Shown here: positions 1 to 64,000 of the stretch, piece by piece
How the letters are laid out: each line of letters begins with the position of its first letter
Numbering within the stretch: position 1 is the stretch's first letter
From: a bacterium
Lineage (GTDB): Bacteria; Krumholzibacteriota; Krumholzibacteriia; JACNKJ01
DNA length: 64,000 nucleotides
Direction of reading: 5' to 3'
NCBI GenBank assembly: GCA_024231955.1
Contig: JAAEPZ010000591.1
Location: forward strand, 98,453 to 162,452
Made by a program: the position numbers and the translations under genes
The notes under the pieces: model-generated
What the model saw: only the letters and a program-made list of their open reading frames with translations
What the model was told of the DNA's origin: nothing
Database searches by the model: none

Positions 1-14
1 TATGGTGCAGGGAT

Positions 15-389
15 TCAGGTCGTAATTCCCAGCTCATCCTGTACGGCTGCGATCAGTTGTTGTCTGTCCACCGGCTTCTTGAACGACCGACAGGCGCCAA
101 TCCGCTCGGCGACGGTCAGAAAACTGCCGGGCGAGTTGCGGATGCCCCCCGAGATCGCGATGATCTTCACCGAGGGATGCTTGTACTGGATATCGCAGAT
201 CGTTTCGATGCCATCCTTGTGGGGCATTATCAGATCCATAATAATCAGATCCACAGGGGCCTGATCGAAGAGCTTAATTGCGATTTCGCCATCGGGGGCC
301 TCCTCGACATCGAACCCCTCATCCTCGAATGTGATTCGCAGCATTTTGCGGATCATAATGTCATCGTCGACAATCATTATACGTGGCAT
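15..389 (-). CDS. Stand-alone response regulator receiver (CheY-like REC domain)
   Basis: 124 aa. Translation MIVDDDIMIRKML...DLIIMDLIMPHKDG...IIAISG carries the DD / D / K receiver signature. Starts 4 nt downstream of the hybrid kinase on the same strand. Confidence 0.85.
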   Translation of the reverse strand: MPRIMIVDDDIMIRKMLRITFEDEGFDVEEAPDGEIAIKLFDQAPVDLIIMDLIMPHKDGIETICDIQYKHPSVKIIAISGGIRNSPGSFLTVAERIGACRSFKKPVDRQQLIAAVQDELGITT

Positions 390-392
390 GGA

Positions 393-3086
393 TTAACCTC
401 CCTTGCCGATGATCTGTGCTGTTTCGGATCTGGTGTCGAGTATGCGATAGATTGTCTCCTTCAGGCTCTGAATGCGGAAGGGCTTGACCAGATACTCGAT
501 CACACCGAGTTCCAGCGCCTGCTCCTTGGTGAGAATGTCACTGAACCCCGTACAGAGGATGATCGGCAGATCCGGCCTGAGCTTCAGTATCGCTTTGGTG
601 ATTTCACCCCCGGTGATCTCGGGCATGGTCTGGTCGGTGATGACCAGATCGAAAGTCTCCGGTTGCGCCGTGAAGGCCGTGAGGGCGTCTCGGCTGCTAG
701 TGAAGACCTCCACGGCGAAACCCATGTCCTGGAGAGCGAGCCGGGCGAAGTTGGCGATCTGCTGCTCATCATCGATGAAGAGAATTTTCCCGGGCGTCTC
801 TCCGCGTGATGAGATCACAGGCTTCCCGTCCCGGTCATCCTCAGCAAATTCCGGTTCCAGCTCCTCGCAGCGGGGGAGGTAGACCTTGAAGCAGGTTCCC
901 CGTTTGACGTCGCCATGCACGGTGATGGTCCCACCCAGGGATTCAACTATCCCATGCACCGTGGCCAGACCGAGGCCCGTCCCCTCGCCACCCTCTTTCG
1001 TGGTGAAGTAGGGGGTGAAGATCCTCTCCCTGTCGGCGAGATCGATGCCGATACCCGTATCGCTGACACTGAGGCAGAGATATTCCGGGACATTGACCAG
1101 GGGGATCGTGTCGGTATCCAGTTCGCTGCGTGCGATTTTCGACAAGCTGATCTCCAGAATACCGCCATCCTTGCTCATGGCCTGGGCTGCATTGGTGCAG
1201 AGATTCATGAGTATCTGGTGAATGTGAACTTCGGCAACATTGACCAGACCGCAATCTGGCTTGATCGCGGTGCGAATCGTGATTGTCGTCGGCAGACTGG
1301 CGCGCAGAAGCTTGAGCTCCCCCTCAATGATCGCATCGAGTGCCAGAGGGTGGGCGACCTCATCACCCTGGCGGCTGAAGGTGAGTATCTGATCGATCAG
1401 GTCCGCCGCCCGCCATTGAGCCTGCAGCGACTCCTGCAGGCAGGATGCGGCTCGGGAGTCGGGCGGCAGATCCTTAAGCGCAATTTCGGTGAAGCCTGTG
1501 GCGCTGAACAGAATATTGTTGAAATCGTGCGCAATCCCCCCGGCCAGAGTACCGATCGCCTCCATCTTCCGCCCCTGTTGGAGACGATACTCCAGTTGCT
1601 CTTTTTCCCGGACTATCGCCAGGTGCTCGGTGATGTCGTTGACGAGGGAGGTGACGCCGATCACTTCGTTATCCTCGTTGATCAGCGGGGTGCTGAACCA
1701 TTCGCAGTAGATGGTGCGTCCGTTGACGTCCAGGTGCTTCCCCCTCTCCTGAACACGCTCCCGCATCTGGACAGCTCGTCCCCAGGCATTGTAGATATGC
1801 TCTTTGTTGGCGGCGGTCATGATGAGGTCCCTGGCATGCTTTCCGATCGCATCTTCCGCTCCGTAACCGAATATTTTGCCTGCAGCCGGGTTCCAGCGTC
1901 TGGCCTTGAAATCCAGATCCCATTGGATGACGCCCATGGGCGTCTGATTGGTGTGCAGATTCAGGCGCCGCTCGGAATCGCGCAGGGCCTCCTCGGCTTT
2001 TTTGAACTCCGTGATGTCCTGCGCCACCAGCGAAATGCCGTTGATGGCCGCTCCGATATGCAGAGAGGAGACGGCCAGGCTGACCGTTATCATCTCCCCG
2101 TCATGCTTACGCCACCGGGTTTCGAATTCGACTTGGCCGACCTGATTGACCTTGTTCAGGAAAATATCTATCGCTGCCTCCCCACCGGACGTATCGCTGC
2201 TTGTCGGGGTGAGACTTGCGAGCAGTTCCGCCTCGAGATGAAAGAGCAGGGGGGTGTGCTTGCCGACGACCTCCTTGCTGTCATACCCGAGAATCAACTC
2301 GGCTCCCTCATTGAAATGGGAGATTATCCCCGATTCATCGGTGGCGATGATGGCGACCTGTCTCGTGGAGGAGAGGACGCTCCGAATATGATTCTGCGCC
2401 TTTATCATATTCGCCTGGCGCTGCCTGGTCTCCCGGTCGATCAGACACCTGCGTCGATGGGAGGCCAGCGAAAGCAGCAGGATAATCGCGCAACTCAGCG
2501 CGAGGGCCAAAACCACCCGCTTGTGAGCGAAGATCGTATTTTGAACCAGGCTGTCGTTGAAACGTCCCGCGCCCACATGCCATTGCCACGGCGCGAACGA
2601 CTCAACGAAGGCCATCTCCCCGATGTCGTTATTCGAGTCGTTGAGAGCCGGCAACGCCAGCTCCAGAGGTTTATTGGTCTGCGTCAAATCACCGCTTCGC
2701 ATGAACTCGTTGAGCAGCTTGCCCTGCAGGTCCGGTCGAGCAGTGTGCAGGAGGATGCGAGACTCATGATCGACGACCCAGATGTGACTGTGCTCTCCGG
2801 ATGATGTCCGGAGATTCCGGACCAGAGCGAAGGCCTGCTCCTTGGCTTCGGCGATTGACAGTGTCTCGCTGGCCTCAATTGCGGAGATGATCATAGTCGC
2901 GGCGTGAGCCCGTTCCCGTATCCGTTCAGTGCGCCATTCCCGCCACTCCCGCTCCATGGCGGGTCCCAGAATCAGCAGGCCAGTTAGGATGAACAGGAGT
3001 GCGGTGGTGAGCGATGGATAGGCGACCAGCAGCGTCACCTTCCGTCGTGATTCGATCCTCTCATGTCCTGTAGAGTGGGGGCGCAT
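393..3086 (-). CDS. Hybrid sensor histidine kinase (N-terminal TM, multiple PAS, HisKA, HATPase_c, C-terminal receiver)
   Basis: 897 aa. H-box AHDFNNILFSATGFTEIAL. G-boxes DTGIGI...GTGLGLATVHGIVESLGG. C-terminal REC KILFIDDEQQ...DLVITDQTMP. Several PAS-like blocks in the middle. Confidence 0.85.
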   Translation of the reverse strand: MRPHSTGHERIESRRKVTLLVAYPSLTTALLFILTGLLILGPAMEREWREWRTERIRERAHAATMIISAIEASETLSIAEAKEQAFALVRNLRTSSGEHSHIWVVDHESRILLHTARPDLQGKLLNEFMRSGDLTQTNKPLELALPALNDSNNDIGEMAFVESFAPWQWHVGAGRFNDSLVQNTIFAHKRVVLALALSCAIILLLSLASHRRRCLIDRETRQRQANMIKAQNHIRSVLSSTRQVAIIATDESGIISHFNEGAELILGYDSKEVVGKHTPLLFHLEAELLASLTPTSSDTSGGEAAIDIFLNKVNQVGQVEFETRWRKHDGEMITVSLAVSSLHIGAAINGISLVAQDITEFKKAEEALRDSERRLNLHTNQTPMGVIQWDLDFKARRWNPAAGKIFGYGAEDAIGKHARDLIMTAANKEHIYNAWGRAVQMRERVQERGKHLDVNGRTIYCEWFSTPLINEDNEVIGVTSLVNDITEHLAIVREKEQLEYRLQQGRKMEAIGTLAGGIAHDFNNILFSATGFTEIALKDLPPDSRAASCLQESLQAQWRAADLIDQILTFSRQGDEVAHPLALDAIIEGELKLLRASLPTTITIRTAIKPDCGLVNVAEVHIHQILMNLCTNAAQAMSKDGGILEISLSKIARSELDTDTIPLVNVPEYLCLSVSDTGIGIDLADRERIFTPYFTTKEGGEGTGLGLATVHGIVESLGGTITVHGDVKRGTCFKVYLPRCEELEPEFAEDDRDGKPVISSRGETPGKILFIDDEQQIANFARLALQDMGFAVEVFTSSRDALTAFTAQPETFDLVITDQTMPEITGGEITKAILKLRPDLPIILCTGFSDILTKEQALELGVIEYLVKPFRIQSLKETIYRILDTRSETAQIIGKGG

Positions 3087-3416
3087 GACGTCGATCCCGG
3101 ACAGCCTTGCCGATGCGGAACCCGAGAGCTGTTCCCGCAGCCCCGTATCGGCTTTATGCCGGGATTCAGAGCAGGAAATGCACCAGCGGATAAACGGTAT
3201 GTGAACCTGTCCGTAAATTGCCAGGCCGTGCGATCGATCTCAATTCCGTCAGGGATGTGAAATGTCGAATTGACCATCCTGAGCTCGGGACGGATTTTGC
3301 GGCTTGCCGGGGTGAGAAAGAAATCACATGCTGACGATCTTGTTCTTGGTGTTTGGGTTGAGATACCGTTACTATCTCGACAGTGAGATACCCTCTCTCC
3401 CTTCAAGGAGTTAAAT

Positions 3417-4808
3417 ATGACCGATAATGCAAAGAAAATTGCCGATCAGGGACGTGTCACTAGACGCAACTTTCTGCTCGCCGGCGGAGCTGCCGTGGCG
3501 GGAAGTGCACTGGCGATGTCATGCGGCAAACAGGATGGATCCCTGAATCTCGAATCAGCCGCCGAGGGCAATGTCCGCCGTCTGCGCATTCTGGGGCGTA
3601 CCGGATTCAAGGTCTCGGATATCAGCATGGGCTGCGGCAGCATCAGCGACGCCAATGTCGTCCGCTACGCCTATGACAAGGGGGTTAACTACTTCGACGT
3701 CGCCGAGTCCTACGGCAACGGTGATTCGGAGACCAAGATCGGTGAGGCGATGCAGTTCATGGATCGCAGCAAGATCTTCATTACGACCAAAGTGGTGGTT
3801 GGCGAAGAGGATACCGTCGACACTCTGGTTGATCGCTTCACCCAGTGTCTGTCGCGCATGCAAACGGACTATGCCGACTGCCTGTTCATGCACAGCATCA
3901 CCGATGTCAATATGGTCGAGAACGCGCCGTTCCACGCCGCTATTGAGCGGTTGAAGGGCGATGGACGTGTCCGTTTCGCCGGGATCTCGTCGCATGGGCC
4001 CAGAGGGGCTGAAGGCGACAGCATGGACAGCGTGTTGTGCAAGGCCGCGGAGGATGGCCGTTTCGATGTCATGCTGCTGACCTACAACTTCATGAATACT
4101 GAAGAGGGCGACCGTGTCCTGGCCGCCTGTAAGAAGAATAAAGTCGGAACCACCGCGATGAAGGTGTGCCCCGGCTATCTCGAGGTGGAGCGTTGGGATC
4201 CCGATAACCGGACCACGGATTATCAGGATTACATCGACAGAATGAGCGAGCGCGGCGTAGCGGAGGAGGAATCGATTACACGGATCGTCAACTGGATTGC
4301 CCGGATGGATTCGGTTTCCGGGACCATGAAGCCGTTCACGGACAAACACGGTCTGACGACTCAGGACCAGCTCCAGAAGGCCAGCACCCAGTGGGTCCTG
4401 AGGAACCCGGACATGCACACGGTCTGTGTCTCCATGCCCGATTTCGATAGCCTGGATAACATGGTCCCCCTTTCCGGCACGGAGCTGTCGGCGGCGGGCT
4501 CCGAATTCCTGGATGAATTCCGCTACGCCAACAATCACCGCTACTGTCGCCATGCCTGCACTGCCTGCGCCGGCAGTTGTCCGGAAGCGTTGCCGGTCAG
4601 CACCATCATGCGTTACTCCTACTATTTCCAGCGGCAGGGTCGTGAGAAGCATGCGATGCTGAAATATGCTGCCCTGGGCGGCAAAGGGGCCGAAGCCTGC
4701 AGCGCCTGCAAAGCACCATGCAGCGGCGCTTGCCCGCACGGCGTGAATATCCAGAGCAATCTTGTGCGTGCCCATTCGCTGATGTCTTTGCCTGAGGCGG
4801 TAGGTTAG
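3417..4808 (+). CDS. Tat-signal aldo/keto reductase family oxidoreductase with C-terminal Cys-cluster (4Fe-4S ferredoxin-like) domain
   Basis: 463 aa. Twin-arginine motif TRRNFLLAGGAAVAGSALA. AKR core GFKVSDISMGCG...YDKGVNYFDVAESYGNGDSE. C-terminal CxxCxxxCP and CxxCxxxCxxxCP motifs. RBS AAGGAG 8 nt upstream. Confidence 0.75.
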   Translation: MTDNAKKIADQGRVTRRNFLLAGGAAVAGSALAMSCGKQDGSLNLESAAEGNVRRLRILGRTGFKVSDISMGCGSISDANVVRYAYDKGVNYFDVAESYGNGDSETKIGEAMQFMDRSKIFITTKVVVGEEDTVDTLVDRFTQCLSRMQTDYADCLFMHSITDVNMVENAPFHAAIERLKGDGRVRFAGISSHGPRGAEGDSMDSVLCKAAEDGRFDVMLLTYNFMNTEEGDRVLAACKKNKVGTTAMKVCPGYLEVERWDPDNRTTDYQDYIDRMSERGVAEEESITRIVNWIARMDSVSGTMKPFTDKHGLTTQDQLQKASTQWVLRNPDMHTVCVSMPDFDSLDNMVPLSGTELSAAGSEFLDEFRYANNHRYCRHACTACAGSCPEALPVSTIMRYSYYFQRQGREKHAMLKYAALGGKGAEACSACKAPCSGACPHGVNIQSNLVRAHSLMSLPEAVG

Positions 4809-4811
4809 GAG

Positions 4812-5648
4812 ATGACCATTAAAAGAGTTCTGCCGATTGTGATGATCCTGCTGACCTTCGCCGCGCAAGTCGCGGCGGAGGTTTTTCCCGTACCCGCGGG
4901 TTGGCGTGTTGATGGTGAGGTCCTCGAGTTTGACGGCGAGAATCTCTGGCGGCATATCAACGGGGGAGCCGATCAGTTCATCGCCTGCGGTTTTCGGCTG
5001 TTGACCACAGCCGAACTGGTGCAGGGGGACCTGATCGTGTCCGTCAACGTCAATGACATGGCGACGCCGCTGAACGCCTATGGCATCTATCACCTGCAGC
5101 GATCTGACGGCATGGTGCCGCTATCCGCCGGAGCGGCCTCCGCGGCGACACCACCCTACCAGTGGTTATTGCTCAAGGATCGGTTCTTTGTCGTTGTCGA
5201 ACCCTTCGAGGGGGATATGACCGGGGAAAAAGGGGAGCAGCTGCTCAACGCAATTGCCGACGCATTGCCCGGTGACGATACACTGCCCGCCGAACTGGCG
5301 CTGCTCCCCGAGAGGGGGAAGGTTGCCGCCAGCGAGCGTTTCACCCGGGAGGCGTATCTTGGGCTGAGCGAACTGGGGCATTGCCTGTCCGCCGATTATC
5401 TGAGTGGTGATGACGGGTACCAGATCTTCACCATGATCCTCGGACAGACGGGTGACGGGACGAAGATACTGGCTGCCCTGCCTGAAAAGTGGCAGCGGCG
5501 GGAGATGGGCAAGCTGAAGGTGTGCCTCCGCACGATCCCCTATAAGGGGACTGTGGGACTGGCCTTATGGGACAATCGGATTGTCGGCGTGGCTGGCCGC
5601 CCTGATGCTGAGTCCACGCTTGAGGTGCTGACCCGGGTCTGTCGCTAG
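4812..5648 (+). CDS. Hypothetical secreted protein (signal peptide), co-transcribed with the Tat-AKR gene
   Basis: 278 aa. N-terminal hydrophobic signal MTIKRVLPIVMILLTFAAQVAA. 3-nt gap to upstream gene. No recognisable catalytic motifs. Confidence 0.55.
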   Translation: MTIKRVLPIVMILLTFAAQVAAEVFPVPAGWRVDGEVLEFDGENLWRHINGGADQFIACGFRLLTTAELVQGDLIVSVNVNDMATPLNAYGIYHLQRSDGMVPLSAGAASAATPPYQWLLLKDRFFVVVEPFEGDMTGEKGEQLLNAIADALPGDDTLPAELALLPERGKVAASERFTREAYLGLSELGHCLSADYLSGDDGYQIFTMILGQTGDGTKILAALPEKWQRREMGKLKVCLRTIPYKGTVGLALWDNRIVGVAGRPDAESTLEVLTRVCR

Positions 5649-5678
5649 TCCGCACTGGTCCGGAGGAATGATAGCTAC

Positions 5679-5705
5679 GGCGTCGTGAAAACGGCGCCTT
5701 TTTTT
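5679..5705 (+). terminator. Rho-independent terminator (7-bp GC stem with one G-U pair, UGAAAA loop, U7 tract)
   Basis: GGCGTCG-tgaaaa-CGGCGCC followed by TTTTTTT, directly after the stop of the 4812-5648 gene. Confidence 0.6.
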
Positions 5706-5837
5706 GTGGAGCCGTAAAATATCAGCCGAAATATGTCAATGTGGCAATGATTTGCTTAACCATTTCGCAATAATCAGCTATGATCTTCCGGATTCATTCA
5801 TCGGATTTTCAGGTCCTGTACTCTTGGGGGGCAGTGG

Positions 5838-8800
5838 GTGTCATTCGGCAATATCCGTAAATCAATCATCCTGATCCTGCTCAGCGGCTTTTTCTGTCTG
5901 TTCGTTGCTACGGTCGTCAGCCTCCATTTTCTGCATGAACAGCTGATCGCCGATGCGACCAAAACCAGGTTTGAGGCGGCCGCGAGGGTCTTCTCACATG
6001 CCGACAACCAGATCAAGAATCAGCTCCAAAGACGGGCGAGCAATCTGATGGAGCTGGAGCAGCGCTTCCGCCGAGTAACCTCGTCCAGCTTTTCCGAGCA
6101 TGTCGATATGGGTCGCAAGCTGAATGCAAGCGGAGGGGATCCGGGGCGTCCGCGGCGGCGGTATCTGGAGCATATCATCCTGACCGATGCCGCCGGTGAT
6201 ACGATCATGCAGCGGGGAGGCGGATCGCCGACAACTACTTGCGCGTATCGCGAGGAGGCGAGAAGCAAAAACGAGGCGTGCTTCCACTTTCGTTGCGGTA
6301 CCGATGGCGCACTGGAGTTGTGGTATGAAGTTCCCCGTTATCACGACGGGGAGCCGGATGGTCTGCTTCAGGTGGGGAGGGATGTCTCCCCGCTTTTCCG
6401 AAGATTTCAGGAGTTGTCCGATACCGATTTTGTCCTCCTGCTCAATCCCGAACTCACCCTGGCCGGTCGCACCTCCAGCCTCTCGGGAGTTAGGGGCTCT
6501 CCTGACATGATTCAGGGCAAGCTGGTTGCCTACTCCTCACTGACGACGTGGCCTCAGGCACTGATAGAGCAACTGACGGCATCCGATCTCATTCCGGAAT
6601 TGAATATCTTCACCACTCTGTTCACCCAACACCGATTCCAGATGTACAAACTCGCCTTCGGTCTGTCCGGCGGGCGGGATGTCGGCAGCATGTACCTGCT
6701 CTGCGATATCGGCACCGAGCTGGTCGCATTCCGGGCGTATGCCTCATCAATGCTCCTGGCCTCTTTGCTCATCAGCGGATTGCTGATCTGCGTTACGTGG
6801 ATATTTGTCGGACGCTTGCAGCAAGGGTTGCAGGTGTCGGAGCGCCGCCGCCTCAGGGAGAGTACCCTGCGCAGCGTTGAGCAGGGTAACCATCTTGAGG
6901 GGATCCGGCAGCACCGGGATTACCTGCAGGATGTCATCGATGGCCTGCCCTATCCAACCGTGGTCGTCGACGGTCAATGTCGTATTCAACTCACCAACCA
7001 ACAGCAGGAGACCAGTGTTTTAGCGGAATACCGGCCAACCTCCGCATGCTGTTACGGGGTGAGACTCCTGCAGGGGGAGGAGTGTGGTTGCAAGGGGGGT
7101 GTCTGTCCGATTCCCGGGATGATCGAATCCAGACAATCCATCAGCACGAGCGGGATCCTTGAGAGAGCGGACGGGGATGTCATGAGGTATGAGATCGATT
7201 TCACGCCGCTTGAGTCCGTTTCCGGTGAGAGCGGAAACGTCATCATCACTTTCCGCGACGTCACCCAGCGCTTCACCGACGAAAAGGCCTTGATCGAGAG
7301 CGAGACACGCTACCGCAGCCTGGTGGAACTGGCACCCAACAGCATCGTCATCCTGGTCGGCGGCATTATCACTTATACGAATCCTACGGCGCTGCGTCTG
7401 CTGGATGCCGACAACGAATCCAGGCTGATCGGACGTGAATTGTTGAGTTTCATCAGCCCGGAATTCCGCTTCAACACGATGGAGCGGCTGGCAATGGATC
7501 CGACCTCCGGCGATTCCGCCGAGATGATCCGCAGTCGGATCCACACCATCGCCGGTACATATGTCGATGTGGAGATTGGGGTGAGTCAAATCATCTACCG
7601 CGGGGAGGCTGCGCGCCAGGTGATCTTCAATGATATCTCCCGGCAGATCCATTTCGAAAACGACCTGCGGGTTGCGAAGAGGAACGCCGATATCGCCAAT
7701 CAGGCCAAGAGTGAATTCCTGGCGACCATGAGCCACGAGATCCGTACGCCGATGAACGGCATTGTGGGCATGGCCAGCCTGCTCAAGGAGACCGAACTCG
7801 ATCTCGAACAACGCGAATTTGTCGAGATGCTGGGCAAATCCGCCGACTCACTACTCTTGCTTCTCAATGACATACTGGATTTTTCCAAGGTGGAAGCCGG
7901 AAAGCTGGTGCTGGAGGAGAGGGAATTCAACCTGCACCAACTCTGCCTCGACAGCTGCAAACTCATGAGTGTTCGCGCAATCGAAAAGGAGCTCAAGCTC
8001 AAGTGCCTGGTCGACACCGATTGCCCGATCAACGTAATCGGTGATGCGGGCCGCATCCGTCAGGTGATTGGCAATCTCCTCAACAACGCGATCAAATTCA
8101 CAAGTACCGGCATGATCTCCTTCGCGTTAAGTCATGGTCGGGACGCCAATGATCGTGACCTCTTCCGATTCAAAGTCAGGGACACCGGTATCGGCATCCC
8201 CTCAAGCAAGCTCACACAGATCTTCGATGAGTTCAGCCAGGTTGACAACACCACGACTCGCCGATTCGGGGGGACGGGGCTGGGGTTGGCGATCTCCAAA
8301 AAACTGGTGGGGATGATGGGGGGGGAATTACAGGTCTCAAGTCAAGAGGGGATCGGTTCCACATTCAGCTTCGAGTTGCCGCTGGAGGTGTGTGCCGGCA
8401 GATTGGTATCCGAGGCTGCACCGGACCTGATGCAAGTCGATCCCGCAAGGGGAGCCGATGCTGGGATTGCCGGTGATCGTCTCGTAGGTCTCCGCGTCCT
8501 GGTAGCTGAGGACAACCCGATCAACAGCAGGATAGTCGAACAGATGCTGTTCAGGATGGGCTGCGAGACGACCATGGTCACCGATGGCCATATGGTGCTG
8601 GAGCAACTTGCCGAAAATCGATTCGATTTGATCCTCATGGACTGCCGCATGCCCGGGCTTGATGGCTACGAAACCACCAGTCGGATCAGGGAGCTGGAGG
8701 GGGCTCAGGCGACCATTCCGATCATTGCCGTAACCGCCAATGCAATGATGGACGACCGTCAGAATTGTCTCGATATCGGGATGGATGATTACCTCAGCAA

Positions 8801-8897
8801 GCCTCTCAAGATTGATGATCTACTCGCCGCGATCGAGAGAAACGGGCTGATCGACACCCCTGTACGGGAAAAACTACGGGATGGCGCAAGTGCTTAG
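5838..8897 (+). CDS. Hybrid sensor histidine kinase (TM, PAS, HisKA, HATPase_c, receiver)
   Basis: 1019 aa, GTG start. H-box [18 protein letters not shown]. HATPase [43 protein letters not shown]...[15 protein letters not shown]. Confidence 0.85.
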
Positions 8898-8937
8898 GCG
8901 GGAATTACAAATTCGTTCGGGATGTCGTGAAAAGTAG

Positions 8938-8965
8938 TTGATCTCCGGACCCCATTCCCTATGAT
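8938..8965 (+). promoter_or_regulatory. Candidate sigma70-type promoter upstream of the 2-oxoacid oxidoreductase operon
   Basis: TTGATC - 16 nt - TATGAT, about 160 nt upstream of the first operon gene. Pattern match only. Confidence 0.3.
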
Positions 8966-9124
8966 GCAAATAATCCGTGGCAGGCTTCGCCTCCCGGATA
9001 CGTCATGCAGGCGATCTGATTCGAGGTCCACTCCAGTCGCTTGCTGACCCGCCTGACTGCGTTGAAGTAGCGTGGAAGCCGTTTCGGTTTCCACGCTCAT
9101 GGTTACCGGGGAGAGGGCGCATAC

Positions 9125-9424
9125 ATGAGATACTGGCGAGTTCCACTAGACGCCGAAAAAGTCAAGATTCCCCGGGGCGAAATCCACCTGATTATCAATC
9201 GTTGTAAAGGCTGCGAGTTTTGCGTGGAGTTCTGTCCGCGCGATGTACTCGTCATGTCCAAGGATTACAATGTGAAGGGCTACCACTATCCCGAAGTGGC
9301 TGTCCCCGATCAATGCGTCAACTGCGATCTGTGCCAGGTGATCTGCCCCGACTTTGCAATCTTCTGTCTCCCTCAGGACGCAGAGGCCAAATCGGATGAG
9401 GAGGTGAAAGATGGAGAAGGCTGA
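9125..9424 (+). CDS. 2-oxoacid:ferredoxin oxidoreductase delta subunit (2x[4Fe-4S] ferredoxin)
   Basis: 99 aa. CKGCEFCVEFCP and CVNCDLCQVICP motifs. RBS GGAGAGGG upstream. First gene of a D-A-B-G operon. Confidence 0.85.
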   Translation: MRYWRVPLDAEKVKIPRGEIHLIINRCKGCEFCVEFCPRDVLVMSKDYNVKGYHYPEVAVPDQCVNCDLCQVICPDFAIFCLPQDAEAKSDEEVKDGEG

Positions 9425-10571
9425 TTCAAAGCGAGTTCTCACAGGCAGTCATTACCTTGACGGCGATCACGCCTGTACCGAGGGCGCGTTGGCGGCGGGA
9501 TGCAATTTCATCGCCGGCTATCCTATCACTCCGTCAACCGAGGTGGTTGAACGATACTCCCGCCGGATCCCTGCGATCGGCGGCACGTTCATTCAGATGG
9601 AGGATGAGATCGCGTCCATCACCGCAGTCCTGGGCGCCGTCTGGGGTGGTGCCAAGGCGATGACGGTGACCTCCGGCCCCGGGTTCAGTTTGATGATGGA
9701 GAACATCGGTCTGGCCGCGATGCTGGAGACCCCCTGCGTGATCGTCAACGTCATGCGCGGTGGTCCCTCCACGGGGTTGCCGACAATGGTCGGACAGGCG
9801 GATGTCATGCAGGCGCGCTGGGGATCCCATGGCGATTACGAGATCATCGCCCTTGCGCCGCAATCTCCGCAGGAGGCCTTCACGCTGATGATCGATGCCT
9901 TCAATCTGGCCGAGCGTTATCGACTGCCGGTGATGGTGATGCTCGACGAGTGCATCGGCCACATGACCGAGAAGGTCGTGATCCCCGAGGCGTGTGAAAT
10001 CGAGATTCGTCCGCGACGCATCTCCACCAAGGAGAAGGGTGAGTATTTGCCGTATGAGATCGGCGCCGACATGGTGCCCGACATGGCCCATGCCGGTGAG
10101 GGGCACCGGTACCACATCACCGGCCTGACGCACGATGAGCGGGGATATCCCGCCATGGACGCCGAGGTGCACGACAAGCTCGTACGCAGGTTGTGCGACA
10201 AGGTCCGTGAGCAGGCCGACGACATCATCATGCTCGATGAGGATGGTATGGATGGTGCGGAGATAGTGCTGATCTCCTACGGCATCACCTCCCGTGTGGC
10301 CCGCGCTTCGATTGAGGCCACCCGCGCGGCCGGGATCAAGGTCGGCAGCTTGCGTTTGCAGACCCTTTGGCCGTTCCCCGAAAAACGGATCGGCGAGTTG
10401 GCCGGCAAGGTGAAGGCGTTTGTCGTCCCCGAGGTCAATTACGGCCAGATCAGCCTTGAGGTCGAGCGGTGTGCCGCAGGTCGGGCGCAAACGCTCCTGG
10501 TTCCGCATATGGGTGGGGGCGTACACGATCCCGCCGTCATTACCCGGGCGATTGAGGAGGCTGCAAAATGA
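9411..10571 (+). CDS. 2-oxoacid:ferredoxin oxidoreductase alpha subunit (pyruvate/2-oxoglutarate family)
   Basis: 386 aa. GSHYLDGDHACTEGALAAGCNFIAGYPITPSTEV is the canonical POR/KOR alpha N-terminus. Overlaps the delta gene by 14 nt. Confidence 0.9.
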   Translation: MEKADSKRVLTGSHYLDGDHACTEGALAAGCNFIAGYPITPSTEVVERYSRRIPAIGGTFIQMEDEIASITAVLGAVWGGAKAMTVTSGPGFSLMMENIGLAAMLETPCVIVNVMRGGPSTGLPTMVGQADVMQARWGSHGDYEIIALAPQSPQEAFTLMIDAFNLAERYRLPVMVMLDECIGHMTEKVVIPEACEIEIRPRRISTKEKGEYLPYEIGADMVPDMAHAGEGHRYHITGLTHDERGYPAMDAEVHDKLVRRLCDKVREQADDIIMLDEDGMDGAEIVLISYGITSRVARASIEATRAAGIKVGSLRLQTLWPFPEKRIGELAGKVKAFVVPEVNYGQISLEVERCAAGRAQTLLVPHMGGGVHDPAVITRAIEEAAK

Positions 10572-11461
10572 GCGACGCCATGAAGCGAACCGATCAGCAT
10601 CCTCTGGACGATATTCTCCGCAGCGACCGCCTGCCGCATATCTGGTGCGCGACTTGCGGCATCGGCACCGTGGTCAAGTGTTTCGCCGAGGCGATCCAGC
10701 GAACCGAGATCCCGCTGGACGACGTTGCCGTCGTTTCGGGGATCGGTTGTACCGGTCGCGTGGCCGGCTACGTGAAATTGGATTCCTACCATACGACCCA
10801 TGGGCGGGCCATTCCCTTCGCCACGGGTTTGAAGCTGGCCAACCCCAGGCTCAAGGTCGTGGTGTTCAGCGGTGACGGCGATCTTTCCGCGATCGGTGGG
10901 AATCACCTGATCCATGCCGCCCGGCGCAATATGGACCTCACCGTCATCTGTGTGAACAACTTCATCTACGGCATGACGGGCGGGCAGGCGGCGCCGACGA
11001 CGCCGAACACCGCCAACACCTCGACGACCCCTTTCGGCGCGTTCGAACCGCCCTTCAATCTGCAGAAGCTGCTTGAAGCGTGCGGCGCCAGTTACCAGGC
11101 GCGCTGGACATCGCTGCATGTCCGGCGTCTGACCAACTCGATGACCGAAGCCCTGCTCAAACCGGGATTCAGTTTTGTCGAGGCGATCGCGCCCTGCTCC
11201 ACGCTCTACGCGCGACGCAACCGTCTGGGTAGCGGTTTCGACCTGATGAAGTTTTACCACGACAACAGCGAGATCCAGCATGGAGCCGATCCTCGTGAGG
11301 TGGATATCTCCTTCCAGGATTCAATCATCGTGGGCAAGTTCATTGATCGCGAGCGTCCGACCTGGCAGCAACTCAATGATGCACAGCACAACCGGTCCCT
11401 GGGCGAGAAGTACTTCCGCCACGACATTGTGGAGGCCGGTGGGGAGGTGAGCGATGCCTAG
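10568..11461 (+). CDS. 2-oxoacid:ferredoxin oxidoreductase beta subunit (TPP-binding)
   Basis: 297 aa. CxxC, GIGCTGR and GDGD TPP/Fe-S motifs (VVFSGDGD). ATGA overlap with the alpha gene. Confidence 0.9.
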   Translation: MSDAMKRTDQHPLDDILRSDRLPHIWCATCGIGTVVKCFAEAIQRTEIPLDDVAVVSGIGCTGRVAGYVKLDSYHTTHGRAIPFATGLKLANPRLKVVVFSGDGDLSAIGGNHLIHAARRNMDLTVICVNNFIYGMTGGQAAPTTPNTANTSTTPFGAFEPPFNLQKLLEACGASYQARWTSLHVRRLTNSMTEALLKPGFSFVEAIAPCSTLYARRNRLGSGFDLMKFYHDNSEIQHGADPREVDISFQDSIIVGKFIDRERPTWQQLNDAQHNRSLGEKYFRHDIVEAGGEVSDA

Positions 11462-11987
11462 AACCGAGATCCGGATCACCGGCTACGGCGGGCAGGGCGT
11501 TATCCTGACCGGCTACATCTTCGGCAGGGCGGCAGCGATCCATGCGGATCTGCACTCCACGATGACGCAGAGTTTCGGGCCGGAGGCGCGTGGCAGCGCC
11601 TGCAGCTCGGCTCTGGTCGTGGATGACGGCATAATCGCCTACCCCTACCTGAACGATACCGACGTACTGATCGCCCTCTCACGCGAGGGTTACGAGAAGT
11701 ACAAAGTGGAATTGAAGACGGGTGGGACGCTGATCTACGACAGTGACATGGTGCAGCCGCAGGATACGGGCGATGTACGGATGTACGGCGTCCCGGCGGC
11801 CCGCATCGCCGAGGAACTTGGCAATCGCATCGTGCAGAACATCGTTGTTGTCGGATTCACGACTGCCGTCACGGATCTGGTGGATGTCGAAGCGGTGAAA
11901 AAATCGGTCAAGGGTTCCGTGCCCAGCGCGCTGGTCGACATGAACCTGGAGGCCTTCAGAAAGGGTTATGAGTTCTATCAAAAGTAA
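11454..11987 (+). CDS. 2-oxoacid:ferredoxin oxidoreductase gamma subunit
   Basis: 177 aa. [20 protein letters not shown] is the POR/KOR gamma signature. 8-nt overlap with the beta gene. Confidence 0.9.
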
Positions 11988-14900
11988 AGGGATCTTGGTC
12001 ATCGGGGCCGGAATCACGGGAATACAGACCTCTCTTGATCTCGCGCACGCCGGGTTCCGGGTTCACCTGCTCGAACGTTCGCCCTCTATCGGCGGTCGGA
12101 TGAGTCAGTTGGACAAGGTATTCCCGACGGTCGACTGCTCTATATGAATCCTGGGTCCCTTGATGATGGATGCCGGTCGGCATCCCGGGATCGAATTGCA
12201 TACTCTCTCCGAGCTCACGGGGCTGCGCGGACGTGCCGGTGCCTTCAGAGCCACCGTCCGTAAGCATCCGCGTTATGTGGACCCGGAGCTGTGCGTTGCC
12301 TGCGGTCGTTGCACCGACGTGTGTCCGCAGGTGCGTCCGAATCCGTATGATATCGGACTGAAATCCGCGAAGGCCATCGACCGTCTGTTTCCTCAGGCCG
12401 TGCCCGCCGCCTATCACATCGATAAGGATGTCTGCCTCAACGACAACATTATGTACTGCGAGCGCTGTATCCGCGCCTGCGAGCCCGACGCGATCGATTT
12501 CGATCAACGCGAGGAGACGTTGGAGCTGGAGATCGGGTCGGTGATCGTGGCCACCGGTTTCGATGAACTCGATCCGCGCGAACTGCTCCCTTTTGGTTAC
12601 GGAAGTTCGCGCAATGTGCTGACCGGCCTGGAGTTCGAACGGCTGCTGTGCGCAACCGGACCGACCGGCGGGCACGTCGTGCGTCCCACCGATCTCAAGG
12701 TGCCGGAGCGTATCCTCTTCGTGCAGTGTGTGGGCTCTCGTGGTGAGGGGGGACGTTCCTACTGCTCCCGCTACTGTTGCATGAACTCCGTGAAGTCCGC
12801 GATGCTTGCCCACGAGCATGAACCGACTCTGAAGGGGAGCACGCTGCTCTTCACCGATATGCGCGCCGATGGGCGCGGCTACGATGCTTTCGTCGAGCGC
12901 TGCCTGGAGAGGGATCAGATCAGCACCATGCGGGGACGTCCGGCGAAGATCGAGGAGAACCCCGAGACGGGCGATCTGAGCGTCTGGGTCGAAGATTTCG
13001 AAGCCGGCAGGCCAACCCGCATCGAGGCGGGTATGGTCGTGCTCTCCTCTGCTGCCCTGCCCGCCGGTGGGACGCCCGAGCTGGGACGTATTCTGAGGAT
13101 CGAATTGGATGAAAGCGGTTTCGTCAAACGGAAGTGTCCGGACGAATCGCCGACCAAAACGACACGTCCCGGCATCTATGTGGCCGGCAGTGCCGGTTCA
13201 CCCGCAATAATCCCCGAGTGCGTGGCGCAGGGTGCCGCCGCCGCATCCGCCGCGAGTACACACGTCCTTGCCGAGCGCAACACGAAGGAGCAGGGTGAGC
13301 ATGTCGCTCCCATCGATTCCTCCGGTCCGCCGCGCATCGGCGTCTTTGTCTGCCACTGTGGAGCCAACATCGCAGGGGTGGTCAACGTTCAGGAGCTGCG
13401 CGAGGAGGCGGCGAAGCTGCCCGGCGTGGTCTATGCCGGGGATGAACATTTCGCCTGCGCCGAGATCTCCCAGAAGGTCATCGAAGAGGTGATCACCGAG
13501 CACAAGCTCAACCGTATCGTTGTCGCCGCCTGCACGCCGCGCACTCACGAACCGGTGTTCCGCGATGTCCTCAGTCGACGCGGTCTCAATCCCTTCCTGT
13601 TCGAGATGGTCAACATTCGCGATCAGTGCACCTGGGTGCATTCGGATGTGCCCGATGAGGCGCAGGCGCGCGCGCGTGATCAGATCCGTATGAGCGTGGC
13701 GCGCGCCGCGCGACTGGAGCCGCTGACTCCGATTCGGGTGGACGTCAATCGACGCGTCGTCGTGATTGGCGGCGGCATCTCCGGAATCCGCGTGGCGCTT
13801 GATCTGGCTGCGCAGGAGTTCGAGGTGACGCTGGTTGAGGTTGACGAGCAGATGGGGGGCGTGACGGCGAAGCTGGGTACGGCTGTCGGCGAACCCGGTC
13901 AAGCGCTGACCACGCTGAAGAGGCAACTGAAGCGCTCACCGGTCAGAGTGTTGCGGCAAACGGATATTGCCCGCGTTGATGGTTACGTCGGCAACTTCAT
14001 CCTAACACTCCACCCGGGCGAAGAGGAGTTGACCGCCGGTGCGATCGTGCTGGCGATCGGCGCCAAGCCGTACGATCCCACGGGACGGTTCGGTTTCGGA
14101 ACGAAGAGCAATGTCATTACTAATCTGGATCTCGAACGCCGCCTCAGGGATGAGAGTGATGTCCTCGGCGGAGGTGAGGGGGGTGTCCCGGCTACCGCGG
14201 TGATTATCCAGTGTGTCGGTTCCCGCTGCCGGGAGGAGGGGTGCAACCAGGGGTGCTCCCGCTACTGCTGCCCGTCGACGGTCAAACAGGCGCTCAAGCT
14301 GGCGGCGCTGGGTACGCGCGTTACGGTGCTCTATCGCGACATGCGCATGGTGGGGCCGGGTATGGAGGCCCTGTATCGCGAAGCCCGCGGAGCGGGTGTT
14401 CTGTTCGTGCGTGTTCCGGACGGTGGGCAAATGACGGTTGTCGGCGATACTCTGGCCGAGGCTGTCGTCGCCGATGACATGCTGCCCGACCGCGAGATTG
14501 AAGCGCCCGCCGAATTGGTGATCCTGGCCGTCGGGCTGGTTCCCGACAATGAGTTGATTTTGCGTATCAAGGAGCTCCTGAAGACTCCGGTTGGTCCCGA
14601 TGGCTTCCTGATGGAGCGTCATCCCGAACTGGGGCCGGTCGAAACTGTCGTGGACGGAGTATTCGTCTGCGGTACGGTCACCGGAGCCAAGTCGATTGCC
14701 GACTCCCTGGCCGAAGCCGGAGCTGCCGCGGGCAAGGTCAGCCGCCTGCTGTCGCGACAGGCGCTGACGCTGGAGCCGACCGTGGCCGAGGTTGATCGTC
14801 TGCTCTGCCGCGCGTGCGGCAAGTGTGTCGAGATCTGCGAGTATCAGGCCCCCTCCCTGGCTGATGACATGTTCGGTTTGCAGGCGGCGTCGATCAACAA

Positions 14901-15027
14901 GGCCTCCTGCAAGGGCTGCGGCACCTGCGTCTCCTGGTGTCCGACGGGAGCGATCAAGGCCTGCCACTTCACCGATGGTCAGATCGAGGCGATGATGGAA
15001 ACGATGCTGCAGTGGGAGAAGATGTGA
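11968..15027 (+). CDS. hdrA: Large HdrA-like flavoprotein (HdrL-type, two tandem HdrA-like halves) containing an in-frame UGA (selenocysteine) at 12145-12147
   Basis: ATG at 11968 in frame with track ORF 12160-15027. Translation [20 protein letters not shown]...[23 protein letters not shown]. The TGA sits where the second Cys of the conserved HdrA DCSxC motif belongs. Second half has the HdrA N-domain ([15 protein letters not shown]...CTPRTHEP) plus an FAD site ([10 protein letters not shown]) but no CxxU/CxxC motif. Ferredoxin CxxCxxCxxxCP motifs present. Confidence 0.8.
12168..12185 (+). promoter_or_regulatory. Putative bacterial SECIS hairpin 20 nt downstream of the UGA in hdrL
   Basis: GGAUGCC-GGUC-GGCAUCC: perfect 7-bp stem with a GGUC apical loop (G and U in the loop as in characterised bacterial SECIS). 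Identical element at the same spacing in the second hdrA. Confidence 0.5.
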
Positions 15028-15494
15028 ATAACAGCGATTTCGAACCGCGGATAGTGGTGTTTGCCTGCAACTGGTGTTCGTACGCCGGAGCCGATACGGC
15101 TGGCGTCAGCAGGTTGCAGCACTCGCCCAAATTCCGGGTCATCCGGACCATGTGTTCGGGGCGTGTCAATTCGGTGCATATCCTCAAGGCCTTCGAGATG
15201 GGGGCCGACGGAGTCCTGGTGTCCGGATGTCACATCGGCGATTGTCACTACATGTTCGGCAATCACTGGGCGATCAAGCAGTTCGATGTCACGCGCGATC
15301 TGCTCAACATGCTTGGCCTGGAGGAGGCGCGCACGCGGCTGGAATGGGTGTCTGCGGCGGAGGGTCCCAAGTGGGCCTCCCTGATCGATGAATTCGTGAC
15401 CACGATTCAGCAGCTCGGTCCCAGCCCGCTGCGGGGGGAATCCACCGAGGAGTCCTTCGGCGACCGTGAGATCGACATGGAGGTGAACGGGTAA
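15024..15494 (+). CDS. mvhD: MvhD/FlpD-family [2Fe-2S] protein (methyl-viologen-reducing hydrogenase delta-subunit-like)
   Basis: [19 protein letters not shown]...IRTMCSGRV...GADGVLVSGCHIGDCHY...LEWVSAAEG is the MvhD signature. Start is probably the GTG overlapping the hdrL stop (GTGA). The longer ATG 14937 start in the track would overlap hdrL by 90 nt. Confidence 0.7.
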   Translation: MNNSDFEPRIVVFACNWCSYAGADTAGVSRLQHSPKFRVIRTMCSGRVNSVHILKAFEMGADGVLVSGCHIGDCHYMFGNHWAIKQFDVTRDLLNMLGLEEARTRLEWVSAAEGPKWASLIDEFVTTIQQLGPSPLRGESTEESFGDREIDMEVNG

Positions 15495-16603
15495 TGGCGA
15501 ATACCGAATTGAAAGGGGCCATGCGCTGTCTGGACTGCGGTAAATGCACATCCGCCTGTCCCGTGGCGCGCTTCAATCTTGTCCTCTCTCCCCGGAGATT
15601 GATCCGGCAGCTCGGTTGCGGAGTGGATGCGGGTTGCGGCGACGCGCTCTGGTCCTGTCTGACCTGCGGCCGCTGTGATGCGGTTTGTCCGCAAGAGGTG
15701 CCGATCACCGCCGCCATGCCGCTGCTGCGCGCCGATGTGCGTGCGGAGGGGGGCAAGCCGCCCTTCACACGCTGCGGAGCGATGGAGAGCGTGGCGACGA
15801 TTCAGTCGCAGGGGCCCGTTCCCCAGAACCGGCTGGAGTGGCTCACCGACGACCTGCGCACCGACCCGGAGAGCAAAACGCTGCTCTTCATAGGCTGCAC
15901 CCCCTACTTCGACAAGTTCTTCGTCGAGCACGATGTCGATACCCTGGCGGCGGTGAAGGGGGCGATCCGGATTCTCAATGCAATGGGCATAGAGCCCGCC
16001 GTGCTGGCCGATGAGCGCTGTTGCGGACACGATGCACTCTGGTCCGGGGACGAAAAGACCTTCAGCGATCTGGCTCATCTGAATCTGGAGATGTTCGCCA
16101 AGGCCGCACCCGATCTGATCGTGACGGTCTGCCCGGAATGCTCACTGACCCTCGGGCGCACCTACCCGGAACGTTTTGAAGCGCCCGGCTGTCCGGTCAA
16201 ACACATCACCGAGGTGGTCTCGGAGCATTACGAGGAGCTGGAGTTCACCGCACGCGAGCTGACGGTGACTTTCCAGGATCCATGTCGATTGGGGCGTCAT
16301 CAGGATCTGTATGTCGAGCCGCGCGAGGGGCTCGAGATGATTCCCGACCTCGAACTGAGAGAGATGCCGCGGAATAGGGCGGCAGCCGTTTGTTGCGCGG
16401 GCTCATGGCTCACCTGTAATCAGGCGAGCAAGAAGATTCAATCCGATCGCCTCGCGGAGGCAGAGGCGACCGGGGCGGAACTGATGGTGACGGCCTGTCC
16501 CAAGTGCCTGATCCATTTCCGCTGCTCTCAATCCGGCGTCGGGGAGGAGCCCGGGATCGAGATCCGGGACTTCGCAGACCTGCTCGCCGAGTCACTGCAA
16601 TAG
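15494..16603 (+). CDS. HdrD-like Fe-S oxidoreductase (HdrC-type 2x[4Fe-4S] domain fused to HdrB-type CCG domains)
   Basis: 369 aa. N-terminal [12 protein letters not shown] and [12 protein letters not shown] motifs. C-terminal CCG motifs (ERCCGHD, CCAGSW). 1-nt TAATG overlap with mvhD. Confidence 0.7.
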
Positions 16604-16625
16604 AGGAGGAAAGGAGGTGAACCGT

Positions 16626-19055
16626 ATGCCGAAAGCTCTACCCCGTATAGGAGTCTTCGTTTGCGATTGCGGCTCGAACATAGCCGGAACCGTGGACACC
16701 CAGGCGGTAACCGATTACGCCACCACTCTGCCCGGAGTCGTCGCGGTAGTGAGGAACAAGTACACGTGCGCCGAACCTGGACAGCAGGAGATCAAGAAGG
16801 CGATCGTGGAGGAGAAGCTGGAGCGTGTCGTCGTGGCGTCCTGTACGCCGCGGATGCATGAGCCGACTTTCCGTGGATGTGTCTGGGATGTCGGTTTGAA
16901 CCCCTATCTCATGGAGATGGCGAATCTTCGTGAACACTGTTCCTGGGTGCATGGAGACGACAAGGAGGGCGCCACCGCCAAGGCCAAGGATCTGGTTGCC
17001 AGCGCAGTCGCGCGTGCAGCCAAACTCGAGGCTCAGGAGGAGGCTGTCTTCCCGGTCACCAAAGCGGCGCTGGTGATCGGTGGAGGCATTACCGGGATTC
17101 AGGCCGCCATGGATCTGGCGGACGCCGGTCATCAGGTCTATCTGGTCGAGAAGGAGGCGAGTATTGGCGGGATCATGGCCCAGCTTGACAAGACCTATCC
17201 CACCATGGACTGCTCGATATGAATTCTCGGACCAAAGATGATGGATGCCGGTCGGCATCCCCTGATCAAATTGATGAGTTACAGCGAGATTGAGGACGTC
17301 AATGGTTACGTCGGCAATTTCAAGGTTACGGTTCGCAAGAAGGCGCGCTACGTGGACGAAACCGTCTGCAACAGTTGCGGTGAGTGCGAGAAGGTGTGTC
17401 CCGCAATCCATCCGGACGAGTTCCAGATGGGGTTGGCGACACGGAAGGCTGTGCACCTGCCCTTCCCGCAGGCCGTGCCGTCGGCCTACCTGATCAACAT
17501 GGAGAATTGCCTGGGCACGAATCCCATCGCCTGCGGCAAGTGCGCCGAGGTCTGCGAGAAGAATGCCATCAACTATGATATGCAGGATGAGATCGTCGTC
17601 CTGGATATAGGTGCGATCGTGGTGGCGACGGGGATCGATGTCTACGATCCCACGCAGCAGGATGAATACGGCTATACGCGATTCCAGAACGTGATTACGA
17701 GTATGGAGTTCGAGCGGCTTATCTGTGCTGGAGGGCCGACGGTCGGCCATCTGGTGCGGCCGGGTGATCACACCACGCCGCTGCGGATCGGTTTCATCCA
17801 GTGTGTCGGTTCCCGTTCGCTGCGCGATGGGGCGGGTTTCTGCAGCAACATCTGCTGCATGAACACGGTCAAGGATACGCTGCTGATTCGCGATCATTAT
17901 CCCGACGCCGAGTGCTCGGTCTTCTATATCGACATCCGCGCGTTCGGTAAGGGATTCGAGGATCTTTACGACAAGAGTCGCGAGGCCGGCGTCAAGTACA
18001 TCCGCGGTATTCCGGGTGAGATTACGGAGGACCCCGCCACCGGCAATCTGCGCATGGTGGTGGAGAACACGACTACGCGGTCGATCGAGGAGCACGAGTT
18101 CGACATGATTGTGCTGTCGGTCGGTGTGCGGCCCCGAGCGGACGGCGGCGATATCCGTCGACATTTGACGCTGTCGCAAACCTCCGATGGTTTTCTGATG
18201 GAGGCCCATCCCAAGCTCAAGCCGGTGGACGCGCCGACGCGCGGCGTGTATATCGCGGGTTGCGCCGAAGCACCGAAGGACGTCAAGGAGAGCGTGACCC
18301 AGGCCAGCGCCGCTGCGGCGAGGGCGGGCGTATTGCTCAATGCGGGGAAGGTGACCGTGGAGGCGATCACCTGTACCATCGACAATGATCTCTGTCACGG
18401 TTGCGGAGCCTGCGAAAAGGTCTGCCCCTATGGAGCGATCACCGTGGATAAGGGGGCAAAAACGGCAGCGGTGGTTGAAGCCGCCTGTGCCGGATGCGGC
18501 ACCTGTGGTTCCGCTTGCCGATTCGATGCGATCACGATGCGGCATTTTACGGATGCGCAGATCGTGGCCCAGGTCGACGCCCTGCTGGCGGAGCGGCAGA
18601 GCGGGAAGGTTATCGTCTTCGCCTGCAACTGGTGCTCCTATGCAGGGGGCGATACCGCAGGCACGAGCCGCATGCTTTATCCCGCGAGTAATCGTTTGAT
18701 CCGTACGATGTGCAGCGGGCGAATCTCCGAGGAGTTCGTGCTGCGCGCGTTCCGCAAAGGGGCGCCGATAGTGCTGGTTTCCGGTTGCCACTTCGCGGAT
18801 TGCCACTACATCGACGCAAACCGTCAAACAGTCAAACGTGTTTATCGCTTGTGGAAGCAGTTGGAGAAGCTGGGGATTCGCACCGAACGGCTGCAGTTGG
18901 AATGGATCAGCGCGGCCGAGGGTCCCAAATTCCAGAAGACGATGCGCGAGATGGAGGAGTTGCGTGCCCAGGTGACCCAGGAGGAGATCGATCACACCGT
19001 GAAGGTGTTGACCGAGCAATTCGAGAAGCGTCGCCTGAAAAAAGTGAGGAGCTGA
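16626..19055 (+). CDS. hdrA: HdrA flavoprotein with C-terminal fused MvhD domain, containing in-frame UGA (selenocysteine) at 17220-17222
   Basis: Track ORFs 16617-17222 and 17238-19055 share a frame and are separated only by TGA. Translation ...[30 protein letters not shown]. Canonical HdrA N-domain ([22 protein letters not shown]), FAD site ([17 protein letters not shown]), ferredoxin motifs. C-terminal MvhD block ([18 protein letters not shown]...[11 protein letters not shown]). AAGGAGG RBS 8 nt before ATG 16626; GTG 16617 also possible. Confidence 0.8.
17243..17260 (+). promoter_or_regulatory. Putative bacterial SECIS hairpin 20 nt downstream of the UGA in hdrA-mvhD
   Basis: Same GGAUGCC-GGUC-GGCAUCC hairpin as at 12168-12185, at the same 20-nt distance from the UGA. 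Confidence 0.5.
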
Positions 19056-19059
19056 CGGC

Positions 19060-19224
19060 ATGGAAAAGATGTGGGTGTTCAAGTGTCAGCGCTGCGGTTG
19101 TGATTATCAGGAGGTCTACGACCCCAAGGCGGCGCTGCGGGAGAGATCCTGCCCGCAGTGTCGCTCCAACAGCGTGCGCCCGTTGCACGATGTCGATTCG
19201 ACGAAAAGACAGGCGAAGGGATAA
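19060..19224 (+). CDS. Small zinc-ribbon protein (54 aa, two CxxC pairs) between hdrA and hdrC; absent from the ORF track (<60 aa)
   Basis: ATG 5 nt after the hdrA stop. Translation MEKMWVFKCQRCGCDYQEVYDPKAALRERSCPQCRSNSVRPLHDVDSTKRQAKG. Stop TAA at 19222-19224, 6 nt before hdrC. Confidence 0.45.
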   Translation: MEKMWVFKCQRCGCDYQEVYDPKAALRERSCPQCRSNSVRPLHDVDSTKRQAKG

Positions 19225-19230
19225 GCGACG

Positions 19231-19731
19231 ATGAAGGAGAAAAAACGGGTGCGGATCAGTCATGATTTCCGAGAGCAGTTGGGGCTTGTGCTCGAGGGGG
19301 ATGGCGTCAATTACTGTTACCAGTGCGGTGCCTGCGTGGGGGACTGCCCCACCGCCCGCTTCAGTGAGGATTTCAACCCGCGGACCATCATGCAGTCCGT
19401 TCTCTATGGCCTGAAAGAGGAGATCGCCTCGGATACGCTGCCTGTCTGGATGTGCTCCAATTGCTTCACCTGTTTTGACCGCTGCCCGCAAGAGGTCAAG
19501 CCGATTGAGGTGATCATCGCCCTCAAGAATCTGATGGCGAGTGAGGGGATCGTTCCGAAAGGTGTGGAGGCGGCTGCTGCAGGTATCCTGAAAACGGGGC
19601 GCAGCGCGATAGTGTCCAATACCACCGTACGTCGTCGTGAGGAGTTGGGACTGCCGCCCCTGGAGGAGCTGGATGCCGGGGAATTACGTACCCTTCTGGA
19701 TGCGGACGCAAATGGGGAGGGGGAAAAATGA
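19231..19731 (+). CDS. hdrC: Heterodisulfide reductase subunit C (2x[4Fe-4S])
   Basis: 166 aa. CYQCGACVGDCP and CSNCFTCFDRCP motifs with the HdrC-type helical C-terminal part. Confidence 0.85.
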   Translation: MKEKKRVRISHDFREQLGLVLEGDGVNYCYQCGACVGDCPTARFSEDFNPRTIMQSVLYGLKEEIASDTLPVWMCSNCFTCFDRCPQEVKPIEVIIALKNLMASEGIVPKGVEAAAAGILKTGRSAIVSNTTVRRREELGLPPLEELDAGELRTLLDADANGEGEK

Positions 19732-20591
19732 AGCTGGCCTTCTTTCCCGGATGCATGATTCAGGTGAGATTCCCGCAGATGGAGGCGGCGGTGCGGAAAA
19801 CCGCGCCGGCGCTCGATGTCGAGTTGATAGACCTGCCTGGACTTGGCTGTTGTCCTGACCCCGTCTTCTTTAAATCGCTGCACAAACTTGATTGGTTGAC
19901 CCTTGCCGCCCGCAACCTGGCGATCGCCGAGCAGGCGGGACTCGATTTCGTCACGATCTGCAGCGGATGCACCGAGACGCTGGCGGAGGCCTCCCATCTG
20001 CTCAATGATGATGCTGATCTGCGCGGACAGGTAAACGAACGTCTGCACAAAATCGGCATGGAGTACAACGGTGGAGTGGCGACGCGTCATCTGATCACCG
20101 TGTTGCGGGACAATCTGGGGTTCGAACGGCTGACTGCTTCGGTGACTCGTCCTCTGACCGGTTTGCGTGTTGGAGTGCACTACGGTTGTCATCTACTAAA
20201 GCCGCGTAAGATCATGCAAGTCGATGATCCGGATCACCCCACGGTGTTCGAGGATATGCTGCGGGCCATCGGCGCCGAGCCTGTCGATCATGTGGAGCGG
20301 GTGATCTGCTGCGGCAAATCGTGCCGCGATTGCAACTTGCCTGAGGAGATGACATTGACGGTATTGAGATCGCTCAAGACGGCAGAGGTCGACATGATGG
20401 GGGTGATTTGCCCATCGTGTTTCGATTCCTTCGATATCGGGCAGATCAAGATCTCCCGCAAACACAAGCTGGGCTACACAATCCCGCCCGTCTACTACTT
20501 CCAGTTGCTTGCGTTGGCTCAAGGGCTGACGCCGGCAGAGGTCGGATTGGACAAGCATAAGATCAAGTCGGAGAGACTGCTGACTTTGTAG
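19728..20591 (+). CDS. hdrB: Heterodisulfide reductase subunit B (two CCG domains)
   Basis: 287 aa. N-terminus MKLAFFPGCMI...GLGCCPDP and CCGKSCRDCN are CCG-domain signatures. ATGA overlap with hdrC. Confidence 0.85.
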   Translation: MKLAFFPGCMIQVRFPQMEAAVRKTAPALDVELIDLPGLGCCPDPVFFKSLHKLDWLTLAARNLAIAEQAGLDFVTICSGCTETLAEASHLLNDDADLRGQVNERLHKIGMEYNGGVATRHLITVLRDNLGFERLTASVTRPLTGLRVGVHYGCHLLKPRKIMQVDDPDHPTVFEDMLRAIGAEPVDHVERVICCGKSCRDCNLPEEMTLTVLRSLKTAEVDMMGVICPSCFDSFDIGQIKISRKHKLGYTIPPVYYFQLLALAQGLTPAEVGLDKHKIKSERLLTL

Positions 20592-20597
20592 GGGGAA

Positions 20598-20624
20598 GGG
20601 CTGAATCCAGAGGGGATTCAGCCC
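20598..20624. terminator. Perfect 11-bp hairpin between convergent hdrB and GNAT genes (possible bidirectional terminator)
   Basis: GGGCTGAATCC-agagg-GGATTCAGCCC; no clear U-tract on either side. Confidence 0.4.
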
Positions 20625-20632
20625 GTTGAAGG

Positions 20633-21247
20633 TTAACGGTGCCGTTGCCAGTCCAGCTCCGTAACGTAGTGTTCCATCTCCTGCCACAGAGTCTTCATAT
20701 CGCAATGCATCACGATCAGATCCTGCTTCTTGCCGTCCAGGTCGCGCACGTAATCCTTGAGGACCGCCTCCTCTTTGAACCCCAGCCCTTTGACGATACT
20801 ATAGGCAGCCATCTGCGGACGCATGAGCTGTACAACGATCTCCTCGACCTTCTTCCGCATAGCCAGCATGAAGAGCTCTCTTGCTATCAACTTGCCGAGA
20901 CCCTTACGCCTGAACTTCCTGCCTATGATCATCCGCATCTCGGCCACATGCCTCTTCCAGTGATCGCTTTGCAATTCGAGGACACCGGTTGCGATAACCT
21001 GATTGCCAACGAGAACGATGAGGCGATTGAGATTGTCGCTGCCTTCGATGGCCCGAATTCTATTTTCAATTTCCGATCGTTTCGTGACATCAAAACGTAA
21101 ATAATTCCTATCCGCTTTCGACAGGGTGGAAAAAAAGGAGTATGTGGCATCGATGTCGGTGAGCTCGATTGGTCGAATTACAACATCCGCTCCAATCCTG
21201 AGCGAAGTCATATTCTTCAGTGAATCTGCAAGTACTGGTTGTGACAT
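20633..21247 (-). CDS. GNAT-family N-acetyltransferase
   Basis: 204 aa. Acetyl-CoA binding block QVIATGVLE...RKFRRKGLGKLIARELFMLA (R/Q-x-x-G-x-G/A). Confidence 0.8.
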   Translation of the reverse strand: MSQPVLADSLKNMTSLRIGADVVIRPIELTDIDATYSFFSTLSKADRNYLRFDVTKRSEIENRIRAIEGSDNLNRLIVLVGNQVIATGVLELQSDHWKRHVAEMRMIIGRKFRRKGLGKLIARELFMLAMRKKVEEIVVQLMRPQMAAYSIVKGLGFKEEAVLKDYVRDLDGKKQDLIVMHCDMKTLWQEMEHYVTELDWQRHR

Positions 21248-21522
21248 GATATCGACCTTCCTGGTTTCCCTTTGAAACCCAACTTCGTTAGAATTGATGT
21301 ATACAGTGATAGTATACTAAAACCGGGAATATGTCACGGGGGAATACAGTATAGCGAATAGATGGCGATCAATCGTAAGGAACGCTCAGGAATGCTTTTG
21401 AGACTCCAAACTGTGGTACTGCCGAGGGATTACTCCCCTAACGTGAAATTATTAAGGGGGATAGGGTGAATTACGGATTGCTGGCGTTGAATCGTATCCG
21501 GAGCATATTTTGCCACCGAATT

Positions 21523-24018
21523 TCAGTGGGCAGTTGCTTCAAATGCCTTGAATTCGATACTGTTTTCGGTCAACATCATGTTTGCAGGCCTGAATTTCAG
21601 AAGGAAGCCCGCCCCTTTATATAGGGTGTTGTGTGGCATGGAGTTGATGGAGCCATCGAAGCGATTAATCAAATAGTGGCAACGAGGTAGGCCGAAACCT
21701 CGAGAATTATCGCTGCTTGAACCCTCTACGAACAGATTGGGAATCTGAGCAGGGTCAAGACCGGGGCCATTGTCCGTAATCTCCAGATGAATCCATTCAT
21801 GCCTGGCCTTCAGGTGAAAGTGGATTTCGGGGTTGGCAATGTCCTTGAGCGCATCCTTGGCATTGCCCAGTATATTTTCAAGAACGATGAACAGGCATTT
21901 CCTGTCAAAAAAGATCGGCAGTGCGGGGACCGGCTCCAGATGATACACGGTTTGGATCGGATGAGCTTTGTCCGCAAGGCAGGCACGAACCGTCTGCATC
22001 AGTCCGACTCCCAGATCGGTTGTGAAATGTATCCGAGTCTCGGTGACTATCTTCTTGATACACTCAGAAACATGAACTGCTTGTCGCTGAATACCCTTCA
22101 GAAGAAGCGAGTGTAATGGACCGCCTGATTCATAGCGCCGGATGAAGAATCTGAAGAGCCATAGGTGCCAGCCAAGTGGATTTGAGGTTCGCTGAGACCG
22201 GCTCAGAGACCTGTACAGGTTGTTGATGGTCCTGATCATGTTCAGGGAGTCCTGGGTATGCAGGATATGGAGCAGGTGGTCCATATCCTGTGAGGTCGTG
22301 TTTTCAGGCGACCGAAGTCCAATTTTACATAACCTGTCGAAGAGACTCTTCCCGCCGGGGGAGCTGATGGAGCGTTCAAGGAGGCGATAGAGCAGATACC
22401 AGATCTCCCAATTGACCGGGGAGGTTGCCGGGGGAGCAACCGGTTTCTTGTTGATTCGGATGAATGCAACCAGCAGTCCGCCAGTGAGGAGACCCGTCAG
22501 GAACAGTAACAGTCCGGCGGGCAAAGTACGCTTGCTCGGAGCCAGTTGGGCAAGGGTCAACCGGTTCCCGTTTAGATAGGCGGGCTGAATCTTCCCCCCT
22601 TCCCATTGCCAGAAACAGGTGGGCAGGAAACAGGGGGTGGTGCCCTGAGCCGGATCCGGTTTCAGAATGGCCAGAGTATTCAGGTCGTTATCCAGAATCA
22701 GACCGCCTGAATCGGCAACCGTGACGACGATCTCCAGGTTGCCGTCACCCACTAGATCGCACAGGGTCTGGATGCTTACGCTTTTATCGAACTCCCTCTC
22801 GGCAATAGTCTCCAGATCCAGATTGAGGTGGGCGATCCTGCCGTTCTGTAGGGCCAGCAGGATGTCATCGCAGCCATCCTGGTCCAAGTCGGCGACAATG
22901 ACGCTGTAGGTGTTGGCCTGAAGCGTGCGATACTTCAGGATCTCACCGCTCAGGCTTTTCAGCTCAAGTCTGCTGGGTTTATCATCCTTCACTCCGCTGG
23001 ATATGTTCACCAGCCGGGCAATGGGGTGGCCATCGTGTCTCACCAGGCGCTGCTTGACATGTGAGTGGATCGATCCCCGAGCATTGCATTCGACCAGTTC
23101 CCCTGTCTCGCTGATCACCAGTTCGTAACTGTGATCATCTCCGCCTATATCCTGCACGAACGTTCCGTTGCCCGGTGAGGATGTACCGAACAGCATCTCG
23201 AGATGACCATCGCCGTCAAGATCGGTCACGCCGCCGCAGGTCGGGGGGCTGGGGACGTTGCGTTGCCATTTGATCCCCACATCCGGCTTATAGAGAAGTA
23301 CCGAACGCTGAGTACCGCCAAAGGCGGTGCCGATCTGGATGACGACACCCCGCCTGTCAGGCAACACGATTACGGGCAGCAGGCTGGCGGTGTTCATGGG
23401 CTTCGTCAGCAGCCCGGGGATCGCCACTTTGAATAGGCATTGTGCCTTGTGGCTGTAATCGGGAACCTGACTCCAGAATTCCAGCGTGTCGGGCTTGAGC
23501 GAATAGAAGAGCAGCTCCAGGACCCCGTCATCGTTCAGGTCATCAGGCGGCAGGCAACGATAGTGACCCTGGAGATTGAATTGGAGGTGGTCGGAGAAGG
23601 TGGTGGCATGGCGCGAGCTATGGATGAGCAGGATCGTGCAATCATTCAACTTGTCGTACTGGCTGAACAGGATGTCGGCGCATTGATCGTGATTGAGGTC
23701 CTTGCACGAGATGAATTCGAACTCATCCCTGATACAGTGGGCCTGGTAGACATCCTCGACTGTCCACGGAATGAAATCCGCTCCGCAGTCGGGCGCCAGT
23801 ACCATGAGCGCCAGCAACATTGTGCTACCCGCGTGGTGACTGCGCGCCTTTCCGGTATTGCTCTCGACAACGGCTCCCTTGCTCCTTTTACGCGTACGAC
23901 GGACACAGCGCAATGCCTGTGCGATCAACAGCAGGATGAGCACCGCCAGACAGATTATGAAGATGCCTAAATGTCCCTCACCCGATCTCAGTCCGAATGC
24001 GTCAAACAGTGCCGTCAT
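21523..24018 (-). CDS. Membrane sensor histidine kinase with extracytoplasmic FG-GAP/beta-propeller-type repeat domain
   Basis: 831 aa. N-terminal TM, then repeated DLDGDGHLEM / DLDQDGCDDILL / DLVGDGNLEIVV Ca-binding-like FG-GAP/VCBS repeats. Second TM (LLLFLTGLLTGGLLVAFI). C-terminal HATPase_c (LEITDNGPGLDP...GFGLPRCHYLINRFDGSI). H-box not canonical. Confidence 0.7.
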   Translation of the reverse strand: MTALFDAFGLRSGEGHLGIFIICLAVLILLLIAQALRCVRRTRKRSKGAVVESNTGKARSHHAGSTMLLALMVLAPDCGADFIPWTVEDVYQAHCIRDEFEFISCKDLNHDQCADILFSQYDKLNDCTILLIHSSRHATTFSDHLQFNLQGHYRCLPPDDLNDDGVLELLFYSLKPDTLEFWSQVPDYSHKAQCLFKVAIPGLLTKPMNTASLLPVIVLPDRRGVVIQIGTAFGGTQRSVLLYKPDVGIKWQRNVPSPPTCGGVTDLDGDGHLEMLFGTSSPGNGTFVQDIGGDDHSYELVISETGELVECNARGSIHSHVKQRLVRHDGHPIARLVNISSGVKDDKPSRLELKSLSGEILKYRTLQANTYSVIVADLDQDGCDDILLALQNGRIAHLNLDLETIAEREFDKSVSIQTLCDLVGDGNLEIVVTVADSGGLILDNDLNTLAILKPDPAQGTTPCFLPTCFWQWEGGKIQPAYLNGNRLTLAQLAPSKRTLPAGLLLFLTGLLTGGLLVAFIRINKKPVAPPATSPVNWEIWYLLYRLLERSISSPGGKSLFDRLCKIGLRSPENTTSQDMDHLLHILHTQDSLNMIRTINNLYRSLSRSQRTSNPLGWHLWLFRFFIRRYESGGPLHSLLLKGIQRQAVHVSECIKKIVTETRIHFTTDLGVGLMQTVRACLADKAHPIQTVYHLEPVPALPIFFDRKCLFIVLENILGNAKDALKDIANPEIHFHLKARHEWIHLEITDNGPGLDPAQIPNLFVEGSSSDNSRGFGLPRCHYLINRFDGSINSMPHNTLYKGAGFLLKFRPANMMLTENSIEFKAFEATAH

Positions 24019-26438
24019 GATGCGACCTGCTTGGCCTGCGATACGGTCGTGGAGTCATTGAGGTCCAGCACCACCAACAGCCCGCTATCAGTCACTTCGA
24101 TGTCCGCCAGACTGTATTTCTTGAGGATAGGCGAGGTGACGGAGTGGATATTCCGGAAGGGCATGCCCTGCCCGGCAGAGTCCGAGGTGCTCAGGTGGAG
24201 ATCATGACCCTGTTTGACGAAACTGAATGCGATCTCCGCTTGCCTGGCATCCGTGAAACGGTGCATATGAATTTCGACCAAGGCGTTGACGATCGTGAAG
24301 AAATCCGTGTCGAGCATCACCATGTGGTCGTTCATGTTGATGTTCGTGAAAGAGATACTGAGATTCTGGAGGCGGAATCCCGCAACCTTCCACTTCTGGA
24401 GCCAGATGATCAACAAGTCGCCCAGAGTCCTGGAAAGTTTCTCCTGCACCTGATCCTTGAAAACCCTAACCGTCTCAATGCAAACCTTCAGGGATTGCTT
24501 GAATTCCTGCAGGGCGTTGTCGGACAGAAGCCCGCTCTCAAACACCTCATTTGCATGCTTTTCGCAAATCTCGCATGCCTGACTGAACTCGCCGCAAGGG
24601 GAGTTCCGACGATTCGTGTCATCAAGGATGGTGATCAGATCTTTGAGTGCCGGCAACGGATACCTGATGAAGAAGGCCGTGGTGGTCCGAAACCGTTCAA
24701 ACAGGCGGGAGTGTTCAAGTTCATCATAATTGTTGAGATGGAAGAGCATCCGTTCCAGGTTCTTGCGATAGGCGCGGGAGTGACGGAATTCGCGGATTGA
24801 GGGATAGAGTTCCTGCCAGTAAACGGGGGTGTTATCGATGTCGAGCAGGTTGACCCCATCGACAAGAGCCAGTTGCGGTCGCGCAGCCCTCCCCCGCTTG
24901 GTCTGCACAATGAGCAGAATGATCAACGGGACCGGCAGAAGCCAGGGGAACCAGACGGGTAGCGGGCCGGCGACAATACCGGGGTTCCTGTCCAGACAGA
25001 AAACGCTGGCCTGATGTGAACTGACGGGTATGATCATCCGGCCTTGGCTTCCCGATTGCAACCAGTATTGCGGATTGCTGCTGTTGAGTTCGGAGTTCAA
25101 GGTGATGGGGGACTGGAGCGCTGCCAGAGGCTGCATCCGAGAATCCAGGACGGCAATCCGACCGCCTATATTGACCAGGATCTCCTGCTGGCCGTCACCA
25201 AACAGATCGAAACTGTACATCGGAGTGACGCGTGCCTCGCACCACCATCGCCCTATCTCCGCAAGATCGCCATTGTACAGCACCAGACTGCCGTCATGAA
25301 AACCGGCGAGGATCTGCTCGTTGCCATTTCTGTCGAGATCGATGGTGATGAGACGGGTGAGAGATGCATGGCATTGGAGAACTTTCTCCAACTGCCCCTC
25401 GTGATCGAATATGCGCAGTTGGTCGCGACGTCCGGAGTCGTTGCGCAGCATGGCACCGATCAGGTAGCCCGGGGCGGCGCTAGTGCGCAACGGGAAGGTG
25501 GTTGCCTGCGAGTAGGCACCTCCGGCAGCCCGATGCATGACCATCGAGCCGTCCAGGCGGCGTACGACCCAGTAGCTGCGGCTGTCGTCTTCACCGGGTA
25601 TCCGATTGCCCTGCATGTCGGCAAAGCTGGTTTGAAAGAGTAGATGATCCTGAAGCGCGGACGCCCCATCGTCGGGGAGATTGCTCATCCTGGGTATTGC
25701 GAAATGCTGCGGATATCTCAGACGTCCGGCAGAGGGGAAGTAGTTCCGGAATCCATTCCGATCGATAAGCAGCAGGCCGGAGGGTCCATCGATCCTGCTT
25801 GGTTGAAAATTGATGAGGGCCATGCCCAGATCGGGCAGAGCCAATCCGTCCGAACGACATTCCAAAGTGGGATTGGAGAAGAGAGCGGGCAGCTCCGCAG
25901 GGGAGAGCTCGAGCAGGGGCTCGCTCCGCACCTCCGAGGCCCAGTGGGTCAGTTCGATGATTTTGATATGTAAGCCATCCGAGCGATTTTCCCAGAAGAC
26001 AAGATCATCGCGAGCATCGGCATTGAGATCACCGAAGGCGGCAAGCCCACCCTGATGAGCCTTGAACGAGGTGCTCCAGCGAAGACCAAAATCGTATAAT
26101 TCGGAATCGTAGACCTGAGCCCGACCAAGGGCCGCCGGTCGCGACGCGTTACTGCTCGCAACGATCAACGTTTCATCGCTGCCCTTGGCGTCAATCAGGT
26201 GGAAACCCGTGCCGACCAGACTCTGGATTTCGGTGAAGCGATACTTGAAGTTCACGTCCGAGGACAGAATGATCCGTTCGCCCTGGCCCGCAGAGGCGAT
26301 CCGGGCCGGGAAGGATATCAGCAGGAGGCCAATAAACGCAGCAAGGTAGCGGTGAATAGCCATTATCCCATCAAGGGTTTGGGAAGAGCGACAGCAAGAA
26401 TTGTAGCAGAGTGGGTTGGTCGAAGATAGCGCATTCAA
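24015..26438 (-). CDS. Paralogous FG-GAP repeat membrane sensor with degenerate C-terminal kinase-like domain
   Basis: 807 aa. Same TM / FG-GAP ectodomain / TM layout (DLDRNGNEQIL, DLFGDGQQEILV). Cytoplasmic tail resembles HATPase but lacks the G2 box (SDSAGQGMP only). 4-nt overlap with the downstream paralog. Confidence 0.65.
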   Translation of the reverse strand: MNALSSTNPLCYNSCCRSSQTLDGIMAIHRYLAAFIGLLLISFPARIASAGQGERIILSSDVNFKYRFTEIQSLVGTGFHLIDAKGSDETLIVASSNASRPAALGRAQVYDSELYDFGLRWSTSFKAHQGGLAAFGDLNADARDDLVFWENRSDGLHIKIIELTHWASEVRSEPLLELSPAELPALFSNPTLECRSDGLALPDLGMALINFQPSRIDGPSGLLLIDRNGFRNYFPSAGRLRYPQHFAIPRMSNLPDDGASALQDHLLFQTSFADMQGNRIPGEDDSRSYWVVRRLDGSMVMHRAAGGAYSQATTFPLRTSAAPGYLIGAMLRNDSGRRDQLRIFDHEGQLEKVLQCHASLTRLITIDLDRNGNEQILAGFHDGSLVLYNGDLAEIGRWWCEARVTPMYSFDLFGDGQQEILVNIGGRIAVLDSRMQPLAALQSPITLNSELNSSNPQYWLQSGSQGRMIIPVSSHQASVFCLDRNPGIVAGPLPVWFPWLLPVPLIILLIVQTKRGRAARPQLALVDGVNLLDIDNTPVYWQELYPSIREFRHSRAYRKNLERMLFHLNNYDELEHSRLFERFRTTTAFFIRYPLPALKDLITILDDTNRRNSPCGEFSQACEICEKHANEVFESGLLSDNALQEFKQSLKVCIETVRVFKDQVQEKLSRTLGDLLIIWLQKWKVAGFRLQNLSISFTNINMNDHMVMLDTDFFTIVNALVEIHMHRFTDARQAEIAFSFVKQGHDLHLSTSDSAGQGMPFRNIHSVTSPILKKYSLADIEVTDSGLLVVLDLNDSTTVSQAKQVAS

Positions 26439-26509
26439 AGGAGATTATCTTTTTCTCCTCTATTGAGATCCGTGTGGGATCTGTGCGATGCTCCCCCGGC
26501 TCCAGCGGA

Positions 26510-27427
26510 ATGGATTACGATGTGACTCAGCAAACTCGCGCCTACCTGTATGCCGCCTTGGCCGTATTCTTCTGGTCGACGGTGGCTTCGGCCTTCAAGA
26601 TCTCGTTGCGTGTGTTGACTCCCGCCCAGTTGCTGCTGGTCGCCTCCCTTGCCTCGACACTCATCCTCTTCATAACGTTGATTATTCGCGGGGAGATAAC
26701 CGACCTGCGCCGGTCAACCAAAAGGGATCTCCTCAACTCAGCGGTTATGGGGTTGATCAACCCCTGCGTCTATTACCTAATCCTCTTCAAGGCCTATTCC
26801 CTGCTCCCCGGACAGGAGGCGCAGCCGCTCAACTTCACCTGGGGTATCATCCTGCCGCTGCTGTCCGTGCCGTTGCTCGGACAGAGAATCCGGCCCGTCA
26901 GTTTCCTGGCGATACTCCTCAGCTTCGCGGGGGTGTACGTGATCGCGGTGCGCGGCGATCTCCTCTCCTTCAGCTTCGCCAACCCCCTGGGGACCGGGCT
27001 GGCCCTCGGCAGTTCCCTGCTCTGGGCGCTGTACTGGATCCTGGGTATGCGTGACGGTCGCAAGGAGACGGTGAAGCTGTTTCTCAATTTCGTCTGGGGC
27101 ACGCTCTTCGTTCTCATCTGGACCTTTGCCCGCGGCGAACTCGATATCACCGCCCGTGCCGGTTGGCTGGGGGGGGCATATGTCGGGATCTTCGAGATGG
27201 GTCTGACCTTCGTGATCTGGTTGACGGCACTCCGCCTTTCGCGAACCACGGCCCAGGTGGCCAACCTGATCTTTCTCGCCCCGTTCGTCTCTCTGGTGCT
27301 GCTACACCTCATCGCCGGGGAGGAGATACGTCTCTCCTCGCTCGGCGGACTGGTGCTGATCGTCGCCGGGATCATACTTCAGAAACGGCTGGCCGGTGAG
27401 CTCGAAGACACCGTAGCCGAACAGTAA
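26510..27427 (+). CDS. EamA/DMT-family transporter (10 TM)
   Basis: Two EamA-like halves with strongly hydrophobic helices throughout. I prefer the internal ATG (MDYDVTQ...) over the track start 26411, which would overlap the upstream minus-strand gene start. Confidence 0.75.
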   Translation: MDYDVTQQTRAYLYAALAVFFWSTVASAFKISLRVLTPAQLLLVASLASTLILFITLIIRGEITDLRRSTKRDLLNSAVMGLINPCVYYLILFKAYSLLPGQEAQPLNFTWGIILPLLSVPLLGQRIRPVSFLAILLSFAGVYVIAVRGDLLSFSFANPLGTGLALGSSLLWALYWILGMRDGRKETVKLFLNFVWGTLFVLIWTFARGELDITARAGWLGGAYVGIFEMGLTFVIWLTALRLSRTTAQVANLIFLAPFVSLVLLHLIAGEEIRLSSLGGLVLIVAGIILQKRLAGELEDTVAEQ

Positions 27428-27458
27428 GGAACCCCGACGCTCTCAACGCCGGGGTTCC
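27428..27458. terminator. 9-bp GC-rich hairpin between convergent EamA and citF genes
   Basis: GGAACCCCG-(loop)-CGGGGTTCC; no U-tract. Confidence 0.35.
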
Positions 27459-27484
27459 CGTCGATTCGCCGTCTGTGGGTCGGT

Positions 27485-29038
27485 TCAGGATGTCTCGTAG
27501 ATGACGTCCAGGATCGTCCCGTCAACCCATTTCACAATACCCACGATCTTCTCGCCGACCCTGGGCTTTGCGGGGGGGCCTCCGACAATGCCCTCGATTT
27601 CCCGCTTCAGTTCGTCGATGGATCGCACCGGCAGACCCGCTGCAGTGGCGGACTCGATCAGATCCTGCCGCAGCGGATTGATGGCAATGCCCCGCTCGGT
27701 AACCACCACATCGATCAATTCGCCGGGGCCGCAGAGTGTGGTGACCTCATCGACGATCACCGGAATCCGGTTGCGGAACGCCGGGATCGGCAGAATCGTC
27801 ACGTTGGCGAATAGACAATTCTGCCAACCGCCGATGCCGTGCAGCATCTTGCCGTCACTGTGGGTGACCACGTTGGCGTTGAAATCGACATCGACCTCGG
27901 TGGCGCCGAGCACGACGAAATCCACCAGGGAGGCGAAGTTGCCCTTGCCGTGCCAGTTGTAGCTGGTGAAAGGGCTGGTGGCCAGATGGTTGGGGTTCTC
28001 CCGCATGGAGCGCACCCCCTCAAGGTCGAAGGTCTGACCGTCGAGGAGATAATCCATCATCCCCTCCTCGAGCATCTGGACCATGTACTTCGTCGAACCG
28101 CCCCGCATGAAGCGTGCGCGGATCTCAGCCTCCCGCATCATCTCCTTGAGGAAGATGGCCGTGGCCAGGGCGGTCCCGCCGGCGCCGGCCTGCAGCGAGA
28201 ACCCATCGCGGAAGTATGATGTCGACCGGATGAACTTCGCCGTCAGTTCGGCGATCAGCAGACGGTCGGGACTCTTGGTGATCCGCGTCGTGCCGCTGAC
28301 GATCTTGTCCGGGTCTCCGACCTGCTCCAGTTCGACGACGTAATCCACGTTGTTCCCCTGGATCTGCCAGGGGACGCAGGGGAAGGGCACGAGGTTGTCG
28401 GTAACCACAATCACCTTGTCCGCATAGAGCGAATCGACCAGGCCGAAATTGAGGCTGCCGCAGGCGCTGGGTCCGCGATCCCCCGTGGCGTTGCCGAAAG
28501 CGTCTGCGGTGGGGGCGGCCAGCACCGTGATGTCGATGTGCACCTCGCCGTCCTGCACGGCCTGCCAGCGACCGCCATGACTGCGCAGCACGGCCACGCC
28601 ATCCATGTCGCCGTGACTGGCGTATGCCCCGAGAGGACCGTTGAGGCTCCCCTCGATCCGTTTCAGGACGCCGTTGTCCATGTGTTCGATCATGGGCTTG
28701 TGACAGGGGAACGCGGCGCTGGGAAACCAGACCAGATCCTTCACCCCCAACTCGGCCGCGGCCTGGAAGACCGCATTCATCACCAGATCCCCGTTACGGA
28801 AGTGGTGATGATTGCTGATGGTCATGCCGCTCTTCAGACCGGCTTTGCGCAGCGCCTCCTTCAAAGTGGCGACCCGCTTGTCGCCGTCGGCCGGGAAGTC
28901 CCCGCACTGGGCGACAGAGGGCGCCGTCTTGCGCCCCTGCGGCTGGAACTGCCCGACACCCTTGTACGGTGTCTGGGGAACGGCATTGACCTCTGTGGGA
29001 ACCATCCGACCCGCGGCATTCTTCACCATCTTGCTCAT
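27485..29038 (-). CDS. citF: Citrate lyase alpha subunit (citrate CoA-transferase)
   Basis: 517 aa. Colinear with CitF family (GMTISNHHHFRNGDLVMN..., ...NPNHLATSPFTSYNWHGKG..., ...GIAINPLRQDL...). Confidence 0.85.
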   Translation of the reverse strand: MSKMVKNAAGRMVPTEVNAVPQTPYKGVGQFQPQGRKTAPSVAQCGDFPADGDKRVATLKEALRKAGLKSGMTISNHHHFRNGDLVMNAVFQAAAELGVKDLVWFPSAAFPCHKPMIEHMDNGVLKRIEGSLNGPLGAYASHGDMDGVAVLRSHGGRWQAVQDGEVHIDITVLAAPTADAFGNATGDRGPSACGSLNFGLVDSLYADKVIVVTDNLVPFPCVPWQIQGNNVDYVVELEQVGDPDKIVSGTTRITKSPDRLLIAELTAKFIRSTSYFRDGFSLQAGAGGTALATAIFLKEMMREAEIRARFMRGGSTKYMVQMLEEGMMDYLLDGQTFDLEGVRSMRENPNHLATSPFTSYNWHGKGNFASLVDFVVLGATEVDVDFNANVVTHSDGKMLHGIGGWQNCLFANVTILPIPAFRNRIPVIVDEVTTLCGPGELIDVVVTERGIAINPLRQDLIESATAAGLPVRSIDELKREIEGIVGGPPAKPRVGEKIVGIVKWVDGTILDVIYETS

Positions 29039-30324
29039 GAGGTCACCTCCTTGCCCTTACGCCAGGTTTCGTCAAGCAGTCCGGTGGCCAGAGCCAGCTT
29101 AACCGTGTGCTGTGCCCGTTTGACCACGGGTGCGTCGATCATCTTGCTCCCCAGGCTGACGACCCCCAGGCCGCGCGCCTCGGCATCCTCGAAGGCCTCC
29201 ACGATCCGGCAGGCCTTTTTGACCTCCGCCGTTTCGGGGGCGAAAGCCTGGTTGACCACCGCGATCTGACGGGGATGGATGCACCCCTTGCCGTCGAAGC
29301 CGAGTCTCTTGGCCTCAAGTACGCTTTGACGCAGCCCCTCCTGGTCGCCCACGTCGCTGAAAACGGTATCGATGGGCTGCAGCCTGGCGGCCCGGGCCGC
29401 ATTGATGCACTGTCCGCGCATCCAGCGGCTCTCCTCACCCTCAAGCGTCCGCTGCACGCCGATGTCGGCGGTATAGTCCTCCAGACCAATGGCCACGGCC
29501 ACGTTGTTCGCGGATGCGCGGCAGATATCCAGCGCCTGCAGTGCTCCCAGGGCGCTTTCGATGATCGGCATCAGCCACACCGGCTCGGTGCGTCCGCAGG
29601 CCGCGCTGACCTCGGCGATCTTGGCGTCGATCAGTTTCAACTCCTCGGGGGTTTCGATTTTGGGTGCCAGGACAAGTTGCACGCCGTGGGGGACGATCCA
29701 CTCGAGGTCATCGAGACCGCGTTGACCCTGATTGATCCTCACCATGAGTTCGGCCTTGCCGAAATCGATTGCACGGAGGGCGTTGCGCACCACGATCCGA
29801 GCCGAATCCTTCTGGGTGGCGGCCACGGCATCCTCCAGGTCGAGGATGACCGCATCGGGATTGTGCAGGCCCGCGTTGATGAAAAGTCGGGGGGTATTGC
29901 CGGGCAGGTACAGACGACTGCGCCGGAAGCGGTCCCGGGCCGATGGGGTGGGATTTGCCCGTTGCTCCGGCAGGATCTCGGCCCGCAACTCGCCCAGGGC
30001 GCGTCGCGCGGCGACCTCGAGCCGGGCATCGATGACGAACGGCAGGGCCCCCGTATCCTCCATCTCGACTCGCGCATGCTCGATGCCCAGAGTCGTCAGT
30101 CCCCTGAGCAGCTGTTCGCGGATGGAGTCACCGTACATGGACTCCACCTTCGAACTCACCTCCAGCTCAATGCCGCCACTATTTCTGATCTCTAGATCGA
30201 TCCAGCAGTCGGAGCGCACATTCTTGCCGCGCACACCGGCTTCGGCTCTGCCTGTACTCATGTAGGTTGTCTCCCGGCTAGGTGTTGATCGGATACCGTG
30301 AACCCATGATTTCACTATTACCAT
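29035..30324 (-). CDS. citE: Citrate lyase gamma (acyl-carrier, CitD) fused to beta (citryl-CoA lyase, CitE, HpcH/HpaI fold)
   Basis: N-terminal roughly 100 aa resemble CitD (AEAGVRGKNVRSD...EDTGALPFVIDARLEVAARRA). Remainder is CitE (YLPGNTPRLFINAG...ILDLEDAV...GLEDYTADIG...GFDGKGCIHPRQI). 4-nt overlap with citF. Start may be the internal ATG near 30261. Confidence 0.75.
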   Translation of the reverse strand: MVIVKSWVHGIRSTPSRETTYMSTGRAEAGVRGKNVRSDCWIDLEIRNSGGIELEVSSKVESMYGDSIREQLLRGLTTLGIEHARVEMEDTGALPFVIDARLEVAARRALGELRAEILPEQRANPTPSARDRFRRSRLYLPGNTPRLFINAGLHNPDAVILDLEDAVAATQKDSARIVVRNALRAIDFGKAELMVRINQGQRGLDDLEWIVPHGVQLVLAPKIETPEELKLIDAKIAEVSAACGRTEPVWLMPIIESALGALQALDICRASANNVAVAIGLEDYTADIGVQRTLEGEESRWMRGQCINAARAARLQPIDTVFSDVGDQEGLRQSVLEAKRLGFDGKGCIHPRQIAVVNQAFAPETAEVKKACRIVEAFEDAEARGLGVVSLGSKMIDAPVVKRAQHTVKLALATGLLDETWRKGKEVTS

Positions 30325-30398
30325 TTTGCGTCCGTCGAGGCAATGGACATCGACTCCCGACTCCGGAAACCTCGCCTCCGTACGATCCGCCGCTTCGC

Positions 30399-31316
30399 TC
30401 AGAGTGTGTCGCTGAAGAAAAGCAGAGTGACGCCACCCAGCGCAATCAGGGTGCCCAGCACGGCCCGGAGGCCGATCCGCTCACCGAAAACGATACGTCC
30501 GATCGGCAGCAGGAATACGGGCGGCAGCGCCATGAGGGTGCAGGCGACACCCACCTCTGTGTATTTCAACGCGACCAGCGAGAGGTAGACGCCAATCGCC
30601 GGGCCGGCCATTGTGCCCCCGGCGGTGAAGAGGATGCTGCGCGGACGGGTGCGGAAGGTGCGGATCGTGGATCCGATCCGCTTGCTGAACAGGGCTATGA
30701 GCCAGAGCGCCAACGCCCCCGCGCAGATACGGATCGTCAGACCCGAGAGGGCCGGGATATCGCCGAAGAGCCCCTTTTTGGCGGTTATCATCCCCAGCGC
30801 CTGCCCGACGGCGCCGCCGGAGGCGAAGAGCAGACCGCGCAGGTAGTGACGGGTGTGGGTGTCGGCGCCCGTCTGCCCGTTGCGGTCGGAGACGACCCAG
30901 ATCACGCCGCTAAGCGTAATGAATATCGCCAGGATCTTCATGCCGGCAAGCGTTTCGCCGAGCCAGAGCCGGGCGATCAGGACAGCTACGATTGGGGAGA
31001 GGCTGAAGACGAGCATGGTCAGACGGGTACCGATCATCACAAAGGCTTTGAAGAGGCAGGCATCGCCGAGCACGAAACCGATCAATCCCGACAGGCTGAG
31101 CCAGAACCAGCGCTCGCCGCCCGCGTCAAGGGGCAACGGTGAGCCGAAGATGATGCCGTGCAGCATGAGCATCAACAGCGCCGCGAGCAGGAGGCGGAGG
31201 CGATTGACGTTCTGCGAGCCCGCCAAACGACCGGCCAGAGTGAACAGCGTCGGTCCTATCGCCAGAAAGAGGGAGGAGGTCAGTCCGGCCAACTCGCCGA
31301 TGTAGCGCAGGGGCAT
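30399..31316 (-). CDS. EamA/DMT-family transporter
   Basis: Two EamA repeats and 10 predicted TM helices. I chose ATG 31316 (MPLRYIGELAGL...) over the longer track ORF, whose N-terminal extension is non-hydrophobic Arg/Cys-rich. Confidence 0.7.
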   Translation of the reverse strand: MPLRYIGELAGLTSSLFLAIGPTLFTLAGRLAGSQNVNRLRLLLAALLMLMLHGIIFGSPLPLDAGGERWFWLSLSGLIGFVLGDACLFKAFVMIGTRLTMLVFSLSPIVAVLIARLWLGETLAGMKILAIFITLSGVIWVVSDRNGQTGADTHTRHYLRGLLFASGGAVGQALGMITAKKGLFGDIPALSGLTIRICAGALALWLIALFSKRIGSTIRTFRTRPRSILFTAGGTMAGPAIGVYLSLVALKYTEVGVACTLMALPPVFLLPIGRIVFGERIGLRAVLGTLIALGGVTLLFFSDTL

Positions 31317-31615
31317 GTGGAATCTCCGAGCTTGGGTGTTCCGCATCAATCCGGGGAGTCGCCAAACGGGTATATGGTCGTCCGGATGAAGGTCTGGAGG
31401 AATGTATCGATAATCGGGGCAGGTGGATAGTCCCGACTGGTCATCTCTGTGGGAAATCCCCGCAAACCGATGAGGGGCGGGGGTTCTCGCGATCCGGCTT
31501 GGTCGGATACCTGACGGGTTTGCGGATCCGTGGATCCTGCACCTGACGAATCGGCAAACAGAAGAGCCGAGTTCCAAAGGGAACCCGGCTCATCGATTCG
31601 GACATCCGGTCGGAC

Positions 31616-33421
31616 TCAGGCTTTGAGCAGCCCGCCCCGCTGGTAGATACCCAATTGTACCTCACTGCAGGGGAGCCCCTCGACGACGCTGCCGTCGGCG
31701 CGGGTGATCTTGCCCGTCGTCAGATCCACCTCGATCGTCTCGCCATCGGCGATGTCCGTCGCCAACAGGTCGGCCGACAGGATCGGCAGCCCCGCATTGA
31801 CGGCATTGCGCTCGTAGATCGCCCCGTAACTCTTGGCGACGATCATGGGCATGCCCAGCGAGGTGAAGCAGTCCACCGCCTGCTGCCGGCTGCTGCCAGC
31901 GCCGAAGTTGCCGCCCGTAACCAGAATATCCCCGGGCTCGACGCGGGTGGAGAAATCCTCCCAGCCCTCGAGGTTGTCCATGGCGTACTGACCCATCTCG
32001 GCGATGTCCGTGATCGTCAGGTAGCGGTTGTGGAAGATCATATCGGTGTCGATGTTGTCCTGCCGGATCACCCACACGCGCCCCTTGATCGTGGTCGGTT
32101 TGCCGCTGCCGCCGCTCACCTCGCCCCGCTTGGCGGCCGGAGTGGGGGCCGTGCCCATCTCAAACCTCTTCGGCTCGGCGGGGATCGCGTCTTCGCTGCA
32201 GACGAACCCGCTCACCGCGCTGGCGGCCACGGTCGCCGGGCTGGCAAGGTAGACCTCGCCCTTGCCCTGTTTGCCCGTGAAGTTGCGGTTGCCCGAGGAG
32301 ATGGTGACCTCGCCGGGGCCGTTCATGCCGATCTGTCCGGCGGCGCAACCCGCGCAACCGGCGTTGCCGATCAGGGCACCGGCCCCTTTGTAGATCTCGA
32401 TCAGCCCCTCATCGAGTGCCTGCTGCCAGACGGCATCGGTGCTGGGGACGATCTTGAGAACAACGCCAGGCGCAACCTTGCGGCCGGTGAGCACGCGGGC
32501 TGCGGCGCGGAGGTCGGTGATGCGACCATTGGTGCAGCTGCCGATGAAAGCCGAGTCGATCTTCCGTTCGGACAGACCGGCAATCGTTGCCGCATTGTCC
32601 GGGTTGCCCGGAAGCGCGACCATGGGGGCGAGTTCGTCGAGGTTGATCTCAACGGTTTTGGCGTAGGTGGCGTCCGCATCGGGATACACCGGCTCGAAGT
32701 CGACTCCGCCGTTGGTGCGACAGTATTCCAGCACCTTGTCGTTGGGCGGGAACAGGGCGATGATCGCACCCATCTCGGTGGCCATGGAGGCGATGGTCAC
32801 ACGCTCATCGACACCCAGAGTGTCGACATACTCGCCGTGGAACTCGGCTGCGTGGCTCAGCAGTCCGGCGGCGCCCAATTCGCCGAGAATCTTGAGTACG
32901 ATATCCTTGGCCGAGGCCATTTCACCGGGCTCGCCGGTGAGCACGACCTTGATGGTCGGCGGCAGTTTGAACCAGGTGCGGCCGAAGGCCCAGACGTGGG
33001 CCATGTCCACATCGCCCAGCCCCTGGCCGAAGGCGCCCACGGCACCGACGATGTTGGCGTGGCTGTCGGTGGAGACCATCGTGCAGCCGGGCACCACGAT
33101 CCCCGCTTCGAGCGTGGCGTGAGTGCCGATGCCGCGATCGATATCGTAGATCTCGATCCCCTCCTTGCGGGCATAGAGGCGGCAACGCTGCTGGTTCGCC
33201 GCGTATTTCTGATCACTGCCCGTAGGGTTGCAGTCGAAGGTGAAGAAGGTGCGGCTCGGGTCATCGAGACCGAGGCCGTTGTCCTCCATGTTCTTGACGA
33301 CATTGGCGCCGCCGAAATCGCGGGCGACGCGGACATCCACGCTCAGGTCAACAATGTCTCCGGGTTTGGCCTGGCCGCCGGAGTGTGCGCTGAGGATCTT
33401 TTCGATCAGAGTCTGGCCCAT
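31616..33421 (-). CDS. Aconitase-family hydratase, fused LeuC-like large and LeuD-like small domains (3-isopropylmalate/homoaconitate/aconitate hydratase type)
   Basis: 601 aa. Fe-S ligand region GSCTNGRITD...GNAGCAGCAAG. Swivel/LeuD-like C-terminal domain (VTGGNFGAGSSRQQA). Substrate cannot be assigned from sequence. Confidence 0.8.
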   Translation of the reverse strand: MGQTLIEKILSAHSGGQAKPGDIVDLSVDVRVARDFGGANVVKNMEDNGLGLDDPSRTFFTFDCNPTGSDQKYAANQQRCRLYARKEGIEIYDIDRGIGTHATLEAGIVVPGCTMVSTDSHANIVGAVGAFGQGLGDVDMAHVWAFGRTWFKLPPTIKVVLTGEPGEMASAKDIVLKILGELGAAGLLSHAAEFHGEYVDTLGVDERVTIASMATEMGAIIALFPPNDKVLEYCRTNGGVDFEPVYPDADATYAKTVEINLDELAPMVALPGNPDNAATIAGLSERKIDSAFIGSCTNGRITDLRAAARVLTGRKVAPGVVLKIVPSTDAVWQQALDEGLIEIYKGAGALIGNAGCAGCAAGQIGMNGPGEVTISSGNRNFTGKQGKGEVYLASPATVAASAVSGFVCSEDAIPAEPKRFEMGTAPTPAAKRGEVSGGSGKPTTIKGRVWVIRQDNIDTDMIFHNRYLTITDIAEMGQYAMDNLEGWEDFSTRVEPGDILVTGGNFGAGSSRQQAVDCFTSLGMPMIVAKSYGAIYERNAVNAGLPILSADLLATDIADGETIEVDLTTGKITRADGSVVEGLPCSEVQLGIYQRGGLLKA

Positions 33422-33534
33422 GTCTTCTCCTGGGATCTCCCCATCTGAAGTTCGTGGTTGGCGATCCGCCGAAGGGCGGATCTTATGGGGCTACAATGAA
33501 AGAGATTTCCCGATGGGGGCAAGAGAAAACGGAG

Positions 33535-34113
33535 TCAGAATGGCCTGAAACCGCTGCGCATCACCAGCTCCGAGGCCTCCTGTTCGTAGTCTCGGGCGCC
33601 GGTGGCCTGGAGAGTGAATCCGTCGCAGATGGACTCGGCGTCCAACTGGGGGCAGCCGGCGCAGGCGCGGAGCTTGCGGTCGCTCCGCAGATGGAAGTAG
33701 ATGCGCCAGAACAGGAGGAGCGTTGTGAGGCTCGCAGCCCCGATCCAGGAGCTGCCGTCAAGCGCAACGGCGAGACTCAGAGGGGGGAGAGCTCCGGCCA
33801 GGAAGCGGAGGATGTCCCGCAAACCTCGGGGCAACCGTTTGTAGATTCCCGGAGCGGAGAGGGTCAAAAGGGGAATGAGGAGGCCGAGGAGCGGACCACC
33901 CGCCGGAATCGCCCTGCCGGCGGGGGGGACCGACAGGACGATTCCAACGATAATGCCCAACCAGGCGCAGACGCAGCTGCGGCAAAGGTGGATGTCGCCC
34001 AGGATCAGAACATCCTGAGCGAATCTTGAGCAGAGCGGCTTATGAGCCCAGTTGAAGCGCCAGGAGTGCTTGAGCCAGAGCATCTGCAACCGGATGCGTG
34101 TAGCGAGGCTCAT
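33535..34113 (-). CDS. Hypothetical polytopic membrane protein with paired Cys motifs
   Basis: 192 aa. Several hydrophobic helices. CxxC pairs (CRSCVC, CAGCP). Confidence 0.45.
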   Translation of the reverse strand: MSLATRIRLQMLWLKHSWRFNWAHKPLCSRFAQDVLILGDIHLCRSCVCAWLGIIVGIVLSVPPAGRAIPAGGPLLGLLIPLLTLSAPGIYKRLPRGLRDILRFLAGALPPLSLAVALDGSSWIGAASLTTLLLFWRIYFHLRSDRKLRACAGCPQLDAESICDGFTLQATGARDYEQEASELVMRSGFRPF

Positions 34114-34114
34114 G

Positions 34115-34567
34115 CTATTTTTTCGCCACGGTGTCGATGTGCTCCTCTATGTCGGCGAGGATGTTGCCGATAGCGCCGACGGGCACGTAACCGATCACGG
34201 GACGGATTAAGACTGCCGTGCCGTGCACGACCACCTGGGAGGCCCCCTCCTTTGCCCCTGCGAGTGCGAACTCCACGTTGATGATGCCGTTGGCTTTCTG
34301 GCGCGCCGCCATGCCGATCATGCGGTCGATGGATTGCTGCCGCGATTCGTCGCCGAGGCGGGTGTAGGAGTCCAGTTCGCCGCCGGTCATCTGCTTGCAG
34401 TTCATGGCGCAGTCCTGCCCCATGTCCTTGGCGCGGACGGAGATACCCCAGACCATCCCCTTGTATTCCATGATTTCATAACCGTCGAAACCATCGGCGC
34501 CGGAGAGGATAATCCGACCACCGGTTATCTCAGGTCTGGTTCCCGCAAGCAGATCGTCCCGTTTCAT
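34115..34567 (-). CDS. YbjQ/UPF0145-family protein
   Basis: 150 aa. Aligns with the YbjQ family (EYKGMVWG...GGELDSY...ANGIINV...HGTAVLIR). Confidence 0.6.
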   Translation of the reverse strand: MKRDDLLAGTRPEITGGRIILSGADGFDGYEIMEYKGMVWGISVRAKDMGQDCAMNCKQMTGGELDSYTRLGDESRQQSIDRMIGMAARQKANGIINVEFALAGAKEGASQVVVHGTAVLIRPVIGYVPVGAIGNILADIEEHIDTVAKK

Positions 34568-34580
34568 ATCAATCTCCTGT

Positions 34581-34769
34581 TCAGGCTTCCTGTTTCAGCT
34601 CGACGCCGCACATTCCGCAGTACTTGGCATTCAGGTATTCGGTCGAGATACGTTCGCCGCACTGGGGGCAGCGGTAGCGTCTGCGGGACATGAAGGCGAA
34701 GAAGAAGAGCAGGATCGCCAGTCCCAATGTGAATAAACCGCCTACGATATAGAGAACCAACACCCACAT
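34581..34769 (-). CDS. Small membrane protein with C-terminal zinc-ribbon (TM + CPxCG...CGxCG)
   Basis: 62 aa. MWVLVLYIVGGLFTLGLAILLFFFAF then CPQCGERIS...YCGMCG. Confidence 0.4.
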   Translation of the reverse strand: MWVLVLYIVGGLFTLGLAILLFFFAFMSRRRYRCPQCGERISTEYLNAKYCGMCGVELKQEA

Positions 34770-35007
34770 GTCGTCTCCTTACTGTCATCAGTCTGGAATA
34801 TTGCCACGGCTCCTCTACCCGGAAGTGATTGATCTATTCAGAGGGGATAAACAGATATCGATGATCGTACGGGAAGAATCCTGTCGCATTTCCGCGTCAT
34901 GTTGAATATTCTGAACGGAAACCAAAACTATACGTCAACGTTAGCGGAGGTCATTGTCGGCGATTCGGTCGGGGATGCGATTTGAGGGATTCGGAAAGGA
35001 GTTCGGT

Positions 35008-35766
35008 ATGTCGAAGTGGGGCGCAGGCATGGGTGGCTTGTTCGGCTTTTGGGTCGGTGGACCGCTTGGGGCGATAATCGGTGCGGTGGTGGGGAGCTCC
35101 TTCGGCAACAATGGCGAGGCTGCCGGAGCCGGTGTCGGGCGGCAACCGGGGCAGAGCGGCAAGCATCACGCCGTATTCATGGCCACGGTCTTCGCGATGT
35201 TCGGCAAACTGGCCAAGGCCGACGGCAACGTATCCCGCGAAGAGGTCGCGGCGGTGGATGAATTCATCAGCCGCCATCTCAATCTGAATCCCGAGCAGCG
35301 CCGCTTCGCCATAGGCGTCTTCAATGAGGCCAAGGACAACGACACACCCATCGAGGCCTATGCGCGTCAGTTCGCCCAGGTTTACCGCCATGATCATCAG
35401 CTGCGCGAGGCGGTCTACCGGATGATGGTGATGCTCGCCCAGTCCGACGGCGCCATCCACCCCAAAGAGCGGGATATCCTGAAGAGTCTGCCCTATGCAC
35501 TCGGTCTCGATGCCGGGATCTACGAATCTCTCGTCGCCCAGCAGCATGGCGATCTGAAGGGGTTCTACGATCTGCTGGAGGTCTCGCCCGAAGCCAGCGA
35601 TACCGAGGTCAAGAGGGCCTATCACAAGAAGACCGTTGAACATCATCCCGACAAACTGGTGTCCAAGGGGCTGCCCGACAGCTTCATGAAATATGCCGAC
35701 GAGCAGATGAAGCTGATCAACAATGCCTACGACGAGATCATGAAGGCTCGGGAGACTCGCCACTAG
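35008..35766 (+). CDS. djlA: DjlA-type co-chaperone (N-terminal TM, TerB-like domain, C-terminal J domain)
   Basis: J-domain DLLEVSPEASDTEVKRAYHKKTVEHHPDK near the C-terminus, with an N-terminal Gly-rich TM segment. Track ORF starts 54 nt earlier at 34954; start unresolved. Confidence 0.7.
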   Translation: MSKWGAGMGGLFGFWVGGPLGAIIGAVVGSSFGNNGEAAGAGVGRQPGQSGKHHAVFMATVFAMFGKLAKADGNVSREEVAAVDEFISRHLNLNPEQRRFAIGVFNEAKDNDTPIEAYARQFAQVYRHDHQLREAVYRMMVMLAQSDGAIHPKERDILKSLPYALGLDAGIYESLVAQQHGDLKGFYDLLEVSPEASDTEVKRAYHKKTVEHHPDKLVSKGLPDSFMKYADEQMKLINNAYDEIMKARETRH

Positions 35767-35921
35767 GGGACGCCTGACGGCAGGATGGGGCTTGATTTCC
35801 CGAGGGATCTCTGAGAATATGCCCAGTTGATCGATCTTCCGTCCGGAGTCCGTCGGACTCCGTGCGCATCTGTTGCCATCCGGTCAATTCAGAAACAATC
35901 AGGTAGAGACACGGGGCCTCG

Positions 35922-38900
35922 ATGGGCCTGCGTGAGTCCAAGCAGGGGATGATAAAGATGAGTTCCGTCCAGGATAGCCAAGCCCAGGATCGTTACCAGA
36001 TCAAACACCAGATTCGGGTGGTCACCGCCACCAGCCTGTTCGATGGCCACGATGCCGCCATCAACATCATGCGGCGCATGATCCAGGCGGGGGGAGCCGA
36101 GGTTATCCACCTCGGGCACAATCGATCCGTGGCCGAGATCGTTGAGGCGGCCATCGAGGAGGATGCTCAGGCAATCGCCGTCTCCTCCTATCAGGGTGGG
36201 CACAACGAGTTCTTCAAGTACATGCGCGACATGCTGGTCGAGAGGGGCGCGGAGCATATCCGTATCTTCGGCGGCGGCGGCGGCGTGATCCGCCCCGACG
36301 AGATCAAGGATCTGGAGGGGTACGGCATCGAGCGGCTCTACGACCCCGAGCACGGCCGCAAGATGGGGCTGACCGGCATCATCGACGATCTGCTCGAACG
36401 GAGCGACTACCTCACCGTTCAGGTGCCCGGCGGCGGCAAGGGCGAGCGCAAGGGCGCGGCCCTCCCCACTGTCGCCAAGGTGAGTGTCGACGATCATGCC
36501 GCGGTTGCGCGTCTGATCACGCTGGCGGAGATGGGGGGCGACGCCTGGGATCTGGTGGCTGACAAGATCGGCACGCTGGCCAAGCGGAACAACGCACCGG
36601 TGATAGGCGTCACCGGCACCGGCGGCAGCGGCAAGAGCTCGCTGCTCGACGAACTGGTCCGCCGTTTCCGCTTCAGTAACCCCGACAAGAGGGTGGCGCT
36701 GCTCTCCGCCGATCCATCAAAACGACGCACCGGCGGCGCATTGCTGGGCGACCGGATCCGGATGAACGCCATCGAGGGCGAGCAGGTGTACATGCGCTCG
36801 CTGGCGACGCGTGACAGCCGCACCGAGTTGCCCGTGACCATCGAGTCGGCCATCGCGGTGACCCGGGCGGCGGGCTTCGACATGATCTTCGTCGAGACCA
36901 GCGGCATCGGGCAGGGGGATACCGAGGTGGTGGACATCTCGAACGTCTCGCTCTACGTGATGACCTCGGAGTTCGGCGCTCCGACCCAACTCGAAAAGAT
37001 CGACATGATCGACTACGCCGACCTGATCGCGATCAACAAGTACGAGCGCAAGGGGAGCGAGGATGCGCTGCGCGATGTGCGGCGGCAGATGCGCCGTTCG
37101 CACGAGGACTTCAGCGTCGAGTTGGAGGAGCTGCCGATCTACGGCACCATCGCGAGCAAGTTCAATGACGAGGGCGTCAACGGTCTCTACGCCGGATTGA
37201 TTGATGTCATCGCCGCCAAATGCGGCGTCGAATTCAAGTGCGACATTCCGGTCGGCCGGATCTCCCGCACGTCCAGCAGCAAGTCGATCATACCGTCCGA
37301 GCGCACCCGCTACCTGGGTGAGATCGCCGACGCCGTGCGCGGCTACAAGCATCGCGCCCACGAGCGGGCCGAGGTGGCGCGCAAGCTGCAGCATCTGCGC
37401 ACCGCGCAGGCCGAATTGGAGAGCGCGGGGGCCGGCTCGACCCATCTGGTCGACCGGATCGAGGCGCTGGAGCGGGAGTTGGGCGACGAGTCGCTGCAGC
37501 TGCTCGCCGGTTGGGACGACCTGCACGTCGCCTACCGGGGGGATACGTTCAGCTACGTCGTTCGCGGCAAGGAGTTCAAGGTCGATCTCACGACCGAGAC
37601 GCTGTCGGGCACCAGAATCCCGAAGGTGATCGTGCCGCAACTGCACGACCACGGCGACCGCCTCGAGTATCTGATGCTGGAGAATGTCCCCGGGTGCTTC
37701 CCCTACACCGCCGGGGTGTTCCCCTTCAAGCGGCAGGGTGAGGATCCCAAGCGGCAGTTCGCGGGCGAGGGCGGTCCGGTGAAAACCAATACCCGTTTCC
37801 ACTACCTCTGCCGCGCCGACGACGCCAAGCGGCTCTCGACCGCTTTTGATTCGGTGACGCTCTACGGGCAGGATCCGGACGAACGCCCGGACATCCACGG
37901 CAAGGTGGGGGATTCCGGCGTCTCGATCTGTTCGCTGGAGGACATCAAGAAACTCTACGCCGGGTTCGACCTGTGCGCGCCGAGCACATCGGTGTCTATG
38001 ACGGTCAATGGCCCCGCGCCGATGATGCTGGCCTTCTTCCTCAACTCGGCCATCGATCAGCAGGTGGAGTTCTTCAAGGAGAGAGAGGGGCGCGAGCCCG
38101 CAGCCGCCGAGTATGAGGAGATTCGAGTTCGCACTCTGAGCACGGTGCGCGGCACGGTGCAGGCCGATATCCTGAAAGAGGATCAGGCGCAGAATACCTG
38201 CATCTTCTCGACCGATTTTGCGCTGCGGATGATGGGTGACATCCAGGAGTACTTCATCGCAAACAATGTGAAGAACTACTACTCGGTATCGATCTCCGGC
38301 TACCACATCGCCGAAGCTGGGGCCAACCCGATCACCCAGACTGCGCTGACGCTGGCCAACGGCTTCACCTTCGTCGAATACTATCTTTCGCGTGGGCTCA
38401 AGATCGACGACTTCGCGCCGAGTCTGTCCTATTTCTTCTCCAACGGCATGGATGCGGAGTATACCGTGATCGGACGTGTGGCGCGGCGAATCTGGTCCAT
38501 CGCCATGCGCGATCTCTACAGCGGCAACGACCGCAGTCAGAAGCTGAAGTATCACATCCAGACCTCCGGCCGCTCGCTGCATGCTCAGGAGATGGACTTC
38601 AACGATATCCGCACCACGCTGCAGGCGCTGCTGGCGTTCTACGACAACTGCAATTCGCTGCACACCAACTCCTACGACGAGGCGATCACCACACCCACCG
38701 AGGAGTCGGTGCGGCGGGCGATGGCGATTCAGATGATCACGCTGAAGGAGTTCGGTTTGACGAAGAACGAGCATCCCTGGCAGGGGTCGTACATCGCCGA
38801 AGAGCTGACCGAACTGGTGGAGGAGGCGATCCTGAGCGAGTTCGAGCGGCTGAGCGAGCGGGGCGGCGTGCTGGGCGCGATGGAGACGCAGTATCAGCGC

Positions 38901-39251
38901 GGCAAGATCCAGGACGAGTCGATGGTGTACGAGCATCGCAAGCATACGGGCGAATTGCCGATCATCGGGGTGAACACCTACCTCAAGGAGGGGGACGATG
39001 ATCTCATCGCCGCCGACATCGAATTGAGGCGGGCCACTCCCGAGGAGAAGGCCGAGCAGATCGCCAACCTGCGCGCCATGCAGAAGCGCAACACCGAGAA
39101 GACCGAGGAGACCCTGGGCAAGTTGAAGAGGGTGGCGCTCGAAGGCGGCAACATCTTCGAGCAGATGATGGAGACCGCGCGCTACGCATCGCTGGCCGAG
39201 ATCTCCAACGCCCTCTACGAGGTGGGCGGGCAGTATCGCCGCAACATGTAG
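35922..39251 (+). CDS. icmF: Fused isobutyryl-CoA mutase (B12-binding domain + MeaB-like G-protein + mutase substrate domain)
   Basis: 1109 aa. B12 motif [14 protein letters not shown]-loop [19 protein letters not shown]. Long methylmalonyl-CoA-mutase-like catalytic domain. Exact start among several N-terminal Met is uncertain. Confidence 0.85.
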
Positions 39252-39276
39252 ATCGCGGGCGATCGTTGATTATTGA

Positions 39277-39305
39277 CCCCGGCTCTTTCGAGTCGGGGTT
39301 TTTCT
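39277..39305 (+). terminator. Rho-independent terminator after icmF
   Basis: CCCCGGCTC-tttc-GAGTCGGGG followed by TTTTTCTTCG. Confidence 0.55.
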
Positions 39306-39587
39306 TCGCATCCGTTCTGGGAGATAACTGATTCATGAGCCTGGCACGTATTGCCGATTGTTGACATGGGCCATGTCGATATGGTCAAATTATCCGTCAT
39401 TACGCTATTGGCGACCGATTGATCCCTCCCGGTTAATCAATGATCCCAATAATGATGCCGCTGCGGACTCCAGGAATCGCGGTGCGGTTCTCGTGCTCGT
39501 ACCCGGTATTGATCTACCGCCGAACGATACAGCTCCATACATTCGCTCGGAGGTTTTCGAATATATGACTCAGACAGGAGCGCACCC

Positions 39588-40748
39588 GTGAAACCGACAC
39601 AAACGCCAGCACAGCAGCCCACCGATGATCTTGTGGACCGGATACCGGCGGGGATATACCAGGCCGACGAGCAGGGCTTCGTTTCCTATTGCAATCCCCG
39701 AGCGGCCTTGATATTGGGCTACAATCACCCGCGTGAACTGATCGGAAAGAAACTCAAGAGCTTATATGTGGATCCCAGTGACCGTGACAAATTGCTCGGC
39801 ATCATGGAGGTCGCCAAAGAGAAGGGATCGGAGAATTTCCGCATCAGGATGAAGAAGCCGTCGGGCGATGTCGTCGTGATCAGCGTCAATTCTCAGTACA
39901 GAGACTCGGGTGGAGCGGTCGAGGGCACATTTACCGATGTCACTGAACTGGCCAATTATGAAAGTCTGTTCGAGGATCTGCCGGCCGGCGTCTACCAGCT
40001 TGATGATGAACTGAACATCATCAAGTGTAATCCCGGATTCGAAAAGGTGTTCGGATATGAACCGGGGACACTCACCGGAGAGCCCGCCTCCAAGCTCTAT
40101 CTGGATGTTAACGATATGTACAGATTGAACGATGAACTCAAGGGGCGACTGGGATCCGGGCAGCAGGAGATCAGATCCCGGGTGATCGAGATGAAAAAAG
40201 AGAATGGGGACAGTGTCTGGATCTCATTGACGACCCATCTCAGACTGGATGGTAACGGGCAGGTGGTCGGCAGAGAGGGGACAGTCATTGAGACCACGCT
40301 GGAGGAGGCCAAAAAGAGGAAACAGATCTGTGGACATTGCTACGTTGCCGTGCCGTATCGACAGGAATTTCATGCGATCCATGACAAGATACTCAAACCG
40401 CTGGCTGCACAACACAAGTATATGGCTCAGAAAGCCGATTCCAAGATGGTTTTCACGGAATCCATGCGGACTAAAATGTACGGCATGATCCGCAACGCCG
40501 ACTTTGTGATCGGGGATATGACCGGCGACAATCCCAATGTGATGTACGAACTGGGGCTGGCGCACGCATTCGGCAAACCGGTGATTATGATCTCTCAGGA
40601 TAATGAAATCCCGGTCAACGTCAGGGAATATGAATTCATACACTACCAGGATACTCTTGCTGGTCTGGACCTGTTCAAGAAGAACCTGTCCCGGGCTATA
40701 CTGCATGTACATGAAGAGTTGATGGCGCAGGAGGCGAAGCGGGAGTGA
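39588..40748 (+). CDS. Tandem-PAS protein fused to a nucleoside 2-deoxyribosyltransferase-like / TIR-like Rossmann domain
   Basis: 386 aa, GTG start with CAGGAG RBS. Two PAS blocks (IPAGIYQADEQGFVSYCNPRAALILGY..., LPAGVYQLDDELNIIKCNPGFEKVFGY...). C-terminal ADFVIGDMTGDNPNVMYELGLAHAFGKPVIMI matches the NDT-like DxxG...E.G.A.A.GKPV signature. Confidence 0.65.
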   Translation: MKPTQTPAQQPTDDLVDRIPAGIYQADEQGFVSYCNPRAALILGYNHPRELIGKKLKSLYVDPSDRDKLLGIMEVAKEKGSENFRIRMKKPSGDVVVISVNSQYRDSGGAVEGTFTDVTELANYESLFEDLPAGVYQLDDELNIIKCNPGFEKVFGYEPGTLTGEPASKLYLDVNDMYRLNDELKGRLGSGQQEIRSRVIEMKKENGDSVWISLTTHLRLDGNGQVVGREGTVIETTLEEAKKRKQICGHCYVAVPYRQEFHAIHDKILKPLAAQHKYMAQKADSKMVFTESMRTKMYGMIRNADFVIGDMTGDNPNVMYELGLAHAFGKPVIMISQDNEIPVNVREYEFIHYQDTLAGLDLFKKNLSRAILHVHEELMAQEAKRE

Positions 40749-40803
40749 ACCCGAAGGCTCATCCGTTAGGTGGATCGCAATCGCATTCAACGGGAGCCGT
40801 ATT

Positions 40804-41190
40804 TTGGTGAATTCGGATAATTCACCTGTTGCCTTGCGAGTGATCTCCCCCGAAAGGTTGGTCCGGGACATGCGGAAGATACTCGTCGAAACCGAGCGGC
40901 TGCTGATCAGACGTCCCGAAGAGGGGGGTCGCCGCTGCTATGAGCGGCTCTTCTGCGACCCGGTCATGATGCGCCATCTCGGAAGCGTCTGGCCCTCCGA
41001 GCAGGTTCAGGAGGCGCTCGCCGAGTGGCGCGAGGTCTGGGGCAGCGACAACCGCTGGTACGGTACCCTCCTGCTGAAGGACACGCTGGAGCCGATCGGC
41101 GCTGCCGGGATACGAAACTCAGGTCCTGTGGGAGATGACCTCGGAGCAAAGTCAGCGGGGGCAGAACCGCGTTGTGAGGTCATCAGATGA
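40804..41190 (+). pseudogene. Truncated GNAT (RimJ/RimL-like) acetyltransferase fragment
   Basis: N-terminal LVETERLLIRRPEE and following block match the N-terminal half of ribosomal-protein-alanine acetyltransferases. The ORF ends after about 128 aa, short of the acetyl-CoA binding motifs, and runs into a low-GC non-coding stretch. Confidence 0.4.
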
Positions 41191-41519
41191 GAATGGAGAG
41201 ATAGAGAACTCATCCCAGCGGTGAACTTGTGGACTGTCTAACCTGATCGGCAACACACCTCTTCTCGCTATCCAATTTCTACTCAGTTCCCGGTGCGCGA
41301 GGTCTTTATGGGCAAAGATCCTCGGCACATTTAACTGATAACGAATTTTGCTCGAACTCGAACGGCTATAGCGGCCTATAGAGCTACTGACACACGTAAC
41401 CAAATCCCATATTGGGCCCGATTTGAGAATCCACAATCATTGGAGCAGAATCAACTAGCCATACTGCGCATGAAAATCGTAGACATAGTAGATTCGCCTA
41501 TATGGATTGAGAGGTTCTT

Positions 41520-42068
41520 ATGTCCAGGAGAATGATTGCCTGTGCCGCTCTGGCCGCCATCGGCATCGCGTTCGGTTGTGTCTCCCTGCTCGTATATCTG
41601 TCCAATGGTCATCCCCGACTCATCGCCCGCAAACTCAAATTGGGCGCAATCATCCTGTCGCTGACGGCCATGCTCGGCACCGCCTGCACCACGCCATCCC
41701 GGGTCACATGCTACATGCCTGCACCGCCGGATAGAGTTGCCGTCGATCCGGATGCCTTCGTCGACAACGTGATCTGGCTCGTTCTGGCGGAGAGCAATGA
41801 GATCGCGGGGACGATTCTGGATCGCGACTCGAGCGAGTTCTCCTTTTGCTTGATCGATGCTGAGGTGTCGGTGATTCAGGAGGGGGAGCTTGCGGCGCAA
41901 GATGGAGCAATGGACGAAGCGGAGGAGGAGTTCACGATCGTTATCGATCCCGGTACGCCGGTGGGTGGTTATGCCCTCCGTTTCTACTCCGTCCCAATGG
42001 CTGAAATCGTCATTGGCAATTACATCGCGGAGTTCCCGGTCGAGATCCGTGAGACGTCCGGAAGATGA
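41520..42068 (+). CDS. Hypothetical membrane-anchored protein, translationally coupled to the downstream radical SAM gene
   Basis: 182 aa. Two N-terminal hydrophobic helices and an acidic C-terminal half. ATGA overlap with the rSAM gene start. Confidence 0.5.
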   Translation: MSRRMIACAALAAIGIAFGCVSLLVYLSNGHPRLIARKLKLGAIILSLTAMLGTACTTPSRVTCYMPAPPDRVAVDPDAFVDNVIWLVLAESNEIAGTILDRDSSEFSFCLIDAEVSVIQEGELAAQDGAMDEAEEEFTIVIDPGTPVGGYALRFYSVPMAEIVIGNYIAEFPVEIRETSGR

Positions 42069-43108
42069 GCGTCAAAACCCGGCTTCCGGCGATCACCCTG
42101 GAACTGACCGGCGCGTGCAATCTTGCCTGCAGCTATTGCTACAATCACTGGCGTGTACCGGGGCAGGAGCTCCCGGACGGTCGAACTCCCGACTACGGGC
42201 AGGTGAGACGCACGGTCAAAGCCCTGTATCGGCAGGTCGATGTGCGGCAGATCGCAATGACGGGTGGCGAGCCCTTTCTCTTCGAACGTTTGCCGGAGAT
42301 CGCCTTGACCTGCAGGCTCAAGGGCTCCGCCGTGGCGGTGATCAGCAACGGCAGCATCGCCGACAGAGGGCGTTACGACGAATTGATCCGCATCGGCATC
42401 GACCTCTTTGAGTTCCCGATACACTCCGCCACCTCAGCGATTCACGATTCCCTGACGAATACCCCCGGCTCCTGGAGCAAGGCCCGCGAATCCCTGGAAC
42501 AGGTGATCGAGCTGGGTGCGCGCGGGGTGGCTGTGATCGTCCTCACGCGGCGGAATGTCGTCGGGTTGGGGGACACACTTCGCCTGTGTCGCGAATTGGG
42601 CGTGGATTCAGTCATGCTCAATCGTTTCAACATCGGAGGACGCGGCATCGCCGAAGCGCACAGGCTGCAGCCGGATGCCGCGCAACTGCACCAGTCTCTC
42701 CGTGTGGCCGATACCGCCGTCACGGAGCTCGGCCTGAAGATCAGTTCGAATGTCTGCACTCCCCATTGCCTTGTCGATCCGCATGACTATCCCCGCCTGG
42801 GTTTTTCGAACTGCGAAGTCGATGTGCGGCAAAGACCGCTGACCCTGAACTGGCGGGGCGACCTGCGCTTCTGCAACCATTCGCCTGTGATCATGGGCAA
42901 TATCCACCGGCAATCCCTGAACGAGATATTCGCCTCCGATTACGCCACGCTCTGGCGGCAGGCTCGCCCGGTATTTTGCGCGGACTGTCACCGCTTCGAA
43001 CGCTGCGCCGGCGGTTGCCGCGCTGCCGCCGAGCAACTGGGGGGGACGCCGGCCGACCCGGATCCGGTTCTGGAGATGTCGGGTACGAAAGCACCAGGAT
43101 CGGCGTAA
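42065..43108 (+). CDS. Radical SAM enzyme with C-terminal SPASM/twitch domain (anSME/peptide-maturase family)
   Basis: 347 aa. CNLACSYC (Cx3Cx2C) near the N-terminus. C-terminal CTPHC...C...CADCHRFERCAGGC auxiliary-cluster motifs. Confidence 0.8.
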   Translation: MSVKTRLPAITLELTGACNLACSYCYNHWRVPGQELPDGRTPDYGQVRRTVKALYRQVDVRQIAMTGGEPFLFERLPEIALTCRLKGSAVAVISNGSIADRGRYDELIRIGIDLFEFPIHSATSAIHDSLTNTPGSWSKARESLEQVIELGARGVAVIVLTRRNVVGLGDTLRLCRELGVDSVMLNRFNIGGRGIAEAHRLQPDAAQLHQSLRVADTAVTELGLKISSNVCTPHCLVDPHDYPRLGFSNCEVDVRQRPLTLNWRGDLRFCNHSPVIMGNIHRQSLNEIFASDYATLWRQARPVFCADCHRFERCAGGCRAAAEQLGGTPADPDPVLEMSGTKAPGSA

Positions 43109-43424
43109 GAACGGGGTGGCATGATCATCATCGACTGTGGCATTGCGTTTGCCTGGCCCGAGTACCTTGTGGTTGAGCCTGATCCGTACTTCCCCCCGAT
43201 CGGGTTCAACTTTTGCCGTAAACTCCGTATCGATGAACGGTCATCAGGATGGATCGGACAGATCCTGCCCGGCGTGTGTTCTCGATTTTCTGTCGCTGGT
43301 TGAATCCGTGTTCGAGAAAGCGCTTCGGCAACAGATCGCCGCAAAATGTATCCTCTGAATGGACAACCGGGGAGCACTCCTCTATTGTCCGCTCAATGTT
43401 CGCCATGGTCTTTGACAAACCGGG

Positions 43425-44930
43425 ATGCCGCGCATGATGTCGAAATTTGAAGATATCGAGTATGCAGATCTGCCGACGCAGCCGCAGCCGGATATCGGGA
43501 CGGTTCTGGTCGCGGGGGCCACCGGCTATATCGGGGGACGACTGCTGCCCGCCCTGGTTATGAGGGGCTACAGAGTGCGCGCAATGGTCAGAGCCGGATC
43601 GCTCTCACCAGGAAGCCTGTCGTCTGAGGTGGAGGTCGTGGTGGCCGATGCTCTGGATGCCGAGCAGGTTTACGAGGCTCTGGAGGGTGTCCATACGGCC
43701 TATTATCTGATCCATTCAATGTTGTATGGACTCGACAAATTCGAAAACGTCGATATTCAGGCGGCCATCAATTTCCGTCGGGCAGCAGAGGCCAGGGGGG
43801 TGAAACGGATCATCTATCTCGGTGGGCTGGGTGATATCCGCACCTCTCTCCCTTCGCATCTCTGCAGCCGCAGGCAAGTCGGCAACCAATTCAGTGAGAG
43901 CAGCGTGCCGACGACAATCCTCCGTGCGGCGATAATAATCGGGTCGGGCAGTGCATCTTACGAAATGATCAACCACCTTGTACGGCGCTTGCCCATCCTC
44001 CTGACTCCGAAGTGGATCAAGACCCGCTGCCAGCCGATAGCGATAAGGGATGTTCTCAAATATCTGATCGGCGTTCTTGAGCATCCCGAGACAATCGGCC
44101 GAACGTTCGATATCGGCGGCGATGATGTCCTGACCTATAGGGAGATCCTGGCGACACATTCCGCTCTGCTAGGCAGAAAACAGCTGCTCATCCGCTCGCC
44201 TGCGGTACCCATAGGTTTCTACTCATACATTGCCAGCTTGTTGACACCGGTTCCGGCCTCCATCTCCAGATGCTTGATGGACAGTATGACCCATGATGTC
44301 GTCTGCCAGGAGCGGGACATCGTGAAGCTGATCCCCTTCCGTCGTCTCGCCTACAAGGAGGCGCTGGTGCTGGCGATCTCACGGGTGGAGCAGGATGCCG
44401 TCCGCACCCGCTGGTCGGACAATTACCCGCCGGATCATGAACTGGCTATCAAACTGCATGAACTGGAGTCGGATCCGAACTACCGAAGTTCCCATTCGCT
44501 TGTATCGCGCAAATCACCGGCGGCGCTCTTCCGATCCGTCATCAAGATCGGAGGCAGAGAGGGGTGGTTCCACAGCAATGCTCTCTGGCGCATCCGGGGC
44601 GCATTCGATCGAATGTTGCTGGGTGTCGGCACTGCGCGCGGGCGGCGGAGCGAATCGACTCTGCGCAGGAACGATGTGATAGATTTCTGGCGCGTCGAAA
44701 CGATTGAGGAGAACAGCCTGTTGCTGCTTCGGGCCGAGATGAGGCTACCCGGGCTAGCGTGGTTGGAGTTTCGGATCGATCCCGCGGGGGAGGGGGAGAA
44801 TCGGCTGACGGTCACGGCCTACTACCAGTCACGCGGACTTTGGGGGCGCATTTACTGGTATATCTTCATGCCGTTTCACCAATTCATCTTCCAGGATCTC
44901 ATCATGGAGATTGAGAAGCGCAGTTGCTGA
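43425..44930 (+). CDS. NAD(P)H-binding NmrA/SDR-like protein with C-terminal DUF2867-like domain
   Basis: 501 aa. Rossmann motif VLVAGATGYIGGRL near the N-terminus. The long C-terminal extension is the kind that accompanies NmrA-like domains. Confidence 0.7.
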   Translation: MPRMMSKFEDIEYADLPTQPQPDIGTVLVAGATGYIGGRLLPALVMRGYRVRAMVRAGSLSPGSLSSEVEVVVADALDAEQVYEALEGVHTAYYLIHSMLYGLDKFENVDIQAAINFRRAAEARGVKRIIYLGGLGDIRTSLPSHLCSRRQVGNQFSESSVPTTILRAAIIIGSGSASYEMINHLVRRLPILLTPKWIKTRCQPIAIRDVLKYLIGVLEHPETIGRTFDIGGDDVLTYREILATHSALLGRKQLLIRSPAVPIGFYSYIASLLTPVPASISRCLMDSMTHDVVCQERDIVKLIPFRRLAYKEALVLAISRVEQDAVRTRWSDNYPPDHELAIKLHELESDPNYRSSHSLVSRKSPAALFRSVIKIGGREGWFHSNALWRIRGAFDRMLLGVGTARGRRSESTLRRNDVIDFWRVETIEENSLLLLRAEMRLPGLAWLEFRIDPAGEGENRLTVTAYYQSRGLWGRIYWYIFMPFHQFIFQDLIMEIEKRSC

Positions 44931-45090
44931 ACAAACTCGATTCCTCCCGTGTTTCTCTCCTCAATTCGATCTTTGTGTCGTGCGGAACCCGATCTGCCTG
45001 GTGCTCGGCAGCGACCTCGTCGCGACATCGCCATACATAAACAACCCCGACTCGAAAGCCGGGGTTGGGGAGATCCGTGCAAAAGAGAGA

Positions 45091-46701
45091 TCAGTACATC
45101 GCCTTGATGGCGCTCCAACTCTTCGTCTCTGTACTGGTCTCGTTGCAGTTGGTGCTCCGTGCTCCGATGAGCAATCCGCAGGTTGAGTTGGTCTGGGCGC
45201 AGGGGGAATCGCTCTGTAGATAGACGTTGCCGTCTACGGCGTTCGTGCCGCAGAACTGCGGATCGGATGAGAAGTTGTTGCTTATGGTCGCCTGATCCTC
45301 GATTCCGCCCGCCCAGTTTCCGCCGCTGTTGTTCCAGATATCCGAACACGTGAATGTGATCTGGGAATCGCCGTCCTGGTAAACAGCGCCGTTTTGCCAG
45401 GTATACGCCACGATACAGCACACTAGGTTGAGCGATGCCGTGTGGTAGGTGCAGATCGATCCTCCGTCCTGCGCCGCGGTGTTGTAGGTGAAGGTGCAAT
45501 TCGCCAGAGTAGCCGTCGAGGTCCACTCGCTGTAGAAACCGCCGCCCCAGCCCGCTACGTTGTTGTGGAAGACGCAATTCTCGAACCTCGGATTCTGGTT
45601 GCTCCAGTTCGCCACCGCTCCCCCCTCGAAGGGGCAGTTGTTCCGCAGAAAGAGGCAACCGGTGACATCCGCATCGGCATCCACGTCGATGCCGAGTCCC
45701 GCGCCGCCTATCCAATCGATCCCCGTGGGTGTGAGGTTGTCGCGGAACTCGCAATTGGTGATGGTCGTGGTGCCGGTGCCGTCGCAGTAAACGCCGCCGC
45801 CGTAGTTGGAGATGTTGTTCAGGAAGTCGACACCGCTGAGAGTGGGGGAGGAGCTGTCCCAGATGTACACGCCGCCACCCAGTCCGTACTCGCCGAGCTG
45901 CGCCTCGTTGGCCGAGAACGTGCCCCCCGTAACGTTGGGGGAGGCGCCGTTGAGGCAGTACATCCCGCCGCCGAAACGGGCGATGTTCTGCCCGAAATTG
46001 CAGTTCGTGATATTTGGGTTCGATCCGTCGCAGACAAGTCCGCCGCCGGAACTGCCGGTGGTGTTGCCCGTGAAGGTCACATTGGTCAGTGCGGAGAGGC
46101 AGTCTTTGAAGACCAGCCCGCCGCCGTCCGTGACCGCGGAGTTGCCCGTGAACGTACACAGGTCGAAGCTCACCTCGCAGGCGTCTATATAGCAGCCGCC
46201 CCCCTGACCCTGATCGTCCGCCAGTTCCGACGTCGCCGAGTTGTTCGTGAAGATGCAACCTGTGAAATTGACGGAGCTGGTGGGCATCGTATAGACGGCG
46301 CCCCCTTTGTTGAAGGCCGAGTTGTCTTCGAAATGGCAGTTGGTGACCTGGAGGTTCCCGTCGACGAACAGGGCGCCGCCGAACGAGGTGTCGCCCCCGA
46401 TCAGGTGCAGGTTGTCCAGGTATCCCGAGCTGCCGGACTCATCGAAGATGATGGCGCGGCCTAGCCCCCGGGCATCGATCGTCACGTTGTCCGTGCCGCC
46501 CGGTGCGCCATTGAGGTGAACGCCCGGCGGCAGGGCCAGATTGTATTCGTTGTAGGTTCCCGAGGCGAGCAGAACGGTGTCGCCGTAGCTGGCTGCGGCC
46601 AGCCCCGCCGCCGTCGTCGGCTGTTCTGAGGGGACATGGATCGTGGTTGCGCAGGCGGTGGTGGCCAGCAGCATCAGACTGACGAGAATTCCTGTCTTCA
46701 T
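45091..46701 (-). CDS. Secreted right-handed parallel beta-helix repeat protein (paralog A)
   Basis: Start at ATG 46701 (MKTGILVSLMLLATTACA signal) with GGGAGG RBS. Numerous G-rich beta-helix repeats (GGG.Y / N.F..N). C-terminal tail CGLLIGARSTNCNETSTETKSWSAIKAMY is shared with the paralog. Confidence 0.7.
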   Translation of the reverse strand: MKTGILVSLMLLATTACATTIHVPSEQPTTAAGLAAASYGDTVLLASGTYNEYNLALPPGVHLNGAPGGTDNVTIDARGLGRAIIFDESGSSGYLDNLHLIGGDTSFGGALFVDGNLQVTNCHFEDNSAFNKGGAVYTMPTSSVNFTGCIFTNNSATSELADDQGQGGGCYIDACEVSFDLCTFTGNSAVTDGGGLVFKDCLSALTNVTFTGNTTGSSGGGLVCDGSNPNITNCNFGQNIARFGGGMYCLNGASPNVTGGTFSANEAQLGEYGLGGGVYIWDSSSPTLSGVDFLNNISNYGGGVYCDGTGTTTITNCEFRDNLTPTGIDWIGGAGLGIDVDADADVTGCLFLRNNCPFEGGAVANWSNQNPRFENCVFHNNVAGWGGGFYSEWTSTATLANCTFTYNTAAQDGGSICTYHTASLNLVCCIVAYTWQNGAVYQDGDSQITFTCSDIWNNSGGNWAGGIEDQATISNNFSSDPQFCGTNAVDGNVYLQSDSPCAQTNSTCGLLIGARSTNCNETSTETKSWSAIKAMY

Positions 46702-46858
46702 CTCGACTTCCTCCCGGTGGGTGTATATCACAAATGTAGCATGTTTGGCTTGTGCAGGGGAAGGGGGGGAGTCTGTAACCACAGTTTATCTGGGATATCG
46801 ATAAAGAAAGAGAGGGTGTCCGAGCCCCCCTCTCTCAATGCGTGATATCGAATTCGGA

Positions 46859-48550
46859 TCAGTACATCGCCTTGACCGCACTCCAGCTTGTCGCCTCGGT
46901 GCTGGTCTCATTACAATTGATGCCCAATGCGCCGACTATCTGACTGCATCCGGCCACAGCCGCCGTGCAGGGCGAGTCGCTCTGCAAATAGAAATTGGTC
47001 GTGCCGGCAACGCCGCAGAACTGGGGGTTCGCGGAGAAGTTGTCGTCGGTTGTCGCCTGTGATTCGATTCCGTCGACCCAATCGCCGCCCGCATTGTTCC
47101 AGAGGTCGCAGCAGACCAGATTGATCGTCGAATCCGATTCCCGATGGACCGCGCTGCCGGCTCCGCTGTCGCAGATGATGCTCCGATTCAGGTCGACGGC
47201 GGCCCCGGTCCAGACGCTGATGCCGGCGCCGTCGGCGGCGTCCGTCACCTCGTTGCGCACCATCGTGCAACTGGTGAAGACTGCGGTGGAGTTGTTCTCA
47301 CCGTAATACGCCCCACCCCATCTCCCCGTGTTGTCATGGAAAATGCAGCTGGTGAATTCGGGGGTGCCGGTGCTCCAGTTGCCGATCGCTCCACCCATAT
47401 AGGTGGTGGAGTTGCTCTTGAAGGTGCAGGCGGTCGCCGTTAAATGTGCCGTACCCATGATGCAGGCGGCGCCGCCGCCCTGCGCTGTCTCGGAGCTTGC
47501 CGACTGGTTGCTTTCGAAACGGCAGTTGTCGAAGTGCGGTGTGCTCCCTGCGTTGCTGCAGACGGCGCCGCCCCAGACTGCCTGATTGGTGATGAAACGG
47601 ACATCCTCGACCGTAGCGGAGGCCGTATCCTCCAGATAGAGTCCACCTCCGTAGCCGTAGCTGCCCGCAGCGGCCGTGTTGCTCGACCAGGTGCCGCCGG
47701 TGATCGTCGGGGCGCTGCTGCCCCCGCCACTGTGTTCAACGGACATCGCCCCGCCCCAGTCGGCCGTGTTGAGCGCAAAGCCGCAATCGGTGATGGTCGG
47801 GCTGGAGTTGTAGCACATCAACCCGCCGCCGCCGTCGTTGGCGGCGTTGCCTGTGAAGTTGGTATGGTCCAATGTGGAGACCACCGCATCCAGAAGATAG
47901 ACTCCGCCGCCGCTGTAGACCGCATTATTGTCCGAGAATGTACAGAGTGACAGACCGAGGTTGACGGCCTCGGCATAGATGCCGCCGCCGTTGGTGTTCG
48001 TGGTGTTGCCGGTGAATGAGCAGCCATTGAAAACGGGGGAACCACCCGTTGCGATATAAACCCCGCCACCGGACCAGCCATTGTTCTCCGTGAACTCGCA
48101 GCCGGTGAAGGTCGGGTCGGCCGACGAGTCAAGAGCCAACCCGCCGCCGTGAGTCGACGCCTGATTGCCGATGAGGACACACAGCGAGACCTCGATGGGG
48201 GAGTTGGTCAGGTACATGCCCCCCCCTTCTGAGGTGGAGCCGCCGGTCAGAGTCAGGCCGAGGATACTTGTGGAACCGGCCAGGTCGCTGCCATGGATGC
48301 ACCTGCCTTGACCGTTGGCGTCGATGGTTACATCCTGTGCGTCACCGGTGGCGCTCCGGAGGCAAACGCCCGACTTCATCTCCAGATCGTGTTCGGTGTA
48401 ATTGCCGGTGGAGATGCTGACCGTATCGCCACTGACGGCGACTGTCAGCGCCGCCGCGATTGTCGGTTGCTCATCCGGCACATTGATCGTGGCTGCGCTG
48501 CCGACGGAGGCCAGCAGAAGTACGAGACCGCAGAATATCATACTCTTCAT
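46859..48550 (-). CDS. Secreted right-handed parallel beta-helix repeat protein (paralog B)
   Basis: 563 aa. Signal MKSMIFCGLVLLLASVGSA, AAGGAAGG RBS. Same repeat architecture and C-terminal CSQIVGALGINCNETSTEATSWSAVKAMY tail. Confidence 0.7.
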   Translation of the reverse strand: MKSMIFCGLVLLLASVGSAATINVPDEQPTIAAALTVAVSGDTVSISTGNYTEHDLEMKSGVCLRSATGDAQDVTIDANGQGRCIHGSDLAGSTSILGLTLTGGSTSEGGGMYLTNSPIEVSLCVLIGNQASTHGGGLALDSSADPTFTGCEFTENNGWSGGGVYIATGGSPVFNGCSFTGNTTNTNGGGIYAEAVNLGLSLCTFSDNNAVYSGGGVYLLDAVVSTLDHTNFTGNAANDGGGGLMCYNSSPTITDCGFALNTADWGGAMSVEHSGGGSSAPTITGGTWSSNTAAAGSYGYGGGLYLEDTASATVEDVRFITNQAVWGGAVCSNAGSTPHFDNCRFESNQSASSETAQGGGAACIMGTAHLTATACTFKSNSTTYMGGAIGNWSTGTPEFTSCIFHDNTGRWGGAYYGENNSTAVFTSCTMVRNEVTDAADGAGISVWTGAAVDLNRSIICDSGAGSAVHRESDSTINLVCCDLWNNAGGDWVDGIESQATTDDNFSANPQFCGVAGTTNFYLQSDSPCTAAVAGCSQIVGALGINCNETSTEATSWSAVKAMY

Positions 48551-48776
48551 GACAACCTTCCTTTTGTTCAGGCTTCAACCCGCTTGTTACATTAGCAAAA
48601 TGTTCCGAAATAGGGGAATAAATATCTTCCGGGGCCGTGACTTGGCGTCCGCTTTAAAAATGGGGTGATTTTCGCCGGGTTTATTCATTATCTTGTCCGC
48701 GGTCCGGCGCAGACGCCGGACGTGGCCCCTCCGCGGTAAGGATGGGTCTGTAAGCATACGCCGGAGAGTAGATTTC

Positions 48777-49733
48777 ATGAGCAATTCCAGGAAGATCGGC
48801 ATCTATTCCGATTCCACATTTCTCCTCCACGCTACCGGAGCCGGACATCCGGAGCGGGCCGAGCGCTTGCGCGCCCTGGAGCCGGTGTTCGCCGAGCTCC
48901 CGCAGGAGCGATTCGAACTCATCAGCAGTTGCGCTCCCTGTCCCGAGGAGTTGCTGGCTACCGCCCACAGCGGACCGCACATCGAGCGGGTGAGGAGCGC
49001 GTGTACCGCCGGGCCCGGTTATCTGGATTCCGATACCCACGTCGTTCCCGTGAGCTGGGACGCCGCTCTCCGGGCGGTCGGGGGCGTCACGGACGCCTGC
49101 CGTCGCGTCCGGACGGGCGATCTGGCCCGCGCCTTCTGCGCCGTCCGCCCCCCCGGACATCATGCCGAGCCCAGTCGCGCCATGGGTTTCTGCCTGTTCA
49201 ACAATGTGGCCATCGCCGCGCGCTACCTCCAGGAGGAGCTCGGGGTCGGCAGCGTGGCGATCGTCGATTTCGATGTTCACCACGGCAATGGCACCCAGGA
49301 GATCTTCTGGGATGACCCCACCGTGCTCTACGCCAGCAGCCACCAGTTCCCGCACTACCCGGGTACGGGACGTCGGGAGGAGGTCGGTGCGGGCATGGGG
49401 CTGGGCGCAACCCTCAACATGCCCCTGCCCGGTGGAGCGGGGGACGAGATGATGATCCCCTGGTACGAGGGGGAACTCGCCACCCGCTTGCGGAGCTTCA
49501 AGCCCGATTTTCTGATCGTTTCGGCCGGATTCGATGCCCATGCCCTGGATACTTTGAGCAGTATGAGTGTCACCACCGAGGGGTTCGGTAAAATCACGGC
49601 CATACTGGCCGGTTTGGCCGACGAACTCTGTGGCGGACGGCTTGTCTCCGTGCTGGAGGGGGGCTACCACCTGGAGGCTCTCGCCGAATCGGTCGCTCTC
49701 CATCTGGCCGAGCTGGCGCCGCAGGAGAGATGA
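48777..49733 (+). CDS. Histone deacetylase-family (AcuC/acetylpolyamine amidohydrolase-like) deacetylase
   Basis: Catalytic core RPPGHHA...FCLFNNVAIAA...DFDVHHGNGTQ...GFDAH...EGGY. Start at internal ATG (MSNSRKIGIY...) rather than track start 48693. Confidence 0.8.
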   Translation: MSNSRKIGIYSDSTFLLHATGAGHPERAERLRALEPVFAELPQERFELISSCAPCPEELLATAHSGPHIERVRSACTAGPGYLDSDTHVVPVSWDAALRAVGGVTDACRRVRTGDLARAFCAVRPPGHHAEPSRAMGFCLFNNVAIAARYLQEELGVGSVAIVDFDVHHGNGTQEIFWDDPTVLYASSHQFPHYPGTGRREEVGAGMGLGATLNMPLPGGAGDEMMIPWYEGELATRLRSFKPDFLIVSAGFDAHALDTLSSMSVTTEGFGKITAILAGLADELCGGRLVSVLEGGYHLEALAESVALHLAELAPQER

Positions 49734-49860
49734 CAACGCACCGCGAACCGCAGCGCCGGATAGCCGGGGAGGCAGATCTTGCTAAACCCCTGTTCCTCTG
49801 CTATCTTGCGAGCTTGAAAAGAAACAGTCCGTCTACGGATGACAATCACAGGAGATCAGA

Positions 49861-50421
49861 ATGAAGATCATCGCGACCCAGGTTCGAGTCGGAAACGTCC
49901 TCCAGATCGACACCGATCTGTATCGCGTCACTGGGATGACGCACGTCACACCCGGCAAGGGGATGGCCCATGTGCAGGTGAAGCTGAAGAACCTGCAAAC
50001 CGGCAACAACAAGGAATCCCGTTACGGCTCGAGCGAGAAGGTCGAGAAGGTGGATGTGATCACCAGCAAGATGGATTACAGCTACGAATCCGGGGATGAA
50101 TACGTCTTCATGGACAACGAGACCTTCGACCAGATCTCCATTCAGGAGGATCTGCTTGCGGAGGCCAAGCTCTATCTGGTGCCCAACACGACCGTGGATG
50201 TCCAGACCTTCGAGGGGCGCGTTATCGGAATCGAATTGCCGAAAGTGGTTGTCCTGGAGATCGTGGACACTCCGCCCGAGGTGAAGGGGGCCACGGCCAC
50301 CGCCCAGACCAAGCCCGCCACCTGCGAAACCGGCCTGGTGGTTACGGTGCCCGGGTTCGTCAGCAGCGGCACCAGCATCAAAGTGGATACGGCCACCGGC
50401 AAGTATCTGGAGCGTGCCTGA
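49861..50421 (+). CDS. efp: Translation elongation factor P
   Basis: 186 aa. VRVGNVLQIDTDLYRV...KPGKGMAHVQVKLKNLQTGN...YVFMDNETFDQI is the classic EF-P sequence. Confidence 0.9.
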   Translation: MKIIATQVRVGNVLQIDTDLYRVTGMTHVTPGKGMAHVQVKLKNLQTGNNKESRYGSSEKVEKVDVITSKMDYSYESGDEYVFMDNETFDQISIQEDLLAEAKLYLVPNTTVDVQTFEGRVIGIELPKVVVLEIVDTPPEVKGATATAQTKPATCETGLVVTVPGFVSSGTSIKVDTATGKYLERA

Positions 50422-50559
50422 GTCCGACCGGGGAGATAACCCCTTGCCGAGCAAAAACGAAAACATTTTAGCGGGGGAATTGAGATTCGTTGACAATCTC
50501 TTTCCCCCGTTACTATTGTGACATAGTTCCGGTGGGTACTATTCACGCCCAGTGGATGT

Positions 50560-52908
50560 GTGATCTCCATGAGAAGGGATGGATCGATGTCAGACATCAG
50601 CAAGCAGAAGGAAGCCCTCAAGCGCGCCGCTCTGGAATATCACGAATCAGGTGAGCGCCGGGGGAAGATCGAAGTCGTCTCCACCAAACCCTGCCTGACT
50701 CAGCGTGATCTGTCGCTGGCCTACACTCCGGGTGTCGCCGCGCCCTGCCTCGAGATCGAAAAGAATCCCGAGGACGCGGTTCGCTATACCGCGAGGGGGA
50801 ACCTGGTTGCGGTGGTCAGCAATGGCACCGCGGTGCTGGGTCTCGGCAACATCGGCGCTTTGGCCGGCAAGCCGGTGATGGAGGGCAAGGGTGTCCTCTT
50901 CAAACGATTCGCCGATATTGATGTGTTCGACATCGAACTGGATACCGAGGATCCCGCGGAGATCATCAAGGCCGTCAAACTGATGGAACCGACCTTCGGC
51001 GGCATCAATCTCGAGGATATCAAGGCCCCCGAGTGCTTCATGATCGAGGAGACCCTGAAGCGGGAAACCGACATTCCGGTGTTTCATGACGATCAGCACG
51101 GCACGGCAATCATCTCCGGCGCGGCTCTCATCAACGCCGTCGAGATCACGGGTAAGAAGATGGAGGAGCTCAAGGTCGTCTTCAGCGGCGCGGGAGCCGC
51201 GGGTATCGCCTGCGCCAATTTCTACATCTCGCTTGGCGTGCAGCTGGAAAACATACTCATGGTGGACAGCAAGGGCGTGCTCTGGCGGGGACGTGGCGAT
51301 GAGGACAAGAACGCCTACAAGCTGAAGTTCTTCCGTGAGACTGAGTGCCGCGACCTAGCCGACGCCATGAAGGGGGCCGACGCTTTCTGCGGCGTCTCCT
51401 TTGCCGGGTTGCTTAAACCGGAGATGGTGAAGTCCATGGGCGAGCAGCCGATCATCTTCGCCATGGCCAACCCCGATCCGGAGATCACCTATCCCGACGC
51501 CGTCGAGGCCCGCCCCGATTGCATCATGGCCACCGGCCGCAGCGATTATCCCAATCAGGTCAACAACGTGCTGGGTTTCCCCTTCATCTTCCGGGGTGCC
51601 CTGGATGTCCAGGCCACGGCCATCAACGAGGAGATGAAGCTGGCCGCGGCCCATGCCCTGGCGGCTCTGGCCAAGGAGGACGTACCCGAGACGGTGATGC
51701 GCGCCTACGAAGCCGACGACCTGGCTTTCGGTCCCGAGTACATCATCCCCAAACCCTTCGATCCCCGCGTTCTGGTCTGGGAGGCGGCGGCTGTCGCCAA
51801 GGCGGCCATGGAGACGGGCGTGGCCCGCAAGGAGATCGATCTCGACGAATACCGTGAGGAGCTCAGGGAGAAGCTGGACGAATCGCGCGAAACGATGCGC
51901 AAGTTCCAGGTCCTGGCCAAGCGTAATCCCAAGCGTCTGGTCTTCCCGGAGGGGACCTACAGCAAGATAGTACTGGCGACGTCGGAGATAGCCCGGGAGG
52001 GGATCGCCAAGCCCGTGCTGCTGGGCAAGCGGGAGGAGGTCCTGGCCCGTTTCGAGGAGCTGCATCAGGATCCGACCGGCATTGAGATCATCGATCCGCT
52101 CAATTCGGAACATTTCGACGACTACGTCAAAGCCTACTACAAACTGCGGCAACGCAAGGGCGTGACGGAGGAGCAGGCGAAATCGGAGATGCGTGAGATC
52201 AGCGTCTTCGGCGCGATGATGGTCAGGCAGGGGCATGTCGATGGCTTCGTCGGCGGCGTCAGCATGGACTACGGCAGGATTCTGCGGCCGGCGCTGAAGA
52301 TCATCGGTCCCCGGGCCGGCGGCAAACTCGTCGCGGGTATGTATATGCTGCTCCATCAGCAAAGGCTGTTCTGCTTCGCCGACTGCTCGGTGAACATCGA
52401 ACCCAGCGCGGCCGAGCTGGCGGAGATCACCCTGCTGGCGGCGCAGGAGCTGGAGCGGCTCCACATAACGCCGCGCATCGCCATGCTCTCTTTCTCCAAC
52501 TTCGGTTCGGTGCGTTGCCCCGCCACCGATAAGGTCGCCCGGGCGGTCGACCTGATCAAGCGGGAGCGGCCCTACCTGCTGGTGGACGGTCCGGTGCAGG
52601 CCGATGTGGCCTTGAGCCCGCAGTTGATGAAGGAGCATTTCCCCTTCTCCGATCTGCGTGATCGTCCCAACCTGCTCATCTTCCCCAGTCTGGACGCCGG
52701 GAACATCAGCCTGCGGCTGGTGGAGATGTTCAGCCACGGCCAGGCGATCGGTCCCATCATGATGGGTATGGACAAACCGGTGCATCTGGTCGTGCAGGGG
52801 AGCGATATCAATGCCATCGTCAACATGGCGGCCATCGCCTGTGTCGATGCTCAGAATGAAGCCAAACGTAGAGAGAGCCTGGAGACGGCTCTCAACTATC
52901 ACACCTGA
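50560..52908 (+). CDS. maeB: NADP-dependent malic enzyme with C-terminal phosphotransacetylase-like domain (MaeB type)
   Basis: 782 aa. Malic enzyme motifs ([21 protein letters not shown]) followed by a PTA-like domain. Start may be the internal ATG at about 50587. Confidence 0.85.
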
Positions 52909-52934
52909 TCTCCAACAAGCCCTAGGAGCGGTCC

Positions 52935-53594
52935 ATGACCGAAACCGACAAGCGGAGTTTCGTGCTGAGAAGGATTCACAGCCTGACCGGGGTCATACCG
53001 GTGGGGCTGTTCCTGCTCGAGCATATGTTCACCAATTCGGCCGCCATGTATGGCGGAGAAGTCTACAACAGCCGGGTGGAGTTCTTGCTGACGCTGCCCT
53101 TTGTGACGGCGCTCGAGATCGGGATGATCTTTCTCCCCCTTCTCTACCACGCCATCTACGGAGTTGTGATCACCTTCACCGGCAGGGCGAACAACATCGC
53201 CTACGGCTACGGCCGCAATCACAACTACCTCTGGCAGAGGATCAGCGGCTTCGTCGTCGCGATCTTCATCGTCCTCCATGTGGGGGGGACCAAGATCTGG
53301 GCGATTCAGCAGACGTTGCCCGCCGGAGAGCACCCCGACTTCTTTGCGCGGATGGCCACGATTCTGGATAGTCCGGCTGCGATAGCCCTGTATCTCGTCG
53401 GCATGCTGGCGGCCTTCTATCACTTCGCCAACGGCCTGTGGAATTTCTCCATCACCTGGGGCATCACGGTCAGTCAGGGGGCGCAACGTCGCCTGACGGT
53501 CGTCTGGGTCCTGCTGGGCCTGGCGCTGATGGCCGTGGGTGTCGCATCCGTTTTATCCTTCAACGGCATCTGGCCCGGATCGCCGGGACATTAA
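52935..53594 (+). CDS. sdhC: Succinate dehydrogenase/fumarate reductase cytochrome b subunit (5-TM, di-heme type)
   Basis: 219 aa. N-terminus FVLRRIHSLTGVIPVGLFLLEHMFTNS and spaced His residues, typical of B-type SQR/QFR membrane anchors. Confidence 0.8.
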   Translation: MTETDKRSFVLRRIHSLTGVIPVGLFLLEHMFTNSAAMYGGEVYNSRVEFLLTLPFVTALEIGMIFLPLLYHAIYGVVITFTGRANNIAYGYGRNHNYLWQRISGFVVAIFIVLHVGGTKIWAIQQTLPAGEHPDFFARMATILDSPAAIALYLVGMLAAFYHFANGLWNFSITWGITVSQGAQRRLTVVWVLLGLALMAVGVASVLSFNGIWPGSPGH

Positions 53595-53607
53595 AGGAGA
53601 GATCTGC

Positions 53608-55404
53608 ATGAAAGCCCAAGCCAGATACATTGTCGTCGGAGGGGGACTCGCGGGGCTGATGGCCGCCATCAGAATCGCCGAATCCGAAGCGAACACCGCT
53701 GTGGATGTGTTCAGCCTCGTGCCCGTCAAGCGCTCCCATTCGGTCTGCGCCCAGGGCGGCATCAATGCCGTCCTCGATGTGAAGGGGCAGGACGATTCGA
53801 TCATGGAGCATTTCGATGATACCGTTTACGGCGGCGATTTCCTCGCCCATCAGTCCCCGGTCAAGGGGATGGTGGAGGAGGCGCCGCATATCATCAACAT
53901 GTTCGATCGCATGGGGGTCATGTTCAGCCGCACCGCGGAGGGTGTGCTGGATCAACGCTACTTCGGCGGCGTCAAGAAGCGTCGCACAGCCTTCGCCGGG
54001 GCGACCACCGGCCAGCAATTGATGTACGCCCTCGATGAGCAGACGCGGCCGCACGAAGTAGGCGGCGGTGTCGTCAAGCATGAGGGCTGGCAGTTCCTCA
54101 GCCTGGTCCTGGACGGGAACGGTCGCGCCTGCGGCATCTCGGCCCTGGAACTGAAATCGGGCGAGGTCAAGACCTTCCCCGCCGATGCGGTACTCATCGC
54201 CTCCGGCGGCTTCGGCATGGTTTATGGTCGCTCCACCACCAGCACGATCTGCACCGGCGGCGCCGCGAGCGCCATCTATCAGCAGGGCGCCGTGCTGGCC
54301 AACATGGAGTTCATCCAGATCCATCCCACTGCGTTGCCCGGCGAGGACAAGAACCGCCTCATGAGCGAGTCGGCTCGCGGTGAGGGGGGCAGGGTGTGGG
54401 TGCCCCGCAAGCCGGGGGACAATCGTGACCCGCGCCAGATTCCCGATGCCGAACGCTTCTACTTCCTGGAGGAGCGCTACCCGGCCTACGGCAATCTGGT
54501 GCCGCGCGATGTCGCCTCACGCGAGATCTTCAAGACCTGCACCGAAGAGGGGCTGGGCATCGGCGGCGAGAATATAGTCTACCTGGATCTGACCCACATG
54601 GATGCGGATTATCTCACGCGCCGTCTCGGCGGCATCCTGGAGATCTATGAAAACTTCGTGGGGGTCGACCCCAGGGTCATGCCCATGAAGATCTTCCCCT
54701 CGGTGCACTACTCGATGGGTGGTATCTGGGTCGATTGGGATCACATGACCAGCATCCCCGGTTGCTTCGCGGCCGGCGAGGCCGATTATCAGTACCACGG
54801 CGCCAATCGTCTGGGGGCCAACAGCCTGCTGTCGGCCACCTATTCGGGTGGCCTGGCCGGGCAGAAGATGCTCGACTACGTGGCTGGTATGGAGTCCGGC
54901 GACACGTCGAGTTCCGTATTCGACGGCGAGCGGAAGCGGCAGGTGGAGATCAATCAGAGTCTCCTCAAGGCGGAGGGTCCGGAGAATCCCGGCAACCTGC
55001 ACAGGGAGCTGGGGGAGTGGATGACGAAGAACGCATCTGTGATCCGCTTCAACAAGGATCTGGATTCCCTGGTCGGTCACGTCGACGAAATGCTGGACCG
55101 GTATCACAACAATCTGGGGTTGGGGGACAACGGTTCCTGGTGCAACCAGGAGTTGGGCTACGCTCGCGATCTGGGCAACATGCTGCGCACCGCGCAAGCT
55201 GTGTCCCGCGCGGCGAGAAACCGGGACGAGAGTCGCGGCAGCCACTACAAACCCGATTTCCCCGAGCGGAACGACGAGAAATATCTCGCCACGACAAAGA
55301 TCACCTACAACGCCGGCAAGGGCGAACCGGAGATCGATTACTCGGAGAAAATCGACACCGCTCACATCCAACCCCGCAAGCGGGACTACTCGGTGGACAA
55401 ATAG
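53608..55404 (+). CDS. sdhA: Succinate dehydrogenase/fumarate reductase flavoprotein subunit
   Basis: ATG with AAAGGAGAG RBS. YIVVGGGLAGLMAA FAD site, HSVCAQGG covalent-FAD His motif, HYSMGG, RLGANSLL. Confidence 0.9.
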   Translation: MKAQARYIVVGGGLAGLMAAIRIAESEANTAVDVFSLVPVKRSHSVCAQGGINAVLDVKGQDDSIMEHFDDTVYGGDFLAHQSPVKGMVEEAPHIINMFDRMGVMFSRTAEGVLDQRYFGGVKKRRTAFAGATTGQQLMYALDEQTRPHEVGGGVVKHEGWQFLSLVLDGNGRACGISALELKSGEVKTFPADAVLIASGGFGMVYGRSTTSTICTGGAASAIYQQGAVLANMEFIQIHPTALPGEDKNRLMSESARGEGGRVWVPRKPGDNRDPRQIPDAERFYFLEERYPAYGNLVPRDVASREIFKTCTEEGLGIGGENIVYLDLTHMDADYLTRRLGGILEIYENFVGVDPRVMPMKIFPSVHYSMGGIWVDWDHMTSIPGCFAAGEADYQYHGANRLGANSLLSATYSGGLAGQKMLDYVAGMESGDTSSSVFDGERKRQVEINQSLLKAEGPENPGNLHRELGEWMTKNASVIRFNKDLDSLVGHVDEMLDRYHNNLGLGDNGSWCNQELGYARDLGNMLRTAQAVSRAARNRDESRGSHYKPDFPERNDEKYLATTKITYNAGKGEPEIDYSEKIDTAHIQPRKRDYSVDK

Positions 55405-55422
55405 CCGGGCGAAAGGAAGATC

Positions 55423-56172
55423 ATGGCCAAGAGGATGGTGGTATTCCGAATCAAACGCCAGAATACTCCCGACGGTGTCGCGCGCTGGGAGGAGTTCGAG
55501 CTTGAGTATCGGGAAAAGCTGAATGTGATCATCTGTCTCAACGAGATCCGGCGCAACCCGGTGACCCGGGGTGGGCAGAAGACGACGCCCGTCGCCTGGG
55601 AGTGCGCGTGTCTGGAGGAGGTCTGCGGGGCCTGTTCGATGGTGATCAACGGCAAGGCCCGTCAGGCCTGCAGCGCTTTGATCGACGAACTCGAACAGCC
55701 GATCAAGATCCAACCGCTCGGCAAGTTCCCCATCATACGGGACCTGGTTGTCGATCGGAACAGCATGTTCGAGAACCTGAAAAAGGTGAAGGCGTGGGTG
55801 CAGCTCGATGGCAGCTGGCATCTCGGCGCGGCGCCCCGCATGGACGAGCGTGACCGTTTCCGGGCTTACGATTTCTCCCGCTGCATGACCTGCGGTTGCT
55901 GCGTACAGGCCTGTCCCCAGGTCAATGGCGCCAGCAACTTCATGGGGGCGCAACCTATCGGACAAGTACGGCTGTTCAACAGTCACCCGCTGGGCAAGAT
56001 GCAGACCGAGGAGCGGCTTGAGGCGTTGATGGGCAAGGGCGGCATCTCCGAATGCGGCAATGCTCAGAACTGCATACAGGCCTGTCCGAAGGATATCCCC
56101 CTCGGGGATGCGATCGGCGAGGTCAACCGCCAGATGAGTGTGCATCTCATCAAGAAACTGTTCGCACGTTAG
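55423..56172 (+). CDS. sdhB: Succinate dehydrogenase/fumarate reductase iron-sulfur subunit
   Basis: 249 aa. [2Fe-2S] CACLEEVCGACSM and [4Fe-4S]/[3Fe-4S] CMTCGCCVQACP...CIQACP motifs. Confidence 0.85.
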   Translation: MAKRMVVFRIKRQNTPDGVARWEEFELEYREKLNVIICLNEIRRNPVTRGGQKTTPVAWECACLEEVCGACSMVINGKARQACSALIDELEQPIKIQPLGKFPIIRDLVVDRNSMFENLKKVKAWVQLDGSWHLGAAPRMDERDRFRAYDFSRCMTCGCCVQACPQVNGASNFMGAQPIGQVRLFNSHPLGKMQTEERLEALMGKGGISECGNAQNCIQACPKDIPLGDAIGEVNRQMSVHLIKKLFAR

Positions 56173-56191
56173 CGGGCTCTGACTTACTATA

Positions 56192-56237
56192 ACCCGAAGC
56201 GAGCGCCCTGTCCGGGGCGCCCGGTTCGGGTCTTTTC
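56192..56237 (+). terminator. Extended GC-rich hairpin with CUUUUC tail after sdhB
   Basis: ACCCGAA...GCGCCC-tgtcc-GGGGCGC...TTCGGGT then CTTTTC. Confidence 0.4.
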
Positions 56238-56253
56238 ATGTCCGGAGATCAGG

Positions 56254-57588
56254 ATGGCCTATTCAGATAGTTTCGAGTTGGAGATTGAGAGCCTGGCGGC
56301 CGGCGGCGATGGCGTTGGGCACCACGAGGGCAAGGCGATCTTCCTGGCCAACGTGGCTCCCGGTGATGTGGTCACCTGTCGGATTACCCGTGATCGGGAT
56401 CGCTGGGCCAAAGGGGAGCTTGTCAGTATGGTGTCAGACGGACCTGACCGCGTCGAGCCCCCCTGTCCGGTGGCCGGCAAATGTGGCGGGTGTCAATGGC
56501 AGCATGTATCGCTGGAGGCGCAGCGGATCGGACGCCAGGCCGTGGTCGAAGACGCGTTGCAGCGGATAGCCGGTTTGCACTCCTGGCCGGAGATAGAGTT
56601 TGCCGAAACCGTGAACAATGGCCTGGGATATCGCTGTCGCAGCGAATATCATGGGGCCCTGAGGTCGGCGGGACACCTGGATTTCGGGTTCTTCGCCAGG
56701 GGTAGTCACGAGCTTGTCGGGCATGACCGCTGTCTGCTGCTGGAGCCGCCGCTGGCCGAGGCCGTGAATGAACTCAAGGATCGGTTGCGGCTGGAGCTGC
56801 ATGAGCGCTGCCGCTTCCAGGTCGAGGCGACCTTGCTGCAGGGACCGGCTCTCCAACTGCTCATCAATGTCGAAAAGGCGGGGGCGAAGGCCCTGGCCAC
56901 GGCCCTGGAGGGCTGGCGCCCGTCGAATATGGAGGCCATGCATTACGAGATCCGCTTCCTGGATGGCAGGGGCGTTTTCCGCGAGGCACCGAAGGCACCC
57001 TATGTGCGGGACACACTGAGCATGGCGGATGCCAAGGGGGGGGAGCGGGAGATTCCGCTCTACACCCGTCCCGGTGAGTTCATTCAGGGGAATACCGAAG
57101 CCAATACGCAGTTGATCGAGGCCATTCTCAACGCGGCTACCCTGCAGGATGACAGCTGGATTCTCGATCTCTATTGCGGGGCCGGCAATTTCACGCTGCC
57201 GTTGGCGCTGGCCGGCGCAAGGGTTCTTGGCGTGGAGAGTCGTCGCAGCGCGCTGAGGAGCGCGCGCAAGACCACACGGGAGCTGGGACTGGGACGTGCC
57301 CGCTTCCGTGCCGGCAAGGTGGATGAGCTGCTGCCCCTACTGCTGGAGGAGGGGAAGAGCTACCATACCGTCGTCCTCGATCCGCCGCGACAGGGGGCTC
57401 CCGAATTACAGCAGTATCTGGATGGGTTCGGGATCCGGGAGATCCTGGCGGTGAGTTGCCATCCCGCCACTTTGGCCCGCGACCTGAAGGGTTGGATCGC
57501 CAAAGGATTCACACTGGAATCGGTGCAACTGTTTGATTTCTTCCCGCAGACCTATCATGTTGAAGTTCTGGCGAAGCTTAGCCGATAA
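56254..57588 (+). CDS. rlmD: 23S rRNA (uracil-C5)-methyltransferase, RlmD/RumA family (TRAM + [4Fe-4S] + SAM MTase)
   Basis: 444 aa. TRAM domain N-terminus. Cys cluster CPVAGKCGGCQWQH. SAM motif ILDLYCGAGNFTLPLA. Catalytic Cys near the C-terminus. Confidence 0.8.
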   Translation: MAYSDSFELEIESLAAGGDGVGHHEGKAIFLANVAPGDVVTCRITRDRDRWAKGELVSMVSDGPDRVEPPCPVAGKCGGCQWQHVSLEAQRIGRQAVVEDALQRIAGLHSWPEIEFAETVNNGLGYRCRSEYHGALRSAGHLDFGFFARGSHELVGHDRCLLLEPPLAEAVNELKDRLRLELHERCRFQVEATLLQGPALQLLINVEKAGAKALATALEGWRPSNMEAMHYEIRFLDGRGVFREAPKAPYVRDTLSMADAKGGEREIPLYTRPGEFIQGNTEANTQLIEAILNAATLQDDSWILDLYCGAGNFTLPLALAGARVLGVESRRSALRSARKTTRELGLGRARFRAGKVDELLPLLLEEGKSYHTVVLDPPRQGAPELQQYLDGFGIREILAVSCHPATLARDLKGWIAKGFTLESVQLFDFFPQTYHVEVLAKLSR

Positions 57589-57613
57589 TAGTGAGTAACA
57601 CCGTCAGGGGGAG

Positions 57614-57901
57614 GTGCCGATAATGGACAACACACGAGCTTACCGGATCACCGGAATGGTGCAGGGTGTCGGCTTTCGCTACTTCACCCGCAATCAGGCG
57701 CGCTCGCTCGAGCTGAGCGGGTGGGTGTGCAATCGAGGTGATGGTTCCGTGGAGGTGCATGTCCGGGGGGACAACCAGACCCTGGACAAGTTCGAGGGTG
57801 TTCTCCGAGAGGGCCCCGAGAGCAGCCACGTGGATGAGATCAAGAGGCTCAAGGACACAACCATCCCGGATGCCAAGACATTCGAGATCCGTTTCGGGTA
57901 G
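57614..57901 (+). CDS. acyP: Acylphosphatase
   Basis: 95 aa. VQGVGFRYFT and GWVCNRGDGSVEV signatures. Confidence 0.85.
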   Translation: MPIMDNTRAYRITGMVQGVGFRYFTRNQARSLELSGWVCNRGDGSVEVHVRGDNQTLDKFEGVLREGPESSHVDEIKRLKDTTIPDAKTFEIRFG

Positions 57902-57982
57902 AGAACAATTCATAGGCAACATGAACAAGGCCGTGGAGCAAAACGCTCCACGGCCTTGGTGTTTTCAGGGGTGTACCGTACC

Positions 57983-58882
57983 TCAGCGACTGCGGACACC
58001 CTCGAATGCCTCGCGCACTGGATCATAGTCGGCATCGACCGCTTCGGTCAGGCTGTCGATGTTGTAGAGATCGCGCAGGATTACCTGTCCGGGACGGCTG
58101 TCGCCCATGATCATCAGCGTATGCTTGATCAGGCTGGCAAGGCGGGGCCTATCCTTATTCATCGTCCGGGTGACGATGAACGTGTCCCCCGGAATCCTGT
58201 CGGAGAAGAAAATGGGGGTCAGACGCCGTGCGTCCCGTTTGTCAAGGAACTCCTCCGAGGTCCAGGATCCGACCTTACCCTTGGGGTCATCGGCGAAAGT
58301 GGCGCCGACATCGACCGTACCGTCGAGGATCTGTCTGATCACCGATTGGTGGCCACCCGCATAGGTGATTTCGGAGAAGTACCTGTCCGGATCGATCCCC
58401 TGGGCGAGCAGGGAGCTCATGGGGATGACATAACCGGAGGTGGAGCCGAGGTGGGTGAAGGCCAGCCGCTTGCCTTTGAGATCGTTGAGATTGGTGATGC
58501 CGCTGTCCTTGAGCACCAGCAGGACGCTCCAGTAGTAAGGCTGACCGCCCCGCACCGATTTGAGCAGTAGTTCGACATGCGCCACTTTGGCGGCGGTGAT
58601 GTAGCCGAGGGGAGAGAGGAAGGCGAAGTCGACCTTGCCCTCGGCGATGGTGCGGATCAATTGGCTGTAGCTCTCGACTACGACCGGTTCGCAGATAAGT
58701 TTGCTGCGCTCCTCGAGGAAGGCGCAGAAGGTGCCCGCCTTGGACTGGATGATCCCCGGGCTGTCGCCGCCGTTGAAACCGATCCGTATGGGTCTGTCAA
58801 TCGTGCCATCCTGGGCAGAGGCGGCAACTGCAGGCAGGAGCAATATCAGAAACAGAATGAACCGTGCTGAGAGTCGTGGCAT
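57983..58882 (-). CDS. PhnD-like periplasmic substrate-binding protein (phosphonate/phosphite ABC-type SBP fold), orphan
   Basis: Start at ATG 58882 (MPRLSARFILFLILLLPAVAASA signal) with GGAGG RBS. IRIGFNGGDSP...YVIPMSSL resembles the PhnD/SsuA-like fold. No permease or ATPase genes adjacent. Confidence 0.65.
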   Translation of the reverse strand: MPRLSARFILFLILLLPAVAASAQDGTIDRPIRIGFNGGDSPGIIQSKAGTFCAFLEERSKLICEPVVVESYSQLIRTIAEGKVDFAFLSPLGYITAAKVAHVELLLKSVRGGQPYYWSVLLVLKDSGITNLNDLKGKRLAFTHLGSTSGYVIPMSSLLAQGIDPDRYFSEITYAGGHQSVIRQILDGTVDVGATFADDPKGKVGSWTSEEFLDKRDARRLTPIFFSDRIPGDTFIVTRTMNKDRPRLASLIKHTLMIMGDSRPGQVILRDLYNIDSLTEAVDADYDPVREAFEGVRSR

Positions 58883-59053
58883 TTCGGACCTCCCCTTTAC
58901 TGGACGTGACTGCTTACAGCCTGACACAGCAATACGAAACTGTCAACTTGTGCCGGACGAATGCTCCGTTGACGGGGGATGGAGCCGACGTGAATCGGCC
59001 TGCCGCGAACCGGATGATCCGCCGCAGGCCGGGAATGTGTATTTCGAACTGAT

Positions 59054-60697
59054 TCAACGGATGGTGGTGGTGGGCATGACGCTGAAGTTGGCCCGCTTGC
59101 TGACGCTCTGCTCACTTTGCAGATCACGCACCTCGATCTCGAGAATGTAGGTGTCCTCCGCAAATTCCCCCGTGCCGACGCTCAGGGGGTGACGGGCCAT
59201 TCGACCACCGTGTCGATCGGCGAAAGTCGAACCGATCTCCGAACTCACGACCTCGCTTTTCGTCCACAACCAGCCGGACTTGATCTTGGGCTGCTTGGGG
59301 CGGATGCGATAGGTAACCGTGTATTCGTTCAACCCCTGGGCGTCGGTGACCAGACCGTACACCTCGAAGAAGATGTTGAGATCGGTATTGCTGGTATACA
59401 TCCGCAGGGGATGGGGCTGCACCTCCCATTCACCCTTGGTGAAGATCGAGGGCGAATTCACGCTGTGGATATCGGAAGCGAAAGTGATGTCACTGAGCTC
59501 CAGCTCCTCGCTGGTGAAGGGGACGACCGTAACCGGCACCTGATATATCTGGAGTTTGCCGCTGCCGGTATCCTCCAGACGGAGGGCAAGCCGGTAGGTG
59601 CCGGGCATCAGATCCTGAACGGCAATCCCCGGAATCAGCGTGCCGGAGCGGGTGTCATCCAGAGTTTCCGCCCTGATGGGGATCCGGTCCTCGGAGGTGG
59701 CGATGCGGTCGTTGTCATCATCGAAGAAGGTGACCCGACGGAGGAGCTCGCCGCGAAACAGCTCCTCCTTGAAATCCCACTGCATGGCGAGATCGCAAAT
59801 CCTCACCTGATGCGTCACCTCTACCCGGGTTCGCCCGGTGGTGCCCCGGAAGCAATCGACGGCGAACACCGACCAGAGCGGCTCGGTCTGGAAGTCGTGA
59901 ACGTAGGGATCCTTCCGCTCCTTGCGCATGCGGAAGTAGTTCCCCTCCATGCGGCGGAACTTGGGTCCGAGCAGTTCACCCACCAGAGCCTGCGCCTTGA
60001 CATCATCGGGATTGATTGTCTCGCCCTCATTGAACTGGCGCACCAGGTCCATGTAGGCATCGGGGTTGGTGAGCCGCAGCTCATCGATCACCTCGAGATC
60101 CTCAGCCTGCCCGGACTGCAGGTAGGCATTCTCCAGTCGCCGCTTGACGTCGGGGCGGGTCGAGGGCACTTCGTCCCACGCCTGTCCCCATTCGCCATTC
60201 AGATTCCAGTCGGAGTAGGTGGCCCGCATTTCGAGATCGAGCCAGATCCAGGTATCGCGTGAACGATGAAATCCGGTCTCATCGAACCAGCTGTCCGTGA
60301 GAATCGTTTCGTCCGGCGGACCGAGGAAGACATAGTCGCGCCCCCGGAGATCCAGACCGCTGATGTCAGCGGCGGGGTAATTGGTCCGTGCGGTCTCCAG
60401 TCTCTTGAAATGCTCTTCGCGCCGTTCGTTCAACTCCGTAGTGGGGGTGGGATCCCGCAGCACCCAGAAGGCGGAGACCCAGGCGTTCAGGTCGTCAGTG
60501 CTGCCGATCCGCTGAAACTGCTCCTCCTCCGCCGGAGTCATGATCAACCCGATATCCTGCCAGATATACAGCTTCCAGGTCGGCAGGGTCTCCGCCCATT
60601 CCGTCCTGCTCTCGGCCGCAACCGGGGCGGCCGAGAGCAGTGTGGAGAGGAGCAGAGTCACTATGAGCAGATTCGTCGGGACCCGGCGTCGAAGCAT
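59054..60697 (-). CDS. Secreted GWxTD-domain family protein
   Basis: 547 aa. Signal peptide. Block FWVLRDPTPTTELNERREEHFKRLETARTNY...GLDLRGRDYVFLGPPDE matches the GWxTD-domain pattern (FW..RDP.P.T..NE.REE...R...A...G..TDRG..Y...G.PDE) with a degenerate GW.TD. Confidence 0.55.
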   Translation of the reverse strand: MLRRRVPTNLLIVTLLLSTLLSAAPVAAESRTEWAETLPTWKLYIWQDIGLIMTPAEEEQFQRIGSTDDLNAWVSAFWVLRDPTPTTELNERREEHFKRLETARTNYPAADISGLDLRGRDYVFLGPPDETILTDSWFDETGFHRSRDTWIWLDLEMRATYSDWNLNGEWGQAWDEVPSTRPDVKRRLENAYLQSGQAEDLEVIDELRLTNPDAYMDLVRQFNEGETINPDDVKAQALVGELLGPKFRRMEGNYFRMRKERKDPYVHDFQTEPLWSVFAVDCFRGTTGRTRVEVTHQVRICDLAMQWDFKEELFRGELLRRVTFFDDDNDRIATSEDRIPIRAETLDDTRSGTLIPGIAVQDLMPGTYRLALRLEDTGSGKLQIYQVPVTVVPFTSEELELSDITFASDIHSVNSPSIFTKGEWEVQPHPLRMYTSNTDLNIFFEVYGLVTDAQGLNEYTVTYRIRPKQPKIKSGWLWTKSEVVSSEIGSTFADRHGGRMARHPLSVGTGEFAEDTYILEIEVRDLQSEQSVSKRANFSVMPTTTIR

Positions 60698-60704
60698 TCA
60701 GCAC

Positions 60705-63700
60705 CTACTTGAGAAGAGTCAGTTTGGTTGTGTCGTTCCAGTTACCTGCATCGATCCGGAGCGTGTAGATGCCGGAGGAGAGACCGGTTCCACTCTGGTC
60801 GCGACCGTTCCATGACCAGGTGTGCTCCCCGGCGGGCCGGCTGTCCAGCTTGCGGGAGAACACCTGACGACCGTTAGCCGCGAAAATGCGGATCAGCACG
60901 GAATTCTCACGGGGGAGCGAGTAGGTGATGTTGGTCGTCGGATTGAACGGATTGGGCCAGGCGCCACCCAGGGCGAAACTGCGGGGCAGTTCGTCCCCTA
61001 CGGATACCATGATCTGACCGGTACCGAAGACTTCATCGGAATAGCCGCTGCCCAATTGGTCCGCATTCCAGGCGGTGACCTTGTAGTAGTAGACCGTTGT
61101 CTCATCGGGGACCGAATCGTCGTAGTCGGTGTTGTTGATACCGGCGATCAGCGCCAGACGGTTGGCGATCGTCGGCTCGAAATCCTCGACGGTATCCCGA
61201 TAGACGGCGTACCCCGCGGCCCCGGTGACCAGATCCCAGTCCAGATGGATCCCGTAATCTCTATCCCTGAGAGAGGCATTCACGGTCACGCCCTGCGGCC
61301 GCCACGGACGTTGGATGTCGGCATCCGGCCCGCCGTAGGCCCCGATGTCGCTACGGCCGCCATCGACATCAAGAATCGTCGGATCCCCTTTGTCGAGAGC
61401 GGGGGAGTCGATCAGCAGGTGGAAATCAGCCGCCGCCTGGTCCCTGTAGAGGGGGTCGACATGTGTATCTCCCTCAATGGAGGTGAAGCCCTGATAGTCC
61501 GAATCGCTGGCGGGATTGTTGAAGAAGTTGTTGTAGGCGGCCGTCGGCAGGGTCGGGCCGAGGGCGAAAATCGTGGGCGACGCCAGATTGTTGGTGAAGT
61601 GACAATTCCGGATATCGACACTGGTATTGGACAGAGCGAGAGCGCTGCCGAGGATGGTGTTCTGAATGCCGTCGACCGTGTTGTTGACAAACTCGCCGGT
61701 CGATTCGGTCGCATACAGGACCGAGCCCTGGATGCCGCTGATATCCCCTTCGAATACGCAGCTCTTCACGGAGAACGTGCTGCCGCCGGCGTTATGGATT
61801 GAGCCGCCGAAATGGATGTCCGGGTCGCCATTACCTCGACTGACGCCATTGAGTAGCACCAGATTGCCCTGATTCATGATAGCGCCGCCGGAGACGGAGG
61901 CGCTGTTGTTGTCGAACAGGCAGGATTCGAGATCAAAAGTCAACCCGGCCCGAATCATGACGGCGCCACCCATATTGACTGCGGTGTTGCCAGTGAAATT
62001 GCCGCCGTCGATCCGGACAGTGCACTCGGTGCCGGTCATCGCACCGCCCTCGCCGATCGTCGTCAGATCGTCTCTGGCGGAGTTGGACGTAAAGCTGCAA
62101 TTCTGCAGAACGATGTCGGAATCGTGTACCGCCAACCCGCCGCCGTAATAGGCCGAGTTGTTCTCGAAATCGCAGTTGACCAGTGTCAGGTCGACGCCAA
62201 CGATGAACAGACCGCCGCCGTGGGAATTGTCATCGTCGCTGATATCCGCATTGGCGAATGTGAGGTTGGTCAGCGTGGGGGAACCGGCGCGGATCAACAT
62301 GTTGCCGCCATAGCGCCCCTGATCGGGATAGTAGCCGACCTGACCGCCCCCCTGCTCGATCCGGAACCCGTCGATGATCGTCGTGGCGTCGATCACCGGA
62401 TTAATCAAGATGAATACGCAGTTGATGCCGTTGCCCTGCAGGGTGGAGCGATTGGTGGCGGGTGTGCGATTGTCGTAGGTGGCGTCCCAGCCGCCGAGCA
62501 GCGACAGGTTCTTGTCAAGTGAGAGTACGTCACCAGAGCCGGATGCGGAGCCCTGCATGGCGACGGTATCGCCTTCGACGGCGAAGTCCAGGGCCTCCTG
62601 CAGTTCATCGAATTCATCGGGATAGGAGAAGAAGCTGCCGCCGCCCAGAGCCAGGAAGGCGTTGATCCGTCCGGCACCGAGGAGATTGCTGTAGCCCGGA
62701 TTGATATCCGAGATGTCATCACAGGTGTCGTAAAGCCTCTGGGTAACCATCGCGGCGTTGCTCTGACTGCGTACGCCATTTGCCAGGTGATGATAGATGC
62801 TGGCGACAAGACCGGCGGTGAGGGGTGCCGAGAACGAGGTGCCCTGGGTGGAGGTGTAGCCATCGATGGCCGTGGTGTAGACCGCGGTGCCAGGGGCGGA
62901 GACATCCACCCAGGTGCCGTAACTGGAGAAATCCGATTTGATGTCGGAGGCATCCGTGGAGGCGACATCAATGCAGCGGTTTGTCGTCGCCAGGTAGGAG
63001 GCAACGCTGTCGTTGTCGTTGCCGGCGGAGTTGGTGATGATCATGCCGGCGCTCCAGGCCGAATTGACGGCGGAGCCCAGAGCGGGCGTATAGCTGCTGC
63101 CGTAGCTCAGATTGGCCACGTGCGCACCCTTGACTCTGGCGTAGTTGAAGCCGGAGGCCATATAACTGGAGTAGGAGACGCCGGTCATCTGACCGTCATC
63201 CTCCACCGCCCAACCGATCCGGACTGGGAGAACGCGAGTGTTCCAACCGATTGAGGAGATGCCGATGCCGTTGTCGGTAATGGCGCCGACGAACCCGGCG
63301 CAACAGGTGCCGTGGCCCTCGAAATCGTCGGGGTCGTTATCCTGGTTGCGATAGTCCTCACCACCGTAGGGGCCGGGCGTGACATGGACGAAATCCCAGC
63401 CGCGCCAGTCATCGGTATAGCCGTTGGAATCATCGTCGGCACCGGGAGTCCCGTTGTATTCGGTCCAGTCCACATAGAGGTTGCCGTTGAGGTAGGGGGC
63501 CGGTCCGGCCAGGTCCGGATGATCCAGATCGACACCGGTATCGAGAATGGCGACCACAATCGTGGAGTCCGACTGGGAATGTCCCCAAGCCCCCTTGGCT
63601 TTGAGCGAGCCGGTGTTTCCGGTCTTCAGGTAGTATTGGCTGTCAAAAGTGGGGTCGTTCGAGTTGACGATCTGCACGGGGTTCCTGTCCAGTTTGCAGA

Positions 63701-63977
63701 GAATCACAGGCCAGGCCGTGAGGATCTCAGGTAGCGTCATCAGATCGAGGCAGGCGGCTTTGATGTCTGTATCTACTTCAATTTCAGCTACATAAAACTG
63801 GTCGCGGAAATCTGAGAATTGACGTTTATTCGCCGGCAGCTCCGCGAAGAACATCGGAGTGAGTGACCTTGTGCCCACCTTGTCCAGCAATTGATCGACC
63901 ATCCCGGCGCCGCTCCGGCCCCGTTCCAGGATCGTTGCAGGTGAGACCGCCGATGGTGCGAACTGGATTTCAATCAT
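60705..63977 (-). CDS. Large subtilisin-like S8 serine peptidase with beta-helix and FN3-like modules and a C-terminal T9SS (Por) sorting domain; 5' end may lie beyond the window
   Basis: Catalytic triad blocks ILDTGVDLDHPDL (Asp), HGTCCAGFVGA (His), GTSFSAPLTAGLVAS (Ser). C-terminal roughly 80 aa (GGAWPNPFNPTTNITYSLPRENS...GIYTLRIDAGN...KLTLLK) is the T9SS type-A CTD. No signal peptide at the track start. Confidence 0.8.
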   Translation of the reverse strand: MIEIQFAPSAVSPATILERGRSGAGMVDQLLDKVGTRSLTPMFFAELPANKRQFSDFRDQFYVAEIEVDTDIKAACLDLMTLPEILTAWPVILCKLDRNPVQIVNSNDPTFDSQYYLKTGNTGSLKAKGAWGHSQSDSTIVVAILDTGVDLDHPDLAGPAPYLNGNLYVDWTEYNGTPGADDDSNGYTDDWRGWDFVHVTPGPYGGEDYRNQDNDPDDFEGHGTCCAGFVGAITDNGIGISSIGWNTRVLPVRIGWAVEDDGQMTGVSYSSYMASGFNYARVKGAHVANLSYGSSYTPALGSAVNSAWSAGMIITNSAGNDNDSVASYLATTNRCIDVASTDASDIKSDFSSYGTWVDVSAPGTAVYTTAIDGYTSTQGTSFSAPLTAGLVASIYHHLANGVRSQSNAAMVTQRLYDTCDDISDINPGYSNLLGAGRINAFLALGGGSFFSYPDEFDELQEALDFAVEGDTVAMQGSASGSGDVLSLDKNLSLLGGWDATYDNRTPATNRSTLQGNGINCVFILINPVIDATTIIDGFRIEQGGGQVGYYPDQGRYGGNMLIRAGSPTLTNLTFANADISDDDNSHGGGLFIVGVDLTLVNCDFENNSAYYGGGLAVHDSDIVLQNCSFTSNSARDDLTTIGEGGAMTGTECTVRIDGGNFTGNTAVNMGGAVMIRAGLTFDLESCLFDNNSASVSGGAIMNQGNLVLLNGVSRGNGDPDIHFGGSIHNAGGSTFSVKSCVFEGDISGIQGSVLYATESTGEFVNNTVDGIQNTILGSALALSNTSVDIRNCHFTNNLASPTIFALGPTLPTAAYNNFFNNPASDSDYQGFTSIEGDTHVDPLYRDQAAADFHLLIDSPALDKGDPTILDVDGGRSDIGAYGGPDADIQRPWRPQGVTVNASLRDRDYGIHLDWDLVTGAAGYAVYRDTVEDFEPTIANRLALIAGINNTDYDDSVPDETTVYYYKVTAWNADQLGSGYSDEVFGTGQIMVSVGDELPRSFALGGAWPNPFNPTTNITYSLPRENSVLIRIFAANGRQVFSRKLDSRPAGEHTWSWNGRDQSGTGLSSGIYTLRIDAGNWNDTTKLTLLK

Positions 63978-64000
63978 ACCGGGGACGATTTTCCCGTCCA

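Follow-up and report, generated by a model that had tools for sequence, protein, structure and literature searches.

The DrHyd superfamily had been described computationally before the present work (PMC7159879, PMC9503650), and the chemistry predicted for it, in the 2015 description as summarised in those two papers, is cleavage of the N-glycosidic bond. Described DrHyd domains occur with partners such as EADs, TIR, SLOG, CHAT and PNP. Among characterized enzymes, the NDT and (d)NMP N-glycosidases of Pfam family PF05014 (LlNDT, TbPDT, CtNDT, DNPH1/Rcl and MilB/BcmB) are stand-alone proteins of 150 amino acids whose nucleophilic Glu lies in the helix that follows strand 3, and the NDT active site is an obligate dimer, to which the other monomer contributes the Asn of the NLM motif (PMC7308715). 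Two further systems serve as precedents for a regulated effector of this kind, i.e., the REC-PNP protein DtcC of Detocs, an ATP nucleosidase at the end of a three-gene phosphorelay (DtcA kinase, DtcB receiver, DtcC receiver-effector; 10.1101/2023.01.24.525353), and the toxic, dimeric effector of Retron-Eco1 (Ec86), which has an NDT-like domain with the catalytic Glu E106 and is regulated by msDNA and a reverse transcriptase (10.1101/2023.08.16.553469). Here we describe a gene in which a domain of the DrHyd class is fused to two PAS domains. A search of the literature found no report of PAS or REC fusions of the DrHyd clade.

The gene lies in a window of 64 kb, by which we mean the whole stretch of DNA that was analysed, and it is a real gene that joins a PAS pair to a probable nucleotide base-cleaving domain. 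Its features, and those just upstream of it, are the following:

39275..39307, + strand: putative intrinsic terminator of the icmF-like gene, a stem-loop plus T-run; 5' boundary of the PAS-PAS-DrHyd unit
39576..39580, + strand: Shine-Dalgarno sequence AGGAG, 7 nt 5' of the GTG, as read from the sequence
39588..40748, + strand: coding sequence of the PAS-PAS-DrHyd protein, complete with its stop codon, 386 aa
39630..39950, + strand: PAS domain 1, aa 15-121 (PF00989/TIGR00229; modelled strands and helices at aa 22-117)
39954..40298, + strand: PAS domain 2, aa 123-237 (PF00989/TIGR00229; aa 133-236 in the model)
40299..40331, + strand: linker, aa 238-248, 11 residues with one short helix in the model
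40332..40655, + strand: DrHyd/NDT-like Rossmannoid core, aa 249-356, from profiles, model and alignment
40515..40577, + strand: Glu-side segment from alignment A1, with the Glu321 codon at 40548-40550
40611..40622, + strand: P342-V343-N344-V345, counterpart of the family P-F-D-L and of the NDT 'NLM' motif, with the Asn344 codon at 40617-40619
40656..40745, + strand: long C-terminal helix, aa 357-386, with the lowest conservation in the protein

The start codon is GTG, as the first-pass annotation had proposed together with the ribosome-binding site, and it matches the start of an identical protein on deposit (P0001, 'MAG: PAS domain S-box protein [bacterium]'). The same annotation had credited the gene with an upstream inverted repeat of its own, a claim that does not hold. 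The sole inverted repeat upstream (39275-39300; an 11-bp stem, 7 of its pairs being G-C, and a 4-nt loop, followed by TTTTCTT) is found 24 nt past the stop of the icmF-like gene (ORF end 39251) and 288 nt before the GTG, and it reads as the intrinsic terminator of that neighbour, not as an operator of the PAS-PAS-DrHyd gene. Since this terminator precedes it, the gene makes up a transcription unit of its own. A search of the 64-kb window against Rfam gave no match.

The sensor half was correctly recognized at the outset as a PAS pair: PF00989 (74.7 bits against a cut-off of 22.6, E 7.5e-21) and TIGR00229 (83.2 bits against a cut-off of 22.9, E 1.6e-23) each match twice, at aa ~15-121 and ~123-237. 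When signatures of PAS ligands and cofactors (LOV, haem, PYP) were considered, there was just a weak match to photoactive yellow protein (E 0.0037), far under the cut-off. The linker between the PAS pair and the DrHyd domain is modelled without a long signalling helix.

The C-terminal domain is modelled by AlphaFold with a pLDDT of 90.9, its strands falling at aa 249-254 (b1), 278-281 (b2), 306-310 (b3), 332-336 (b4) and 350-352 (b5), with helices flanking them; this is the three-layer alpha/beta sandwich with a five-stranded sheet by which DrHyd is defined (PMC9503650). The motif that had drawn attention to the domain, ADFVIGDMTGDNPNVMYELGLAHAFGKPVIMISQD, is indeed present, at aa 304-338. Over aa 268-340 the PF05014 profile scores 30.3 bits, where gathering requires 28.8, a marginal match that also extends over profile positions 31-101 of 117 only. 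A Foldseek search with the domain model places NDTs on top (E~1e-5), after which come the TIR domains of SPARTA and TIR-STING, DNPH1 and the CMP N-glycosidase BcmB; viral structural matches include a CMP hydrolase and a Cap12-type TIR. These profile and structural matches assign the domain to the NDT/TIR-like class of nucleotide-processing folds, and to that extent the original assignment, which read NDT/SLOG/TIR-like, stands. Its other parts do not, in that none of the TIR profiles (PF01582 or the two that had been suggested for checking alongside PF05014, PF13676 and PF08937) and no SLOG or LOG profile of Pfam matches the 386-aa protein even at E<=10. Membership in the TIR or SLOG families was therefore rejected, and the domain is of the NDT/DrHyd type by sequence and TIR-like in fold only. 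The likeness to the TIR NADases (TIR-STING/Cap12 and the TIR-APAZ protein of SPARTA) is confined to this level (Foldseek E~1e-4, TM-score 0.6-0.65). Against A1, the profile and alignment that we defined for the 'MPF...NPNVxYELG...PFD' DrHyd clade, the domain scores 162 bits; within the TIR-DrHyd-SLOG clade, its place is in the DrHyd branch.

The DrHyd family is large, comprising 41,435 cluster representatives at E<=1e-3 and, at E<=1e-10, no fewer than 29,000 clusters formed at 50% identity. TIR-rich islands and integrative elements carry its genes, as do plasmids and prophages, and the domain is fused in various relatives to EAD7/8, CHAT (caspase-like), TIR, SIR2, PNP and SLOG, the last being seen only as such a fusion partner (e.g., in P0030). 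REC is present in 27 of 94 multidomain relatives and GAF in five, REC-DrHyd being the commonest arrangement. The architecture is thus not a textbook one, as had been remarked, but the accompanying view that the domain is no standard signalling output needs qualification, the same domain being the C-terminal output of many response regulators. From these associations, the DrHyd family looks like an enzymatic output or effector module. One of the REC-DrHyd genes, at locus L002, follows a gene for a GAF-type kinase and a 130-aa ORF; a Detocs-like reading of this locus was rejected, as the kinase is matched weakly (HATPase_c, E 8e-4), Pfam has no match for the 130-aa ORF and PADLOC finds no Detocs there, and the locus serves as no more than an analogy.

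Fusion to PAS appears to be very rare among the family members searched, two such proteins having been found. The family profile search of a large collection listed at least 120 proteins, most of them single-domain, and when a PAS HMM was run against 306 retrieved proteins, a sample biased to the best-scoring family members, it recovered P0001 and one other protein, P0002. Queries with the protein and with an alignment of the two sequences recovered no further ortholog from genome or metagenome contigs.

P0002 is a full-length ortholog, 52% identical overall, but its parts have diverged to different extents, with identities of 61% for the first PAS domain, 64% for the second, 40% for the DrHyd core and 29% for the C-terminal helix. 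The existence of such an ortholog in another context, with PAS domains this similar, indicates purifying selection. The lower identity of the DrHyd core suggests that constraint on the output half has been relaxed or has shifted. Both proteins have N315, N317, Y320 and E321 on the Glu side. P0002 lacks His326, and this absence and the greater divergence of the output half are observations that speak against an N-glycosidase.

Across the family, the signature reads F-V-I-M-P-F...R-A-D...D...A-D-x-T-G-x-N-P-N-V-x-Y-E-L-G-x-A-H...P-F-D-L...R...Y. In alignment A1, N317, V318, Y320, E321 and L322 are invariant, and all of the residues noted directly after strand 3 (N315, P316, N317, V318, Y320, E321, G323 and H326) are invariant or nearly so. 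In the family profile, E321 aligns with the nucleophilic Glu in Y-E-L-G of DNPH1/Rcl and F-E-V-G of T. brucei NDT, and it probably marks the functional site. On this Glu side the PAS-PAS-DrHyd protein keeps V253, K270, A283, D284, N315, N317, E321 and A327, plus P256 and H326, and differs conservatively from the family at F252Y, M255V, F257Y, R282K and I293M. Its stretch Y252-V-A-V-P256 puts an aromatic residue four residues before the beta-1 Pro, in the register of NDT Tyr7/Phe7, and the Phe usual in the family falls on the Tyr of K-I-Y-I-A-G-P in 2a0k; position 252 is Phe in 98% of single-domain members and, when all aligned domains are counted, in 88%. At the sixth position before the Glu, where LlNDT has Asp92 and AvNRT has Asp79, the residue here is Asn315 (Asn in 84% of the family, Asp in 10%). 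Position 296 is the likely counterpart of LlNDT Asp72 and rat Rcl Asp69, although HMMER puts the Rcl residue one position later, and it is Lys here and Asp in 84% of single-domain members. The change is part of a charge swap, D296K with R349E, and since an acidic residue at 349 is found only where 296 is basic (in 4/4 alignment rows), K296 and E349 look like a compensated pair, not like decay; the exchange of this Glu-side Asp for Lys, with that of R349 for Glu, is nevertheless a point against an N-glycosidase. So is the state of the other, trans side of the site, where the P-F-D that follows strand 4 in the family is absent and residues 343-344 are V-N here (in P-V-N) and S-T in P0002 (in P-S-T). 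Asn344 stands at Glu+23, compared with +25 and +28 for the Asn of the NDT NLM motif, which here reads N-V-R. P0002 has Phe at 252 and Thr at 344, so that these two 'NDT-like' positions are not conserved. Judged by its residues, the active site of the PAS-PAS-DrHyd protein appears atypical for its family.

How such a site may be assembled can be read from the relatives. Among 248 single-domain members, 247 have Glu at the position of E321 and 243 have both this Glu and the Asp of P-F-D, the Asp being missing in four, and one stand-alone domain has the Asp and lacks the Glu. The two copies of a tandem protein complement each other in 32 of 58 cases, the one having the Glu without the P-F-D Asp and the other the reverse. 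This reciprocal loss implies that a single composite active site is probably formed across the dimer in the DrHyd family, as it is in the NDT enzymes, and it supports a role in trans for the position of residue 344.

When set beside the PF05014 enzymes, the domain has the same fold, the Glu in the helix after strand 3, the aromatic-x3-Pro-aromatic pattern of beta-1 and, perhaps, a residue ~23-28 after the Glu that is given to the partner subunit in NDTs (PMC7308715). Unlike them, it is fused to PAS-PAS and has no salvage context, Asn315 and probably Lys296 replace Asp residues, and the profile match is marginal and partial. It shares its class, its predicted chemistry and its broader set of partners with the DrHyd domains already described, and differs from these in its PAS-PAS partner, stand-alone gene, housekeeping neighbourhood and degenerate trans (P-F-D) side. 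The resemblance to Detocs DtcC is one of logic, in that an input domain gates cleavage of an N-glycosidic bond in a nucleotide (a prediction in the present case). The effector fold is DrHyd and not PNP, however, and the input is PAS and not phosphotransfer; the three-gene phosphorelay has no counterpart here, there being no REC domain in the protein and no kinase, receiver or buffer gene among the ten neighbouring ORFs, and PADLOC gave no Detocs model match for the protein or its relatives. With Retron-Eco1 it has in common an NDT-like domain and, by prediction, a catalytic Glu, a dimeric state and use as a regulated effector, the regulator here being PAS, and no sequence match to the Retron-Eco1 effector was found in the PADLOC search at E<=10. 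The PADLOC model of a CBASS effector, PDLC00733, gives a weak match of 65 residues (E 3.7e-5), and members of the family match the C-terminal part of this model, some of them strongly; unlike CBASS effectors, the present gene has no CD-NTase or other CBASS gene among its neighbours.

Those neighbours in the window encode an aconitase, YbjQ, an IcmF-like mutase, a GNAT remnant, a radical SAM/SPASM protein and an NmrA-like protein, and none of them is common to this locus and that of P0002. A housekeeping and non-conserved neighbourhood gives no functional hint. The literature search, for its part, found no assay of any DrHyd-clade member, and both circumstances weigh against reading the protein as an N-glycosidase.

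Our best reading is a PAS-regulated N-glycosidase that acts on a nucleotide, which we are about equally inclined to accept and to doubt. The protein would be a soluble, self-contained 'one-component' sensor-effector, in which the PAS pair senses a cytoplasmic cue and this cue alters the packing of the two C-terminal domains against each other. The change in packing would switch on a pocket centred on Glu321 and formed by Y252, P256, Y257, D284, N315, N317, Y320, E321 and H326, which Asn344 of the partner chain may enter as in NDT dimers. The pocket could then cut the base-sugar (N-glycosidic) bond of a nucleotide, e.g., NAD+ or a (d)NMP/(d)NTP, with the result that the nucleotide is depleted or a small-molecule signal is made. 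In favour of this reading are the domain and fold assignments, the output-like associations of the family, the alignment of E321 with known nucleophiles, the reciprocal losses in tandem proteins, the Glu-side set that both orthologs keep, a score like that of single or Glu-donor copies, and the Detocs and Retron-Eco1 precedents. The putative role suggested in the first-pass annotation, a ligand-regulated nucleotide-modifying or nucleotide-sensing effector, is a reasonable one. A rather unlikely possibility is that the domain is no longer catalytic, being a nucleotide-binding or oligomerisation module in a PAS sensor or adaptor that signals via protein contacts. The loss of Phe343 and Asp344 in both orthologs, the Lys at 296, the lack of His326 in P0002 and the slower divergence of the sensor half all fit such a module, and inactive versions within the TIR-DrHyd-SLOG clade bind nucleotides as sensors (PMC9503650). 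However, the Asp-donor copies in tandem proteins, which have clearly lost catalysis, show decay of the entire Glu side (N315->D, N317->D and E321->L, with F252 and F257 gone), whereas N-x-N-V-M-Y-E-L-G-L-A is fully intact in both PAS-linked proteins despite 40% identity between their domains, and the 296/349 swap bears the look of compensation.

An intact Glu side with a lost Asp side is also the exact pattern of the Glu-donor copies in the 32 tandem proteins, from which it could be argued that the protein is half of a heteromer, to which another DrHyd protein, from a gene at some other place in the genome, gives the P-F-D side in trans, mirroring the REC-DrHyd-DrHyd' tandems; one Asp-only, Glu-less domain does occur by itself among the 248 single-domain proteins sampled. 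We think this improbable, given that no second DrHyd-like ORF was detected in the 64-kb window or in L001, the contig of P0002 (hmmsearch --max, E<=10), and that the two loci have no neighbour in common. Moreover, the domain scores 111 bits against single domains, 104 against Glu-donor copies and 74 against Asp-donor copies, i.e., it resembles the first two, and by overall score the Glu-donor copies are no better matched than ordinary single domains. It is less probable again that the protein acts in deoxynucleoside salvage, under PAS control, as a true nucleoside 2'-deoxyribosyltransferase or dNMP N-hydrolase, for which one could cite the PF05014 score above gathering, the Tyr252 at the NDT Tyr7 position where the family mostly has Phe, and the Asn344 in the register of the NLM-motif Asn, the latter two being deoxyribose-type residues according to PMC7308715. 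The partial and marginal nature of the profile match, the Asn315 and probably the Lys296 in place of Asp and the Phe and Thr of P0002 at both 'NDT-like' positions argue otherwise, as does the fact that the closest relatives are output or effector modules of REC and conflict-system proteins and not salvage enzymes. Finally, the GC content of the gene (0.51-0.54, against 0.58-0.67 in its flanks), the truncated GNAT remnant immediately downstream and the missing trans motif might be taken as signs of a recently acquired gene decaying without current function, an explanation that we find barely credible in view of the intact frame of 386 codons, the good ribosome-binding site and the purifying selection to which the ortholog attests.

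Beyond the PAS-regulated N-glycosidase as such, one may venture a bolder and, in our judgement, unlikely proposal, namely that the protein is a non-defence, one-component signalling enzyme whose output is a small molecule derived from a nucleotide (either the freed base or a product of ADP-ribose-like or ribose-phosphate type). It would then be the PAS-gated counterpart of the REC-DrHyd and REC-DrHyd-DrHyd' response regulators, a very large class that has gone unrecognised, in which one subunit gives the Glu and the second the Asp or Asn of a composite site that forms only when the input domain brings two DrHyd domains together.

DrHyd is among the largest protein families without a measured chemistry, and it forms the effector end of response regulators and conflict-system proteins and is likewise met in plasmid cassettes and prophage morons. 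A small, soluble, single-gene version that is gated by PAS would be a handy handle both on DrHyd nucleotide chemistry and on how that chemistry is switched by an input domain, for which the reciprocal loss of Glu and Asp in the tandem relatives suggests activation by a dimerisation that completes a shared active site. If the output should prove to be a signalling molecule, and not the depletion of a nucleotide, it would be a new kind of output for bacterial one- and two-component signalling.

The gene for the PAS-PAS-DrHyd protein runs, as the first-pass annotation had it, from 39588 to 40748 on the forward strand of the window; it starts with GTG and encodes 386 aa, with an AGGAG ribosome-binding site legible in the sequence at 39576-39580, 7 nt 5' of the GTG. 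An identical protein with the same start is deposited as "MAG: PAS domain S-box protein [bacterium]" (P0001, whose residue numbers we use). The inverted repeat that had been assigned to this gene does exist: it sits at 39275-39300, 24 nt past the stop of the preceding gene, and a T-run comes next. On the best reading it is the intrinsic terminator of that preceding gene, which supports separate transcription of the PAS gene. The neighbours are housekeeping genes, i.e., an aconitase gene, a YbjQ-like gene and an IcmF-type fused mutase gene upstream, and a truncated GNAT gene, a 182-aa ORF, a radical SAM/SPASM gene and an NmrA-like gene downstream.

Features around the PAS-DrHyd gene in the window
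35922-39251 (+): fused IcmF-type enzyme, 1109 aa, with B12-binding, MeaB GTPase and methylmalonyl-CoA-mutase domains
39275-39307: hairpin and T-run, read as a clean intrinsic terminator
39588-40748 (+): PAS-PAS-DrHyd protein
40804-41190 (+): N-terminal half only of a GNAT acetyltransferase (PF13302 positions 1-77 of 138, below cut-off)
41520-42068 (+): 182-aa ORF with a hydrophobic N-terminus, without Pfam match
42065-43108 (+): radical SAM/SPASM gene, overlapping the 182-aa ORF by 4 nt
45091-46782 (-): 563-aa ORF with Chlamydia-PMP-type repeats
46859-48550 (-): adjacent ORF, also 563 aa

The GNAT half-ORF has no continuation in any frame, the next ~330 nt (41190-41520) appear non-coding, and it is probably the remnant of a truncated gene. 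The 182-aa ORF and the radical SAM/SPASM gene could be a pair of substrate or partner plus maturase, and 45091-46782 probably encodes a surface or autotransporter-like protein.

The sole known full-length ortholog, P0002, is 52% identical to P0001, every other homolog matching the C-terminal domain only; a word-indexed search of 5.8 billion sequences together with two contig collections yielded the PAS-PAS-DrHyd fusion in these two proteins. On the 2.2-kb contig of P0002 the surroundings differ: upstream lie a HicB-like antitoxin and a Uma2-like fragment, downstream an aldolase-type gene. In an hmmsearch at E<=10, neither the 64-kb window nor the P0002 contig holds a second DrHyd ORF. The gene is thus self-contained and lacks a conserved partner in its vicinity. 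The GC content of the PAS-DrHyd gene (0.51-0.54 over 39400-40900, against 0.58-0.67 in the flanks; 0.53 for the P0002 contig) is compatible with horizontal acquisition.

Pfam and NCBIfam searches bore out the two PAS domains proposed earlier (aa 15-121 and 123-237; PF00989, E 7.5e-21; TIGR00229, E 1.6e-23), and the C-terminal third matched Nuc_deoxyrib_tr (PF05014) over aa 268-340 with 30.3 bits against a gathering score of 28.8. The same Pfam search of the 386-aa protein returned no TIR or SLOG family even at E<=10, and PADLOC gave one match, a weak one (E 3.7e-5), to the C-terminal portion of PDLC00733, a CBASS effector model that carries the label TIR. An AlphaFold model of the DrHyd domain, made from an alignment of 21 domain sequences (pLDDT 90.9), is a five-stranded alpha/beta sandwich with a long helix at its end. 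Foldseek against the PDB placed nucleoside 2'-deoxyribosyltransferases (NDTs) on top (2a0k and the 8pq* series, E~1e-5), followed by the TIR domains of SPARTA and TIR-STING and then by DNPH1 and the CMP N-glycosidase BcmB; the best viral models were a "CMP/hydroxymethyl-CMP hydrolase", a Cap12/Pycsar-type TIR protein and NDTs. In PDB sequence searches, Glu321, within the motif quoted in the first-pass annotation (ADFVIGDMTGDNPNVMYELGLAHAFGKPVIMISQD, aa 304-338), lined up with the nucleophilic Glu of T. brucei NDT and with that in the Y-E-L-G of DNPH1/Rcl. These lines agree that the NDT/TIR-like assignment was right; sequence puts the domain on the NDT side, its resemblance to TIR being one of fold only. 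The full-length model (pLDDT 77.8, pTM 0.54) confirmed the domain boundaries and has an 11-residue linker (aa 238-248) between PAS2 and DrHyd, not a long signalling helix.

The DrHyd superfamily was named by Aravind's group as one of the three TIR-DrHyd-SLOG branches (PMC7159879; PMC9503650) and is predicted to cleave N-glycosidic bonds, as effector or signal generator (PMC7159879; PMC9503650 section 3.3.3). Strand 3 of the protein is FVIGD (aa 306-310), followed by the invariant N-P-N-V-x-Y-E-L-G, so that it agrees with the published definition on this point. The family signature comprises F-V-I-M-P-F, R-A-D, A-D-x-T-G-x-N-P-N-V-x-Y-E-L-G-x-A-H, P-F-D-L, R and Y, and a domain profile search collected 41,435 cluster representatives at E<=1e-3, and 29,092 at E<=1e-10, the clusters being drawn at 50% identity.

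Partner domains of DrHyd among 94 multidomain top matches (proteins)
REC: 27
GAF: 5
EAD7: 4
EAD8, CHAT, TIR_2, PNP_UDP_1: 3 each
SIR2, trypsin, Roc-COR, WD40: 1 each
SpoIIE: found in the family member P0044

Family members give strong matches to PDLC00733, and the SLOG-fused P0030, with TIR_2, DUF4062 and ThsB-TIR genes around it, spans most of that model. The domain turns up on 57 plasmids and also in 51 temperate phages, annotated nearly always as "hypothetical protein", and a coiled-coil form sits inside a RepSA/integrase element of a Microbacterium. In Staphylococcus phage SA13 (L006 2992-3642) a moron-like 216-aa family gene is the sole gene on its strand within the replication module; it also occurs in many S. 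aureus phietaviruses. On Pseudomonas plasmid pA7J1 (L007 2896-4542) a DrHyd-TPR gene is directly followed by one for a 134-aa TIR-domain protein, and this cassette is probably a small conflict system. The plasmid is mobilisable and 9.8 kb long, the DrHyd-TPR product is annotated "TRAFs-binding domain-containing protein", and a RelB/YafQ toxin-antitoxin pair adjoins the cassette. A three-gene operon (L002 793-5433) consists of genes for a multi-GAF protein of 1132 aa that matches HATPase_c weakly, for a 130-aa product without Pfam match and for the REC-DrHyd protein P0003; its layout is like that of Detocs, but no Detocs model matched.

Tandem relatives, typically REC-DrHyd-DrHyd', are informative about the active site. 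When 364 domains from 306 proteins were aligned to the family profile, equivalents of Glu321 and Asp344 were both present in 243 of the 248 single-domain proteins. Among 58 tandem proteins, 32 show complementary loss, one copy having Glu without Asp and the other Asp without Glu, and 18 keep both residues in both copies. The complementary REC-DrHyd-DrHyd' proteins are response regulators encoded outside the window, among them P0048, P0052, P0054-P0057, P0060 and P0066-P0073; their copy 1 keeps Glu321 and Asn317 and loses the Asp of P-F-D; copy 2 keeps the Asp, has N317D and usually carries Leu for the Glu. Complementary loss on this scale points to a single composite pseudo-dimer site, and the simplest explanation of the alignment is that Glu321 and Asp344 would form a single shared site spanning a dimer or pseudo-dimer. 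We found no description of this degeneration pattern in the literature. NDTs operate in this manner: they are obligate dimers, the Asn of the "NLM-motif" is supplied by the other monomer, and the sugar O5' is bound by this Asn together with an Asp located six residues ahead of the catalytic Glu (PMC7308715). The spacing from Glu to the trans residue agrees, at Glu+23 in DrHyd and +28 in AvNRT. In LlNDT the NLM-motif Asn is at Glu+25. The 32 complementary pairs, used as a natural experiment, sort the conserved positions into three classes, beside an intermediate one.

Position classes from 32 complementary tandem pairs (query numbering)
Glu side: F252, V253, M255, F257, K270, R282, A283, D284, I293, D296, N315, N317, E321, A327, R349
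Asp side: F343, D344
Structural, kept in both copies: Y265, A309, D310, P316, V318, G323, A325, K330, P342, L345, Y353
Intermediate: P256, H326

P0001 retains V253, K270, A283, D284, N315, N317, E321 and A327 of the Glu side, as well as P256 and H326 (the latter missing from P0002), and has conservative changes at F252Y, M255V, F257Y, R282K and I293M. Two further positions, D296K and R349E, are swapped identically in P0002; an acid at 349 is found in the 364-domain alignment only where 296 is a base (4/4 rows, at most two or three independent lineages), and we read K296/E349 as a charge-swapped pair. The Asp side is lost, being V343-N344 in P0001 and S-T in P0002, which are two of the only four single-domain proteins (of 248) without an Asp344 equivalent. 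Scored against single-domain members, the DrHyd domain of P0001 reaches 111 bits; the corresponding figures are 104 for Glu-donor and 74 for Asp-donor copies. Identity between P0001 and P0002 is 61% in PAS1, 64% in PAS2, 40% in the DrHyd core and 29% in the terminal helix.

We give about an even chance to the reading, drawn from sequence and models, that the protein is a PAS-gated N-glycosidase: the PAS pair would control the pairing of two DrHyd domains, residue 344 of the partner chain would complete the Glu321 pocket, and the completed pocket would break a nucleotide's base-sugar bond. Gated N-glycosidase effectors have tested precedents in the Detocs REC-PNP (10.1101/2023.01.24.525353) and the NDT-like effector of Retron-Eco1 (10.1101/2023.08.16.553469). 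With the Asp side gone, the domain might instead be a non-catalytic nucleotide binder or adaptor, which we think rather unlikely; copies clearly without catalysis have the entire Glu-side motif decayed (N315D, N317D, E321L), whereas it is intact in both PAS-linked proteins, which favours an active though unusual enzyme. Outright decay of the gene is scarcely credible.

That the protein is the Glu-donor half of a heteromer would suit its residue classes, and its partner would have to be encoded elsewhere; we hold this improbable. A true deoxyribosyltransferase or dNMP hydrolase under PAS control is more improbable still. Asn344 is the residue that canonical NDTs carry there, and Tyr252 stands where NDTs have Tyr7, at a position that is Phe in 98% of single-domain family members and in 88% of all aligned domains; whether NDT-type enzymes have Tyr or Phe there goes with deoxyribo or ribo substrates, respectively (PMC7308715). 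P0002, however, has Phe and Thr at 252 and 344, so these NDT-like residues are not conserved.

Comparative genomics had already described the DrHyd superfamily with its promiscuous fusions and predicted chemistry; we found no paper that assays this clade or describes PAS/REC fusions. Three things are new in the present protein: PAS-PAS as its input, a context that is stand-alone and of housekeeping type, and a lost trans side. The PAS-PAS-DrHyd protein is a compact way into a very large family for which we found no assayed member in the literature, and the complementary degeneration of its tandem relatives gives direct mutational tests.

Follow-up and report, generated by a model that had tools for sequence, protein, structure and literature searches.

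Organisation of the locus

The window, by which we mean the whole 64,000-nucleotide stretch of bacterial DNA that was analysed, contains a compact cassette of two overlapping genes followed by a short open reading frame (ORF), all on the forward strand. Its features are listed below.

41509..41514, + strand: Shine-Dalgarno-like GAGAGG, 5 nt before the ATG of the putative substrate gene (direct sequence reading)
41520..42068, + strand: putative substrate gene, 182 aa (ORF, GC3 0.70)
41526..41678, + strand: N-terminal helical hairpin of the upstream protein (AlphaFold2 secondary structure and conservation)
41673..41687, + strand: lipobox-like L-G-T-A-C with Cys56 as its final residue, a putative signal peptidase II/lipidation site
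41703..41729, + strand: V-T-C-Y-M-P-A-P-P, aa 62-70, the proposed modification site (conservation)
41709-41714, + strand: codons of the invariant Cys64-Tyr65 (conservation)
41733..42050, + strand: C-terminal beta-sandwich, aa 72-177, Ig-like or macroglobulin-like (AlphaFold2 strands)
42065..42068, + strand: ATGA overlap of the putative substrate stop and the enzyme start, consistent with translational coupling (sequence)
42065..43108, + strand: radical SAM/SPASM enzyme gene, 347 aa (Pfam Radical_SAM and SPASM)
42116..42139, + strand: CX3CX2C (C18, C22, C25), predicted to hold the SAM-binding [4Fe-4S] cluster (alignment of homologues)
42767..43018, + strand: SPASM region with seven invariant Cys, predicted ligands of two auxiliary Fe-S clusters (alignment columns)
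43121..43303, + strand: 60-aa ORF, probably not a gene (flat GC3, no family, no homologue)

All three ORFs (41520-42068, 42065-43108 and 43121-43303, each +) lie where a preliminary description of this DNA had placed them, and the ATGA that it had reported between the first two can be read from the sequence, the enzyme ATG at 42065 overlapping the TGA of the upstream gene at 42066-42068. The enzyme gene ends in TAA (43106-43108), and the 60-aa ORF occupies part of the 316-nt spacer between it and an NmrA/DUF2867 gene (43425), which is not conserved in relatives. Two weak sigma-70-like matches (41423-41451 and 41507-41536) resemble the consensus and say nothing of function. Rfam searches found no RNA family, either in the whole window at gathering thresholds or in 40700-43500 at E up to 1, and a regulatory RNA in the cassette flanks was rejected on this basis. 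A profile search of all ORFs returned no second copy of the putative substrate or of the enzyme in the window. All plausible genes between 21.5 and 64 kb (42 kb) were scanned with Pfam. In agreement with the preliminary description, neither a sulfatase nor any pqq, mft or qhp gene was among them, nor was any gene for tetrapyrrole or other cofactor synthesis. The single match to a sulfatase-type motif, S-T-P-S-R inside a citrate-lyase beta gene, is a chance one.

The pairing of the enzyme with the upstream gene is more than chance, as it recurs in related loci. The 4-nt overlap of the two genes is also found elsewhere (loci L001, L002, L163, L166 and L167), and in 30/43 loci that carry the Cys-Tyr motif described below the upstream ORF ends beyond the enzyme start, a start that was estimated by tblastn so that the gaps are approximate.

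A radical SAM/SPASM enzyme outside the named families

Judged by its sequence, the 347-aa protein is a genuine radical SAM/SPASM enzyme at the level of both superfamily and subgroup. It matches Pfam Radical_SAM (PF04055) at 72 bits (cut-off 29.5) and Pfam SPASM (PF13186) at 33.2 bits (cut-off 21.5; residues 255-309), and the cysteine clusters named in the preliminary description are conserved. In the alignment of the enzyme family the GGE motif (G67-G68-E69) is invariant, and almost no variation is seen at C18, C22 and C25. In the SPASM region C235, C250, C270, C305, C308, C314 and C318 are invariant among 30 homologues, in the pattern C250-x14-G265-x4-C270 and C305-x2-C308-x5-C314-x3-C318, plus C235, which fits the SPASM signature C-x9-15-G-x4-C ... 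C-x2-C-x5-C-x3-C. The last, eighth Cys found in some SPASM enzymes is missing. With all of these elements conserved, the enzyme is intact. We found more than 1,200 homologues, the best 120 listed sharing 44-50% identity.

Enzymes of this type have been a repeated source of new peptide chemistry. To our knowledge, nearly all characterised members target either sulfatases or short leader-core peptides, the latter by way of an RRE domain. No RRE/PqqD-like domain was matched by Pfam at the N-terminus of the window enzyme, and there is no room for one, since the CX3CX2C motif begins at residue 18. The enzyme reached none of the NCBIfam equivalog or subfamily cut-offs; its best scores are those of GeoRSP (86 of 400 bits) and PqqE (85 of 381). 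The subfamily models proposed in the preliminary description as a check thus place it with none of the anSME, PqqE, MftC or QhpD types.

PqqE modifies a Tyr-containing peptide (PqqA) from its own operon. Its model gives one of the two best NCBIfam matches, and by sequence PqqE is also the closest solved structure across the full length of the enzyme, SPASM region included (PDB 6c8v, E = 6e-12 for the single sequence and 2e-17 for the family profile). Nevertheless, the TIGR02109 score of 85.1 bits lies far from its cut-off of 381, pqqB, pqqC, pqqD and an RRE partner were not found in the 42 kb scanned, and PqqA is a peptide of ~25 aa with a Glu-x3-Tyr motif, whereas the partner here is a putatively exported protein of 182 aa with an invariant Cys-Tyr; we therefore rejected an assignment as PqqE. 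The mycofactocin enzyme MftC, which acts on a C-terminal Val-Tyr and has mftA and mftB as gene neighbours, was rejected as well: TIGR03962 scores 65.6 bits (cut-off 265) over residues 10-210 only, no mft genes are nearby, and the Cys-Tyr motif is internal rather than C-terminal.

SkfB, AlbA, StsB and CteB are radical SAM/SPASM or Twitch enzymes that modify Cys residues of a precursor encoded by an adjacent gene. Such sactipeptide and ranthipeptide maturases bear an N-terminal RRE and act on short leader-core peptides in which the acceptor residues are conserved. SkfB is the top PDB match with the family profile (69.5 bits, core domain only), and the StsB and AlbA models span most of the length of the window enzyme. 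However, the scores are low (AlbA 51 of 850, StsB 58 of 625), the enzyme has no RRE, its partners measure 67-436 aa, and no acceptor beyond Tyr65 is conserved, so that this assignment was dropped too. TIGR04133 (rSAM_w_lipo; residues 6-317) and TIGR04303 (GeoRSP; residues 13-334) are uncharacterised orphan radical SAM/SPASM families defined, like the present one, by genomic context. Both cover nearly the whole protein, and membership was ruled out by scores of 55.3 of 425 and 86.2 of 400 bits. QhpD, finally, forms Cys thioethers within a subunit (QhpC) that is later exported to the periplasm. It thus resembles the proposed system in being a radical SAM/SPASM enzyme that acts on a subsequently exported protein, but QhpD is not among the 25 best NCBIfam matches, no qhp genes lie near the cassette, and QhpC offers distant Asp or Glu residues as acceptors, whereas only Cys-Tyr is conserved here. 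The preliminary view of an orphan maturase cassette, belonging to an uncharacterised peptide- or protein-modification system, has held up.

The downstream ORF is probably not a gene

In the preliminary description the 60-aa ORF was put forward as a possible precursor peptide, which would leave the upstream protein as an accessory membrane protein. In favour of this reading, the ORF starts 12 nt past the enzyme stop codon, its ATG is preceded by a G-rich stretch, and its product, which begins MIIIDCGIAFAWPEYLVVEPDPYFPPIGF, contains a Cys and Pro-rich sequence. Against this, its GC3 is 0.59 with no contrast between codon positions, compared with 0.66-0.87 in the neighbouring genes of the window; it matches no Pfam or NCBIfam family; and a tblastn search of about 170 related loci gave no homologue, the best matches being at chance level (E >= 0.03) and inside other genes. 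In the closest relatives unrelated genes on either strand occupy the space after the enzyme gene, and in the window equally long ORFs overlap this one in other frames and on the opposite strand. Thus, of the suggested three-gene arrangement only the enzyme and the upstream gene recur. The 60-aa ORF is probably not a gene and stands outside the system, and codon-position composition, family searches and conservation leave a precursor role next to no probability.

Architecture of the upstream protein

Neither Pfam nor NCBIfam holds a family that matches the upstream protein. Its homologues adjoin the enzyme gene in the closest relatives, at 34-39% identity. Word-indexed searches gave just 2 and then 4 matches, and the family was revealed only by synteny and an exhaustive profile search, which found 643 clusters at 50% identity. 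The depth of the alignment was also decisive for structure prediction: AlphaFold2 gave an unusable model from 4 sequences (pLDDT 47), which was remedied with 112 sequences (mean pLDDT 93.7).

From the N-terminus, the protein is built of a helical hairpin, a lipobox-like Cys, a linker with the Cys-Tyr (CY) motif and a beta-sandwich. The two N-terminal helices of the preliminary description are borne out by the AlphaFold2 model, in which helix 1 (aa 3-27) is strongly hydrophobic and helix 2 (aa 32-53) has a signal-peptide-like hydrophobic core with an invariant G42; the basic loop between them contains the nearly invariant G30 and the invariant K38. An extra hydrophobic helix thus stands ahead of the signal peptide-like one. 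The acidic tail described earlier is correct as to the acidic stretch, which, however, belongs to the folded beta-sandwich (72-177) and not to a disordered tail. In Foldseek searches against the PDB this sandwich gave generic matches only (TapA, complement MG domains, NPC2 and RbmA), with a target-normalised TM of about 0.5, and these are uninformative on function. Other partners of this enzyme family, of the TonB_C type and of the short repeat type, have the hairpin without the sandwich, and the beta-sandwich is the variable "cargo" of the subfamily to which the window protein belongs.

Cys56 may be lipidated. It is kept in at least 90% of the 112 family sequences, and in the window protein it closes a putative lipobox formed by a basic n-region (R33-K40), helix 2 and L-G-T-A-C56. 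A lipobox-like Cys stands 3-13 residues ahead of CY in 114/152 family representatives (75%, by a relaxed lipobox definition). This relaxed definition, the Gly at position -3 of the window protein, where the canonical lipobox [LVI][ASTVI][GAS]C has Leu, Val or Ile, and the extra hydrophobic helix ahead of the signal peptide weaken the case for lipidation.

An invariant Cys-Tyr motif tracks the enzyme

Across the 112 aligned sequences, whose mean column identity is 30%, no residues other than K38, G42, C64 and Y65 are invariant. The CY pair was present in 152/152 inspected cluster representatives (median position 63), within the consensus V-T-C-Y-D-P-A-P-P-N. The adjoining upstream ORF on the same strand contained CY at 43/50 loci of the enzyme family, compared with 4/52 control loci of other radical SAM/SPASM families (Fisher p = 1.4e-16). 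Other loci of the enzyme family have the CY-ORF just downstream of the enzyme or in a different frame, and about 9/58 in-family loci have no adjacent CY-ORF. In the reverse direction, a look-up that started at a homologue of the putative substrate led to a locus adjoining a Radical_SAM gene.

The enzyme-partner pairing recurs in several bacterial phyla, with partners of three classes: those that match the profile of the upstream protein over its full length; those that share the hairpin and CY and carry different C-terminal domains (TonB_C, CarboxypepD_reg); and otherwise unrelated proteins that match profile positions 59-68 only. TonB C-terminal cargo domains occur in partners from Bacteroidota. 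In Planctomycetota, Myxococcota and Anaerolineae the partners have no hairpin, and the CY motif is the sole shared part. A single enzyme gene is accompanied by one to five paralogous partners, and short partners may contain two to four tandem CY repeats (e.g. L083 and L090). Outside the TonB_C-type cargo domains, NCBIfam gave no match to partner proteins at E up to 1. No RRE/PqqD, protease or transporter/exporter gene recurred in about a dozen annotated neighbourhoods, and a conserved third gene of any of these kinds was accordingly dropped from consideration. Nothing but the CY motif accompanies the enzyme from phylum to phylum.

Discussion

In this study, genomic context points to the upstream protein as the substrate of the radical SAM/SPASM enzyme; we judge it probable, with some room for doubt, that the two genes form an operon whose first product is modified at Cys64-Tyr65 before export. 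The linkage of CY to the enzyme, the constraint on the motif, the partners that share the motif alone, the paralogues, the spread of partner lengths, the tandem repeats, the lack of any other recurring component in the neighbourhoods and the intact enzyme are all in favour of this assignment. Through its invariant Cys-Tyr the upstream protein, rather than being an accessory, becomes the best substrate candidate.

As we picture it, the operon would encode substrate and then maturase. The pre-protein would begin with the hydrophobic helix and conserved basic loop, continue with the signal-peptide-like second helix closed by the lipobox-like Cys56, and pass through a short Pro-rich linker with the invariant Thr-Cys64-Tyr65 into the beta-sandwich. 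In the cytoplasm, the enzyme would generate a 5'-deoxyadenosyl radical from SAM and, using its two auxiliary Fe-S clusters as well, modify Cys-Tyr prior to export and, probably, to lipidation. As the enzyme has no RRE domain, the extension ahead of the signal peptide and its basic loop probably serve as a leader or docking element. For the chemistry, we would rank highest a cross-link or thioether with Cys64 at its centre and perhaps the adjoining Tyr65 as its other end, followed by oxidation at the Cys C-beta of the formylglycine type, and then by something else. A classical sactionine or ranthionine ring to a distant residue is unsupported, since only Tyr65 is conserved as an acceptor. Two points count against the substrate role: the very hydrophobic helix 1 suggests that the protein is directed to the membrane during translation, so that an enzyme in the cytoplasm would have only a short time in which to act on residues 64-65, and the in-family loci without an adjacent CY-ORF have to be accounted for.

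The same loci would fit a reading in which the upstream protein is instead an accessory membrane partner of the enzyme, that is, a scaffold, chaperone or anchor, perhaps PqqD-like, which recruits the enzyme to a true substrate that is encoded elsewhere or is a small molecule. The conserved hairpin with its invariant K38 and G42 resembles an interaction module, and there is a precedent in the LPL family, where small proteins whose genes always immediately precede those of SPASM enzymes have been interpreted as auxiliary components (PMC8939145). One to five tandem paralogues of 67-436 aa with swappable C-terminal domains would, however, be unexpected of such a partner; moreover, the partners in Anaerolineae, Planctomycetota and Myxococcota drop precisely the hairpin and keep CY, and the tandem CY repeats of short partners resemble core peptides. 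We therefore regard an accessory role as unlikely. Far less probable still is that the enzyme acts on a non-protein substrate, in the manner of NirJ, AhbD and cofactor enzymes, and that its adjacency to CY proteins has no enzymatic meaning. This could draw on weak NCBIfam matches to NirJ, AhbD and AhbC (77, 64 and 49 bits), but these are far under the cut-offs (500-650) and mostly concern the core domain, no tetrapyrrole or cofactor genes are nearby, and the statistical linkage of CY across phyla would go unexplained.

The other alternative worth weighing keeps the substrate and differs in chemistry only. In working logic, the known system closest to the one in the window is anSME, a radical SAM/SPASM enzyme that likewise has no RRE. 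Its targets are full-length proteins, in which a single Cys within a short motif that includes Pro is converted in the cytoplasm, ahead of export. The present enzyme could be its functional analogue, recognising T-C-Y-x-P instead of C-x-P-x-R and converting Cys64 of an exported non-sulfatase protein to C-alpha-formylglycine or a thioaldehyde-derived residue. In line with this, an invariant Cys with its neighbouring Tyr, and no distant conserved acceptor, is all that the motif offers. Still, anSME structures align to the N-terminal core only (35 bits, query 13-94), and the 25 best NCBIfam matches include no anSME model, which puts any such score below 43 bits; together with the lack of a sulfatase gene in the 42 kb scanned, these results ruled out the enzyme as an anSME proper. 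Further, the seven conserved SPASM Cys differ from the eight ligands of anSME, the Arg at +4 of the sulfatase motif (C/S-x-P/A-x-R) is missing, and the Pro is at +3 rather than +2. Finally, we know of no role for an aldehyde in a linker of this type. An anSME-like conversion accordingly seems improbable to us, to about the same degree as the accessory role.

In a RiPP system, a precursor with leader and core is encoded beside its modifying enzyme, and a small product is released once the leader has been removed. The cassette shows adjacency of the two genes, a conserved N-terminal module followed by a variable C-terminal part and, in some cases, short partners with CY repeats. It departs from this scheme in that the partner in the window is predicted by AlphaFold2 to be a folded protein of 182 aa, and in that no protease or exporter is conserved with it. 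For these reasons the system is better described as protein maturation than as a RiPP pathway.

A full-text literature search, of incomplete coverage, found no published description of a CY-partner/radical SAM system, including under TIGR04133, and the Pfam and NCBIfam libraries, themselves incomplete, contained no model for the CY-partner family. We would propose, tentatively and with more doubt than attaches to the substrate assignment, an undescribed and widespread system in which an RRE-less enzyme places a new modification, for example a Cys-Tyr cross-link, on the membrane-proximal linker of exported lipoprotein-like and TonB_C proteins, and in which the extension before the signal peptide acts as a recognition or hold-back element.

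In conclusion, we describe a compact two-gene cassette without an RRE. Its target appears to be an entire exported protein, which an invariant two-residue motif marks beside a signal peptide of the lipoprotein type. Cargo domains are interchangeable, the TonB C-terminal domains of Bacteroidota among them, and the family is large and spread over several phyla, with more than 1,200 enzyme homologues, and 643 clusters for the beta-sandwich type of partner alone. If the substrate assignment is true, these proteins would constitute a new class of modified envelope proteins, probably with new chemistry at Cys-Tyr, and with an unusual extension ahead of the signal peptide that would coordinate cytoplasmic modification with export.

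Results

Gene layout and surroundings

The radical SAM/SPASM enzyme and the gene upstream of it form a translationally coupled pair, joined by an ATGA overlap read directly in the sequence. This agrees with the preliminary description, whose coordinates for all three open reading frames were reproduced exactly:

41520-42068, +, upstream protein, 182 aa
42065-43108, +, radical SAM/SPASM enzyme, 347 aa; start ATG shared in part with the TGA that ends the upstream gene
43121-43303, +, 60-aa ORF, beginning 12 nt past the enzyme TAA

A Pfam scan of all plausible genes in 21.5-64 kb of the window placed the cassette among central metabolism and envelope genes; the surrounding genes include citrate lyase, aconitase, a malic enzyme/PTA fusion, succinate dehydrogenase, a deacetylase and EF-P. 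As proposed earlier, no sulfatase, pqq, mft or qhp partner was found in this range, and an Rfam search of the window gave zero matches.

Immediately 5′ of the cassette, a 386-aa protein (39588-40748, +) joins two PAS domains to a nucleoside 2-deoxyribosyltransferase-like domain at its C-terminus (PF05014, 30.3 bits; cut-off 28.8), an unusual sensor-effector fusion. The 128-aa ORF at 40804-41190 (+) matches only positions 1-77 of 138 of GNAT Acetyltransf_3, below the gathering score, and is probably what is left of an acetyltransferase gene, truncated or in decay. Judged by sequence alone, the 1109-aa ORF at 35922-39251 (+), with a very high GC3 of 0.87, looks like a B12-dependent acyl-CoA mutase fused with a G-protein chaperone (IcmF-like). 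A 1090-aa subtilase (Peptidase_S8; 60705-63977, −) carries a C-terminal FlgD Ig-like domain, found also on a neighbour gene in the related locus L001. Tandem 563-aa paralogues with Chlamydia-PMP/parallel beta-helix repeats (45091-46782 and 46859-48550, both −) share the tail ...NCNETSTE(T/A)(K/T)SWSA(I/V)KAMY, and an unrelated protein adjoining the L001 enzyme gene ends in ...ETSFGLVKSLY; such endings may serve for C-terminal sorting as a signal specific to the lineage.

Classification of the enzyme

The enzyme is an intact radical SAM/SPASM protein without an RRE. Pfam recognizes Radical_SAM at 72 bits and SPASM at 33 bits, CX3CX2C (C18/C22/C25) and GGE motifs are present, and 30 homologues (43-50% identity) all keep seven cysteines of the SPASM region; because the cluster motif begins at residue 18, there is no N-terminal RRE domain. 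Its 58 NCBIfam matches are all weak and reach no curated cut-off. The highest scores, 86 bits for GeoRSP and 85 for PqqE, compare with cut-offs of 400 and 381; NirJ, HxsC4, MftC, AhbD, StsB, SbtM, TIGR04133 and AlbA fall far under their cut-offs, and no anSME model stands among the best 25 of the 58. By these scores the enzyme lies outside every curated subfamily. Among solved structures, only PqqE (6c8v) aligned full-length (E = 6e-12 when searching with the window enzyme alone, 2e-17 with a profile of its family); SkfB aligned with the core domain, and anSME with residues 13-94 only. The firm assignment to anSME that the preliminary description had named as contrary to its reading thus emerged from neither NCBIfam nor the structures. 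The family is large, with more than 1,200 homologues, the best 120 listed sharing 44-50% identity with the window protein; Bacteroidota contribute many, among them sequences from Dysgonomonas, Prevotellaceae and Tannerellaceae.

The downstream ORF

The 60-aa ORF had been put forward as a precursor peptide, which is contradicted by its composition, family searches, tblastn and the downstream genes of relatives. GC at its three codon positions runs 0.54/0.48/0.59, against a GC3 of 0.66-0.87 and clear contrast among positions in the genes around it. It has no family match in Pfam or NCBIfam, and tblastn against ~170 related loci returned chance-level fragments only, inside other genes. In the nearest relatives, unrelated genes occupy the DNA 3′ of the enzyme gene (on the − strand, a 213-aa gene in L001 and another gene in L168; in L166 and L167, genes 300 aa long or longer). 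The ORF is unsupported even as a gene.

A conserved upstream partner

The upstream gene is a conserved partner of the enzyme. The most closely related loci (L001, L166, L167, L168) carry one such ORF or two, 176-188 aa long and 34-39% identical to the 182-aa protein, ending at the enzyme gene or 4-11 nt within it. When the enzyme alignment was used to gather loci from collections of genomes and metagenomes, a Cys-Tyr dipeptide (CY) was encoded in 43 of 50 abutting same-strand upstream ORFs, versus 4 of 52 abutting upstream ORFs at control loci with other rSAM/SPASM families (Fisher p = 1.4e-16). Several of the apparent exceptions have CY-ORFs directly downstream of the enzyme (three in L011; L020) or in a different frame (L111, L112). 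Nine loci with same-family enzymes of 30-46% identity (L004, L013, L035, L094, L098, L105, L024, L028, L032) had no CY-ORF within about 2.5 kb; the substrates of these enzymes may differ or have their genes elsewhere. They include a rumen Bacteroidales group with the enzyme cluster motif C-N-L-K-C-R-F-C-Y-N-H-Y. A look-up run the other way, starting at the partner homologue P0124, also reached an overlapping Radical_SAM gene. Of the three-gene arrangement whose conservation had been in question, the enzyme and upstream gene hold; the 60-aa ORF, having no homologue in the ~170 related loci, does not.

A single enzyme gene is adjoined by one to five paralogous partners of 67 to 436 aa, and some loci hold arrays of three to five.

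CY-gene arrays beside single enzyme genes
L002, 2863-5004: three partners
L164, 2658-4980: four partners
L006, 2266-6029: several partners
L011, 7047-9206: downstream, not upstream, of the enzyme gene

No protease, transporter or PqqD-like gene was recurrent in the enzyme neighbourhoods examined; together with paralogue number and length spread, this is a substrate-like feature.

The Cys-Tyr motif

In 16 synteny-derived partners (20-35% identity), G42, C64 and Y65 are, apart from Met1, the only invariant residues. Searched exhaustively with a profile, 1.84 billion cluster representatives yielded 643 matches at E ≤1e-3 and 383 at E ≤1e-10. CY was present in 152 of 152 sequences inspected (median position 63; logo V-T-C-Y-[D/A/E]-P-[A/V]-P-P-N). 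A 112-sequence alignment (mean column identity 30%) has K38, G42, C64 and Y65 invariant and F18, C56, D128, E136, G149 and Y151 nearly so. A profile scan of all partner ORFs separated three classes.

Partner classes
Class 1: full-length match; the window's subfamily, with a hairpin of two N-terminal helices, CY motif and beta-sandwich
Class 2: N-terminal 60-70 positions only; other C-terminal domains
Class 3: profile positions 59-68 (motif) only; otherwise unrelated proteins

Class 2 domains are TonB_C, or CarboxypepD_reg with TonB_C, and some members hold merely 2-4 CY repeats (L083, L090, L005, L163). Class 3 occurs in Planctomycetota, Myxococcota and Anaerolineae, some members being without a hydrophobic N-terminus (L031, L033, L103). 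From these classes it follows that the Cys-Tyr motif, the sole universally conserved feature of the partner family, is the one element travelling with the enzyme. Neither Pfam nor NCBIfam has a model over the hairpin or motif.

A confident AlphaFold2 model of the 182-aa protein from a deep alignment (pLDDT 93.7) gave the following anatomy.

Anatomy of the upstream protein
aa 3-27: helix 1, strongly hydrophobic (AlphaFold2)
after helix 1: tight turn and basic stretch, S-N-G-H-P-R-L-I-A-R-K-L-K
aa 32-53: helix 2 (AlphaFold2), second half resembling a signal-peptide h-region
end of signal-like helix region: lipobox-like L-G-T-A-C56, Cys kept in at least 90% of sequences
linker: V-T-C64-Y65-M-P-A-P-P, less confident (pLDDT 69-78)
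aa 72-177: eight-stranded beta-sandwich (AlphaFold2)

A relaxed lipobox lies 3-13 residues before CY in 75% of family representatives. The positive-inside rule predicts a cytoplasmic basic loop. The beta-sandwich, whose PDB neighbours are only generic Ig-like or macroglobulin-like folds (TapA, complement MG domains, NPC2, RbmA), should then be extracytoplasmic, like the TonB_C and CarboxypepD_reg cargos.

Discussion

We consider the upstream protein the probable substrate of the enzyme. The enzyme would abstract a hydrogen atom at or beside Cys64/Tyr65 and introduce a modification there while the pre-protein is still cytoplasmic, with the helix-1/basic-loop extension before the signal peptide serving as docking element in place of the usual leader/RRE recognition, and perhaps also holding the protein back. 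Export would follow, with probable cleavage and acylation at Cys56, so that eight positions would separate the modified residue from the lipidated N-terminus. Against this substrate model count the ~15% of enzyme loci without an adjacent CY gene and the strong hydrophobicity of helix 1, which points to co-translational targeting in competition with cytoplasmic modification.

As to the chemistry, the adjacent Tyr is the only conserved acceptor candidate for C64, and most family members have two cysteines only. On these grounds, and with low confidence in any one chemistry, we rank a Cys-centred cross-link, possibly with Tyr65, before formylglycine-type oxidation of Cys64, and place last some other reaction. 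PqqE attaches to a Tyr ring by a C-C bond, and SkfB makes a Cys thioether; by analogy, these nearest characterized relatives would be compatible with involvement of Cys or Tyr, and are not decisive between them.

In working logic, the closest system is anSME with its sulfatases (an RRE-less SPASM enzyme acting before export on a single Cys in a short motif of a full-length protein), whereas PqqE is closest in sequence. The enzyme groups with neither, nor with MftC, the sacti- and ranthipeptide maturases, GeoRSP or TIGR04133. The earlier view of an orphan maturase system is retained, its choice of precursor giving way to the upstream gene. In the literature, of which our coverage is incomplete, we found no account of a Cys-Tyr-motif partner family; an earlier description is possible. 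The main interest lies in the upstream gene, as the likely substrate in a large, multi-phylum and apparently undescribed family of radical SAM-modified exported proteins.
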